Shown here: piece by piece, positions 1 to 39,628 of the stretch | Numbering within the stretch: the stretch's first letter is position 1 | Layout of the letters: every line of letters begins with the position of its first letter | Source: Candidatus Sungiibacteriota bacterium | GTDB taxonomy: Bacteria > Patescibacteriota > Minisyncoccia > Sungbacterales > HO2-52-23 | DNA: 39,628 nucleotides | NCBI GenBank assembly: GCA_016196115.1 | Contig: JACPYI010000022.1 | Coordinates: 1 to 39,628 of the forward strand | Direction of reading: 5' to 3' | Made by a program: the position numbers and the translations under genes | Notes under the pieces: generated by a model | What the model saw: only the letters and a program-made list of their open reading frames with translations | The model's database searches: none | Told to the model about the DNA's origin: nothing

Positions 1-147
1 CCGGTCTCCCTCACATGCCAGCCATTTAATGAGATGTTCCTTGAATATGCTTTGTCTTATCGCCATGTTCATATGGCGATACGGTAACCGATTTATGAGC
101 TACTCGGGAGGGTTGGGTAACCTTTTTTGTGAGCTGCAACGATCTTA

Positions 148-176
148 TTGACTTTCCCCACCCTATCCTGTATAGT
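148..176 (+). promoter_or_regulatory. sigma70 promoter of infC-rpmI-rplT
   Basis: TTGACT (148-153), 17-nt spacer, TATAGT (171-176). Confidence 0.75.
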
Positions 177-216
177 CCCATAGGTAAGGCAAATTCAATT
201 TAAACCCCTTTTTACT

Positions 217-726
217 ATCCAACGACGCTACCGTATCAATCAACTTATCCGCACGACCCCGATCCGAGTCATTGACGACGAGGGCGCGAATCTGGGTGTA
301 ATGGAGACCACGGACGCGCTTCGTATTGCCAACGAACGCGGGCTTGACCTGATCGAGATCGCGCCGACCGCGAAACCGCCCGTGTGCAAGATCATGGACT
401 TCGGCAAGTTCAAGTACGAGCGGGAAAAGGGAGAGCGGGAGCAGGGCAAGAAGCACAAGGACACGAGCGAGGTCAAAGGCGTGCGGATCGGTTTCCTGAC
501 CGGTACGCACGATTTGGAGCTTCGCGCCAAGAACATCAAGAAGTTTCTTGAGGAGGGCCACAAGGTGCGGATAGACATGAAGCTGGTCGGCAGGCAGAAA
601 GCGCACGGGCCGCTGGCGCTTGAGAAATTCAACGCGTTTCTTGAGATGATCCCCGCGGACTTTACCGTAGAGCTTGCGCCCAAGCGTCTTCCGCACGGAT
701 TGCTTGCAGTCATAACAAAAAAGTAG
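217..726 (+). CDS. infC: translation initiation factor IF-3 (non-AUG start)
   Basis: Motifs GLDLIEIAP..PPVCKIMDFGKFKYE. The frame is open upstream of ATG301 through IQRRYRINQLIRTTPIRVIDDEGANLGV back to TAG181. Likely start ATC217 (alternative ATT193). Confidence 0.93.
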   Translation: MQRRYRINQLIRTTPIRVIDDEGANLGVMETTDALRIANERGLDLIEIAPTAKPPVCKIMDFGKFKYEREKGEREQGKKHKDTSEVKGVRIGFLTGTHDLELRAKNIKKFLEEGHKVRIDMKLVGRQKAHGPLALEKFNAFLEMIPADFTVELAPKRLPHGLLAVITKK

Positions 727-733
727 CATTCCG

Positions 734-798
734 GTCATTCTGAGCGGAGCGAAGAATCCCGGGATCCTTCATCCCGACAAGTCGGGATTCAGGATGAC
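734..798. repeat. REP/RPE-like palindromic element, copy 1
   Basis: GTCATTCTGA..GAAGAA..GATCCTTC..TCAGGATGAC with complementary ends; same scaffold at 5223-5303. Confidence 0.8.
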
Positions 799-824
799 AC
801 ATAAACGCACAAAACCAATTTATT

Positions 825-1004
825 ATGGCACGGAAAGCCGTTCTCAAACGAATCAAATTCACCCGAACCGGAAAAGTGCTCCGCCGCCGCGCCGGACACA
901 ATCATTTTAATGCGAAAAAGAGCCAAAGCGAGCAGGGCCGCAAAAAAGGCATGCTCGGATTCACCCCAGCCATCGAGAAAAAAATGAGAGCGTATGCAAA
1001 TTAA
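825..1004 (+). CDS. rpmI: 50S ribosomal protein L35
   Basis: Hand-translated 59 aa MARKAVLKRIKFTRTGKVLRRRAGHNHFNAKK...; lies between infC and rplT; absent from the ORF track. Confidence 0.93.
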   Translation: MARKAVLKRIKFTRTGKVLRRRAGHNHFNAKKSQSEQGRKKGMLGFTPAIEKKMRAYAN

Positions 1005-1010
1005 ATTTTT

Positions 1011-1358
1011 ATGACCAGAGTCAAACGAGGAACCATAGCCCATAAGCGGCGCGAAAAACTTCTCACCTACGCGAGGGGATTCCGCTGGGGGCAGAAAAAT
1101 AAAGAGAAACTCGCGCGCCAGGCCCTCCTACATGCATGGCCCAATGCTTTTGTCGGACGCAAGCAGAAAAAACGAAATTTCCGCCGCCTCTGGCAGGTAA
1201 AGATCGGCGCCGCGACCCGCAGCCAAGACATGTCGTACAGCGCATTTATCGGCGCGCTCAAAGAAAAGAAAATCGAGATCGACCGCAAGATTCTCGCCGA
1301 GCTTGCCGAGAAGCACCCGTCGGCATTCGGAAAAGTTCTGGCCGAGGTGAAGAAATAA
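1011..1358 (+). CDS. rplT: 50S ribosomal protein L20
   Basis: MTRVKRG..RKQKKRNFRRLW..IDRKILAELA. Confidence 0.97.
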   Translation: MTRVKRGTIAHKRREKLLTYARGFRWGQKNKEKLARQALLHAWPNAFVGRKQKKRNFRRLWQVKIGAATRSQDMSYSAFIGALKEKKIEIDRKILAELAEKHPSAFGKVLAEVKK

Positions 1359-1381
1359 CTATTACTCCGTTGTGAAAACAT

Positions 1382-1414
1382 AAAAATAGTCCTGCAGGAT
1401 GCAGGACTATTTTT
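1382..1414. terminator. bidirectional intrinsic terminator
   Basis: AAAAATAGTCCTGCA-gga-TGCAGGACTATTTTT between convergent genes. Confidence 0.8.
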
Positions 1415-2180
1415 ATTCTCTCCAGAAAATCAGGGAACAGACAAAGATGCCGGCACCCAAGAGGATGATTGTGGGACCGGGCAGCAGATGCAGGGTGTGG
1501 CTCGCGAATGCGCCTATGGTTGCGATAAAACCGCCGAGACCGGTGCTCAAGAGAATGTAGCGGCGCGCGCTCGTGCTGATATTTTTTGCGATGGACGCGG
1601 GGATAATGGTGAGCGCGCCCATGAGAAGCGTGCCGACCAGTTTGATGCCGAGCGCCACCACGCCGGAGAAAATAAGGAGGAGCACGAGTTGTTCGGCGGT
1701 GCCGCCGCCGCCTTGCACGCGGGCAAGCTCGTTGGAGACAATGGAGAATAAGAATTTTCGCGTCAGAAAAAAAACAAGAATCGTGAGTACGACCCCGGTC
1801 GCGATTACGGAAACAAGCACCGGCGGACTGAATGCGGGGAATTCGCCGAAGAGAGAATCGATTACGTCTCCGCCCGGGATCGAGAGGATGCCGATTGCCA
1901 AACTTGCCGTGAAGAGCAGCCCCACAAGCGCATCGGACGGAAGGCGTGTGTGCTGTTCAAGATACCATACCAGTATTGCCGCGCCCAAGAGAAACGAGAG
2001 CACGCCCCAAAAAGGATCAAAGTGATAGATGAGCGCGAGCGCAATACCGGGAAGGGCCACATGCGAGAGCGCATCGCCGACCAGCGCCATGCGCTTGAGC
2101 AGGATGAACGACCCGACCGCTCCGGATGCGGCGCCGATGACGAGTGCAATCAGCAATGTTTCGACAAGAGATGCTTCCAT
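1413..2180 (-). CDS. znuB: Zn/Mn ABC transporter permease (ZnuB/ABC-3)
   Basis: RMALVGDALSHVALPG and VGTLLMGALTIIPA motifs; multiple TM segments. Confidence 0.88.
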   Translation of the reverse strand: MEASLVETLLIALVIGAASGAVGSFILLKRMALVGDALSHVALPGIALALIYHFDPFWGVLSFLLGAAILVWYLEQHTRLPSDALVGLLFTASLAIGILSIPGGDVIDSLFGEFPAFSPPVLVSVIATGVVLTILVFFLTRKFLFSIVSNELARVQGGGGTAEQLVLLLIFSGVVALGIKLVGTLLMGALTIIPASIAKNISTSARRYILLSTGLGGFIATIGAFASHTLHLLPGPTIILLGAGIFVCSLIFWRE

Positions 2181-2186
2181 TTTGTT

Positions 2187-2936
2187 CTATGTTTTATGTG
2201 CTACATTCTTCGGATGGTGGTAAAAAGTTCCGCCACCATAAATATTTGCAAGCTCCTGCGGATTTAATACTTGCTGCGGCGCGCCGTGGCAGATCATTTT
2301 TTTGTTGAGGCACAACACGTTGGTGGCATATTGGTACACCACGTTGAGATCGTGCGAAATCAGGACAATCGTGGTGCCCCGTTCCTTCTGCAGACGGGCA
2401 AGAATATGATGCACAGTCTGCTCCCCTTCCATGTCGATGCCCGCAGTCGGCTCGTCGCAGAGCAGCACGTCGGGGTGGTTGAGCATGGCCCACGCGATAA
2501 GCACACGCTGGAATTCTCCGCCCGAAAGTTCGCTGACCGGTTTTCTTAAAATCGTATCGTGCAGACCCACGATTGACAGTTCGTGCTCGATATGCGCAAG
2601 AAATTCCCGGCCGGGCCGCCAGAATTTTTTTGACTTGAGGAGAAAGAACTCCCGCACCGTCACGGGCAAGGACCGGTCAACTAAAAACTTTTGCGGCACA
2701 TAACCGATTTTGACGCCTTTTTGCCAAGCAATTGTGCCCTGATGCGGGATCAACCCAAGCAGCGCCCGGAAAAGCATGGTCTTGCCTGCGCCATTGGGCC
2801 CGATCACGACAAGCGCTTCTCCTTTTTCAACGGAGAACGAGACACCGCGCAAAACCTCCTCGCGATCCATGGTGATCGAGAGGTCATGCACGTTGAGCAG
2901 ATGGTTTTGATTTTGATGCGACTCCGGTTCGATCAT
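2187..2936 (-). CDS. znuC: Zn/Mn ABC transporter ATP-binding protein
   Basis: GPNGAGKT, IGYVPQK, LSGGEFQR, LLCDEP, SHD. Confidence 0.88.
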   Translation of the reverse strand: MIEPESHQNQNHLLNVHDLSITMDREEVLRGVSFSVEKGEALVVIGPNGAGKTMLFRALLGLIPHQGTIAWQKGVKIGYVPQKFLVDRSLPVTVREFFLLKSKKFWRPGREFLAHIEHELSIVGLHDTILRKPVSELSGGEFQRVLIAWAMLNHPDVLLCDEPTAGIDMEGEQTVHHILARLQKERGTTIVLISHDLNVVYQYATNVLCLNKKMICHGAPQQVLNPQELANIYGGGTFYHHPKNVAHKT

Positions 2937-3384
2937 ATTTTTTCAGAAACTTTTCCGCTGCTGCGAGCACACGTCGTGCATTTTGATACGTCAATTTTTT
3001 ACGCGCCTCTCTGTACCCTAGCCATGCGTACGCTTGGTGCTCGGACGAGACCGTCACGCGTTTCTGCTTCGTTTCCGCAAGAAAAAAGGCTACAAATTTA
3101 AGGCGCTTCCCCGTTCCATAATTTACAAAGTAGCGGATCGTTTCTTTGAAGCCGGGGGTGAGAGTGATGCGCCGTATTCCGGTTTCTTCGCGAGTTTCTC
3201 TCCTGACCGTATCCTCGGTTTTTTCTCCCGCCTCAATGTGGCCTTTTGGAAAATCCCAGTGTCCGGCCGTCGGCTTACGCGCTTTGCCGTTCGGTACATC
3301 CGGATGCTGAATCAAAAGATACATCCGCCCGGCCCTCGTATGCCGAAATACCGCCGCTCCGGCCGATCGTTCTGCTCTTGCCAT
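2884..3384 (-). CDS. NUDIX hydrolase (Ap4A hydrolase-like)
   Basis: HWDFPKGHIEAGEKTEDTVRRETREETG Nudix box; SAGAAVF N-terminus; SSEH. Confidence 0.88.
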   Translation of the reverse strand: MARAERSAGAAVFRHTRAGRMYLLIQHPDVPNGKARKPTAGHWDFPKGHIEAGEKTEDTVRRETREETGIRRITLTPGFKETIRYFVNYGTGKRLKFVAFFLAETKQKRVTVSSEHQAYAWLGYREARKKLTYQNARRVLAAAEKFLKKYDRTGVASKSKPSAQRA

Positions 3385-3468
3385 GCCTAGAGCTTATCAT
3401 GATTTTACGCTGAAAACAACTCCTTGCGCGCAGGAAAAGGCCTCGTGTGCAGAACCCATACATAATAG

Positions 3469-5208
3469 CTACCGTCTCTTTTTCGACAGCGCGAGGAATT
3501 CTTTTAACGGACGCGTATTGACCACGTTCTTCTTCTCTGCCCAGCCGCGACGGGCCTGGGCTATGCCGTATTCGAGAAACGTGAAGTGGCCGGCTGCATG
3601 CGCGTCGGAATCAATGGTCATTTTGACCCCGGCTGCAACGCATTTGCGGATGTATTCGTCTTTTAAGTCAAGACGCTCCGGTGAGGCGTTGATCTCGAGC
3701 ATCGTGCGCGTTCGCTTTGCCGCGGCAATGACCGCGTCAATATCAACGTCAATGGGTTTGCGCTTGTTGATGCGGCGGCCCGTCAGGTGGAAAATAATGT
3801 CAACGTGGGGATTTTCCATGGCGCGGATCACGCGAGCGGTTTGTTCCATACGCGAAAGGCGGAAGTGACTGTGCACTGATGCGCCAACTACGTCGAGCTT
3901 GGCAAGCATTTCATCCGCGATGTCAAGTGAACCGTCTTTCATAATATTCACTTCGGCGCCGGCAAGCACAATGCAGTTGATTTTTTTCTTTCGCAGTTTC
4001 GCATTTACCTGTTTGATCTCTTGAATCTGACGCGCCAATTTTTTTTCGTCCAGTCCGCCGGTCATGGCAAGAGACTTGGTGTGATCGGTGATCGCGATAT
4101 ATTCGAGCCCCGCGTCAGACGCGGCTCGTGCCATCTCTTCGATTGAATTATCACCGTCGGTCCAGTTTGTTTGCACCTGCAGATCGCCGCGTATGGCGCC
4201 GTATCCGATCAGATGCGGAAGTTTGTTCGTGCGAGCCGCTGGAATCTCGCCGGTCATCTCACGAAGCTCCGGCTCAATATACCGAAGCCCGAGTTTTTTA
4301 TAGAGTTCCTCTTCGGTTTTTCCCGCGATCATTCTGGCGCCGGAGAAGAGCCCATACTCGTTGAGCTTCCATCCTTTTTTGATCGCAATCTCGCGCAAGG
4401 CCACATTGTGTTCTTTTGATCCGGTGAAATAGTTGAGCGCCGCGCCCCATGATTTTTTCGGCACCACGCGCAGATCAGCATCAAGCCCGTTTTTGAGCCG
4501 CACATTGGTTTTGGTCGGCCCGTGTCCATAGACATGAGCAATCAGAGGCAGTGCCAGAAACCGTTTGGACACCGCATCCGGTTTTGAAGACGAAACCAGA
4601 ATATCAATGTCGCCGATGGTCTCTTTTCTCCGGCGCAGGGAACCGCAAACCATTACTTCATCCGCCTCCGGAAAGGAGCGGATCATACTCTCAAGCGCAC
4701 GCGCTTCGGGAAGGATCGAGCCGAGCAATTTCCGACCACCGGATGTCTTGAGAAATTCGATTCCTTTGAGAATCTTCTGCTCCGATTTCTCGCCAAGCCC
4801 CGGCAGTGCGCGAATCTTGCCGGCTTTCGCTGCGGCCTCAAGACCGGCGAGATTTTTGATCTTCAGCTTCTGCCAGAGCAGCTTGATCATCTTGGGCCCC
4901 ACGCCCTCGACAGCCGCAAGTTCAGCAACCGCGACCGGATATTTTTTGACCAGCATCATATGCTCCCGAAAATCGCCTTTTTTCAAAAGATCCTCGAGAT
5001 GATCCGCGATCCCCTTTCCCACGCCGGGAATGCCCGCGAACGCATCTTTTCCTTTTTCGCGATACGACCCCGCAAGCTCGGCGCCAAGCGATTCAATGGA
5101 TTGGGCAGCACGCTCGTATGCGGCCGGCTTGAACGCAACGCTTTCCATCTCGAAGAACATCGCCATCTCATACAATATGTTTGCGATTTCACGGTTGGTC
5201 ATAGGCAT
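3469..5208 (-). CDS. polX: DNA polymerase X / PHP-domain protein
   Basis: HhH motifs, GSLRRRKETIGDIDIL, YFTGSKEHN, YIEPELRE, then PHP motifs TDH, SVHS, SDAH. Confidence 0.93.
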   Translation of the reverse strand: MPMTNREIANILYEMAMFFEMESVAFKPAAYERAAQSIESLGAELAGSYREKGKDAFAGIPGVGKGIADHLEDLLKKGDFREHMMLVKKYPVAVAELAAVEGVGPKMIKLLWQKLKIKNLAGLEAAAKAGKIRALPGLGEKSEQKILKGIEFLKTSGGRKLLGSILPEARALESMIRSFPEADEVMVCGSLRRRKETIGDIDILVSSSKPDAVSKRFLALPLIAHVYGHGPTKTNVRLKNGLDADLRVVPKKSWGAALNYFTGSKEHNVALREIAIKKGWKLNEYGLFSGARMIAGKTEEELYKKLGLRYIEPELREMTGEIPAARTNKLPHLIGYGAIRGDLQVQTNWTDGDNSIEEMARAASDAGLEYIAITDHTKSLAMTGGLDEKKLARQIQEIKQVNAKLRKKKINCIVLAGAEVNIMKDGSLDIADEMLAKLDVVGASVHSHFRLSRMEQTARVIRAMENPHVDIIFHLTGRRINKRKPIDVDIDAVIAAAKRTRTMLEINASPERLDLKDEYIRKCVAAGVKMTIDSDAHAAGHFTFLEYGIAQARRGWAEKKNVVNTRPLKEFLALSKKRR

Positions 5209-5222
5209 AGATACTCCTATTG

Positions 5223-5303
5223 GCCATTCTGATCCGTCAGTTGACGGAGAAGAACTCTTCTCCTGATCATCGTCGAGATCCTTCGGCTACGCCTCAGGAT
5301 GAC
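5223..5303. repeat. REP/RPE-like palindromic element, copy 2
   Basis: GCCATTCTGA..GAAGAA..GATCCTTC..TCAGGATGAC. Confidence 0.75.
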
Positions 5304-5311
5304 GGAAAAAG

Positions 5312-5953
5312 TTACGGCCGCTTCTGTTCGATTATCATGACGCCCTCCGCGGCGCCCATGCGGGGAGAGATGTACGGACGCAGGAACCAGAGAATGATAA
5401 AGCCGATCAGCATGAGCGTGCCGTTGATGAGAAACATGACGCGGATGCCGGTGATGGTCGCAAGCAGTCCAGAAAAAATGCCGCCGAGCGCGGATCCGGC
5501 GCCGACCGAAAAACTGGAAAAGAGCGACCATTCAAACCCGATATGTTCGTGATCCAGATGCCTGCTGAAGATGGCGTAAAACGGCGGAATAAAAAGCGCG
5601 TCCCCGATCGCCATCAATACTTGCAACGCGTAGATGTGCCAGACCTCATGGCTGAAATAAAAGAGAAAAGTTGCAAGCGTAAAAATACACGCGCCCGCAA
5701 GCATGGCATTGTGATCGTCCATCTCGCCGCTGATGCGGTCAAGCCGGCGCGCAATCGGTATTTGCAGGAGCGATTTGCAGATCCAATAAATCGCCACCGC
5801 AAACCCGACCACCGTGATCGCGCTCCCGCCGATATTCTCGAGCACGAACACCGCAAAGAGCGGCGTGGTCAGCCCGGCCGCCGCAGTAAAAATAAACTGG
5901 CTGAATATAATGATGAGAATGACGTTGTTGACCTTGGGGAAGGTGAATTTCAC
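5312..5953 (-). CDS. half-size MFS-like membrane protein (~6 TM)
   Basis: Hydrophobic 213 aa, motif-A-like IARRLDRISG; GTG5953 lies 6 nt after TG-C-TATACT. Confidence 0.75.
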   Translation of the reverse strand: MKFTFPKVNNVILIIIFSQFIFTAAAGLTTPLFAVFVLENIGGSAITVVGFAVAIYWICKSLLQIPIARRLDRISGEMDDHNAMLAGACIFTLATFLFYFSHEVWHIYALQVLMAIGDALFIPPFYAIFSRHLDHEHIGFEWSLFSSFSVGAGSALGGIFSGLLATITGIRVMFLINGTLMLIGFIILWFLRPYISPRMGAAEGVMIIEQKRP

Positions 5954-6114
5954 ACTCCCAGTATAGCACAAAAACCCCGGCCTAACAGCTGCTCTCCCAA
6001 TCGAGCTCCCCTGATGGAGTCAAGCAGGGGGGATGGGGATACGTTGGCGCATACAGCTTGACATTGCTTTGAATCGGCGTAAAATATCTGTACACGCTAC
6101 AGTAATTACAGATT

Positions 6115-6210
6115 ATGCTCATTATTTATCTTATCTTCGCGATAATCGGACTCACCATTGTTTTGATGGCGCTTCCCACGATTATTTCCAAGAGCCGCAG
6201 GCATCAATAG
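6115..6210 (+). CDS. 31-aa single-TM peptide
   Basis: MLIIYLIFAIIGLTIVLMALPTIISKSRRHQ*; TTGACA(6058)-N16-TAAAAT(6080) upstream. Confidence 0.45.
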   Translation: MLIIYLIFAIIGLTIVLMALPTIISKSRRHQ

Positions 6211-6214
6211 CTTC

Positions 6215-6456
6215 GTCGAAACCTGGGACAATGTGCAGCTTGCCTTCACGGACGCGCATGATTGCTTCGGCAATCTCCGGGCGCAGGCGGGAGCAGCAAG
6301 CAGCACATAGCTTGCCTGTCTTGAATTCTCTATCTTCCATCCGGACAGCCGCATGACCAGGCGGATAAAAAATCCATACTCGTCAGCCAGCTGCCGCTGC
6401 GGAGCCGCGCGAACCGGTTGCGGATTCTGTTTTTCGTATTCTCCGAGGATGTCCAT
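6215..6456 (-). pseudogene. chimeric remnant: small-protein N-terminus joined out of frame to an endonuclease-Q-like C-terminal fragment
   Basis: MDILGEYEK..SGWKIENSRQASYVLL, then another frame at 6286-6215 reads LRPEIAEAIMRVREGKLHIVPGFD. Confidence 0.5.
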
Positions 6457-6468
6457 ATCGTGATGCCA

Positions 6469-7602
6469 TTATACCTTCCCGTTGAGAAAACGCAAGAGTT
6501 CGGCAAAGACGCCAACGAGCAAAACCGCAAGGATGGCGAAGCCCGTAATGGAGGCGAGTGTGCTTTTTTGTCCCTGCATCCGCCGAACACTGCGGCCCAT
6601 GAGCAGAAAGAGGATCGCGTCAACGCCGAATGCGACCACGCCGACAATGCTTATGATCGCGATAAAATTCTGGAAGCCGGCAAGGTAGAGGACAAAGGGA
6701 ATTGCAGACGCGGCAAGCCATGCGAAGCGCCGAGGCATGGCAAGGTCAAGGGAAAGCAGTGCCTGAAAATTCGCCGAGAGCGCAACGAAAGACGTGAGCA
6801 CGGCAAGAAATCCGACAGCGCTTGCCCATAGCGCGATGTTGTTGCCAAACGTGCGTTGTAGCCCGACAATCGCCTCCGTACTTGTTCCCACTCCGCTCAC
6901 GCCCACCACCGCAAAGGCAAACAAAAGATATAATGCGGCCGGAATAAGGGATCCGGTAATAATAGCGATTCGAACCATTTTTTTGTTGCGGCCAAGAACC
7001 GTAACCACATCCGGAATTACGCCGGCCCCGCTTAGGGCAAAGAGGAGTACGCCGTATGGCGCAAAGAGATCGCGCGCGCGCATGGCGGAAAAATTGGGGA
7101 GTGAGATGTTTGGCAGCAGCAGGAGCGAGAGCAGGGCAATAAAGGCAATCTCAAAAACAGTGAGTACGCTGTTGATCGCTGATTCTTTTTTCAGCGGGAA
7201 AAACGTGATCAGGCCGACTATACAGACGAGCCCTATCGCAAATATGTTGATGTGGGTTCCTGCTCCAACCGGGCCAAAAACGGTCTGCACAAAAAGGGAT
7301 CCGACCACCAGATACGCAAGCAGCGTGCCAATGGTGCCAAACAACGTGGATGCCCAGGATATTTTTGTTGCCCCGCGTCCAAGATAGGCGCGGATATACC
7401 CGGGCATGCGGTGGAACTCCGGAGTGGCAAGCACGATTTCGCCGTAGAGAAGGTGCAACATGGTCACCGCGCATGACAACACAATAAGTTCTATGGCTCC
7501 GGGCAGGAAGCCGGATTGCACAAACGAAAAAGGGATGGCAAACATGCCCACGCCGATAATCATGCCGGACAAGAGCAGTATTGCTTGAAGCAATTTCAAC
7601 AT
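6469..7602 (-). CDS. amino acid permease (aromatic/HAAAP-like)
   Basis: GMIIGVGMFAIPF, PYGVLLFALSG, ~11 TM. Confidence 0.85.
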   Translation of the reverse strand: MLKLLQAILLLSGMIIGVGMFAIPFSFVQSGFLPGAIELIVLSCAVTMLHLLYGEIVLATPEFHRMPGYIRAYLGRGATKISWASTLFGTIGTLLAYLVVGSLFVQTVFGPVGAGTHINIFAIGLVCIVGLITFFPLKKESAINSVLTVFEIAFIALLSLLLLPNISLPNFSAMRARDLFAPYGVLLFALSGAGVIPDVVTVLGRNKKMVRIAIITGSLIPAALYLLFAFAVVGVSGVGTSTEAIVGLQRTFGNNIALWASAVGFLAVLTSFVALSANFQALLSLDLAMPRRFAWLAASAIPFVLYLAGFQNFIAIISIVGVVAFGVDAILFLLMGRSVRRMQGQKSTLASITGFAILAVLLVGVFAELLRFLNGKV

Positions 7603-7608
7603 ACGATG

Positions 7609-8196
7609 CTATTTTTCCACGGTCTTTTCCAACTTGATCAATTCCATGAGTTTTGTAACAAGGGTTTTCGGATTTGAATCAAATATCACTTTGCCGGGGC
7701 CGCGGTGGCTTTCTTTGATCAGCTCCTGGATCCGATCCGCCAGCCCTCCAGTGCCGGTGAGCACGCCGATGGGCTTGTCATCTTCGAACGCGATGGTGAA
7801 CTCGTTGAGCGTTCCCATGCGCCCGCACACGATGAGCACGGCATCGGCCGAACGCGTGAGCAATAAGTTGCGCCCGGCATACCCGAATCCGGTGTAGATG
7901 ATGATGTCGTGATAGTCAACCGGCAGTTTGTATTTTTTTATATGCTCAAGCTCGGACGAGGCCGGAGAAAGCCCGATCACGAATCCGCCGGCCTCTTTGG
8001 CGCCGATCGCCCCCCAGTACGGCTCCCCGGTGGTGGCCCCGGTAACCAGCACCGCTCCTTGTCTGATAACTTCTCCTCCCAACTCCTTTGCTTTTTCCAG
8101 CGCATCGGGCGCGCAGTGGCTTGTCTCGGCCGCGCCCGAGATGCAGAGTTTATACTTCAGATGCACATGTTGATCTTCTTTTGACTTGCTGTTCAT
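7609..8196 (-). CDS. LOG/SLOG-family protein
   Basis: LVTGATTG, VIGLSP, GRNLLLTRSADAV, GRMGTLNE; start taken at MNSKSKED (8196). Confidence 0.85.
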   Translation of the reverse strand: MNSKSKEDQHVHLKYKLCISGAAETSHCAPDALEKAKELGGEVIRQGAVLVTGATTGEPYWGAIGAKEAGGFVIGLSPASSELEHIKKYKLPVDYHDIIIYTGFGYAGRNLLLTRSADAVLIVCGRMGTLNEFTIAFEDDKPIGVLTGTGGLADRIQELIKESHRGPGKVIFDSNPKTLVTKLMELIKLEKTVEK

Positions 8197-8242
8197 AATG
8201 AAAGTATAGAAGAAAAGGAACGAACCCGCAAATGAATTCGTG

Positions 8243-9574
8243 TTACAGTTCAACCTCCTCGTGGAGCGCGGGCACGTCGGCCTGTACGCCGAGGCGGTCG
8301 CGGATTTCCTGCGAGAGGTGGCTGGCCTGCGTCTCCTCGCCATGCACGACAAATACCCGTTTGAGGGTATCGCGCGTCTGCTCGACAAATGAAAAAAGCT
8401 GGGGCGCGTCCGCGTGCGCGGAAAATCCGTCAATCTGCCTGATTTCGGCATTGACCGGAATCTCCTCGCCAAAAATGTGTATGCTTTGGGCGCCGTTGAG
8501 CAGCCGATGCCCGAGCGAGCGCGGACTTTGGTAGCCGATGATGAGCAGCATACTTTTGGGATCCGGCAGGTAGCGGCGCGCGTGATGCAAAATCCTGCCG
8601 CCGGTCATCATGCCGGATCCGGCGATAATCACTTTGGGCGGCGGCACGTCATTGATGTGTTTTGAGGCATCCACGCTCTCGGTAAACGTGAGCCGCTTAA
8701 AGCGGAACAGATTGGGATGGCGCGTCATGAGTTCGTGGATTTCCTGCCGGTACTCGTCTCCGTACCCCTCATATACTTCAGTGACGCGAGTTGCAAGCGG
8801 CGCGTCCACGAATACGGGCATATCCGGCACCCGCTTAAAGTGCACCATTTCATTGAGCAGGTATAAAATATCCTGCGTGCGCTCCGTGGCAAACGCCGGA
8901 ATCATGAGCGCGCCGCCTTTGGCTGCGACATCTTCAATCGCGCGCTCGAATTTCAGCTCGCGATCCGCGACCTGCTCATGCATCCGGTTGCCGTAGGTGG
9001 ACTCAATCACCAGATACTCAAGACCGGAAATCTGCTCCGGGGGTTCAAGCAGCGTCGACGACACGTTGCCCAGATCGCCCGTGAAAAGCAGACGCTTGCC
9101 TTCGGCCCACAGTTCGACCAACGCAGACCCGAGAATATGCCCGGACCGGTTGAACCGATAGGCAATATCGCCCACTTCCTTTTTTTCGTGATAAAAAATC
9201 GCATCCCACTGCGAGAACGAGCGCTCGATGTCATGCTCGTCGAACAGCTGCCGCTCCTCGCGTTGCGCGAGCGAGAGCGCATCCTCCAAAATCAGCCGCG
9301 CCAAATCGCGCGTTGCCGCAGTCGAGATGATGCGCCCGTGAAAGCCCTTTTGCACGAGCCGCGGAATGCGCCCCACATGGTCAAGATGCGCGTGCGTAAC
9401 CAACAGCGCATGCACGCCCCCAGGATCAAAAGCGAAATCGTTGAAATTGACGTCGCTCACGTCGTCCGCCCCTTGGAACATCCCGCAATCCACCAGAATA
9501 TTCGTTTGTTCGGTCTGCACCAGATAACACGACCCGGTCACCTCCTGCACTCCGCCGTGAAATGATAGTTTCAT
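8243..9574 (-). CDS. MBL-fold beta-CASP ribonuclease
   Basis: VTGSC, DCG, THAHLDHVG, GHILGS, FTGDLG, ESTYG, FSAHAD, VHGE. Confidence 0.93.
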   Translation of the reverse strand: MKLSFHGGVQEVTGSCYLVQTEQTNILVDCGMFQGADDVSDVNFNDFAFDPGGVHALLVTHAHLDHVGRIPRLVQKGFHGRIISTAATRDLARLILEDALSLAQREERQLFDEHDIERSFSQWDAIFYHEKKEVGDIAYRFNRSGHILGSALVELWAEGKRLLFTGDLGNVSSTLLEPPEQISGLEYLVIESTYGNRMHEQVADRELKFERAIEDVAAKGGALMIPAFATERTQDILYLLNEMVHFKRVPDMPVFVDAPLATRVTEVYEGYGDEYRQEIHELMTRHPNLFRFKRLTFTESVDASKHINDVPPPKVIIAGSGMMTGGRILHHARRYLPDPKSMLLIIGYQSPRSLGHRLLNGAQSIHIFGEEIPVNAEIRQIDGFSAHADAPQLFSFVEQTRDTLKRVFVVHGEETQASHLSQEIRDRLGVQADVPALHEEVEL

Positions 9575-9580
9575 GAGACG

Positions 9581-10630
9581 TTAATAATTGTTATACGTAT
9601 ACTCGTCCACCACCCTGCCCTGCGGGTCTCTTAGCGTTACGGTGTCAAACCGCTTGTTGAAAAATGGAATGGCGCGCTGCATCCAGACCAGCCACTGGTC
9701 GCTGTAAAAATCAGAGCGGGATTTGTAGTTTGCCACGCACCCGGCATAGTTGAGATTTTGCGCAATATAATCGGCGCACTCGGGACGCGTGGGATCAATA
9801 AATTCCGGCAGAGGCCCGGTACGGCAGCTCCCGATGTTGTTGAGTGCCTGAACGCACCGATCGGATAGATTGTGCAGGGTGCGCGTGTCCGGGCTGGGAC
9901 AACGGTGCGACAAACCAGGAGAAAACGGTGCGATCTCGTCAAAATATCCGGTGCATAGATTCTCGCGAAAATTCGTATTTTTACTCTGCTTGCCCGTACT
10001 GATGACTACATGATCATGCGGGCGCAGGATGATTGCATCAAGGGGCGTTGCGGTAAATCCCGGGAGCGCGAAGCCGAGCGGGATACCATAGTTTTGTCCG
10101 TGTTCGGTCGTGATGGAGAATCCCGTGACCGAGATCTTTTCAGTATCAGTCCGATTGCCTAGAGATATGCGCTCGTCCTGTGCCTCGCCGCCGGACTGCA
10201 CTCCCTCAAAAAATATTTTTCCTTTGTGCGGAGATGTGGTTGCGCCTCCTCTTACGGATGATTCCGAGGGCAGATGTATGTTCCCGGCTCCACCAGCCGG
10301 CAGAATAATCCTCTGCTGCGGTACGGACACCGCCCGTTGCGCCGCTATCATCTCGTTTGCCACACGACGCGACTCGGGACCAAAGTATCCGCCAATCGGC
10401 GCAATACCATGGGCCGCCTGGAATTTTTTCACGGCCTGGATCGTCCCGGAGAGATAGTTGCCGGTCGAGGGCAAAGACAAGTACCCCTTGCTCCGTAAAA
10501 AATCCTGCAGCGCCATGACATCCCGATCATGATACATCCCAAAATGCAGATTGCGCGATAACGTTTCCGCGCCAAAAACAACGCCCGGGAGCAATAATAT
10601 AACAGCAGAAAATATGACGCGTCTCTTCAT
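9581..10630 (-). CDS. secreted peptidoglycan-binding-domain protein with Cys-rich C-terminus
   Basis: Signal peptide MKRRVIFS..; DVMALQDFL..AVKKFQ..GYFGP; real start lies downstream of the tRNA. Confidence 0.75.
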   Translation of the reverse strand: MKRRVIFSAVILLLPGVVFGAETLSRNLHFGMYHDRDVMALQDFLRSKGYLSLPSTGNYLSGTIQAVKKFQAAHGIAPIGGYFGPESRRVANEMIAAQRAVSVPQQRIILPAGGAGNIHLPSESSVRGGATTSPHKGKIFFEGVQSGGEAQDERISLGNRTDTEKISVTGFSITTEHGQNYGIPLGFALPGFTATPLDAIILRPHDHVVISTGKQSKNTNFRENLCTGYFDEIAPFSPGLSHRCPSPDTRTLHNLSDRCVQALNNIGSCRTGPLPEFIDPTRPECADYIAQNLNYAGCVANYKSRSDFYSDQWLVWMQRAIPFFNKRFDTVTLRDPQGRVVDEYTYNNY

Positions 10631-10653
10631 ACCGCACAGTATACCACAAAAAA

Positions 10654-10725
10654 TGTCCCCGGGCAGATTCGAACTGCCATTACGGGCTTCGGAGGCCCGC
10701 GTTCTATCCATTGAACTACGAGGAC
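10654..10725 (-). tRNA. tRNA-Arg (CCG), CCA not encoded
   Basis: GTCCTCGTAGTTCAATGGATAGAACGCGGGCCT-CCG-AAGCCCGTAATGGCAGTTCGAATCTGCCCGGGGACA folds as a cloverleaf. Confidence 0.96.
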
Positions 10726-10746
10726 AAAACCGCCTTAACCACAAGA

Positions 10747-10775
10747 ATCATATCCGCTTTTTATATAATTTTCAA
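10747..10775 (-). promoter_or_regulatory. sigma70 promoter of tRNA-Arg
   Basis: TTGAAA-N17-TATGAT on the minus strand. Confidence 0.65.
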
Positions 10776-10776
10776 C

Positions 10777-10809
10777 AAAAAAAGCAATGTCCGGAAGAAG
10801 CCGGACATT
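10777..10809 (-). terminator. intrinsic terminator of NYN-like gene
   Basis: AATGTCCGG-cttctt-CCGGACATT followed by GC and a T7 run on the minus strand. Confidence 0.75.
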
Positions 10810-10848
10810 TCGCGTACTTTCTATCAAATCCCGCTTCACCATACGGAA

Positions 10849-11679
10849 TCAATCGCCCATTTTGGTAGAGCCGCTCTCGATATTATAATCAAAGAGGATT
10901 TGGGCGATCATGAGTTGAAAACGCAGAAAGATCGTGCGCGAATCTGGTATTAACGTTGAGATGGTAACACGCGCTGGTTCAAATTGGATCACAAATTCGA
11001 CAATTTTGTGTTTCAAGAAAAATTGACTGATCGCTTCATAAATTTCCATCCTATGCGCATCCGACTCAGCATCTCCACACGAACACTCAAAAGTCGCACT
11101 GATTCTTTTCCGTGCGATAGGGCGCTCACGCTCAACCCACGGCCGCAATAGTAAGCGCTCACGCGCGAGCGCAAGATCAATAAGATGAAACCCCTCGCGG
11201 CTTATGGCATCAAGAGAAGTAACCGAGAGCATCGGATTACCGCCTCTCGGATCAGGCAAGGTTATGGCACCAATAAATATTTCTATTCCTTCATCTCTTT
11301 TACATCTCAAGCTATCAAGATAATCTATCACATCCGCAGTAATCACCACTACCGCTTCAATTTCATGAGGACTCCTTGCAAGAATCTGCCGATTAACTTC
11401 AACGTCATCATCTCCATGATTGTCCGGGTTCGTTGCAATAACTGGAAACCCTGCACCACGGTATGTTTTTTCAAAACGGGCCGCCTCTCGAGTCGGCGTC
11501 ACATAACACCCCTTATGAAATACCGCATTCCTTTTAAGCGTAGTCGCCACACCCTCAACGCATACCTTGCGAAATTCCGCAAGCCGTACCTGCGCTATAC
11601 CTAAGATTCGCATCATATTATATGAGGACTGGCCGTCTATAATAACATCAAGATTTGCTTTCTCCTGAGTTTCCAACAT
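10849..11679 (-). CDS. divergent NYN/LabA(DUF88)-like PIN protein with C-terminal extension
   Basis: VIIDGQSSY, GDDDVEV, VVVITADVIDY acidic PIN-like motifs; AGGAGG RBS; TTGATT-N17-TAATGT promoter. Confidence 0.6.
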   Translation of the reverse strand: MLETQEKANLDVIIDGQSSYNMMRILGIAQVRLAEFRKVCVEGVATTLKRNAVFHKGCYVTPTREAARFEKTYRGAGFPVIATNPDNHGDDDVEVNRQILARSPHEIEAVVVITADVIDYLDSLRCKRDEGIEIFIGAITLPDPRGGNPMLSVTSLDAISREGFHLIDLALARERLLLRPWVERERPIARKRISATFECSCGDAESDAHRMEIYEAISQFFLKHKIVEFVIQFEPARVTISTLIPDSRTIFLRFQLMIAQILFDYNIESGSTKMGD

Positions 11680-11836
11680 CTTTCTCCTCCTTTTTCTTTT
11701 TCAAAGACGTAAAAACACATTACCATGAGTCCATAAAAAAATCAAGTCCTCGTATGCTTTTCGCGGCTTAAAAACATATTCAACACTTAATCCACGATCG
11801 TAAGTGAAGTGTTGAATAGAGAAAATTAGCGGCAAA

Positions 11837-12655
11837 TCAAAACAACGCCGCCTGTGCGTCCTGCGCCATGATGTACGATTCGCCGGTCGGCTCGATCTTG
11901 AGAATGCGGCTGATGCGGAACATGCGCACGCTTTTGCGCAGATGGCAGTATGCCTCGACCTCGTCGCCTTTGATCGCGTACACGTCTATCAGCCGAGCTT
12001 TCTTGAAGCCAAGTCCGTCGTGGTCTTCGGAGGAGACATATTCAATAGCAAGGCGTTTTCGATTGACAAGCGCCTCTTCCAGTAGCACGCGGCTGGGCTT
12101 GGCATATCCCTTTGCCCACTCAACCGGCACCGAGTGGATTTTGTTGTCGGCAAATGAGCGAAACAAAATATGCCCGTGCTTTTTCCCATACTCGTACACA
12201 TCGCGCGTGAGGCGCACATCGTCGAGACAATATTTTTTCACTTCCTCCACGCGGCCCTGCCGAAACCACTCGAGCGCCTCCAGCCCGTGCCCGGATTTTG
12301 ACTGACCAAGAGTCGCTTCGCTAACCGCGTTGAGCCCGACCCGATGCCCGAGAAAATTCACCGCATCCTCATAGAGATCGGTGACGGCTATTTTTTCGAA
12401 CACTCCAAGATTTTTGACATACGGCTTCAGTACGGGAATGTCGAAGTGGTTGATGTTAAACCCGATGACGTGGCCGGTTTTATGCAGCATGTCTTCGAGT
12501 TGCGGCAGTTCGTGCTCTTCGAGCGCGACAAAAGAATCTTTATCATACGAATACACGCCCGCAACTGAAATGCCCAATTGGTCGATATTGCGCTCCCCGC
12601 CGACTTCCGCAAACGACTTTTTTGTTTCCAGATCAATGACCAGCGTGTCGTTCAT
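11837..12655 (-). CDS. RNase H-like (YprB/DEDD) exonuclease fused to a WYL domain
   Basis: VIDLET, GFNINHFDIP, YCLDDV; C-terminal IEYVS..RLID..EAYCHLRKSVRMFRISRI. Confidence 0.82.
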   Translation of the reverse strand: MNDTLVIDLETKKSFAEVGGERNIDQLGISVAGVYSYDKDSFVALEEHELPQLEDMLHKTGHVIGFNINHFDIPVLKPYVKNLGVFEKIAVTDLYEDAVNFLGHRVGLNAVSEATLGQSKSGHGLEALEWFRQGRVEEVKKYCLDDVRLTRDVYEYGKKHGHILFRSFADNKIHSVPVEWAKGYAKPSRVLLEEALVNRKRLAIEYVSSEDHDGLGFKKARLIDVYAIKGDEVEAYCHLRKSVRMFRISRILKIEPTGESYIMAQDAQAALF

Positions 12656-12701
12656 CTTGACAGCATACGCGAATCCGGAAAAAAATCAACTCGTTTGGAT
12701 A

Positions 12702-14747
12702 TTAGTGGGCAGGTCCCTGCGTGCTCGTGGCCGCACTGGATGCGTCCGGTGTCGGGACAGAGGAGGAAGCGATTTGCGCTGGCGCGTCAGATAGGGAAGT
12801 CGTTGCGGTTTGGGTCGGGAGCGGTACTGGTACAGGCACGGGAGAAAGAGGTGTTGCGCCATTGCACTCGCCCGCCACGAGCTTCATTGATCCGGTATCC
12901 ACGTTTGCGGCAAGCAGGCATCCGGCTTTTCCATATTGATCGTACATGGTTACCCCCTCCGGCTTCTCGCTCGATCCGAACACTGCATGCTGGGCTTTCA
13001 GATTTTTGGTAACAATCTCATCCGTCACCACCTTCACGACATTGAGCGTCCCATCTTGATCAATACTCCACTGTCCTAATGAGGATGAGATGCGTTTAAT
13101 CGTGATGCCATCATTGAGTATGGAGGTGTATTTTGGGGATTGAGTATAAGTGCGCTGATCTTGGCATCTTCTTCTTGTAATGCTCTGGTCAGTACCGGTG
13201 CGAGTTTGGCATAGTCAACAGATTCAGGCAGCCCATCCTTGTCTTTGGCGATCAGTTCCGGAATAAGAGGATTGACTTGTTCTGCGATAAAGCCGAGTTT
13301 CTTTGACTGATCGTTGGGGTCTACTTCCTTTTTGTAGGTGAATGAGATGGGGTTGAGTTTGAGGATGTCAGACAGTCCATAGGTGATGGGTCTGATATTG
13401 TCTTTGAAGCGTTCAGATGATGCAGAGCAGGTGGTGCCTGATGTTATCTCATAGTTTGAGGTGTTGATGCACAGGTAATTGCCTGTGGTGGCAGAGGTGA
13501 GAGAGGAGGACAGGGCAAGGGTGCCGGTGAGGGAGAGGGTACGCCATGGGGAGGTGGTGGCGATGCCGACGTTGCCTGCATTGGTGATCACAAAATTTGT
13601 CTTCGTTGATGACCCCACAACGAATTGCGGTCCGGCACCGATGCCGTTGGCGTTTACGGAAAGGAGGCCCCAGGGCGTTGTCGTCCCGATACCAACGTTA
13701 CCCCAGAATACACCGGAAGTGGTAGTTGCGGAGATAGTGAGGGGGCCAGCACTCATAATACCAACCGGCCCTACATTAAGACCCGAGTTCACCAAGAGAC
13801 GGTTCGCGACATCGAGGTTATTGGTGATTGAGACATCGGAGGCCTTGACGCTGCCGATGTTGGCCGAGTCAATGTCAGCGCCGCCAATGTCAAGAATGGA
13901 ATAAGTGGTACCGGAAAAATCAGAAACGTAGGCGTATTTGCCTTGAATAAAAACATCGGTTGTACCGACAAGACCTGTAGTGTAGCCGCCCACCGCTGCC
14001 GGAGCCGTCGGGTCAGAAACATCAACGATCTGCAAGCCATTACTTCCATACGTGATATACGCATAGCGTCCGTTCACAACAATTTCACCCAAGGTAGAGA
14101 CGGGCGTCGCGGTTATTGAAAACGTCGATAGTAAGGTGATGCTGGCTGGATTAGAAATATCAAAAATTCTAAGACCGATGTTATTATTCTCCATGACATA
14201 GGCATATTTTCCCGACACGTAAACGGCGTTGCTTCCGTTAGTCATCTGATAATAACCGAGAGTGGTTGGACTGGACGGGTCCGCAACATTAACGATCTTT
14301 AAATAATTGTTGCCGGTGTTGCTGGTCCCGACAACATGGGCGTAGCCGTTCAATAGAAAAACTCTTTTATCACTGTTAGACGTTCCAAGCACCGGCGAGT
14401 CTTGACCTACGAAAATCGGATTGCTTGGATTGGATATATCAAAAATTTCTAATCCGCCACCATTACCAAAAGCTACATAAAGATATTTACCAAGTAACTT
14501 CATGTGATTGTAAAAGCCAGGGCGAGCTGTGATCGTACTCAATAATACCGGGGCGGCTTTGCTGGAAATGTCATAAATATTCAATTTGGCTTGCCCATTA
14601 CAAACATAGGCGTAATTGCCCACAACTTGAACGCAAAACCCGTAATCTGATTGGGCCGTGGTGGAAACAGTTCTTGGACGAACGGGATCCGAAATATCCA
14701 TTATGATAAAGGCATTGCCGCCGGCAACAAGGTAGGCGTAATTACCC
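12702..14747 (-). pseudogene. large surface/tail-fibre-like protein (LVIVD repeats + peptidase S74 chaperone), 5'-truncated and frameshifted
   Basis: GNYAYV..IYDIS repeats; GNVGIGTTTPW; SSERFKDNI..LGFIAEQV..VDYAKL. The frame is open up to the IS end at 14747. A frameshift near 13100-13140 links to the 13037-12702 tail. Confidence 0.8.
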
Positions 14748-15873
14748 GAGGGGTCGGGGAGTTTTCACACCCCCAACACAGCTGATTTAACCTCCCATGT
14801 TGACCTTTGTTGTTTCCATGCCGTCCACTGCGCCATCTGTACCGCAATGCCCATGGCGGCAAAAGACCATCGGTTGTTGATATCTCCGCGCATCCAGCAG
14901 CGATCAAGTTCGAAGATATCAGCAACTAATCCCTGCATGGGTTCCACTGTTGTTGAGCGTTCTTTGTAATCTTTCAGGTTTTTCTTGGTGAGCATATCTT
15001 TGATCATCTTTTTTCGTGATTCTGATTTGTCCATGCCTTTGCGGGGAACGGTCACGAGCCGGATCCGATGATTCTTCTTCAGATTCCAATAGAGATGTTG
15101 ATCATCAGCCTTTGAATCCATACACACTTTTCTGACGATTCCCTCATAGACGATGATATCCCGCTCCATCCGTTTTGCTTCGTTTCCTGAATTTGGCATC
15201 CATTGGAATATTCCGACAATCGGTATGGTATGCGGGGTAATGCTGAATGTCCCATGTCCGTACACCCAGCCATCTGCGCGGGATTTTCCCCACGTTGCCT
15301 CCTTATCCAATCCACGCAATCTTCTCGGAACGATACCTTCTTTTTTCTGCTTCTGGTGCCAGACTGGACCTCGCGCTTTGACCATCATCTTGTCTGCCGA
15401 TACCGTCCTAATGGAAGATTGTTCGAGAAAATACCTGAAAAATGAATGCTGCAGGTCTTCGAGATGAATGGCTGATTTTTTTTAAGCGATCTCGGAGTTG
15501 GCGTTCTGAGATCGGCTTCTTGCGGATTCGCCCACCCAGTCCTTCTGTGAATATGTCCCAATACTGGAGCGCTAAACGGTGAATCGCAAGATAATTCTTC
15601 GCTTTTGCTTTCACCGAAAGCACTGCAATGAACATGATGAGCCATTCAGGGTAGTCAAATTCGCTTCCTCTTGTCCCGTTCCGGACAGGGTGAGGGAATT
15701 TGGTTACTTTGAGGAACTTCTTGAAGTAATCACGTGTTTCTTTAATCCATTGTGGGTTGAGCTTGGGAGTTTGTGTATGTTGTTTTGATGCCGTGGTATG
15801 CTTGTTCATGCATCCATGATACCAGAATCAGCATATTTCCTCACTTTTTGTAGGGAAAACTCCCCGACCCCTC
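14748..15873 (-). mobile_element. insertion sequence (IS5/IS4-superfamily-like DDE), 1126 bp
   Basis: Perfect 19-bp terminal IRs GAGGGGTCGGGGAGTTTTC (14748-14766 and 15855-15873) enclosing a transposase; no target duplication. Confidence 0.9.
14765..15809 (-). CDS. DDE transposase split over two frames at an A8 run
   Basis: ORF A 15809-15408. The +1 frame from the A8 run (15476-15483) reads SAIHLEDL..VSADKMMVKARG..DKEATWG..GWVYGHG..CMDSKAD..YKERSTTVEP. Confidence 0.8.
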
Positions 15874-15874
15874 A

Positions 15875-16384
15875 TCCGAACAAGAATTCGATCCGCAAGG
15901 CATCTCGGTCGTCTTCAAGAAAATTCAGCAAGCGGCAGGCATCCAAAAAATAGAGTATCAGCAAAGTTTTAACCGGAATTTATTTTTCCTCCATACCGGC
16001 ACCGATATTATGAAAACAGAATTCACTTATTTTCCCTTTCCCCGCATAGAGCAAAAAGAGAAAATCGGCGAGCTTTTTATAGACAGTTTGATTGATATTG
16101 CGGTCAACAAAATTTTTACCATCTACCAAAAACCTCGTTCGCGTGATTTCATCGATCTCTATTTGATCCTCGTCAATAATACGAATCTTACCATCGATTC
16201 CCTGATCAAGAATGCCCAAATAAAATTTGATACGGTTATCGATCCGGTCCAGCTTGGCGCTCAATATGTGAAAGCGAAAGAACTGAAAGATTACCCCAAA
16301 ATGCTGGAAAAACTTGATGCAGACGTGTGGCAGGGATTTTTCGTCAAGGAGGCGGAGAAGCTTTCAGTTAGGGTATTTAAGTAG
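15875..16384 (+). pseudogene. AbiEii-like nucleotidyltransferase toxin, N-terminus deleted
   Basis: Frame open from the IS end: SEQEFD..KTEFTYFPF..DIAVNKIFTIYQKPRSRDFIDLY; the GGT..SxDxD catalytic segment is absent. Confidence 0.75.
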
Positions 16385-16430
16385 TATTTCAATCATTGCG
16401 TCAAGGACTGCTTTGTGCTATTCTTACGAA

Positions 16431-16811
16431 ATGGAGCGAATCATCGTTGAACAAAAAATTAAGGAGGTTGTGGACAAAATCGTCGCGCAATTTCAGCCGG
16501 AAAAAATTATTCTCTTCGGTTCGTATGCATGGGGCACTCCCCATGAAGATAGCGACGTGGATTTTTTTGTGATAAAGACGACTGTCGTTCCTCGTCGAGA
16601 GCGCAAATACGAATTGCGGCATACGCTTTTCCCCTCACCATTTGCGTTTGATGTTTTGATTTATACCCCCGAAGAACTTCAAAAAAGTATCAATGAAAAT
16701 AGAAACCTTTTTATTGAAGACATACTCAGAAACGGAAAGGTGCTTTATGAGAGGCCTGACGGCGCTTTTGCCGTAGATCTCCCGGCTCGGCCACTGACTG
16801 TCTTATCATGA
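16431..16811 (+). CDS. minimal nucleotidyltransferase (MNT) antitoxin
   Basis: PEKIILFGSYAWG..DSDVDFFVI..DVLIYTPEE. Confidence 0.9.
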   Translation: MERIIVEQKIKEVVDKIVAQFQPEKIILFGSYAWGTPHEDSDVDFFVIKTTVVPRRERKYELRHTLFPSPFAFDVLIYTPEELQKSINENRNLFIEDILRNGKVLYERPDGAFAVDLPARPLTVLS

Positions 16812-17118
16812 ACGCCAAAATGACAACGTATGTCGCGGATTGGTTCGCCTGAGGCGATGATGATTTGACTCTGGTGGAATTGATGCGGGAAAAAGGAACA
16901 GTATCCCCAAACCTTGCCTGCTTTCATGTACGGCAGGCCGCAGAAAAATATCTCAAAGGATTTTTGGCGTATCATGACTTGCACATAAGAAAAGTGCACA
17001 ACTCTACATTGAGTCGCGGTATCCGGACGACTTTGTCGTGTTCACGCCCGAAGACAGCGAAAAAGCAGGGGGCACGGCACTCCGCATCAAGGAATTTGTG
17101 CTAAAAAAGATGGCCTGA
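16808..17118 (+). pseudogene. HEPN-domain toxin pseudogene
   Basis: ATGA overlap with MNT; in-frame TGA at 16850; ACFHVRQAAEKYLKG..KVH; then a deletion/frameshift to YIESRYPD..MA*. Confidence 0.85.
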
Positions 17119-17122
17119 GAAA

Positions 17123-17341
17123 ATGAAAAAGGAGACTATATTCTATTCTGTCGTTAGTATTGCGATTCTCATAATTGCAGTCAGTTTTTTACTTCTGCAG
17201 TATATTAAATACAAACAGCTTCGCCTCGCGCAAGAGAAAGCCGTACAAGAATGCGTAGAAAAGACTGTTGGCATAAATTCAGCTGGCTTCATCGCAGCTA
17301 ATGCGGAGCAAAAATGTATTGAGAAATTTTTAAAAAAATAA
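17123..17341 (+). CDS. small single-TM hypothetical protein
   Basis: N-terminal TM helix, two Cys, AT-rich. Confidence 0.6.
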   Translation: MKKETIFYSVVSIAILIIAVSFLLLQYIKYKQLRLAQEKAVQECVEKTVGINSAGFIAANAEQKCIEKFLKK

Positions 17342-17344
17342 TTT

Positions 17345-17480
17345 ACGGGGCAATAACGCGCGCAAAAGAAGATAACCAACTACGATACTTCATTCATTCC
17401 TCTTTACGAATCAACCGTGATTCGCGGTGAGAAATGAATACGGTATCGCACCATCTCTTTTTTGCCGCATTGCTGCTCGT
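17345..17480 (+). promoter_or_regulatory. long stem-loop in pnp leader
   Basis: Nested pairings CGAATCA/TGATTCG, ATTCATT/AATGAAT, CGATAC/GTATCG, GCAAAA/TTTTGC, GCAAT/ATTGC. Confidence 0.6.
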
Positions 17481-17492
17481 TGAAACATACGT

Positions 17493-19739
17493 ATGGAATC
17501 ACATAAGTATTCGAAGGTGGTCGAGGGGAAGACGCTCCATGTGGAGCTGACCAACTGGGCCGAGCAGGCCAACGGGTCGGCGCTGGTGCGGCTGGGGGAT
17601 ACGCTTATCCTGGCGACTGCGGTGATGAATCCGCATCAGCGGGAGGGAGGGGATTGGTTTCCGCTCATGGTGGACTATGAGGAGAAGTTTTACGCGGCGG
17701 GAAAAATACTCGGCTCGCGGTTTGTGAAGCGCGAGACCCGGCCGTCGGAGGAGGCGATTTTGACCTCGCGGTTGATCGACCGCTCAATCCGGCCGCGGTT
17801 TGACATGCGTATGCGGAACGAGGTGCAGATCGTGGTAACCGTGCTCTCCATAGACGATGAGCACGATCCGGATGTGCTGGCGCTCTTTGCCGCATCGCTC
17901 GCGCTCTCGCTTTCCAACATTCCGTGGGACGGCCCCACGGCAGGCGCGCGCGTAGGCATCATAGACGGCAAAATGGTGCTCAACCCAACGTATCAAGAGC
18001 GCCAAAAAGCGACGCTCGACGTTATCTTTTCCGGCACGGCGGATCGCATCAATATGCTTGAAGCGGGCGCGTCTGAAGTATCAGAAGACCGGTTTGCCGA
18101 AGCAATTGGGTTTGGCTATCGGTCCATTCAGGAATTGACCGCATTTCAGAAAGAGATTTGCCGTGAACACAAAAAAGAAAAAGCGATCGTGCCGCTCTCC
18201 ACGCCGTCGCCGGAGATGATTGAGCTTTTTGAAAAAGAGTTTAGCGCGGCTGTTGAGAACGCGGTGTACCAAAAAAACCGCCCCGCTACGCCGGAGCTTC
18301 AGCGAGGCGAGCATGCGGCACATGAATCAACCGATTCGGTGCGGAAGGCATGGCTTGCGAGGGCGCAAGAAGCATTGTCTGATTCGTTTGTGAAGGGAAC
18401 TGCGGAGTTCCTCATGGAAGAAAAGGTGAACGACATCGTGCACGAGCGCATCATCAAGAAAAACGAGCGCCCGGACGGACGCACCCCCGAAGAGCTGCGG
18501 TCGCTCAACGCCTCCGCAGGACTTTTGCCCCGCACGCACGGCTCCGGACTGTTCATGCGCGGCGAGACGCATGTGCTTTCCTTATTGACGCTTGGCGCGC
18601 CCGGCGACCAGCAGATTGTGGAGGGCATGGAGATCCGTACTAAAAAGCGATTCTTGCACCATTACAATTTTCCGCCCTTCTCAACCGGCGAGGTCAAGCC
18701 CATGCGAGGTCCCGGACGGCGCGAAATCGGGCACGGCGCGCTTGCGGGGCGGGCATTGGCGCCATTGATCCCTTCTGCCGATGAATTCCCCTATACCATC
18801 CGCATCGTGTCCGAGGTGCTTTCGTCAAACGGCTCCTCATCTATGGCATCGGTGTGCGGCTCATCGCTCGCGCTCATGGATGCCGGAGTGCCAATTAAAA
18901 AACACGCGGCGGGTGCGGCCATGGGACTTATGATGAACTCGATGACTGGAGAGTACAAAGTGCTCACCGATATCCAAGGGCCGGAGGATCGTTTCGGCGA
19001 CATGGATTTCAAAGTGGCGGGCACGCGCGACGGGATTACGGCCGTGCAGATGGACGTGAAGATCGAGGGCATCACGATCGAGATTTTGCGCGATGCATTG
19101 AGCCATGCCCATCGGACACGAATGCAGATATTGGACATGATGGAATCGGTCATCTCGCAGCCGCGCGAGAATTTGTCCGAGTGGGCGCCGCGCATTATCA
19201 CGCTCAAGATCAACCCGGAAAAGATCGGCGCGCTCATCGGACCCGGCGGCAAGATCATCAACGAGATCATCGCCAAAACCGGCGTGCAGATCGACATCGA
19301 AGAGGATGGAACCGTGTTTGTCACCTCCGAGAAAGAGGCGGGCATGGCCGAAGCGCTCGCCATGATCAAGCAAATCACCCGCGAGCTGAAACCAGGCGAG
19401 CTGGTGGAAGGGCAGGTGACCCGCTTGCTTGATTTCGGCGCGTTTGTCGAGATCGGTCCCCGGCAGGAAGGTTTGATCCATATCTCGGAGCTTGCCCCGT
19501 GGCACGTCGAGCGCGTAACGGACATTCTCAACATGGGCGACACCACGCAGGCGATCGTCAAGAACATCGACGATCAGGGACGCATTAATCTTTCTTTGAA
19601 GGATGTGCCCGGGCGATACTCCGACACGGACATCGCCACCGCCCGCCAGCGCCAACCTGGCCGGTCAGGCGGCGATATGCCGCGCAACAATGGCCACCGG
19701 GGACGCGGTCCGCGAAATTATGACAGACGAAGAACATAA
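17493..19739 (+). CDS. pnp: polyribonucleotide nucleotidyltransferase
   Basis: FPLMVDYEEK, SRLIDRSIRP, HHYNFPPFSTGE, RREIGHG, GDMDFKVAG, KH and S1 domains. Confidence 0.98.
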   Translation: MESHKYSKVVEGKTLHVELTNWAEQANGSALVRLGDTLILATAVMNPHQREGGDWFPLMVDYEEKFYAAGKILGSRFVKRETRPSEEAILTSRLIDRSIRPRFDMRMRNEVQIVVTVLSIDDEHDPDVLALFAASLALSLSNIPWDGPTAGARVGIIDGKMVLNPTYQERQKATLDVIFSGTADRINMLEAGASEVSEDRFAEAIGFGYRSIQELTAFQKEICREHKKEKAIVPLSTPSPEMIELFEKEFSAAVENAVYQKNRPATPELQRGEHAAHESTDSVRKAWLARAQEALSDSFVKGTAEFLMEEKVNDIVHERIIKKNERPDGRTPEELRSLNASAGLLPRTHGSGLFMRGETHVLSLLTLGAPGDQQIVEGMEIRTKKRFLHHYNFPPFSTGEVKPMRGPGRREIGHGALAGRALAPLIPSADEFPYTIRIVSEVLSSNGSSSMASVCGSSLALMDAGVPIKKHAAGAAMGLMMNSMTGEYKVLTDIQGPEDRFGDMDFKVAGTRDGITAVQMDVKIEGITIEILRDALSHAHRTRMQILDMMESVISQPRENLSEWAPRIITLKINPEKIGALIGPGGKIINEIIAKTGVQIDIEEDGTVFVTSEKEAGMAEALAMIKQITRELKPGELVEGQVTRLLDFGAFVEIGPRQEGLIHISELAPWHVERVTDILNMGDTTQAIVKNIDDQGRINLSLKDVPGRYSDTDIATARQRQPGRSGGDMPRNNGHRGRGPRNYDRRRT

Positions 19740-20682
19740 AACCGATAAGACGTCGACGCACCCGGCTATCCGGACCATGAGTTCGGATATTGATGAACTT
19801 CTCAAAACCAGCAGGCCAACGATCTCGCAGATGATCACCAAAGAGACTCAGTCAGCCATGCCGAGCGAGCACCGGATTCCGGCAATGCCGCCGAGACGGC
19901 CCAGGATGGGTCCAGTCGTAATCATAATCGGCGTCTTGCTCATTGTCGGTTTTATCGGAGGAGGAGTCCGGTATTTCCTGCCGACCGCCAACCCTTCCGT
20001 TACGTCGCCAGGTACAACTCCGGGATCACCAGCGGTTCCTGTCCCGCCCGGCACCCCGCAGCCCACACCTGTGCCCGTACCTCCCCCGCAGCCGCTTTTC
20101 AGCACGGATGCCTCGCGCACTATCACGATTCCCGACAATGACCGTTCGGTTTTTCTCAAGCTCGTAACCGATACTCTCCAAGAGCCGGAACAGACTGGCA
20201 CGGTCAAGCGCATCCTGATCAAGCTGCAACCTGCCCGCGCGGGCAGGGAAGGACAAAGCGAGCATTACGCAAGCATCGTGGAGTTCTTTAATCTGTGGCA
20301 CATTACAGCCCCGCAGAATTTTCTGCAGCATCTCGATCCCGCGTTCATGTTTTTCGTCTATTACGGATCCGACGGCCCTCGCATCGGCTTCGCGACCAAA
20401 ACTCGGGACCCGGCCCGCACCCTGAGCGATATTTTTGCATGGGAACAATCACTCATCTCGGATTTCGCGCCGTTTTTCTTTCAAGAGCAGACCAAACCGC
20501 CGGATCCCTCCCTTTTTGAGGATCGCACCTTTTCAAACACCGACTGGCGCTATATGAAACTATCAACCCAAAAAGACCTGGGCATCGGCTATCTCATCTT
20601 CCAAGCCAACCGCCTGGTCATATTCACCACCAGCAAAACATCCATGGAGCGCATCATCAAAACGCTCTATGGAACGCAGTGA
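19720..20682 (+). CDS. membrane-anchored hypothetical protein with Pro-rich linker
   Basis: IRTMSSDI N-terminal motif, one TM, Pro-rich linker; start MTDEEHK overlaps the end of pnp. Confidence 0.75.
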   Translation: MTDEEHKTDKTSTHPAIRTMSSDIDELLKTSRPTISQMITKETQSAMPSEHRIPAMPPRRPRMGPVVIIIGVLLIVGFIGGGVRYFLPTANPSVTSPGTTPGSPAVPVPPGTPQPTPVPVPPPQPLFSTDASRTITIPDNDRSVFLKLVTDTLQEPEQTGTVKRILIKLQPARAGREGQSEHYASIVEFFNLWHITAPQNFLQHLDPAFMFFVYYGSDGPRIGFATKTRDPARTLSDIFAWEQSLISDFAPFFFQEQTKPPDPSLFEDRTFSNTDWRYMKLSTQKDLGIGYLIFQANRLVIFTTSKTSMERIIKTLYGTQ

Positions 20683-20721
20683 CATTTTGACGGAGATATA
20701 CACATCGGGTAGAGTGATTAT

Positions 20722-21099
20722 ATGGACATATCCACGTTGGGACAACTACGGGTACAACTTCAGAGAGAGCATGACCGCATCTTGGCGGAATTAAAGGCAA
20801 TCGCGACTCCGAGCGCTAGCGCGCCGGGACAATGGGATGCCTCATATCCGAAATTCGAGGAAGAGGAAAGCGGCTCGCATGCGGATCGGGATAACGAGGA
20901 AGACGAGGTGGAAGAGTATGAGGAGCGTATTGGCGCCAAATCCAGCTTGGCATCGCAGCTGCTTACTATCACGCACGCGCTTGAGCGCATTGAGCACGGC
21001 GCGTACGGTACCTGTAAGAGATGCCACAATCCCATTCCGCTCGAACGCCTCCTTGCAAACCCGGCTGCCGAATATGACATTGCTCACGAGCCCCTGTAG
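20722..21099 (+). CDS. DksA/TraR-family protein
   Basis: Coiled coil with acidic tip; ALERIEHGAYGTCKRCHNPIPLERLLANP. Confidence 0.88.
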   Translation: MDISTLGQLRVQLQREHDRILAELKAIATPSASAPGQWDASYPKFEEEESGSHADRDNEEDEVEEYEERIGAKSSLASQLLTITHALERIEHGAYGTCKRCHNPIPLERLLANPAAEYDIAHEPL

Positions 21100-21254
21100 C
21101 TCCTGTGGATAACTTTCGCTTTACAGGAGTATCCGCTTCACGATACACTGAAGTAAAATCATAAGTTTCTCCTAATCGGTTCTCCGGCAGGGAGTTGTTG
21201 TGTTAGTGCAAAATCTGCACAACAAAATAAATTTCTGCACAAGAATCTTCCCTC

Positions 21255-22754
21255 ATGAAGAGATCTTTACATCAGCGATGGTCTGATATTGCAATCAATG
21301 TCGCGCTTGTGGCATTCGTGGTCGTTCCGGTGTACGCGGCGAGCACCATCGGCACCAACATTAGCACGGGCGGCACATTAAGCGTTACCGGGGCATCCAC
21401 GCTTACCGGTGCGGTTACCGCAACAGGAGGCGTTGTGTCCGGAGCCAATGTTACGGTTCCGGCCGCCTATAGTCTTGATGCGGCATCAACGGGCGTGCTC
21501 AACATCGGCACAACAACCGCCACTACGATCAACATCGGCCGCTCCGGGCAGATACAGGCGCTTCTCGGCAATGCAACTGTTGCCGGAACGCTCGGGGTAA
21601 CTGGCGTCACGACCCATACCGGCAATTTGGGCATCGGTACGACCACTCCTGGAACTCCGTTGGGCGTGACTGGTGCGGGAGTATTCACTGGGCCTCTTAC
21701 GTTCACATGGTTAAACGCTACCTCTACCACCGCAACTTCAACGCTCTCCACCGGAGGCCTTACCGTTGGCACCAACCAGTTTGTAGTACAGCAGACGAGC
21801 GGCAGCGTGGGAGTCGGGACCACCACCCCATCGCAACTCTTTTCGGTGCACGGCAATAGTTATATAAGCGGCACCCTATACTTGGGCGCGGCAGTAACCG
21901 CAACCTCTACCCTGAATGTTACCGGACTCACGACGCTGGGTAATGCTTCTACCACACAGATTGGTTCCACCGGCTCAGCATACTTTGGCACCACGAGCGG
22001 TAACGTGGGAGTCGGGACCACCACCCCATCGCAACTCTTTTCGGTGCACGGCAATAGTTATATAAGCGGCACCCTATACTTGGGCGCGGCAGTAACCGCA
22101 ACCTCTACCCTGAATGTTACCGGACTCACTACCTTGGGTAATGCTTCTACCACACAGATTGGTTCCACCGGCTCAGCATACTTTGGCACCACGAGCGGCA
22201 GCGTGGGAGTCGGGACCACCAGTCCATGGGGATTGTCGGCAATAGAACAAGGAACGGAGACGTACTCATTCGTCGTATCAAATAACGGGAGTTCTACGCC
22301 GGCGCTTTCCGTCAATGGGGTGAACGGAAATGGGAAAATCGGCGTGGGGACCACAACTCCGTACGCAGGTTTCTCCATACAATCGAATTTAGACGCCTTA
22401 AATACCGACGCATTCGTGGTCGCGACATCAAGCCGGGCCGCGGTATTCGGCATTGATAACGACGGGCATAGATTTACGAGCGGGCCCGCTCCGGCCCTGT
22501 CTTCATGCGGCACAAGCCCATCAGTCGTAGGAAGTGACGGCGGTGGTACAGTTACGAACGGCACGAGCGGTGGAGGCGCGTGCACACTGACGTTTGCAAA
22601 GGCCTTTCGAGCTACTCCCTATTGCAACGTAAACACCGGCGCCAATACCGCAAGTTCTTCGGTAACCTCAATCTCCACCAGCGCAGTTACGTTCAGCATT
22701 GTTCCAAACGTGGATAGCATCAAGTTGTACTACTCATGCGCATATCACCAATAA
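21255..22754 (+). CDS. secreted Thr/Gly-rich beta-repeat surface protein
   Basis: Signal peptide, STIGTNIST, GNVGVGTTTP repeats, 66-aa tandem duplication, Cys-containing C-terminal domain. Confidence 0.8.
   Translation: MKRSLHQRWSDIAINVALVAFVVVPVYAASTIGTNISTGGTLSVTGASTLTGAVTATGGVVSGANVTVPAAYSLDAASTGVLNIGTTTATTINIGRSGQIQALLGNATVAGTLGVTGVTTHTGNLGIGTTTPGTPLGVTGAGVFTGPLTFTWLNATSTTATSTLSTGGLTVGTNQFVVQQTSGSVGVGTTTPSQLFSVHGNSYISGTLYLGAAVTATSTLNVTGLTTLGNASTTQIGSTGSAYFGTTSGNVGVGTTTPSQLFSVHGNSYISGTLYLGAAVTATSTLNVTGLTTLGNASTTQIGSTGSAYFGTTSGSVGVGTTSPWGLSAIEQGTETYSFVVSNNGSSTPALSVNGVNGNGKIGVGTTTPYAGFSIQSNLDALNTDAFVVATSSRAAVFGIDNDGHRFTSGPAPALSSCGTSPSVVGSDGGGTVTNGTSGGGACTLTFAKAFRATPYCNVNTGANTASSSVTSISTSAVTFSIVPNVDSIKLYYSCAYHQ
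21795..22220 (+). repeat. 198-bp intragenic tandem repeat (2 copies plus partial)
   Basis: ACGAGCGG..GTGGGAGTCGGGACCACC recurs at 21795, 21993 and 22191. Confidence 0.92.
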
Positions 22755-23647
22755 TCAAAAAATTCAGCGCGATTGTTGTTGCAATTTTTGCCTTGACCCC
22801 GTGGGTAGCTTCTGCCGCAGCGGTAACAGTGTCTGATGACACCACGCTGACACTGCCAAGCGATGGCACTTCATATACTCTTGTGGCTGGAAGCACGTTT
22901 GAACAGCTTGATGTTCAAGCAGGTTCCCTTATCTTCAGTATGTCAACCGGAGAAAGTGTGACCGTAACTTCTGCAGACAAAAAAGCATTAAACCCGAACC
23001 CGGCCGTGGCCGTGACCTGTGCATCAGACAAATCGAGCGTAACGCTCACGGTTGCCTCAACGCTCCCGGCACAAGCATTCACCTTAACACCAAGCGGAAG
23101 CTGTTCCGATACCAGTTCTACGGCTCCCAACACCGGAGGAGGCGGAACTCTTATTGTCTCTTCAGCAGGGTCCGGATCTCCGCCGCCGCCAGCTCCTGCG
23201 CCCGCACCAACTCCCTCCGGAGTTACCGCCTCCTCCAAAAGCGCCGGAGTGCCCGTACCTTCGCCCACACCATCTTCGTCGGTCGCCACTCTTGCTCAAC
23301 CCGTGTTTTTCAAAAATCTCTTGCCGGGCATGCGCGGAGATGAGGTACGCCAACTCCAGACACTCTTACGCCAGGATAAAACTTTGTACCCCAATGGCAT
23401 CGTGAACGGGACATTTGGTCCCGCAACAACCCGCGCAGTAAAGAATTTCCAGAAAAAGTATGGCATTGCGCAGACCGGAACCGTAGGACCTGCAACGCGC
23501 GCAAAACTTATCCAAGTATTCGGCGGACAGGCAAAGAAGAGCAGTCCTGCGCCCAAAGCGCCTCTTTCTGCCGGCACACAAGCACTCCAGGATCAACTCA
23601 CCCGACTCCTCAAACAACTGCAGGACCTGCAGAAGAACAAAAAATAG
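22736..23647 (+). CDS. secreted peptidoglycan-binding-domain protein
   Basis: Signal peptide; GDEVRQLQTLL..GTFGPATTRAVKNFQ..GTVGPATRAKL. Confidence 0.8.
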   Translation: MRISPIIKKFSAIVVAIFALTPWVASAAAVTVSDDTTLTLPSDGTSYTLVAGSTFEQLDVQAGSLIFSMSTGESVTVTSADKKALNPNPAVAVTCASDKSSVTLTVASTLPAQAFTLTPSGSCSDTSSTAPNTGGGGTLIVSSAGSGSPPPPAPAPAPTPSGVTASSKSAGVPVPSPTPSSSVATLAQPVFFKNLLPGMRGDEVRQLQTLLRQDKTLYPNGIVNGTFGPATTRAVKNFQKKYGIAQTGTVGPATRAKLIQVFGGQAKKSSPAPKAPLSAGTQALQDQLTRLLKQLQDLQKNKK

Positions 23648-23653
23648 GATTGC

Positions 23654-25177
23654 ATGGCCGTTACTATACACTCCGCACAGGTTGTCGGGCTTGATGCAAG
23701 GATCATCTCGGTCGAGCTGGACATCACTCCGGGGCTGCATATTTTTACGATTGTCGGCCTCGCTGACAAAGAAGTACAGGAATCGCGCGAGCGTATTACC
23801 GCGGCGATTCAGAATCTTGGAGCGCTTGCCCCGCACAAAAAATCACAGCGCGTCATTGTCAATCTTGCGCCGGCCGACATCAAAAAGGAGGGGCCGGCGT
23901 TTGATTTGCCGATTGCGCTTGGTTTTCTGCTCGCATCAGGACAGATCGCGTTTGATCCGCGCCACACGGTTTTTCTTGGGGAGCTGGGACTTGACGGCGG
24001 AATTCGCAAGGTCTCGGGCATTCTTGCCTCAACCCTGGCAAGCCGCGATGCAGGATTTGGGCGCATCATACTGCCCAAGGGCAACGGAGCCGAGGCATCG
24101 CTCGTGGCTGGCATCACCATTTACGAGGTAACGAGTTTACAGGAGACCGTTGAATTCCTGACCGGCAGAAAAACGCTTGAAGTGTTCCCGGCGCATGCGC
24201 ACACGCAAGAAAAACTTCCGGATATGGCGGCGGACTATCGTCACATCAAAGGACAGGAAAAAGCAAAGCGCGGTCTTGAGGTTGCGGCAGCCGGGAATCA
24301 TAACGCACTTATGGTAGGCCCGCCGGGCGGGGGCAAAACATTGCTTGCGCAGGCGTTACCCTCGATCCTGCCGCCACTCTCGTTTGAAGAGTGCCTTGAA
24401 GTTACCAAAATCTACAGTATCAGCGGCAAATTATCCGACAACACGCCGTTTATCCGCGAACGCCCATTTCGCAACCCGCACCATACCGCATCATACACCG
24501 CGGTCATCGGCGGGGGTACGCACCCGCGGCCCGGCGAGGCCACGCTTGCGCACCGCGGCGTTTTATTTCTCGACGAATTCCCCGAGTTTGACCGCCGCGT
24601 GATCGAGTCGCTCCGCCAGCCCCTTGAGGAACGCGCCATTACGGTTGCGCGTTCGCAGGGCACGCACGTGTTCCCGGCGCAATTCATGCTTATTGCGGCC
24701 ATGAACCCGTGCCCGTGCGGCAACTTTGGCAACCCAATCAAGGACTGCGCATGCTCGCCCGGCTCAGTTATCCGTTACAAAAAGAAAATCTCCGGCCCCA
24801 TGCTTGATCGCATTGACATCCACATTGATACGCCCGCCGTGGAGTACGAAAAACTGGAAGGCGCCGAAGGAGAACCGTCCGAAAAGATACGCGCGCGCAT
24901 TGCCGCGGCCCGGACGCTTCAGGCAGACCGGTTTCAAGATCTCCCCATTACCACCAACGCCGAAATGGGTCTGCGCGAGATCAAACAATTCATCCGCATC
25001 AAAGATGCCCTGAAGCCCATCCTCCGCCTGGCCCACGAACGTTACCAACTCTCGGCCCGCGCCTACCACCGCGTCCTCAAAGTAAGCCGCACCATCGCCG
25101 ACCTTGCCGGCTCCCCGGATATCGAGGCATCGCATCTGACCGAAGCCCTGCAATATAGACCACGGGCGGAAGTATAG
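23654..25177 (+). CDS. comM: YifB/ComM Mg-chelatase-like AAA+ ATPase
   Basis: VNLAPADIKKEG..FDLPIA, GPPGGGKT, PFRNPHH, LAHRGVLFLDE, AAMNPCPCG. Confidence 0.93.
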   Translation: MAVTIHSAQVVGLDARIISVELDITPGLHIFTIVGLADKEVQESRERITAAIQNLGALAPHKKSQRVIVNLAPADIKKEGPAFDLPIALGFLLASGQIAFDPRHTVFLGELGLDGGIRKVSGILASTLASRDAGFGRIILPKGNGAEASLVAGITIYEVTSLQETVEFLTGRKTLEVFPAHAHTQEKLPDMAADYRHIKGQEKAKRGLEVAAAGNHNALMVGPPGGGKTLLAQALPSILPPLSFEECLEVTKIYSISGKLSDNTPFIRERPFRNPHHTASYTAVIGGGTHPRPGEATLAHRGVLFLDEFPEFDRRVIESLRQPLEERAITVARSQGTHVFPAQFMLIAAMNPCPCGNFGNPIKDCACSPGSVIRYKKKISGPMLDRIDIHIDTPAVEYEKLEGAEGEPSEKIRARIAAARTLQADRFQDLPITTNAEMGLREIKQFIRIKDALKPILRLAHERYQLSARAYHRVLKVSRTIADLAGSPDIEASHLTEALQYRPRAEV

Positions 25178-25204
25178 CGCATGGAGTGATCATTTTCTAA
25201 AGCA

Positions 25205-25891
25205 ATGAAACAAACAAGGCAACGTTTTACTAAATCAGAACAACACGTCAGAGATGCGTTCATAGCGCATCTGAAAATCACGAAACGCAAAACCGCCAAA
25301 CCGGTTGTGGTTGCCATGATCGGATTAGTCGGCTCCGGGAAAAGTTTTGTAGCGCGGGAACTCGCACCCATGCTCGGAGCAACAATCATCGAATACGACC
25401 GGATACGCATTCAACTGCGAAAGGCGCATCTCTCATATGATCATGTGGCCGTAATCGCCGAAGACGCGGCGCGGGTGATTATCTTGCGCGGCGGAAACGT
25501 CATCCCGGATTCCGACTTCGTAGATAGAGGAAAGCAAGCGGTGCTTCGACATACTGCGCGAGAAATCCGCACATCTGCGCTTTTTGTACGCGTAACATGC
25601 GATCCGGACATCATGGTCGGGCGCATTCTTGCATCAAACCAAAAACATGATTTATTTTTTAGAAATGCATCTTCGTCGTGGAAGGGTCCTGCCCGACAGA
25701 GAGCTGCGGTAGTTAAAATTCGTGAGATGCTCCGCCGCATCCCGCATCACTACCGATGGAGTGACCACAACGGCGGCACATGGGAATTAAAAAAGTTATC
25801 CCCCTTGCCCTTTGCCGAAATCGATACGGGCAATATGGGGTGGAGACACAAAGTAACGTATATCGCCAAACAAATTTATAGAGACGTATAG
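25205..25891 (+). CDS. P-loop kinase (AAA_33-like)
   Basis: MIGLVGSGKS, DRIRIQL, VIPDS. Confidence 0.7.
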   Translation: MKQTRQRFTKSEQHVRDAFIAHLKITKRKTAKPVVVAMIGLVGSGKSFVARELAPMLGATIIEYDRIRIQLRKAHLSYDHVAVIAEDAARVIILRGGNVIPDSDFVDRGKQAVLRHTAREIRTSALFVRVTCDPDIMVGRILASNQKHDLFFRNASSSWKGPARQRAAVVKIREMLRRIPHHYRWSDHNGGTWELKKLSPLPFAEIDTGNMGWRHKVTYIAKQIYRDV

Positions 25892-25976
25892 ATCGGAGTA
25901 CGCTTTGACAATCACCGCAAGAAAGCGTAGAGAGGAAAGAAAGCACTTTGACTTAACTATAGAAGGAGAACCGGAA

Positions 25977-26702
25977 ATGAGTGAACAGATCGCCGCTGCG
26001 GAGCGGGAACGATACGAACGAGCCGTGCAGGGATTAGATCAGGCGATTTATGAGCTGACTTGGTTGGGACAATTATGGGGTCCACGTGGAGTACTTGCCC
26101 TAGAACGCACGAGGAGGCATTATCTTCTTTTATTGGGCAGACACGCAGATGCGCTCAGCACCACCTCAAGCACATTTTTTGCGGCGGGCGGCGATGCTCA
26201 CGCTCGCGCGCGCAATTATGGATTTCCGCTTAAAATCATATTACTCCCGGTGGCAAAATATTTTTTTGAGCGCTCATTTTTGCTCACCAAAAAACTTATT
26301 CGCGACTATGGCTATGATCAGTTAAGCACAAATAAGGTCGATTTTATCGCACACGGCCTTACACGCAAAAAATATTACGAGCAGGCAACCGCATGTATGA
26401 ATATCGTTCTTGCGCGACCGGATGCTACGCCAAACAACAAAGCCCTCATGTATCGTTTAGCCGCAGACATAGAAATATCCCGCGGAGAATATAGGCTGGC
26501 GGAGCGAGACGTCGCGCGTGCGCTGGAGCTTCGCTCCTCCCTCGGTCCCGAAACAATAATACGCATTCTTCGTACGCAGGCACTACTCGAGAAAGCTCGG
26601 GGTAATCCCGCCAACGCAGAAAGAATCCAGCGCGAGATACGTCAAATTTCCCGCGAACAGGCGCTTCCGGGGCAAGACAAAAAAAGTCAGGCTGGTTTAT
26701 AG
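25977..26702 (+). CDS. hypothetical helical/TPR-like protein
   Basis: AGGAGA before ATG25977; GEYRLAERDVARALEL TPR-like helix. Confidence 0.55.
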   Translation: MSEQIAAAERERYERAVQGLDQAIYELTWLGQLWGPRGVLALERTRRHYLLLLGRHADALSTTSSTFFAAGGDAHARARNYGFPLKIILLPVAKYFFERSFLLTKKLIRDYGYDQLSTNKVDFIAHGLTRKKYYEQATACMNIVLARPDATPNNKALMYRLAADIEISRGEYRLAERDVARALELRSSLGPETIIRILRTQALLEKARGNPANAERIQREIRQISREQALPGQDKKSQAGL

Positions 26703-26791
26703 GTTTATGGTTTTTCCCGAACAAGCAAATGATAAGAGACGGTCTCCCGTCTCTGTTTTTATCTTTATGATGTGATTTTTGGAAACGACCA

Positions 26792-27934
26792 TCAAAACAA
26801 ATTCCTCGCCCCGCGGATTTCAAAATGCACGTGGCAGCCGGTGGAATTGCCGGTGGAGCCGATGGCGCCGATCTGGGTGGCCTGGTCTATGCGCTGACCG
26901 GCTGCGGCGAGCACGGCGCTCAGATGCGCGTACAGGGTTTGGGTTCCGTTTCCGTGGCTGATTACGACGTATTTTCCATATCCGCCGTTCCAGCCGGACG
27001 TGCGGGCGATGATCACGATACCGTCGGCGGACGCGAGCACGGGCAGGCCGCACGAGTTGGCAAGGTCAATTCCGTTATAGCCGTGAATCCCGCGCGAATG
27101 TCTGCCGCCGATAATCGGACGCAGATAATACCCGCGATACTCGGGAAGGTTTGCAAAGCGCGAACCGCCTCCACCCCCGGAAGAACCGGGACGCGGCGGC
27201 TTTGAAGGAACTTGTACCGTAAGCTCCCCGTCGGGAATCAGAATGGTGCTTCCCGGCTCAAGCGCTTCATTAATTGCAAGATCATTAAAACTTGAGATGT
27301 CTGCCTTAAAACTTAAGATGTCTTGCTCGTCAGTCATGTCTTTAGGCTTGAATTTTTTCACGATCGAGTCGAACGTATCGCCTTTTCTCACCTCATATTG
27401 GATTCCGGAAACCGGCAGAACAACCAGGGTGTCGCCGACTCCGATCTCGGACACACTCTTCAAATCGTTTGCCCAGAGCAGGGTGTTCAATGAAATGCCA
27501 AACTTGTTGGCAATACCCCTGCCCGTATCTCCGGACTGCACCACATACGGGATAATTTTGTCCTGGCCGTTTTCCGACATGATGCCAAGAGGATTGAGCG
27601 ACCCTACGAGGGCGCTGTCCTGGACCACGGCAAGCGGGGATGGGTCCGGATCGGTTTTCTTGCCGTCACTGCCAACCTCATCGGGCTGCTGGCTGACTTG
27701 GCGACTTCCCAAGAGCGGGAGCGAGATGGTTGCGGCGCTCCGACTCGAGTCGGAGACCGCAACTGCGCTGTCCGGCAAGAAAAACTTTGCCAAATTTGAA
27801 AAAAAACCGGCCCGTGCATGGGCTGGAATAATAAGCGCGCCGATTACAACTATATATGAAGCCGCTACAAGCTGTTGCTTGATACACCGCGTTCGCTGTA
27901 TGCTCATTCTTTTAGGTAAGCCGTTTTTCGCCAT
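26792..27934 (-). CDS. LysM-domain M23 metallopeptidase
   Basis: YVVQSGDT..IANKFG and YEVRKGDT LysM domains; HGYNGIDL, GYGKYV, YAHL, GNSTGCHVHFE. Confidence 0.9.
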   Translation of the reverse strand: MAKNGLPKRMSIQRTRCIKQQLVAASYIVVIGALIIPAHARAGFFSNLAKFFLPDSAVAVSDSSRSAATISLPLLGSRQVSQQPDEVGSDGKKTDPDPSPLAVVQDSALVGSLNPLGIMSENGQDKIIPYVVQSGDTGRGIANKFGISLNTLLWANDLKSVSEIGVGDTLVVLPVSGIQYEVRKGDTFDSIVKKFKPKDMTDEQDILSFKADISSFNDLAINEALEPGSTILIPDGELTVQVPSKPPRPGSSGGGGGSRFANLPEYRGYYLRPIIGGRHSRGIHGYNGIDLANSCGLPVLASADGIVIIARTSGWNGGYGKYVVISHGNGTQTLYAHLSAVLAAAGQRIDQATQIGAIGSTGNSTGCHVHFEIRGARNLF

Positions 27935-28072
27935 AAAAACAAAAAGCGCGTATCGCTTCTCTCTATACTACCCCATGCCAAGCCCAGCGTCAACGTTTGT
28001 TGTGCACACATTATTCACAGCGCAAAAACCGCAATTTTTGCCTAGGGACATCTCTTTCTGTTACTCTGAAGC

Positions 28073-29983
28073 ATGATAGATCTTCTCCACGGACTCAACG
28101 AAAAACAGCAAGAAGCGGTGCTCGCCGTAAACGGACCCGTGCTTATTCTGGCAGGGCCCGGCTCGGGCAAAACCAGAACAATCACGCATCGGATCGCGCA
28201 CTTGATTTCGACCGGCGTTCCAAGCGAGCACATTCTTGCCGTCACATTCACCAACAAGGCCGCAGGCGAGATGAGGGAAAGGGTTGCCACACTTCTGTTT
28301 CCATCTTCAAGCTTCCAGCTTCCATTTATGGGCACCTTTCACAGTTTGTGTGTGCGTATCCTTCAGGTCCACGCCCAAAAACTCGGCTATTTCCCGCGCT
28401 TTACCATTTTCGACGATGACGACGCATCCGGACTGATTAAAGAAATCATGCGCGATTTCGAGATCAATCCAAAGCAGTTTTCTCCCGGCGCAATCAGCGC
28501 CGAAATCTCGCGGCTTAAAAATGAGCTCATGACACCCGCGCATTACGCCGAAACCAATGACCTGACCAACCTATTTCCGCAAACCATCGAGAAAATCTAT
28601 GCCGAATACCAGCACCGGCTCCGCCAGTGCAATGCCATGGATTTTGACGATCTGCTCGGCAATGTCGTGCTGTTGTTTGAAAATCATCCGGATGTGCTGG
28701 CATCATATCAGGATCGTTTCCAATACATCCACGTGGACGAGTGGCAGGATACGAACCGCGTACAATATCTGCTGATCAAAGCGCTTGCCGAAAAAAGTCG
28801 GAACATCGCGGTGGTGGGAGATGATGCCCAGGCAATTTATGCATTTCGGGGCGCGGACTTTCGCAATATTCTCAATTTTGAACAGGACTGGCCCGATGCA
28901 AAAGTAATCATCCTTGACCAGAATTATCGGTCAACCCAGATCATTCTCAATGCGGCCAGCGCCGTTATCGGCCGCAACAAAAATCAACGCGAAAAACAAC
29001 TCTGGACTGAGCAGAGCGGAGGCGAGCAGATCATGCTTTCCATCACCGAGAACGAACGCACCGAGGCCGAATATCTGCTCGAAACCATGATGGAGCAGCG
29101 CACCCGCGGATATGCGCTCAAAGACATGGTGGTGCTTTATCGGACAAACGCGCAATCCCGCGTCTTTGAAGAGATGCTGCTTGAGAACAACATTCCCTAT
29201 AAAATCGTGGGCGGCGTGCGGTTTTACCAGCGCAAAGAAATAAAAGACATATTGGCATATATCCGACTACTCTTGAATGAGAAAGACATCATGTCGCTCA
29301 AGCGCATCATCAACGTGCCGCCCCGCGGAATCGGGAAAAAATCTCTGGAGTTTTACCGCAATCAAACACTGAAACCCCCCGGCAGAACAAAAACTGAAGC
29401 ACTGAATGCTTTTGACGCGCTGCTCGCAGATCTTCGCGATGTTATCCATCACCAAATCGGATCCGAATGTATAAAACATCTCGTCTCCACCATCAAGTAC
29501 CGGGAATACCTTGAAGAAACGCAGCCCCAGGCAGAGGAACGCTGGCAAAATATTCAGGAACTGGTAAGCGTTGCCAAGAGATACGATGACCTTAACCCGC
29601 CAACCGGGCTTGAAAAACTACTTGAGGATGCAGCTCTCATGGCGGAACAAGACGAGACCAATGCGCCACAGGACGCGATCAATCTCATGACCCTGCACGC
29701 CGCAAAAGGACTGGAATTTGCTGTTGTGTTTCTCGTGGGGCTTGAGGAGGGCATATTCCCCCACAGCCGAGCATTATTCAGCCCCAGCGAACTTGAAGAG
29801 GAACGCCGCCTCTGCTATGTGGGCCTGACGCGCGCCAAAGAAAAGGTCTTTCTCTCCTGCGCGCTCCGGCGCATGCACTTCGGCTCCATCCAGGCCAACA
29901 TCCCATCCCGTTTCTTGCGCGAAATTCCCGAACATCTGATCGAGATCCGCAACGAGCACGATGACGCAATTTTCATTGAGTAA
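28073..29983 (+). CDS. pcrA: ATP-dependent DNA helicase UvrD/PcrA
   Basis: AGPGSGKT, TFTNKAA, VDEWQD, VGDDAQAIYAFRGA, QNYRS, TLHAAKGLEF, EERRLCYVGLTRA. Confidence 0.93.
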   Translation: MIDLLHGLNEKQQEAVLAVNGPVLILAGPGSGKTRTITHRIAHLISTGVPSEHILAVTFTNKAAGEMRERVATLLFPSSSFQLPFMGTFHSLCVRILQVHAQKLGYFPRFTIFDDDDASGLIKEIMRDFEINPKQFSPGAISAEISRLKNELMTPAHYAETNDLTNLFPQTIEKIYAEYQHRLRQCNAMDFDDLLGNVVLLFENHPDVLASYQDRFQYIHVDEWQDTNRVQYLLIKALAEKSRNIAVVGDDAQAIYAFRGADFRNILNFEQDWPDAKVIILDQNYRSTQIILNAASAVIGRNKNQREKQLWTEQSGGEQIMLSITENERTEAEYLLETMMEQRTRGYALKDMVVLYRTNAQSRVFEEMLLENNIPYKIVGGVRFYQRKEIKDILAYIRLLLNEKDIMSLKRIINVPPRGIGKKSLEFYRNQTLKPPGRTKTEALNAFDALLADLRDVIHHQIGSECIKHLVSTIKYREYLEETQPQAEERWQNIQELVSVAKRYDDLNPPTGLEKLLEDAALMAEQDETNAPQDAINLMTLHAAKGLEFAVVFLVGLEEGIFPHSRALFSPSELEEERRLCYVGLTRAKEKVFLSCALRRMHFGSIQANIPSRFLREIPEHLIEIRNEHDDAIFIE

Positions 29984-30053
29984 AAGAATAGTAATTGCTT
30001 TTTTGCGCTTTTAAACGAAGTTTAACCAAAGCAAAAAAGTGATTGCTATTCTT
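29983..30053. terminator. long AT-rich inverted repeat after pcrA
   Basis: AAAGAATAG-TAATTGC-TTTTTTGC ... GCAAAAAA-GTGATTG-CTATTCTTT. Confidence 0.55.
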
Positions 30054-30061
30054 TATGATAG

Positions 30062-30874
30062 GTGACAACACTTCATCCAAACAAACTGCTTGGCCAGCAT
30101 TTTCTCACATGCGCGTGGGTGCTTCCGGAGATGGCGCGGGCTGCAGAACTTACGACCGACGATACGGTACTTGAGATCGGTCCCGGAACCGGCGTGCTTA
30201 CCAGATTTTTAGCTACCCAGGCCAAAAGGGTCATTGCCGTTGAAAAAGATCGCGCGTTGAGCGCTGTGTTGTCCGTTGCGCTCACGCGCGAAAAAATCGC
30301 AAACGTCGATATCGTCACGGGAGATGTTCTGCGTTTTGATTTCTCCGTTATGCCCGATAGATACAAAGTAGTGGCCAATATCCCGTATTACCTTACCTCG
30401 CGGCTTATTCGCATCCTGCTCGAGACCAAGAAAAAACCTGAAGTCATGGCGCTTACGATCCAAAAAGAGGTGGCGGAGCGGATAGTGGCACAGTGCCCGG
30501 ACATGAATATACTGGCACTTTCGGTGCACGCGTATGGCACACCCGAGATTGTGGCAGAGGTACCGGCATCATGCTTTGCTCCGCGGCCCAAAGTTGATTC
30601 GGCAATCATCAAGATCCGTGATATTTCAGATGCATTTTTCGCGCGCCGTCACATTGCTTCAAAAGATTTTTTCCGCGTTATCAGACAAGGATTTTCCTCT
30701 CGCCGCAAAATGCTTGTCAATAATTTGGAGCAGTTTGCAACAAAAAAAGATACAGGACAAGCTCTCATTTCTATCGGACATCCGGCATCGGTGCGGGCGC
30801 AGGAACTCTCTCTTGAGGAGTGGGCAAAGCTCGTCCACGATATGCACCTGCACGACCAAGATTTTCCATTCTAA
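30062..30874 (+). CDS. rsmA: 16S rRNA m6,2A dimethyltransferase
   Basis: LGQHFL, VLEIGPGTG, VANIPYY, QKEVAERI, PRPKVDS. Confidence 0.96.
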   Translation: MTTLHPNKLLGQHFLTCAWVLPEMARAAELTTDDTVLEIGPGTGVLTRFLATQAKRVIAVEKDRALSAVLSVALTREKIANVDIVTGDVLRFDFSVMPDRYKVVANIPYYLTSRLIRILLETKKKPEVMALTIQKEVAERIVAQCPDMNILALSVHAYGTPEIVAEVPASCFAPRPKVDSAIIKIRDISDAFFARRHIASKDFFRVIRQGFSSRRKMLVNNLEQFATKKDTGQALISIGHPASVRAQELSLEEWAKLVHDMHLHDQDFPF

Positions 30875-30910
30875 ACAATCTCCTGACGATCGTCCAAAGT
30901 TTGTTTAGAA

Positions 30911-31636
30911 TCATTTTTTTGCTGACCGAATCTGATCGTACGCTTTGGTGATGCGATCACGCGAGTCCTGCATCTGCGCCGGCGTGGAGCTTGCCTGTTT
31001 TCCTTTCCATTCCACCAGCTTGAGAAGAAATTGCTCCATATCGCGGTTGTTGTTTATTTTGATGAACTCGGTATCCTTGATCACGCCCTCTTGCACCATT
31101 TGCGCTCGAAAATCGCGCAGTTGGGGGGAGACATCAAAAACGGAAAAGGCAGCGATTGCGGCCGCCTGCGATGGTGTCGGCTGTTTTGGCACGAGAATGG
31201 GGACTGAAGATGTTGCGCGGGGCAGGGGTTTGCTTGCATTCGACAATGGCCGCGACTGGGGCGTTTGGCCAGACAAAGGAGTTTGGGGCCGGGGAGTCGG
31301 CAATACCTGATTTCTCGCGCCCGGCACGAGCGATTGGCTTGGAGGCAGAGGAAGAATCGGCGGTGGGAGCGTATGCGTTTCAACCACGACGTCCGGACCA
31401 GGCGTGCCTTGAGACGCTGGCGTGCTGGGACTTCTGTTGGCGCCTGGATTGGTCGGCCTGTTCCCAAAGCCGGGCAAGTTGAGAATATCCGGAATGCGCG
31501 AGACCGTACCGGTGATACCGGGTGAAGATGGCGCTATTGCCGGGGCCCGGCCGTGCAACCCAAAAAGAACAATCCCGCCGAATACGAGCGCGCCGATAGC
31601 AATGATGATCACGATAGCAAGGGGATTGGGGTTCAT
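30911..31636 (-). CDS. membrane-anchored Pro-rich hypothetical protein
   Basis: N-terminal TM, low-complexity linker, helical C-terminus. Confidence 0.65.
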   Translation of the reverse strand: MNPNPLAIVIIIAIGALVFGGIVLFGLHGRAPAIAPSSPGITGTVSRIPDILNLPGFGNRPTNPGANRSPSTPASQGTPGPDVVVETHTLPPPILPLPPSQSLVPGARNQVLPTPRPQTPLSGQTPQSRPLSNASKPLPRATSSVPILVPKQPTPSQAAAIAAFSVFDVSPQLRDFRAQMVQEGVIKDTEFIKINNNRDMEQFLLKLVEWKGKQASSTPAQMQDSRDRITKAYDQIRSAKK

Positions 31637-31647
31637 AATAAAGGTTT

Positions 31648-32013
31648 TTAGGGAAGTCCCGAACCCACCATTAAAACATGAAATCCAGATCCTACAAATA
31701 CAGTACTAACAATACAACCCTCTGGAAGAGGAATATAGGTGCCAAGCAGGGGCACTGTAGGAATAATTGGATCATAATAACTAAACCAAATTGTCGCGGA
31801 GACCACTAAAGGGTTGAAAATCATGAGGTTGGGCGGACTAGCACCAACAGGAACTTGATAGGTTAGAAAAGCATAGACAGGAGACGCATATAGGAAACAG
31901 GGGATAGAGAGAATATTGTATCCACCAAATCCGAGCTGCGCGTGCGCCTTCTGTGGCAAGACCAAAAGCGTGATCCCTACAATAAGTACAACGATAAGGA
32001 CATATTGTTTCAT
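31648..32013 (-). CDS. small secreted hydrophobic protein
   Basis: Signal peptide ending AHA; two Cys; TG-G-TATACT 7 nt before ATG. Confidence 0.65.
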   Translation of the reverse strand: MKQYVLIVVLIVGITLLVLPQKAHAQLGFGGYNILSIPCFLYASPVYAFLTYQVPVGASPPNLMIFNPLVVSATIWFSYYDPIIPTVPLLGTYIPLPEGCIVSTVFVGSGFHVLMVGSGLP

Positions 32014-32097
32014 ATTTTCCAGTATACCACAAAGTCAAGTTATCCACAGATACTTTCATCGCCAAGACGCTAAAAATGCACTATGATAAAGGGAACT

Positions 32098-33090
32098 ATG
32101 ACGAAAGCGTACAAGTATTTTCGCTCTCACCTGAAAGCGGTGTTTGTGTTGGTTATTTTCGCATCTGTTGGTGGCGGTCTGCTCCTCTGGAACCGCAACA
32201 CAAAACAACAGAGCGCGGCTCACGGCAGCTTTGCGGTTGTTGGTAATACCATGCGCACTGAGCAGTTGAAAAAACTTCAGCAGGATAGCGACGGCGATGG
32301 ATTGCGGGATTGGGAAGAGACGTTGTATCACACCGATCCGCACAATCCCGATACCGACGGAGACGGGACCCCGGACGGAGAGGAGGTGAAGTTGGGACGC
32401 GATCCCACAAAACCCAACACATCTAAAAATCCTCGTGAGCCCAATGACTTGATGGCAACTTCAACGCCGGAAACTATACAAAACAATTCTGTACAGGATC
32501 AAAATCTTACCAAGCGCCTTGCCGAAGAAGTGGGCAAACAGATTATTGTCCAGCGCATCGCGCATCCTGATGTTCCGTTTGACCCGCAAACCGCAGGGCA
32601 GGATGTTGTTGATAACTTTATAAGTTCGGTCCCTGATGACGCCACTACGTTCGTAAATGAAAAAGATATAATGATTAGCAAGCAAGATACAAGCGACGCG
32701 ATAAAAAAATATAAGCTTGAATTAGAACGCATTGTGAAGATAGGTTTTGGTGCGTTTACCAAAGACGAGCTGGAGATCCTTAAAGAGGCGCTGGAGGCCC
32801 AAGATTATGCGAAACTTAATCAGCTTGATAAATATATTTCAGCATACGATCGCGCCATCGGGCAATTAAAAAAACTTTCGGTTCCGCCATCGTTGGCCTC
32901 GCTCCATCTTGAATATCTTAATCTCGCTGTCGCCGAAGAAACGGTGGTCAAAAAAATGCGCGGTGCCCAAAATGATACGGTGAGCGCCATGGTTGCAGCA
33001 AAACAGTATATTGCGATCCATCAAAATTTTGACACACTGTATCTCAAATTTCATCATGAATACGAGAAACATGGACTAGCAAAGAAATAA
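32098..33090 (+). CDS. membrane-anchored protein with bacterial thrombospondin-3-like Ca-binding repeats
   Basis: [31 protein letters not shown]; start could be 32083 or 32098. Confidence 0.8.
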
Positions 33091-33095
33091 CCAGA

Positions 33096-35051
33096 ATGAA
33101 TCTTCGCGCTCATCTTAAAAAATCGTTAGTCGCGCCGTTCCTCATCGCTCTGATTTGCATAGGATTTGCTTTGCCTTTTTCCGCGCACGCCATCTTGGGT
33201 GTGGGAGATGTAGGTGTAACCGTCACTCTCCCTGGTTCAGTTACTAGCACCGAGACACTTACTAATCCTCAAACTTTTGGCTCAACCACGTGGCTACTTC
33301 GCTACATCGTCAACCCGCTCGCGCGGGCCGCAACGCGGGCTGTGCTTACCTCGCTTACCCAGCAGGTGGTGAATTGGGTTTCGGCAAACGGGGGAAATAA
33401 CGTCGGGTTTGTGGGCAATTTTGAGCAGACCCTTACCAATGAACTTGATAATGAGGCCGGGCAGATTTTGGACCAGTTCAAATACATTGATTTTTGCGGG
33501 GACATCGGGACGTATCTGCGGCTTAATTTGCGCGGGCCTGCGGGCGGGTTTCGCCAGAGGGCCCGATGCACCCTGACCGCGGCCGTAAAAAACGTGCAGA
33601 GTTTTTACGACAACTTCCAAAACGGCGGCTGGGAGACGTTTTTGAAAACCAACGTGGATATCCAGAACAACACGGCCGGCGCCTTTCTCATCGGGTTTGA
33701 CTACAAACTTGCGATGGAATCGCGGCGGAAAGAAGAGTTTGGGCTCAAGTACCAAAAGAGCAGCGTCCTTGGCATTACCATACCCAAAAAAATATCAAGC
33801 ACATGCATACCAACGGACTCCAGAAAAACTTTTGGAAATGACCCGAATCTTGGTAAAAGTTATTCCCGATCAGGCAGCAAGCTCTCCTCAGATGTTACCA
33901 CCAATCAGACCGAATTTGGAAGCGAGAGCTGTCTCAACACCTACGAGGAGCAGACCCCGGGCACGATTATCGAGCAGACCATCAAAGACGCGAATAAGAC
34001 CGGCATTGATTTTGGCATTAGCGCAAAGGATTTTGACGAGGCAATCGGCGCCATTATGACGGCGCTCTTGCAGCGTACCATCAGCTCGGCAGGAGGCATA
34101 TTTGGCAAGGGCTCGCCTGGGCAGGCAAATTATGGGGACCAGCTGTATAGCTACAAAGAGATCGGCCCGTCGCAGGATGCTCTGCGCTCCCGCACTGAGG
34201 CCGGTATTTTCCTTGCCTACGGAGCCACCCAGGCCATTGATGCGTCGGTGCTGGCGCTTCGCGCAGAGATTGCGGCAACCTCAACGCTCTCTGCCGCGCG
34301 CGAAAAAGAACTGAAAGAAAAAACATCTGACCTGCTTGCCAAAAAACAGGTGCTTGCCGCTGCCGAAAGCCGGATTGTTACCACCAAGCAATCATCATTC
34401 AATGCCGTTACCCAGGGTGATATTGCGGCCATTGACGGACGCATCACGCAAAGCATGAACGCTATTGAGCCCATTGCCGCCGAAGTAAAAGCATCGCCAT
34501 ACGCCTCGCCCACCGGAGACATGAAAACCGACGCGCTCAATGATCTCTCCGGCGCCCGCACCGCTGTGGCAAGCACACGACGCCTTGTCGGGCAGGCAAT
34601 TGACGAGATTGACGCGGCGCTTGGATTCTTTGCCGCGGCCAGCACGACTCGTCAAGCCGATATCGCGACCCTCCACAACTATCGCGATACGCTCTTCACG
34701 AGCATACGGGCAACGACGGCCGCCGAGTCCGGGGCGACGCAAAAACTTCTTGCGGAAGACGGCAAACTTCAAAACGAATACAATACGATCCAGAGATTTG
34801 TCACCTCAAGCGAGGCAATCGGGGAGACCGGCACCGCGATCAGTTTGATTTTGGCGGCAAACGAAGTGCGACAAAACGCCGCTACCGCGATCCAAAATAC
34901 CTTTAGTTTTCTCGACAGCATCGTGGGGCAAGCATTGGTAACCCCAGCTCCCCAGAGCCCGTCCACAGCGGCAACACCCGTAACCCCGGAAACGCCCGAA
35001 ACCCCGCCGATCCCGGCACCCATAGAATCAGGAGGCGAGCCCGGAGAATAG
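33096..35051 (+). CDS. large secreted/membrane hypothetical protein
   Basis: Signal peptide ending AHA; TQQVVNWV, NGGWETF, QTPG motifs; helical C-terminus. Confidence 0.75.
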   Translation: MNLRAHLKKSLVAPFLIALICIGFALPFSAHAILGVGDVGVTVTLPGSVTSTETLTNPQTFGSTTWLLRYIVNPLARAATRAVLTSLTQQVVNWVSANGGNNVGFVGNFEQTLTNELDNEAGQILDQFKYIDFCGDIGTYLRLNLRGPAGGFRQRARCTLTAAVKNVQSFYDNFQNGGWETFLKTNVDIQNNTAGAFLIGFDYKLAMESRRKEEFGLKYQKSSVLGITIPKKISSTCIPTDSRKTFGNDPNLGKSYSRSGSKLSSDVTTNQTEFGSESCLNTYEEQTPGTIIEQTIKDANKTGIDFGISAKDFDEAIGAIMTALLQRTISSAGGIFGKGSPGQANYGDQLYSYKEIGPSQDALRSRTEAGIFLAYGATQAIDASVLALRAEIAATSTLSAAREKELKEKTSDLLAKKQVLAAAESRIVTTKQSSFNAVTQGDIAAIDGRITQSMNAIEPIAAEVKASPYASPTGDMKTDALNDLSGARTAVASTRRLVGQAIDEIDAALGFFAAASTTRQADIATLHNYRDTLFTSIRATTAAESGATQKLLAEDGKLQNEYNTIQRFVTSSEAIGETGTAISLILAANEVRQNAATAIQNTFSFLDSIVGQALVTPAPQSPSTAATPVTPETPETPPIPAPIESGGEPGE

Positions 35052-35067
35052 GGTAATACCAAAGATC

Positions 35068-35335
35068 ATGAAAAGAGATTTTGATTGATGGAGCCCAAAA
35101 GCAAAACCGCCCCGTATACAGAGCGGCTTCGCGGTGCATAACCCACCCGACAGATTACCTCCGAACATCACCAGCGGGCTTGGTACGCGGGTATATTTTA
35201 TCCCGGCATGGTCGGGACTCGGCGTCGATCCTTTGAGCACAGTACCATACCACCCAAAGAATCCGAGCTCTGCCCCCGGTTCGGCCAGAAACAAGAGCTT
35301 GTACGAAAAAGCACCACCTACATATGTATCACAAA
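35068..35335 (+). pseudogene. decayed PemK-like cassette remnant
   Basis: MKRDFD*W resembles PemK start MEKAFDAW; TGCCCCCG..TTGTAC..ACCACC at 35271-35318 echoes 36653-36708. Confidence 0.4.
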
Positions 35336-35411
35336 CAAAAAAACCCTACTCTCCCTGCTCCTGATCGCGCTGGTGATCGCGGGGGTTTTCGGCGCGGGGC
35401 AGGAGGTGTTA
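35336..35411 (+). repeat. 76-bp signal-peptide repeat R1
   Basis: Encodes KKTLLSLLLIALVIAGVFGAGQEV; matches 36744-36819. Confidence 0.9.
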
Positions 35412-35428
35412 TCATATATGAGAAAAAC

Positions 35429-35989
35429 ATGACGCAAAAAACGCTCATTCTCAAAGGAGAGGCTGTCGTCTACATTGACTGGGCGAATGTTCACGGCTGG
35501 GAGGGATCACTCAAGTGCAAGATAGATATTGCTCACCTTTTTGCCTATTTGAAAACTTATCCGCAGACGCAGGATATACGGCTTTATTTTGGGAAAGATA
35601 TCCATCCGAAATCCGTAGCATTTCTCCAGCGCGCGCAAGAAATCGGATACACAGTCACCAGTAAAGACGTAAAATATATTCTTGAAGCGGAGATTAGCGG
35701 CCGGAAAGTATATCGCCGCAAATGCGACTTTGATATGGAAATCTGTATTGACGTACACGAGGCGCTGGCTGAAAACATCCGTGCCTTCGTTTTCTTTACC
35801 GGAGATGGCGATTTTGCTCCGTTGTATAAGAAGCTGATCCACTTACATAAACAGGTGATTGTAATCTATTCACCGGGTCATCTTGGCAGGGAGATTTGGG
35901 ATATAAAGAAGGGCGTGTTTAAGATTCAACTCAAGAATCTATTCGATAGAGAAAAATCGTCCCCCCGATTGCTCGAGGGGCGTGATTAG
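35429..35989 (+). CDS. NYN/LabA(DUF88) PIN-fold ribonuclease
   Basis: VYIDWANV, RLYFG, KCDFDMEICID, FTGDGDFAPL; start MTQKTL. Confidence 0.9.
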   Translation: MTQKTLILKGEAVVYIDWANVHGWEGSLKCKIDIAHLFAYLKTYPQTQDIRLYFGKDIHPKSVAFLQRAQEIGYTVTSKDVKYILEAEISGRKVYRRKCDFDMEICIDVHEALAENIRAFVFFTGDGDFAPLYKKLIHLHKQVIVIYSPGHLGREIWDIKKGVFKIQLKNLFDREKSSPRLLEGRD

Positions 35990-35990
35990 T
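35948..35990 (-). ncRNA. candidate antisense hairpin sRNA at NYN 3' end
   Basis: Minus strand AATCACGCCCCTCGA-GCAA-TCGGGGGGACGATTTTT, immediately downstream of the promoter at 35995-36022. Confidence 0.55.
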
Positions 35991-35994
35991 CACC

Positions 35995-36022
35995 AGTGTA
36001 GCAAATTGAAAAAGTATGTCAA
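35995..36022 (-). promoter_or_regulatory. convergent sigma70 promoter facing NYN
   Basis: TTGACA-N16-TACACT with TG extension; no credible minus-strand CDS follows. Confidence 0.7.
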
Positions 36023-36107
36023 GACCTCTGATCAGACATTTATCCCTCACTATTCTTAAACGTACCACCATACAAATGGGTGTGGAACCCAAAAGAATAG
36101 TGTGGGA

Positions 36108-36213
36108 CAAAAAAATCATCCTCTCCCTGCTCCTAATCGCCCGCCTGCGCCAAGGCTTCGGTGGACAAGCACTGGTCATTGCCGGAGTTTTTGGCACGGG
36201 GCATGGGGTGTTT
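36108..36213 (+). repeat. signal-peptide repeat R2 with 30-bp insert
   Basis: KKIILSLLLIA[RLRQGFGGQA]LVIAGVFGTGHGVF. Confidence 0.9.
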
Positions 36214-36247
36214 TGGGCGGAGCGGCGAGTTAGTGTAACATAAGATT

Positions 36248-36640
36248 ATGGAAAAAGCTTTTGACGCGTGGAATACGGAAAAGAAGATGATTCATCAACA
36301 AGAGTTGCCGCCATTTTGCTATCCACGCGAAGTATGGTGGTGTGCGCTTGGAGTAAATGTCGGCGATGAGCAGGATGGAACCGGCAAAAACTTTGACAGA
36401 CCCATTGTTGTCGTGCGCGGATTTAATGAACGTATCTTTTTGGGCATCGCGCTTACCGGCAAAAAGAAAGTGGGGGATTATTACTTTTATCTGGGGAAAA
36501 TCGCTGACAGAGACGCATCTGCTGTCCTCTCTCAAATGCGGCTCATTGACTCGAAACGGCTGGTCAAGAAGATAGCCGTGCTCGATAAAATCACGTTTGA
36601 AAACTTACAAGAAGCTCTTAAAAAAATGCTCTTTGGATAA
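36248..36640 (+). CDS. PemK/MazF-family endoribonuclease toxin
   Basis: EVWWCALGVNVGDEQDG..RPIVVV..IALT..SAVLSQMRLIDSKRLVKKI. Confidence 0.9.
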   Translation: MEKAFDAWNTEKKMIHQQELPPFCYPREVWWCALGVNVGDEQDGTGKNFDRPIVVVRGFNERIFLGIALTGKKKVGDYYFYLGKIADRDASAVLSQMRLIDSKRLVKKIAVLDKITFENLQEALKKMLFG

Positions 36641-36692
36641 TGTAAACTAATTTGCCCCCGCTTGCGCGGGGGCGAGGCCGAAGCCCTTTGTA
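36641..36692 (-). ncRNA. candidate two-hairpin sRNA convergent on pemK
   Basis: Minus strand GGC-TTCG-GCC then GCCCCCGC-GCAA-GCGGGGGC, directly after the promoter at 36698-36727. Confidence 0.6.
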
Positions 36693-36697
36693 CTCCC

Positions 36698-36727
36698 ATC
36701 ATACCACCCTCCCAAAACACATGTCAA
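36698..36727 (-). promoter_or_regulatory. convergent sigma70 promoter facing pemK
   Basis: TTGACA-N18-TATGAT with TG extension; the -35 overlaps ATG36721 of the next gene. Confidence 0.7.
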
Positions 36728-39000
36728 CCCCCCAGACCAAACACAAAAAAATCATCCTCTCCCTGCTCCTGATCGCGCTGGTCATCGCCGGGGTTTTGGG
36801 GCTGGGGCATGGAGTGTTTGCCGCACCAGATCCGCCAGCAGTACAACCGCCCACGACGGGACTTTCAATTCCACCAAACTCATCTTCGTCGATTCTTGGT
36901 GCAATTCTCTGGATTCTTTTGGCCATTCGAACCGTCCTCGCATGGCTCCTATCGTATGCTGGTACTGCTTTAGACGCAATGTTTGTAGCAAATGCCGAGC
37001 TTGTACCTTCTGGCAATTCAACTGTACAAACTGGATGGATTATATTGCGTGACCTCGTAAATGGAATGTTTATTTTAATCGTCCTCTGGATTGCACTTAC
37101 TATTATCCTCGGTATTGAACAATATGGCGGAAAAAAATTACTCGTAAAGGTGTTAGCAGTCGCAATTCTTATTAACTTCAGTTTAGCAATTGTTACTGCA
37201 ATCTTTGCGTTTTCCAATCAGGTTGCGCTCGTTTTTGCAAATAAAATCAGTGGCGGACCGGAAAAAAACGTCGCTGCACTCATTATCAATACAACAAAAG
37301 TATACAGTATTACCAATCAACTCGACGCAGAGGCGCGTGCTAAACTTGAACAAGCAAGAAAGGCATATATATGGTCTGGAAGTAGTTGTGCTTGGGGGGA
37401 TATATGGTGTGCTACCAAGAATATCGGTTCAGCCGCCGTCACCGCTGCAGGATCTGCTTTCAGCACGGTGGTAGGAGCCGAGAAGGCGAATTTTGATCAG
37501 GTAGTTGGTGCCGCCATTGGTATTATCTTTCTCTTGATTATAACATCGGCATTTGTCTATACAGCCGTTGCTCTTGGTATACGCTATGTTGCGGTAATAC
37601 TTGTCTCAATCTTTGCTCCTATCGCTTGTCTTGCACTTGTTTTACCACTTGCATCCGCAAAAAAAGCGTGGGATCAGTGGTCAGAAGCGGTTTTCAAATG
37701 GGCGTTCTTTGCCCCGGCGTTTTATTTCTTACTGTATCTGACGCTTCTTATGGCGGTAGCATTTGATAAGCAACTCAGTCAGGGATCACAGGGAACAACA
37801 GATATTAAAATAGATACGCCACGCATTTTGGCTCTTATGGTAGTTTTGATTATGCTCCATTTCACGGCAAAGTTTGCAAAAGACACATCTGGAAAAGCGG
37901 GTACAATTGTTATGGATACCCTCAAAAAAGGTGCGGGGTTGGCGGTGGGGGTTACGGCTGGGGTGGCGACCGGCGGGACGCTGATGGCGGCGCGTGGGTT
38001 GGCGCGTGGGATGGTGAAGCCGGGGACAAGGCGTGAAAAGTTTACGCGAGGACTGGCCCGATACGCGCCAGGCGGAAGAGCTATTCAACGGGCAGGTGTT
38101 CGATCATTGGAGCAGCAGAAGCAGGATATTGAGGATCGGAAGAAAAACTATGGAAGCTACTCCAACGATCAGATACAAGCTGATTTCCGCGGAACCAATA
38201 TTGATTACACCAGAGAAAATGCTGCCAGATTGGCCATGCTTGCCGAACGCAAGGATGGGTTTAAGGGCATGAACGAGGGCGAGATGAAGCGCGTACAGGC
38301 AGTTCTTTCGCATTACAATATGGGCAGTACGCTTGCCAAGACAAACCCAACCCTTGCAGATGAGAACTCGCTCTCTACCAAGGGACGGCAAGACCTAAAG
38401 GATAACGCCGGAAAGAATGCGATAAATCATAATAATGCCCTGGCGGCAGATCCAATCCGCTACACCGCAGAGAATATGCTATCCGGCGACATAGAAAAGG
38501 TAAACACCAGTGAGATCAAGGAAATGACGACGGACAGTGATAAGGCGAAAGAGGCAAAAGCAAAAGTGCGCGAGGGCTTTGCGCGCAATACCGCGTTTGG
38601 CACGAATCAACTCCGCGATCTTGCAGTCAAAGATATTGAGGCAGCCCAGCAACAGGTTAATCACATGAATAGCACCTATGTAGCACTCAATGCGGAGTTG
38701 GCTACCGAGATGGCAAAAGTCGAGGACCAGAGAGATCAGGCAATGATTGCGCGCACCAATCGCCGCATTGCACAGATAAAGGGAATCGCGGCATATGTCA
38801 ATAATAATCCGGGCGGCAGAATATTAGGACTTACATTAGAAACAGAAATGGCAGATGCCGCGGAACAAGAGCGCCAGCGAGGGCGCAGAGGAGGAAGAGC
38901 GGGTAATCCACAACCTCCAACACCAACTCCACCAACTACTCCCACGCCTACACCCCCCCCCGACAACGCCGTAAACCCTGCGGCGCAATGGACTCGTTAA
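36721..39000 (+). CDS. TrbL/VirB6-like polytopic membrane protein
   Basis: Signal peptide; GWIILRDLVN, AILINFSL, IRYVAVILVSIFAPIA, W..FKWAFFAP; Gly/Ala-rich segment; charged tail. Confidence 0.7.
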   Translation: MSTPQTKHKKIILSLLLIALVIAGVLGLGHGVFAAPDPPAVQPPTTGLSIPPNSSSSILGAILWILLAIRTVLAWLLSYAGTALDAMFVANAELVPSGNSTVQTGWIILRDLVNGMFILIVLWIALTIILGIEQYGGKKLLVKVLAVAILINFSLAIVTAIFAFSNQVALVFANKISGGPEKNVAALIINTTKVYSITNQLDAEARAKLEQARKAYIWSGSSCAWGDIWCATKNIGSAAVTAAGSAFSTVVGAEKANFDQVVGAAIGIIFLLIITSAFVYTAVALGIRYVAVILVSIFAPIACLALVLPLASAKKAWDQWSEAVFKWAFFAPAFYFLLYLTLLMAVAFDKQLSQGSQGTTDIKIDTPRILALMVVLIMLHFTAKFAKDTSGKAGTIVMDTLKKGAGLAVGVTAGVATGGTLMAARGLARGMVKPGTRREKFTRGLARYAPGGRAIQRAGVRSLEQQKQDIEDRKKNYGSYSNDQIQADFRGTNIDYTRENAARLAMLAERKDGFKGMNEGEMKRVQAVLSHYNMGSTLAKTNPTLADENSLSTKGRQDLKDNAGKNAINHNNALAADPIRYTAENMLSGDIEKVNTSEIKEMTTDSDKAKEAKAKVREGFARNTAFGTNQLRDLAVKDIEAAQQQVNHMNSTYVALNAELATEMAKVEDQRDQAMIARTNRRIAQIKGIAAYVNNNPGGRILGLTLETEMADAAEQERQRGRRGGRAGNPQPPTPTPPTTPTPTPPPDNAVNPAAQWTR
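36744..36819 (+). repeat. signal-peptide repeat R3 (inside the live gene)
   Basis: KKIILSLLLIALVIAGVLGLGHGVF. Confidence 0.9.
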
Positions 39001-39060
39001 TATACTTTCAATTACGAAACTCCCTTTGATATGGTATCATGCCAATAGCCATGCGTGTGA

Positions 39061-39628
39061 ATGATGAAGGAACACATGGCCATTCGTATGAAACCTACCC
39101 TCGCAGTGTATCATACCTTGAAGGAAAAAGTAACCTTTCTGTACCATAAGCCGAAACTGTTCATGCATGAGAATACCACTGGTCGAAAACTGTCATTGCC
39201 CATCATCGAGACCATTACCCTTGCCCTGTACAAACAGACCCAGCACATTCAAACCAAGAAAGCGATCCGGAATGACTTCCAGCCATCCTGTTCCTAATCA
39301 TGTCTGACCTTGCCGCATGGGGACACTCGGGAAAAGGGCATTACTACGGGCTGAAACTGCATCTCACGTCTGATCTGAATAGACAATTACTCGCCATTAG
39401 ATTCAGTCCCGCCAATACCCACGGCACCAAGGTATTCAGGAAGCTGAACGATGATCTGGACGGCATCTTTGTGGCTGATGGGGAGTATGTCTCCGAGAAG
39501 CTGGAACGGGAGTTCTATGTTGAACACAAACGAATCTTGTTTGCCCGACCCCGCAAGAACATGGGTAAACTCATCACCGCATTCCAGTATCATCTCTACA
39601 ATACCCGTATGCTCATTGAACCGAACTT
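39061..39628 (+). pseudogene. IS982-like DDE transposase remnant (runs off window)
   Basis: TGRKLSL..TITLALYK (39061-39297); from 39300 AAWGHSGKGHYYGLKLHL..FVADGEY..PRKNM..RMLIE; first catalytic-Asp region appears missing. Confidence 0.75.

Follow-up and report, generated by a model that had tools for sequence, protein, structure and literature searches.

Based on repeat, domain and promoter analyses of a 39,628-nt stretch of DNA (the whole of which is called the window here) and on comparisons to related genomes, we propose that the site between a 651-aa gene and a VirB6-like membrane gene is probably a cassette hot spot in this genus of CPR bacteria, at which cassettes are stacked by replacement of the start of the VirB6-like gene. 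The interpretation given in an earlier note on this DNA, that toxin cassettes are repeatedly added at the 5' end of this gene, is on the whole supported. The array is carried by an 842-kb genome, G000, of a tiny groundwater bacterium; other G numbers denote genomes of relatives.

Results

The start of the membrane gene, about its first 33 codons, is present three times, at 35324-35411, 36016-36213 and 36721-36819, and the 759-aa ORF (36721..39000, plus strand) continues from the third copy only (ATG 36721). Repeat search, MAFFT and nhmmer all confirm the three copies, as had been observed before. The repeat search of the window returned a 34-nt family at 35335, 36107 and 36743 (88-100% identity), a 45-nt family at 35367, 36169 and 36775 (78-100%) and an 81-nt pair, 35330-35410 and 36738-36818 (83%), while an nhmmer profile of the repeat recovers copies 1, 2 and 3 at E 5e-26, 9e-22 and 7e-27. 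The earlier note had described a 76-bp segment; its repetition stands and its length does not, the unit being longer and beginning at the ATG (35324, 36016, 36721). Searching the whole genome (842 kb) located the repeat at these three sites alone, besides two chance matches (E = 1.16), and it is thus not a genome-wide dispersed element, one of the outcomes that would have spoken against the earlier reading. An apparent fourth copy at 33115 (62%) was rejected as lying at chance level (E 0.12, nhmmer); here the 651-aa gene further upstream encodes its hydrophobic signal peptide.

Copy 1 (35324..35411, plus strand), an orphaned start of the gene, is 82% identical to copy 3, and the ATG with which it begins, at 35324, does not share the frame of the signal-peptide reading KK.LLSLLL. 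Copy 2, likewise an orphan (36016..36213, plus strand), aligns in MAFFT as the repeat unit of copies 1 and 3 interrupted by an in-frame 30-nt insertion (36141-36170), which is also found in one orphan start of G002, and it holds in addition a hairpin insertion of ~70 nt (36030-36105; fold z -3.95). Copy 3 constitutes the live start and signal peptide, i.e. the first 99 nt of the VirB6-like gene (36721-36819, plus strand). A synonymous bias among the copies, as suggested earlier, is present, judged on only 25 codons, with 6 synonymous and 3 non-synonymous differences between copies 2 and 3 (pN/pS 0.20), 5 and 8 between copies 1 and 3 (0.66) and 8 and 6 between copies 1 and 2 (0.30). Between G000 and G003, no part of the gene is better conserved than the repeat, at 88% and 77% compared to 52% overall. 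Its copies have genome-specific middle parts, yet one copy in G001 is 96% like the live start of G000. In all cassettes the repeat ends on the right within a span of about 10 nt, with GGGGTG terminal in both genera. The orphans have decayed, a frameshift, a stop codon and the loss of an ATG being seen among them, as well as truncations and insertions.

One RNase gene separates consecutive copies, in agreement with the earlier note: a 186-aa NYN-domain (PIN-like RNase) gene at 35429-35989 (plus strand; PF01936, E 1.5e-14, 55 bits with a cut-off of 24) and a 130-aa PemK/MazF-family gene at 36248-36640 (plus strand; PF02452, E 3.9e-10, 40 bits with a cut-off of 23), the latter also matching the MazF-like phrog_9567 (E 2.9e-15). 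The previously listed -10-like hexamers were found in place, TATCAT at 35410 and TAACAT at 36236, 7 nt before the PemK ATG. No protein antitoxin gene is present beside the PemK gene in the ORF list. The 651-aa 'big' gene (33096..35051, plus strand), for which no Pfam family was matched, stands immediately before the VirB6-like gene in relatives that lack cassettes. Between it and copy 1 lies a decayed first cassette (35052..35323, plus strand) with a PemK-type leader and start, ATG 35068 and a stop at codon 7. Over its first ~40 nt it can be aligned to the leaders and starts of PemK genes at four loci, the remaining 230 nt have no relatives by blastn or tblastx among all sequences compared, and the strict convergent promoter is no longer found in it. 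This relic, the hairpin insertion of copy 2 and the ATG frame of copy 1 go beyond the earlier note. As for the polytopic membrane gene itself, the designation VirB6/TrbL-like is drawn from gene context together with marginal sequence evidence: Atlas neighbours have TrbL_3 in 16-21% of members, the top PDB match of the family profile is TrwI (7o3v_F, E 0.021), and PrgI, VirB4-like and T4SS pilin genes follow downstream in G003.

A new element is a conserved module of convergent sigma-70-type promoter, mini-hairpin and terminator hairpin that appears to close every cassette and predicts an antisense RNA of ~50 nt; promoters and terminators were called as consensus matches, from sequence alone. 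The 'convergent promoter' reported earlier is real as a motif, the minus strand of the window bearing TTGACA-N18-TATGAT (11/12 matches) and TTGACA-N16-TACACT (10/12). In the NYN cassette, the predicted small-RNA gene (35945..36022, minus strand) has its -35 box TTGACA at 36022-36017, its -10 box TACACT at 36000-35995 and a hairpin at 35980-35961 followed by a U-run, would overlap the last NYN codons, and retains its promoter motif in the L055 copy. Its putative counterpart in the PemK cassette (36640..36727, minus strand; 11/12 promoter match, fold z -3.83) has TTGACA at 36727-36722, TATGAT at 36703-36698 and a GGC-UUCG-GCC mini-hairpin, then an 8-bp GC hairpin at 36673-36654. The -35 box of this unit is reverse-complementary to the ATGTCAA at which the VirB6-like gene starts, and the layout recurs at PemK loci across the family.

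On the minus strand, TTGACA-N16-18-TAnnnT follows every array cassette and also, in G000, 4 of the 6 other PemK/NYN genes that stand alone, compared to a genome-wide background of only 90 occurrences in 2 x 842 kb. At the PemK loci of the family it follows 8 of 16 in its strict form, and 3 more with TTGACT. Mini-hairpin and hairpin fold in 14 of 18 candidates, 13 of the 18 having z <= -2; the minimum-energy structure departs from the model in 4 of 18, and some units are without a U-rich tail. The mini-hairpin stems vary by paired changes (GGC/GCC, GCC/GGC, GGGA/UCCC, CGAC/GUCG). Scanning 34900-36900 with Rfam gave zero family matches, and literature searches did not find a system of PemK with a convergent small RNA. 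Purely by analogy, we infer that the RNA might serve as antisense antitoxin or might repress the toxin, as in type I systems.

The order TSP3-repeat gene, 651-aa 'big' gene, VirB6-like gene occurs at 22 of 22 loci; of these 22, in which the 'big' and VirB6-like genes lie on one stretch, 19 have the 'big' stop at or near the VirB6-like start with no gene between. Judging from this sequence comparison, the gene-free junction represents the empty ancestral state. As the earlier note had anticipated, relatives do not hold a fixed arrangement: cassettes number 1, 2 (plus one relic), 3 and at least 5 in the four genomes of this genus and differ in content, which comprises several PemK types, NYN and a 136-aa protein. 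G003 has a single PemK; G000 has the relic, then NYN, then PemK; G002 has three PemK genes (one truncated) and four repeat copies. The G001 lineage, whose array was extended by metagenome contigs with overlaps of 99.9% and 100%, reads PemK-a relic, 136-aa gene, NYN with an internal deletion, PemK157, PemK-y and NYN, that is, at least 5 cassettes and a relic. In G033, of another genus, the genome's own start is duplicated (87 nt, 90.8%) around one PemK. All cassettes seen share the orientation of the operon. Orphan starts occupy the native position after the 'big' stop, at 7 nt in G002, 13 nt in G001 and 3 nt in G003, and those of G002 and G001 fit the idea of old gene starts left behind. The one in G002 is its most diverged copy (68-79% to the others); orphans of G002 carry a stop codon and hairpin insertions, that of G003 is half deleted, and one in G001 is without its ATG.

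Between G000 and the G001 lineage, the NYN cassette is 80-85% identical in nucleotides (79% in amino acids) and the flanking genes 63% and 61% (57% in amino acids). Cassettes closer between species than their flanks suggest that cassettes move, although stronger constraint rather than transfer could account for part of this higher identity. PemK paralogues within an array are 33-50% identical, and cross-genome pairs reach 73% and 76%. The two NYN copies of the G001 array are 98% alike across their first 39 codons, and the arrays of G002 and G001 both begin with PemK type a. No flanking repeats accompany the PemK genes that stand alone at other loci, nor two tandem PemK genes in G012, and the module itself is thus not the cause of the start duplication.

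Discussion

In the proposed mechanism, the hot spot would sit within a chromosomal type IV secretion cluster, and each cassette would be a self-contained unit of about 0.6-0.8 kb. The unit would comprise one RNase-type toxin gene (PemK/MazF, NYN, or the 136-aa protein with a RelE-like fold) behind a short leader that contains a -10-like box, a convergent small-RNA gene whose terminator hairpin abuts the toxin stop codon, and a replacement VirB6-like start, from ATG through signal peptide. As the cassette supplies this replacement start, insertion would not break the secretion gene. The incoming copy would become the live start, and the previous one would be stranded upstream as a decaying orphan. 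Units may be gained, swapped and lost by homologous recombination, using the repeated start as portable homology, either with taken-up DNA that pairs at one end through the repeat and at the other through the VirB6-like gene, or through unequal crossing-over. Mosaic copies and strictly co-oriented cassettes speak for homologous recombination at the repeated start. Against the proposal, RecA makes poor use of homology arms that are 80-180 bp long and 80-90% identical, and the assembled contigs of the sequencing runs display no recombination event, containing neither an excision nor a circle joint.

The uniform right end of the repeat, clustering within about 10 nt and with GGGGTG in genus g1 and G033, would also fit a site-specific cut, the repeated start then being an attachment site and circular cassettes being moved by a recombinase encoded elsewhere, in an integron- or Xer-exploiting-like manner. 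Conservation of the repeat far above the rest of the gene, the uniform, integron-like single-gene cassettes and the presence of one tyrosine recombinase in the genome are in line with this, but we consider it rather unlikely: no recombinase is found in the window or adjoining any array, and the lone tyrosine recombinase is on another contig, C22, and is most simply the housekeeping Xer. The repeat is without a palindromic core, GTTRRRY-type boxes were not seen by inspection, no Rfam family is found in 34900-36900, the borders vary by a few nt, and the copies are mosaic with genome-specific middle parts. Purely local evolution, in which an ancient insertion was duplicated in tandem by unequal crossing-over and diverged without transfer between genomes, is less probable still. 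Direct repeats promote such crossing-over, and the three consecutive PemK genes of G002, the near-identical NYN pair of G001 and the PemK type a heading two arrays would follow from it; on the other hand, the arrays mix three unrelated protein families, within-array PemK paralogues are as distant as PemK genes at other loci, NYN exceeds its flanks in identity between species, the G001 copy resembling the G000 live start has neighbours bearing the G001 signature, and G033 duplicated its own, different start.

It is very improbable that the orphan starts are working parts, be it as signal-peptide-like ORFs translationally coupled to the toxin or as membrane peptides acting with it. Their frame does stop 4 nt before the PemK ATG in G000 and G003 and overlaps the NYN start as ATGA, and pN/pS among copies is below 1; however, copy 1 has no nearby in-frame start, copy 2 is split by two insertions, and orphans are damaged in G002, G003 and G001. 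The PemK leader has equal spacing at orphan-free loci, so the spacing is a property of the PemK module. Least credible of all is an assembly artefact or strain chimera, which the earlier note had named as a risk and of which independent contigs give no sign. These are metagenome-assembled genomes, and the G001 and G002 contigs break within the repeat, but one Logan contig of 16.8 kb, its source sample possibly the same, spans 34500-37500 without difference, pieces of a third run bridge each repeat border, and the build recurs in four genomes of the genus, one of the other genus and four metagenome contigs.

Toxin-antitoxin cassettes are known to be carried by integrons. As in integron arrays, especially the sedentary chromosomal ones (cf. 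PMC12614218), single-gene cassettes stand here in tandem and co-oriented with a recurring element between them; number, order and content likewise vary among close relatives, and toxin-type genes are included. The integron likeness put forward earlier holds for the form of the array and not for an integrase or attC-like site, neither of which is present: IntI, attI and the attC-like imperfect palindrome of integrons have no equivalent found here. In contrast to integrons, it is a resident gene's coding start that recurs, the cassettes have their own promoter-like leader and predicted convergent RNA gene, and the driver is likely homologous recombination.

In Rhs/CdiA systems, displaced modules persist as orphans, each after a fragment of the conserved piece, which gives rise to arrays of toxin genes. 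As here, C-terminal displacement brings in modules when recombination takes place within a piece of the main gene that is conserved (cf. PMC2935791). The present arrays are the mirror image, with the repeated piece at the 5' start and orphans piling up upstream; the cassettes are separate genes rather than tips of the main ORF, the main gene is a secretion-channel component rather than a toxin, and immunity genes are absent. Phage 21 and e14 in icd, and islands in tRNA genes, integrate inside a gene and supply a replacement end. Like the cassettes, they bring a diverged segment copy that keeps the gene intact, beside a pseudo-copy with many synonymous differences. Such elements are large, have their own integrase and usually replace the 3' end, whereas the units here measure 0.6-0.8 kb, lack an integrase, substitute for the 5' end and are stacked repeatedly. 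Minimal mobile elements of Neisseria also swap content between conserved flanks without mobility genes, by DNA uptake and homologous recombination (cf. PMC3787668); unlike the cassettes here, they replace each other at a site and are not known to accrete with duplicated gene starts.

Like the arrangement predicted here, Bacillus type I systems combine a convergent toxin and small RNA, complementarity of the RNA to the toxin mRNA at its 3' end, and one hairpin that serves both as terminator. In txpA/RatA and bsrG/SR4 the convergent antisense RNA overlaps at the 3' end, and most known type I toxins are hydrophobic peptides of small size. The toxins here are instead RNases of PemK/MazF, NYN and RelE-like type, and the predicted overlap is only about 20-50 nt. 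Such RNases are normally paired with protein antitoxins, and ToxN-like folds with type III RNAs. The picture that likely emerges is one of modules, each a toxin and an antisense RNA, accreting in a type IV secretion operon.

Repeated starts of the VirB6-like gene enclose RNase-family genes

The VirB6-like gene, a 759-aa membrane gene (36721-39000, +), is separated from the 651-aa gene upstream (33096-35051, +) by two further copies of its own start. Counted from ATG, copy 1 (35324-35411) and copy 2 (36016-36213) of this roughly 33-codon repeat are orphans that do not run on into the gene, while copy 3 (36721-36819) is the live start and alone extends into the 759-aa ORF. The three repeated starts, already described in the earlier note, are real, as they are recovered by an nhmmer profile at E-values of 5e-26, 9e-22 and 7e-27 (copies 1-3), and a repeat search of the window returned families of 34, 45 and 81 nt near 35330, 36107 and 36740. 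In the alignment, copy 2 corresponds to the unit of the other two, into which 30 nt have been inserted in frame. A 62% match at 33115, considered as a fourth copy, was rejected as being at chance level (nhmmer E 0.12), and a search throughout the genome under study (G000; 842 kb in 39 contigs, one of which, at 39.6 kb, is the window in full) detected no copy beyond the three, hence the repeat is not a dispersed element.

Each interval between copies holds a single RNase-family gene, an NYN gene (35429-35989; PF01936, 55.2 bits, cut-off 24.2) followed by a PemK/MazF gene (36248-36640; PF02452, 40.4 bits, cut-off 23.1), again in line with the earlier description. The orphan reading frames overlap the NYN ATG as ATGA (35429-35432) and end 4 nt ahead of the PemK ATG (36241-36250), respectively. 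TAACAT is located 7 nt ahead of the PemK ATG, a spacing that would fit a leaderless mRNA. The segment 35052-35323 displays a PemK-type leader and start (ATG at 35068, stop at codon 7), and is most simply a decayed third cassette, because its first 40 nt, directly past the stop of the 651-aa gene, align with PemK leaders and starts; the remaining 230 nt have no blastn or tblastx match among all sequences fetched for comparison. No ORF that could represent a protein antitoxin is present between the orphan repeat and PemK, or between PemK and the next repeat. In contrast, a classical MazF gene on another contig of the genome (C10) is preceded by a 92-aa ORF that overlaps its start, a candidate partner. 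The array toxins are soluble RNase-family proteins of 130-186 aa, and not the small hydrophobic peptides of type I toxin-antitoxin (TA) systems.

Contigs from four runs confirm the arrangement and argue against a mis-assembly. One of 16.8 kb is without any difference to the window, though possibly from the source sample, and fragments from a further run span every border. Joints indicative of excision, deletion or circle formation are missing among the contigs of these runs, which say nothing on whether excision occurs. The sole joint found (36363 to 36666, with 295 other letters in between and 20-nt sides) resembles a different PemK locus and was discarded.

The host locus

No Pfam family was found for the 759-aa protein, the translation of which shows multiple hydrophobic stretches, as in a polytopic membrane protein. 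None of 13 homologues lies above a Pfam cut-off, the best TrbL score (PF04610) being 23.5 bits against 25.9, in one of 12 relatives. TrwI, a VirB6 homologue, is the top PDB match of the 13-sequence family profile at an E-value of 0.021 only, and the nearest Atlas clusters include TrbL_3 in 16-21% of their members. In G003, a genome of the same genus, the gene is succeeded by co-directional genes for PrgI (E 2.6e-6), for a VirB4-like ATPase (E 9e-25 to the TraG P-loop) and for a T4SS pilin (E 1.4e-15); dnaA is close by, and the layout agrees with the Patescibacteria T4SS clusters as outlined in PMC12102498. In the one tested relative, the T4SS operon is essential for epibiotic growth, according to the same paper (PMC12102498). 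As this context is stronger than the family matches, the gene is called VirB6-like by position; the previously assigned identity rests on the T4SS surroundings and on marginal family matches. We note that fragments of DDE transposases are located at 14768-15388 and at 39300-39626, the latter just downstream of the VirB6-like gene and cut by the contig end.

Arrays vary between relatives

A match to the VirB6-like gene is present in 49 of 61 related genomes, and the order TSP3-repeat gene, 651-aa gene, VirB6-like gene is kept in all 22 loci that have both latter genes on one stretch. The content of the site is not fixed: 19 of the 22 loci have nothing between the 651-aa and VirB6-like genes (-45 to about 320 nt from the stop of the former to the projected start of the latter), and arrays that differ from each other occupy it in G000, in three other genomes of the genus (G001-G003) and in G033 of another genus. 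The 263-318-nt gaps of G021, G016 and G022 contain neither a cassette gene nor a repeated start. A 799-nt gap in G005 was rejected as an insertion, being filled by a 251-aa ORF in an N-containing stretch, apparently the terminal part of the 651-aa gene.

G003 has half an orphan and then one PemK, and G033 carries its own, different start, duplicated (87 nt, 90.8%) around a PemK. In G002, the 651-aa gene is followed by an orphan, PemK-a, an orphan, a truncated PemK-b, an orphan and PemK-c, before the contig breaks in a fourth copy. The G001 array comprises a PemK-a relic, a 136-aa gene, NYN with an internal deletion of about 330 nt, PemK157, PemK-y and NYN; the G001 contig ends in a repeat, and the array was continued via metagenome contigs overlapping at 99.9% and 100% identity. 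A strain variant of this array, on a 97%-identical contig (L054), has an intact PemK-a behind a 271-aa gene (247-1062) with a weak integrase-core match (rve_3), where G001 has the 651-aa gene and the PemK-a relic. A 29-nt degenerate repeat pattern matches only G001-G003 in the genome-contig collection, and four short metagenome contigs, which were used for the arrays. G034, in which PemK joins the middle of the VirB6-like gene only across a 100-N gap, was left out.

The PemK type of the arrays occurs in 16 of the 36 genomes of the family in the collection, versus none of 25 from other families of the order. Other solitary PemK loci of G000 (contigs C19 and C39) are devoid of flanking direct repeats, as is a tandem PemK pair in the relative G012 (contig C44; 1501-2451 of stretch L088), which also lacks a repeated gene start in between.

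The 136-aa protein of the G001 lineage has 482 unnamed homologues and no match in Pfam, NCBIfam, PADLOC or PHROGs. Its AF2 model (pLDDT 93.9) retrieves nothing from the PDB at E ≤ 0.001 using Foldseek (best RelE, 0.12). In a wide VIA-align search 15 of the 25 top rows are RelE/ParE/YoeB/YafQ/BrnT/CdiA-CT toxins or toxin-antitoxin complexes, though at Z of 5.2-3.3 only and for residues 46-136, and the Atlas points to LPD3/PBECR2/MqsR. As Foldseek is negative, and the low-scoring VIA-align rows and the Atlas point the same way, a RelE-like RNase fold is a lead rather than a finding. Elsewhere in the window, overlapping ORFs at 16010-16808 match AbiEii just below its cut-off (E 1.5e-4, 22.2 versus 22.5 bits) and nucleotidyltransferase families (Polbeta / NTP_transf_2), and may constitute another toxin-antitoxin-type pair.

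Orphan starts as probable relics of former gene starts

An orphan start is found 7 nt past the stop of the 651-aa gene in G002 and 13 nt past it in G001, at the place where cassette-free relatives have their live start, in agreement with the earlier proposal that old gene starts are left behind. The native orphan of G002 is the most diverged copy (68-79% to all others), and in G001 a deletion has linked the orphan directly to the final 78 nt of PemK-a. Of the G003 orphan the 3' half alone survives, one orphan of the G001 lineage has no ATG, and G002 orphans possess a stop codon and a palindromic insertion, CCTGCCTGC...GCAGGCAGG. In G000, the ATG of copy 1 is out of frame, and copy 2 is interrupted by a hairpin insertion of about 70 nt (36030-36105) as well as by the 30-nt insertion (36141-36170). 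The former has 30-nt inverted arms, is much more stably folded than shuffled sequences (z -3.95) and could represent a small MITE-like element. Being broken in many different ways, the orphans are relics as coding sequence. The 30-nt in-frame insertion is common to the G000 orphan and a G002 orphan (stretch L027, about 600-700, minus strand), encoding RLRQGFGGQA and RLRQGFGEQA, and consequently an orphan allele is shared across species. Synonymous differences are over-represented among the G000 copies, as previously noticed (pN/pS 0.20, 0.66 and 0.30, over 25 codons only), which weakly fits copies that diverged while each was the live start.

A predicted small RNA convergent to the toxin genes

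The convergent promoters noted previously behind the two toxin genes are present as motifs on the minus strand just past each of them (TTGACA-N18-TATGAT, 11/12; TTGACA-N16-TACACT, 10/12). Their -35 box is read on the strand complementary to ATGTCAA, the sequence with which each repeat opens. The same promoter motif is found behind every cassette of every array, with varying spacers and retained hexamers, and in G033 it is located 27 nt upstream of the real start, where it is non-coding. It also follows four of the six other solitary PemK/NYN genes of G000, compared to an expectation of about 0.01 per 200-nt window derived from the 90 motifs in 2 x 842 kb. Elsewhere in the family, the strict motif is found behind 8 of 16 PemK loci and a TTGACT variant in three more; among the other five loci, a contig end or Ns interrupt three, one has the module past the 200-nt window and one has its -10 box at the stop codon. 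Both tandem PemK genes of G012 carry the module.

Past the -10 box, a mini-hairpin of 3-5 bp, often with a UUCG loop, is followed by a 7-11-bp GC hairpin of variable sequence, and many units have a U-run complementary to the toxin TAA and the A-run after it. The mini-hairpin stems differ by paired changes (GGC/GCC, GCC/GGC, GGGA/UCCC, CGAC/GUCG). A MAFFT alignment of 19 candidates aligned the mini-hairpin and not the main hairpin, for which reason covariation is given as these stems and not as a covariance model. The two-hairpin layout is found in the minimum-energy fold of 14 of 18 candidates, and 13 of the 18 have z ≤ -2. A strict structural filter retains only three sites in G000, two adjoining PemK genes and a third combining a strict promoter with two hairpins at about 3415 (+) of contig C11. 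We read the module as a predicted antisense RNA gene of about 50 nt that belongs to the toxin module, and from the layout we infer an antitoxin role for the RNA.

In stretches L074, L078 and L091 of relatives G009, G004 and G018, the PemK module at other loci is followed by a gene of about 390-440 aa that encodes a PD-(D/E)XK domain (E 4e-6) and, at the N-terminus, a Cys-rich motif. It starts at an ATG inside a ATGTCAAG box, as the VirB6-like gene does in the window. The interval that separates the 651-aa gene from the orphan start in the G033 stretch (L035) includes a tRNA-Asp predicted by ARAGORN at 2053-2123 (+), oriented against the operon and bearing an unusual ATC anticodon; it adjoins a relic of a promoter and terminator module without a toxin.

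Discussion

Variable arrays and the orphans left behind support the main proposal of the earlier note, that toxin cassettes are repeatedly added at the start of the VirB6-like gene; as we read it, each consists of a toxin-type gene, the convergent module and a new gene start. By sequence comparison, the cassettes are mobile. Between G000 and the G001 lineage, the NYN cassette is 80-85% identical in nucleotides (79% in amino acids); the flanks are at 63% (651-aa gene) and 61% (TSP3 gene), with 57% in amino acids. The left neighbour of NYN differs in each array that has NYN. Within an array, PemK genes share 33-50% identity, which does not exceed their identity to PemK at other loci, and cross-genome pairs reach 73% (G002-a and G001-a) and 76% (G002-b and G001-y).

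We propose the following route of accretion. Every cassette is co-oriented with the operon. When G000 is compared with G003, no part of the VirB6-like gene is as well conserved as the repeat (88% and 77% in two 60-nt windows), past which identity drops to 42-47% (52% overall). The repeat copies have genome-specific middle parts, yet one G001 copy is 96% identical to the live start of G000. None of 40 window ORFs scanned matches Phage_integrase, no recombinase gene was found beside the arrays of G001-G003 or G033, and the sole PF00589 (tyrosine recombinase) match of the G000 genome is on contig C22. Co-orientation, mosaic copies and the absent recombinase fit homologous recombination on the repeat. 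DNA taken up in the order repeat, cassette, repeat, VirB6-like gene would pair with any resident copy through the leading repeat and, on the other side, through the body of the VirB6-like gene, adding one cassette and a new live start, and unequal crossing-over would then duplicate or delete units. On its right side the repeat has a tight border, confined to about 10 nt and ending GGGGTG in both genera, which leaves room for a site-specific enzyme acting on the repeat instead.

Integron-like accretion, as originally suggested, holds for the form of the array only. An integron has an adjacent intI tyrosine recombinase with attI and Pc, and each of its cassettes ends 3' in an attC site, an imperfect inverted repeat with R''/L''...L'/R' boxes and a GTTRRRY core. 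Here no integrase was found beside the arrays, and no attC-like structure was seen. The 3' ends of the cassettes are short perfect GC hairpins with 4-5-nt loops, no GTTRRRY boxes were seen there by inspection, and an Rfam scan of 34900-36900 (E ≤ 1) returned no family. The nearest analogue in logic is C-terminal displacement in Rhs/CdiA, here mirrored to the 5' end, and prophages that bring a substitute for a gene end come close as well. The layout of toxin and convergent RNA is that of 3'-overlapping type I TA systems, with RNase toxins instead. In the literature, we found no description of such an array, nor of a small RNA convergent to PemK. The preprint PMC13278184 is unrelated, as judged from the terms it contains.

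Jointly, the locus could represent a new gene-capture platform of CPR bacteria, an "N-terminal displacement" without a dedicated integrase, and a new TA class with convergent RNA, a combined reading that we hold tentatively and somewhat doubt. As a platform, an essential T4SS gene would lend its start codon and signal peptide as a portable attachment and homology site, with every captured unit supplying a new start. As a TA class, a convergent two-hairpin antisense RNA of about 50 nt would check MazF-, NYN- and RelE-like RNase toxins.

CPR/Patescibacteria have tiny genomes with few recognisable mobile elements, and the gain and loss of accessory genes in these organisms is therefore poorly known. 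The locus provides a concrete route, in which small modules with toxin genes build up within a secretion operon without a visible recombinase, and as each unit has a spare gene start, the secretion gene is never broken. The data furthermore suggest that, across the family, "solitary" PemK/NYN toxins are paired with a predicted small RNA in convergent orientation, which, if true, would explain the absent protein antitoxins. More speculatively, should the toxins serve in addiction or defence, their location could contribute to retention of the secretion cluster.

Follow-up and report, generated by a model that had tools for sequence, protein, structure and literature searches.

The window analysed here is a stretch of DNA of 39,628 nucleotides, in which the genes of two unrelated RNases, an NYN-domain nuclease and a PemK/MazF-family endoribonuclease, lie in front of the gene of a membrane protein. 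At the 3' end of each RNase gene a promoter on the opposite strand points back at the gene and leads into a predicted small RNA (Table 1). Promoter and RNA together are called the NYN-type and the PemK-type unit in the following.

Table 1. Genes, repeated segments and minus-strand RNA units of the RNase region, in the numbering of the window.
Feature	Position	Strand	Basis or parts
Copy 1 of membrane-gene 5' end (signal-peptide-like segment)	35335..35411	+	78-88% identical to 36743-36819
NYN-domain (PIN-like) nuclease gene, 186 aa	35429..35989	+	Pfam PF01936
Predicted NYN-type small RNA, ~37 nt	35952..35988	-	leader, hairpin, U-run
NYN-type RNA promoter	35995..36022	-	-35 TTGACA 36022-36017, 16-nt spacer, TG-extended -10 TACACT 36000-35995
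Copy 2 of membrane-gene 5' end, with 30-nt insertion (36141-36170)	36107..36213	+	sequence likeness
PemK/MazF-family endoribonuclease gene, 130 aa	36248..36640	+	Pfam PF02452
Predicted PemK-type small RNA, ~47 nt	36645..36691	-	leader, two hairpins, U-rich tail
PemK-type RNA promoter	36698..36727	-	-35 TTGACA 36727-36722, 18-nt spacer, TG-extended -10 TATGAT 36703-36698
Polytopic membrane-protein gene, conserved, cassette-insertion target	36721..39000	+	homologues in relatives

The first ~100 nt of the membrane-protein gene (36743-36819) are the source of two copies, one in front of each RNase gene. Copy 1 lies within a small ORF (35208-35432), the TGA of which overlaps the ATG of the NYN gene (ATGA, 35429-35432), and copy 2 lies within a small ORF (36016-36243) ending 4 nt before the ATG of PemK. 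The insertion within copy 2 recurs in a cassette of a genome of the same genus. Of 61 related genomes, 43 have a homologue of the membrane-protein gene, which in most cases follows right after the upstream gene with no cassette in between. The preliminary description had overlooked that each RNase gene is a cassette which has entered an operon, and that a gene start is present in triplicate. Relatives in viral contigs were not found with each single protein as query, and a phage origin is thus not backed.

The NYN protein matches its Pfam profile with an E-value of 1.5e-14 (55.2 bits, cut-off 24.2), and searches of NCBIfam and PADLOC added nothing except a weak NYN match. Among 69 homologues, conservation is at least 97% for the acidic residues D17, D57, D100, D102, E104, D126, D128 and E155; four acidic residues define the NYN active site, as described in PMC5499597. 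For PemK, the profile match covers residues 27-128 with an E-value of 3.9e-10 (40.4 bits, cut-off 23.1). The 26-residue N-terminal extension in front of it is conserved and, in the AlphaFold model, forms an extra helix (residues 3-17, with an invariant W8) joined by a low-confidence linker. The model (pLDDT 78.3) displays the MazF/Kid barrel fold (Foldseek probability 1.0, TM 0.56-0.72), and its best matches are MazF-mt1, S. aureus MazF and B. subtilis MazF, not ToxN. R51-P52 is invariant in PemK, and the catalytic residues are retained in the RNase homologues.

Both minus-strand promoters were recovered by a promoter scan exactly as they had been described before, with 10 of 12 (NYN type) and 11 of 12 (PemK type) positions matching the consensus. 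The -35 box of the PemK-type promoter and the ATG (36721) of the membrane-protein gene overlap. In the 2.4-kb region 3 promoter-like sites were found where shuffled sequences predict 2.9, so that the site count does not exceed chance; it is the conservation of the promoters across homologues which rules chance out.

Each RNA is predicted to start ~7 nt past the -10 box. The predicted NYN-type RNA consists of the leader AAUCACG (35987-35981), a hairpin of 8 pairs with a GCAA loop (35980-35961), in which the U-G pair read earlier on the minus strand was found again, and a U-run (35956-35952). The hairpins had been placed downstream of the genes, which has to be corrected for NYN: here the final 12 codons of the reading frame contain both hairpin and tail, and the predicted RNA is entirely antisense to these codons and the stop codon. 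The predicted PemK-type RNA has the leader ACAAA (36691-36687), a UUCG hairpin (36685-36676), a GNRA hairpin of 8 G-C pairs with a GCAA loop (36673-36654) and a U-rich tail (36653-36645), and ends 5 nt past the PemK stop codon. On the minus strand both hairpin regions are followed by a U-rich tail, which the scan classified as terminator-like. Hairpins and tails together therefore make each unit a complete small gene. No Rfam covariance model, including the pemK motif, matched positions 34000-38000 at E <= 10, and 16 related loci of this genome gave no match at the gathering score.

These structures belong to the minus strand. As proposed before, the UUCG and GNRA tetraloops read as such only there, and the minus strand folds more stably than the plus strand, with -20.4 (z -3.3) against -14.6 kcal/mol (z -1.25) for the NYN unit and -25.9 (z -4.0) against -24.5 kcal/mol for the PemK unit. 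An intrinsic terminator of the RNase genes was considered and rejected, the plus strand having the weaker fold and no U-run after the stem. Further, the 29 U-G pairs found on the antisense strand among NYN units are C-A mismatches on the sense strand, and the cassettes lie inside an operon, which together with the missing U-run shows that the hairpins do not act as plus-strand terminators.

The units are conserved among homologues of both RNases. A PemK unit follows 30 of 30 evaluable PemK homologues, namely 16/16 loci of related genomes (two further loci, masked or cut, stand outside this count) and 14/14 loci of other CPR lineages at 32-67% protein identity, among them L108, where the unit was detected by the model only. 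All three PemK paralogues of this genome have the unit, and the PemK-type promoter is conserved at homologous loci. For NYN, the unit follows 64 of 64 evaluable close homologues (model R2, 65 matches in 64 sources), and in 62 genomes of the order R2 gave five matches, each adjoining a NYN gene. In the window itself, R2 matches at 35941-36026 (80 bits, E 2.9e-12) and R1 at 36636-36727 (85.6 bits).

The promoter layout of the NYN type is identical in 61 distinct homologous units, with column conservation of 77-100% in the -35 box and 65-98% in the -10 box as against 31-71% in the spacer. The leader AAUCACGCC is 94-100% conserved over 65 units spanning 45-100% protein identity, and a GNRA loop is present in 44 of these 65. 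The nucleotides of the NYN unit are conserved in homologues that translate them as ...SPRLLEGRD, in those that translate them as ...VPPIARGA and in those where they lie past the stop codon, which indicates selection at the RNA level. In every case the 3' end of the RNA unit either adjoins the 3' end of the RNase reading frame or runs into it.

Compensatory changes, the outcome of the alignment and covariation check on homologues, were seen in both units. In the NYN alignment (A9), 100% of 478 cells are paired (89.5% in shuffles), and double changes occur in 6 of 8 pairs, in 40 cells compared to 4.6 in shuffles. In the PemK alignment (A7), pairing amounts to 96.3% of cells (70.6% in shuffles), with double changes in 11 of 11 pairs and 74 cells compared to 16.1. 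When the stem partners were slid, by 1 to 3 columns in A9, pairing dropped to at most 78% for NYN and at most 52% for PemK. Fitting these alignments to the models biases them in favour of the structure under test; they were used because MAFFT misplaced the variable stems (alignments A2-A5), and the RNAalifold consensus on A3 was wrong. The strand is indicated by the wobble pairs: NYN units hold 29 U-G and no A-C on the antisense strand without a single unpaired cell, and PemK units hold 15 G-U/U-G against 4 A-C/C-A (12 sequences against 2). At the level of sequence, the data therefore support a structured RNA which is under selection on the minus strand and is linked genetically to two RNase folds unrelated to each other.

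The absence of an adjacent protein-antitoxin ORF, stated in the preliminary description, holds, and in the homologues, too, neither an upstream nor an antisense protein partner is conserved. No MazE/PemI-type antitoxin gene lies directly upstream of PemK in one operon. The two small upstream ORFs were rejected as antitoxins, being truncated copies of the start of the downstream gene without a Pfam family at E <= 1. The regions upstream of 14 PemK homologues are mutually unrelated, and between tandem PemK genes the RNA unit is the sole thing present. An antitoxin encoded antisense within PemK was rejected as well: all three antisense frames contain stops in 29 of 29 genes, and long open antisense stretches (>110 codons) occur in only 4 of the 29. 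The RNase genes also have no conserved promoter of their own.

An RNase gene and a convergent, independently transcribed small RNA may thus constitute a two-part cassette in which the RNA is the negative regulator, a reading to which roughly even chances are given; we infer the antitoxin role of the predicted RNAs from their sequence context. Read-through from upstream genes would supply the transcript of the RNase gene, and with no terminator on the sense strand this message would have to continue through the RNA unit. The RNA of 37-47 nt would be abundant and pair with the 3' end of the message, and RNase III, the gene of which is present in this genome, would cut the duplex. Stripped of its 3' end, in the case of NYN of the last codons and the stop codon, the message would be degraded, which overall would amount to a type I-like control via 3' overlap. 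A near-invariant leader is needless for a pure cis-antisense mechanism, which counts against pairing as the whole explanation.

Trans pairing of the RNA with the start region of its own RNase was tried and rejected as a general mechanism: 21 mixed PemK/NYN pairs gave -13.4 compared to -12.5 kcal/mol for non-cognate ones, and 57 NYN loci gave -7.5 compared to -7.9 kcal/mol for shuffled leaders. A 9-mer complementary to the NYN leader occurs 19 times in the genome, where length alone predicts 6.4; the sites form no informative pattern.

Type I systems with a 3'-overlapping convergent antisense RNA are txpA/RatA and bsrG/SR4 of Bacillus. The units resemble them in gene layout, with a convergent small RNA gene under its own strong promoter at the toxin 3' end, the predicted RNAs reaching into or almost up to the reading frame, and in the availability of RNase III. 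Their toxins are small membrane peptides, in contrast to the soluble nucleases of 130-186 aa found here, so that the small hydrophobic peptide regarded as typical of type I is absent; further, the predicted RNAs are far shorter (~37-47 nt) with a near-invariant leader, and the RNase genes seem to be promoter-less and to lie in cassettes. In RalR-RalA, a nuclease-type toxin is under a cis-encoded antisense RNA, and SymR overlaps the 5' end and the start region of symE. The overlap described here differs from that of SymE-SymR in lying at the 3' end, and the folds are MazF and NYN, not AbrB-like. For SymE-SymR, too, control of a nuclease-type toxin by a cis-encoded antisense RNA is described in PMC1891008.

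A type III-like variant, in which the RNA binds the RNase as a decoy, is nearly as likely as antisense pairing. Stated in full, with the small RNA binding the RNase directly as pseudo-substrate or inhibitor and message pairing being irrelevant, it is unlikely but deserves serious attention. Near-invariant single-stranded leaders are specific to each RNase subfamily, AAUCACGCC for NYN and ACAAAU together with the UUCG hairpin for PemK, and cis pairing would not require such invariance. The R2-type RNA is found only beside its NYN subfamily, and a stoichiometric inhibitor would fit a strong constitutive promoter. A protein-binding RNA, on the other hand, needs no strictly convergent, abutting position, and neither tandem repeats nor same-strand co-transcription as in ToxIN are present.

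ToxIN, CptIN and TenpIN combine an endoribonuclease toxin with a small structured RNA and no protein antitoxin, according to PMC3401426 and PMC8860590, and in this respect they resemble the two RNases with their units. Type III systems carry an upstream, same-strand tandem-repeat array that is processed by the toxin, in contrast to the single convergent downstream RNA gene of the window. No tandem repeats were found beside either RNase gene, the sole array (34969-35006) lying inside the upstream coding region. PemK also differs from ToxN, since its model resembles MazF structures best.

The PemK-type unit is not confined to PemK. A PemK-type unit adjoins a GIY-YIG gene (L111), serves as promoter and 5' leader of a hicB-hicA operon without a U-run (L124), and lies 3' of a hicB-hicA pair having its own protein antitoxin (L125); a GIY-YIG gene of this genome (C23) has no such unit. 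Of the proposal that candidate RNA-antitoxin systems are present, the structured minus-strand RNA coupled to two RNase folds without a protein antitoxin is supported, whereas these occurrences speak against a strictly toxin-specific reading. These contexts count against the antitoxin and the decoy readings, and they are what would be expected if the unit were a cassette-end or mobility element, either a recombination site or a portable promoter-leader block, linked to RNases by shared mobility and not by regulation.

This explanation is held to be improbable, although it accounts for several observations. Homology between loci stops at the -35 box, upstream of which the contexts are unrelated, and in four genomes of the same genus cassette arrays are flanked by direct repeats of the target-gene 5' end. 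The reverse complement of the -35 box also provides the ATG of two unrelated downstream genes. No recombinase is linked, however, and the promoter geometry, the fixed start distance, the U-run and the wobble bias point to a transcribed RNA. Mobility as such would be compatible with an antitoxin role.

Other promoter-plus-terminator mini-units stand beside non-nuclease genes of this genome, e.g., a TehB-like methyltransferase. This weakens the antitoxin reading and would fit to the idea that the act of transcription alone matters, with the convergent promoter and terminator blocking or truncating read-through at the cassette end as interference or insulator. The position of the cassettes within an operon, without sense terminators, and the fact that promoter and terminator are the best-conserved parts would agree with this. 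It is nevertheless very improbable, as it leaves the invariant leader, the subfamily-specific RNA sequences and the covarying second (UUCG) hairpin unexplained, and the expression of the downstream operon gene would drop too. In the PemK subfamily nearest the window the U-run lies 5-7 nt from the stem or is absent (L100, L104), and termination of the RNA may therefore be weak there, a further point against the antitoxin reading.

The antitoxin reading also assumes toxicity, while bacterial NYN (PF01936) proteins have no studied function according to PMC5499597, and PMC4803016 describes MazF proteins that stand alone and are controlled by unlinked proteins. Both points would fit to RNases which are non-toxic or controlled otherwise; the RNA would then be a substrate, arise from processing or act in trans as a regulator unrelated to them, and the conserved extra N-terminal helix of PemK offers a possible control. 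Yet this is hardly probable given the perfect physical linkage at 94 loci; moreover, pairing of the leader with the start region of its own RNase was not found, and no other target was identified. Relic units speak against it as well. Units stand beside truncated PemK genes (L116, L119, L123), beside a truncated NYN gene (C10) and in one case without any NYN gene (C22:85110), and no intact PemK without a unit was found. Units thus outlast decayed RNase genes and never the reverse, which is the asymmetry expected of a toxin-antidote pair.

Two further RNAs have been connected with this family of RNases. The pemK RNA motif of Rfam is a structured RNA upstream of pemK genes on the same strand, whereas the units described here lie downstream on the opposite strand and have no Rfam match. 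The main text of PMC5737381 does not mention the pemK RNA motif. The antisense RNA aMEF is likewise tied to a MazF-family locus but stimulates the synthesis of a normal type II mazEF pair, according to PMC8749433, and no MazE is present here. In articles on CPR small RNAs, on orphan MazF with an RNA antitoxin and on NYN toxin-antitoxin systems, supplements set aside, no description of these units was found.

As a wider proposal, which is tentative yet possible, such loci might be widespread minimal selfish cassettes of CPR bacteria, each with a promoter-less RNase and a convergent, self-terminated RNA of 35-50 nt as sole antidote. The RNases would comprise the MazF fold, several NYN subfamilies and possibly GIY-YIG, with subfamily-specific leaders, and the antidote would be a single-copy protein-binding decoy or a 3'-end antisense RNA. 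Recombination into host gene starts would let the cassettes spread, their own -35 box donating a new start codon. If true, this would be a new toxin-antitoxin architecture, with the first toxin role and the first RNA partner for a bacterial NYN protein.

Orphan MazF/PemK genes are, to our knowledge, usually left unexplained; the conserved partner now visible in sequence is an RNA. With its coupling to the RNase genes conserved across many ultra-small (CPR) bacteria, this RNA stands out as a strong candidate for an antidote of a new kind. For NYN proteins, the linked predicted RNA of 37 nt offers a hypothesis: the protein could be a toxin neutralised by the RNA, or else an RNase to which the RNA is a dedicated ligand. 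We know of almost no small RNAs from CPR lineages, and the two families are good first targets for CPR RNA biology because they are small, covary, have precise predicted ends and occur across lineages. The cassette arrays, in turn, illustrate how such genes spread within reduced genomes.

Two RNase genes of the window, putative toxins of the NYN and the PemK/MazF type, are each opposed by a predicted small RNA gene on the minus strand, which is composed of a promoter, a short leader, one or more hairpins and a U-rich tail. A promoter scan of the region 34800-37200 detected only two minus-strand sites, and these are the near-consensus, TG-extended promoters already named in the preliminary description. 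Promoter-like sites as such are not above chance in this region (3 observed vs. 2.9 expected), and the case therefore rests on conservation. On the minus strand, the NYN unit folds with -20.4 kcal/mol (z -3.3) and the PemK unit with -25.9 kcal/mol (z -4.0), compared to -14.6 kcal/mol (z -1.25) and -24.5 kcal/mol on the plus strand. The minus-strand tetraloop hairpins proposed earlier were thus recovered, with GCAA, UUCG and GCAA as loops and the more stable fold on this strand in both units. At leaderless ATG starts of the window's genome (G000), the A is located 7 nt past the -10 box, and from this rule RNA starts at ~35988 (NYN) and ~36691 (PemK) are predicted, with RNA lengths of ~37 and ~47 nt, respectively. 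Many consensus promoters of this genome (TTGACA, 16 or 17 nt, TATACT) have an ATG exactly 6-7 nt past the -10 box, so that leaderless messages seem common in the organism.

Features of the RNase genes, their antisense units and the repeated gene starts
Feature	Position	Strand	Remarks
NYN gene	35429-35989	+	Pfam NYN, E 1.5e-14
Promoter, NYN unit	36022..35995	-	TTGACA-16-TACACT, 10/12 matches, TG-extended
Terminator-like hairpin, NYN unit	35980-35961	-	then ACGATTTTTC; directly after promoter
PemK/MazF gene	36248-36640	+	Pfam PemK, E 3.9e-10
Promoter, PemK unit	36727..36698	-	TTGACA-18-TATGAT, 11/12 matches, TG-extended
Terminator-like hairpin, PemK unit	36673-36654	-	then AAATTAGTTT; directly after promoter
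Membrane gene	36721-39000		
Membrane-gene start, first occurrence	35335-35411		
Membrane-gene start, second occurrence	36107-36213		30-nt insertion
Membrane-gene start, third occurrence	36743-36819		
Inverted repeat, 30 nt	36039-36068 / 36082-36111		77% complementary, 13 nt apart; between NYN-unit promoter and second gene-start fragment

The first ~80-100 nt of the membrane gene are present three times, which places a truncated copy of its start ahead of each putative toxin gene. The first small ORF overlaps with its end the start of the NYN gene (ATGA), the second ends 4 nt ahead of the PemK start, and neither matched a Pfam family. Homologues of the membrane gene are found in 43 of 61 related genomes, in most of them directly after the upstream gene with a gap of ~10-15 nt. 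Cassettes of gene-start fragment, RNase gene and RNA unit occupy this site in the four genomes of the window's genus and in two others. Judged by this arrangement, the NYN and PemK genes are insertions into an operon, and their cassettes had been overlooked in the preliminary description. Within the genus the sets differ: one genome harbors three PemK cassettes (one truncated), each with its own gene-start copy and RNA unit, another set has one PemK, and in a further genome a truncated PemK gene with its unit intact is accompanied by a gene-start fragment and by an unrelated gene of 136 aa. This is consistent with gain and loss via recombination between the repeated fragments. The order gene-start fragment, putative toxin, RNA unit is seen in the window and at loci L010, L013 and L123. 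In its reverse-complement form (ATGTCAA), the -35 box furthermore gives the following gene its start codon (window 36721-36727; L008, L012, L116). Due to this, unrelated proteins have the common N-terminus M-S-(S/T/N)-P, namely the membrane protein in the window and, in three other genomes, a zinc-ribbon protein with a PD-(D/E)xK-like motif (by eye).

Of 61 related genomes, 17 encode PemK relatives, frequently several each. Eighteen loci were inspected; in two, masking or a contig end removes the downstream sequence. In all 16 readable ones a minus-strand unit lies directly past the PemK stop codon. The common layout is TTGACA, a spacer of 16-18 nt and a TG-extended TATACT-like -10 box, followed after ~6 nt by a leader starting with A, a short hairpin (GGCUUCGGCC, GCCUUCGGGC or other), a linker, a GC-rich hairpin and a U-rich tail. 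Another 15 loci (32-67% identity) came from a scan of species genomes and belong to Saccharibacteria, Parcubacteria, Nomurabacteria, Paceibacterota, Azambacteria and a few others; the unit is present in 14 of 14 evaluable ones (L108 by covariance model alone), and all three PemK paralogues of G000 have it as well. The expectation that promoter and hairpins are kept among PemK homologues is thereby confirmed within and beyond the related genomes. The PemK subfamily nearest to the window has its U-run at a distance of 5-7 nt from the stem or lacks it (L100, L104), suggesting that some of these RNAs may extend as longer antisense transcripts.

The NYN-linked unit is even more strongly conserved. 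By eye, a convergent promoter and hairpin were seen in ~16 of 23 NYN loci of related genomes, the seven without a unit being the weakest protein matches, and the RNA sequence differs between NYN subfamilies. A metagenome scan for the window's subfamily gave 80 loci (45-74% identity), of which 20 were left out before counting as duplicates or cut by contig ends; the remaining 60, three related-genome loci and the window make 64 sources. The covariance model R2, built from 18 NYN-type sequences, matched in 64 of 64 (65 matches), which bears out the predicted conservation for this subfamily. All 61 distinct units consist of TTGACA, 16-18 nt, TATAAT or TATACT, 6-7 nt, AAUCACGCC, a hairpin and (G)ACAUUUUU. 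In the 65-row alignment, column conservation amounts to 77-100% in the -35 box, 31-71% in the spacer, 88% in the TG, 65-98% in the -10 box, 42-62% in the start region, 94-100% in the leader and 89-97% in the U-run; 44 of 65 units have a GNRA loop. The same nucleotides are read as ...SPRLLEGRD in the window and at other loci in another frame (...VPPIARGA) or lie past an earlier stop codon. Such conservation across frames indicates selection at the nucleotide level and not on a protein tail.

Thirteen of the 61 NYN units have, ahead of their -35 box, a 9-mer that we take to be the DnaA-box consensus. This 9-mer has 41 copies across G000 (~6 expected from length alone), mostly intergenic and often preceding a -35 box by ~9 nt, in both orientations, and looks like a promoter-associated operator.

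The RNA structure was evaluated in alignments of 65 NYN-type (A9) and 38 PemK-type (A7) sequences; both were fitted to covariance models, which favours structure, and the stems are nonetheless plain in the raw sequences. Standard pairs account for 100% of 478 cells in A9 (89.5% in shuffles) and 96.3% in A7 (70.6%), and fall to at most 78% and 52%, respectively, if the partners are slid by 1 to 3 columns. Two-sided changes occur in 6 of 8 pairs of A9 and 11 of 11 of A7, covering 40 cells vs. 4.6 shuffled and 74 vs. 16.1, so that the covariation test is positive for both. The U-G pair pointed out earlier in the window's NYN stem extends to 29 U-G cells in A9, with no unpaired cell. A7 contains 15 G-U/U-G vs. 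4 A-C/C-A cells, favouring the antisense strand in 12 sequences and the sense strand in two, L098 being one counter-example. The preliminary description had also considered that the hairpins act only as plus-strand terminators. This does not hold: the 29 U-G pairs become C-A mismatches on the sense strand, the RNase genes at the loci examined have no sense terminator, and since they are inserted in an operon, such a terminator would be harmful. Based on the alignments, the structure is real and lies on the antisense strand.

Regarding the proteins, conservation of the acidic NYN residues is at least 97% across 69 sequences. Bacterial PF01936 proteins are described as being of unknown function (PMC5499597). 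PemK retains an invariant Arg-Pro and other residues, and its structure model (pLDDT 78) matched MazF structures at a probability of 1.0; the model predicts an extra conserved N-terminal helix (residues 3-17) attached via a low-confidence linker. As proposed before, the RNase genes at the loci examined have no protein partner: besides the small ORFs without Pfam match, the PemK loci have unrelated upstream regions with no common gene, and antisense ORFs inside PemK are interrupted by stops in every frame in 29 of 29 genes, with long open stretches in only 4.

Taken together, a conserved small gene for a predicted structured RNA lies opposite to the RNase gene and invariably adjoins or overlaps the end of that gene's reading frame with its 3' end. 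Intact RNase genes are never found without the unit, and units persist beside decayed ones. We infer that the RNA keeps the RNase in check. The convergent, abutting position recurs with two or three protein folds and in at least six classes of RNA sequence unrelated to one another, which points to a position-dependent mechanism. Because this position is so strict, we favour a pathway in which the RNA would pair with the 3'-terminal part of the RNase message produced by read-through and the pair would be cut by RNase III, whose gene is encoded in the genome. Direct binding of the small RNA to the RNase is nearly as likely, since the leaders are near-invariant and subfamily-specific, arguing for a sequence-specific partner. 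Base pairing of the RNA with the start region of its own putative toxin gene is unsupported.

Units also occur beyond intact RNase genes. In 62 genomes of the order, R2 gave five matches, every one adjoining a NYN gene, and R1, the PemK-type model, gave 16 in 11 genomes, most adjoining an intact PemK gene and three a truncated one (L119, L123, L116). At L111 the R1 match adjoins a 100-aa GIY-YIG gene, a PemK remnant being absent. At L124 (G040:C2), a PemK-type promoter with UUCG hairpin and second hairpin is on the same strand as a hicB-hicA operon; it has no U-run and continues into the operon, to which it thereby contributes promoter and 5' leader. At L125 the match is convergent, ~140 nt past a hicB-hicA pair. 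Within G000, 22 of 108 strong promoters have a terminator within 95 nt, and such units at convergent gene ends include those of three PemK genes, two NYN genes, a truncated NYN gene (C10), an NYN-type RNA near obg, a TehB-like methyltransferase gene and a 137-aa gene of unknown family. L111, L124, L125 and the non-RNase mini-units complicate a simple reading.

The unit near obg (C22:85110-85166) stands alone, with no NYN gene beside it; the end of the Obg-like GTPase gene (named by eye) is 75 nt away. This unit is one base off the one that follows a NYN gene at L037, whose genome belongs to a different family. At C10:8218-8262 (L094 762-983), a 73-aa NYN remnant joins the N-terminal 45 residues to the C-terminal tail, with convergent promoter, hairpin and U-run all intact. 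Six further mini-units (46-92 nt; C15:7710-7778, C39:22982-23073, C36:571-504, C22:22216-22283, C24:5343-5412, C11:3450-3499), some convergent with the TehB-like or the 137-aa gene, matched no Rfam family and are candidate small RNAs. On contig C23 (L211 1440-2040), a 101-aa GIY-YIG gene lies amid several tRNA-like repeats carrying an inserted hairpin segment; this may represent an insertion of the homing-endonuclease or intron type into an array of tRNA genes.

Compared to known systems, the layout works similarly to type I systems with 3' overlap, and SymE-SymR likewise pairs a nuclease with an antisense RNA. In contrast to type I, the putative toxins of the window are not small peptides, and unlike type III, the units have neither tandem repeats nor a same-strand arrangement; they are therefore members of neither type. 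The Rfam comparison proposed in the preliminary description matched no family (34000-38000 at E <= 10; 16 related loci at gathering score), and the abstracts and passages of the literature searched contained no description of these units. Conservation thus gives good support for two new RNA families that accompany orphan RNases in CPR lineages, for which a function toward these RNases is the candidate role.
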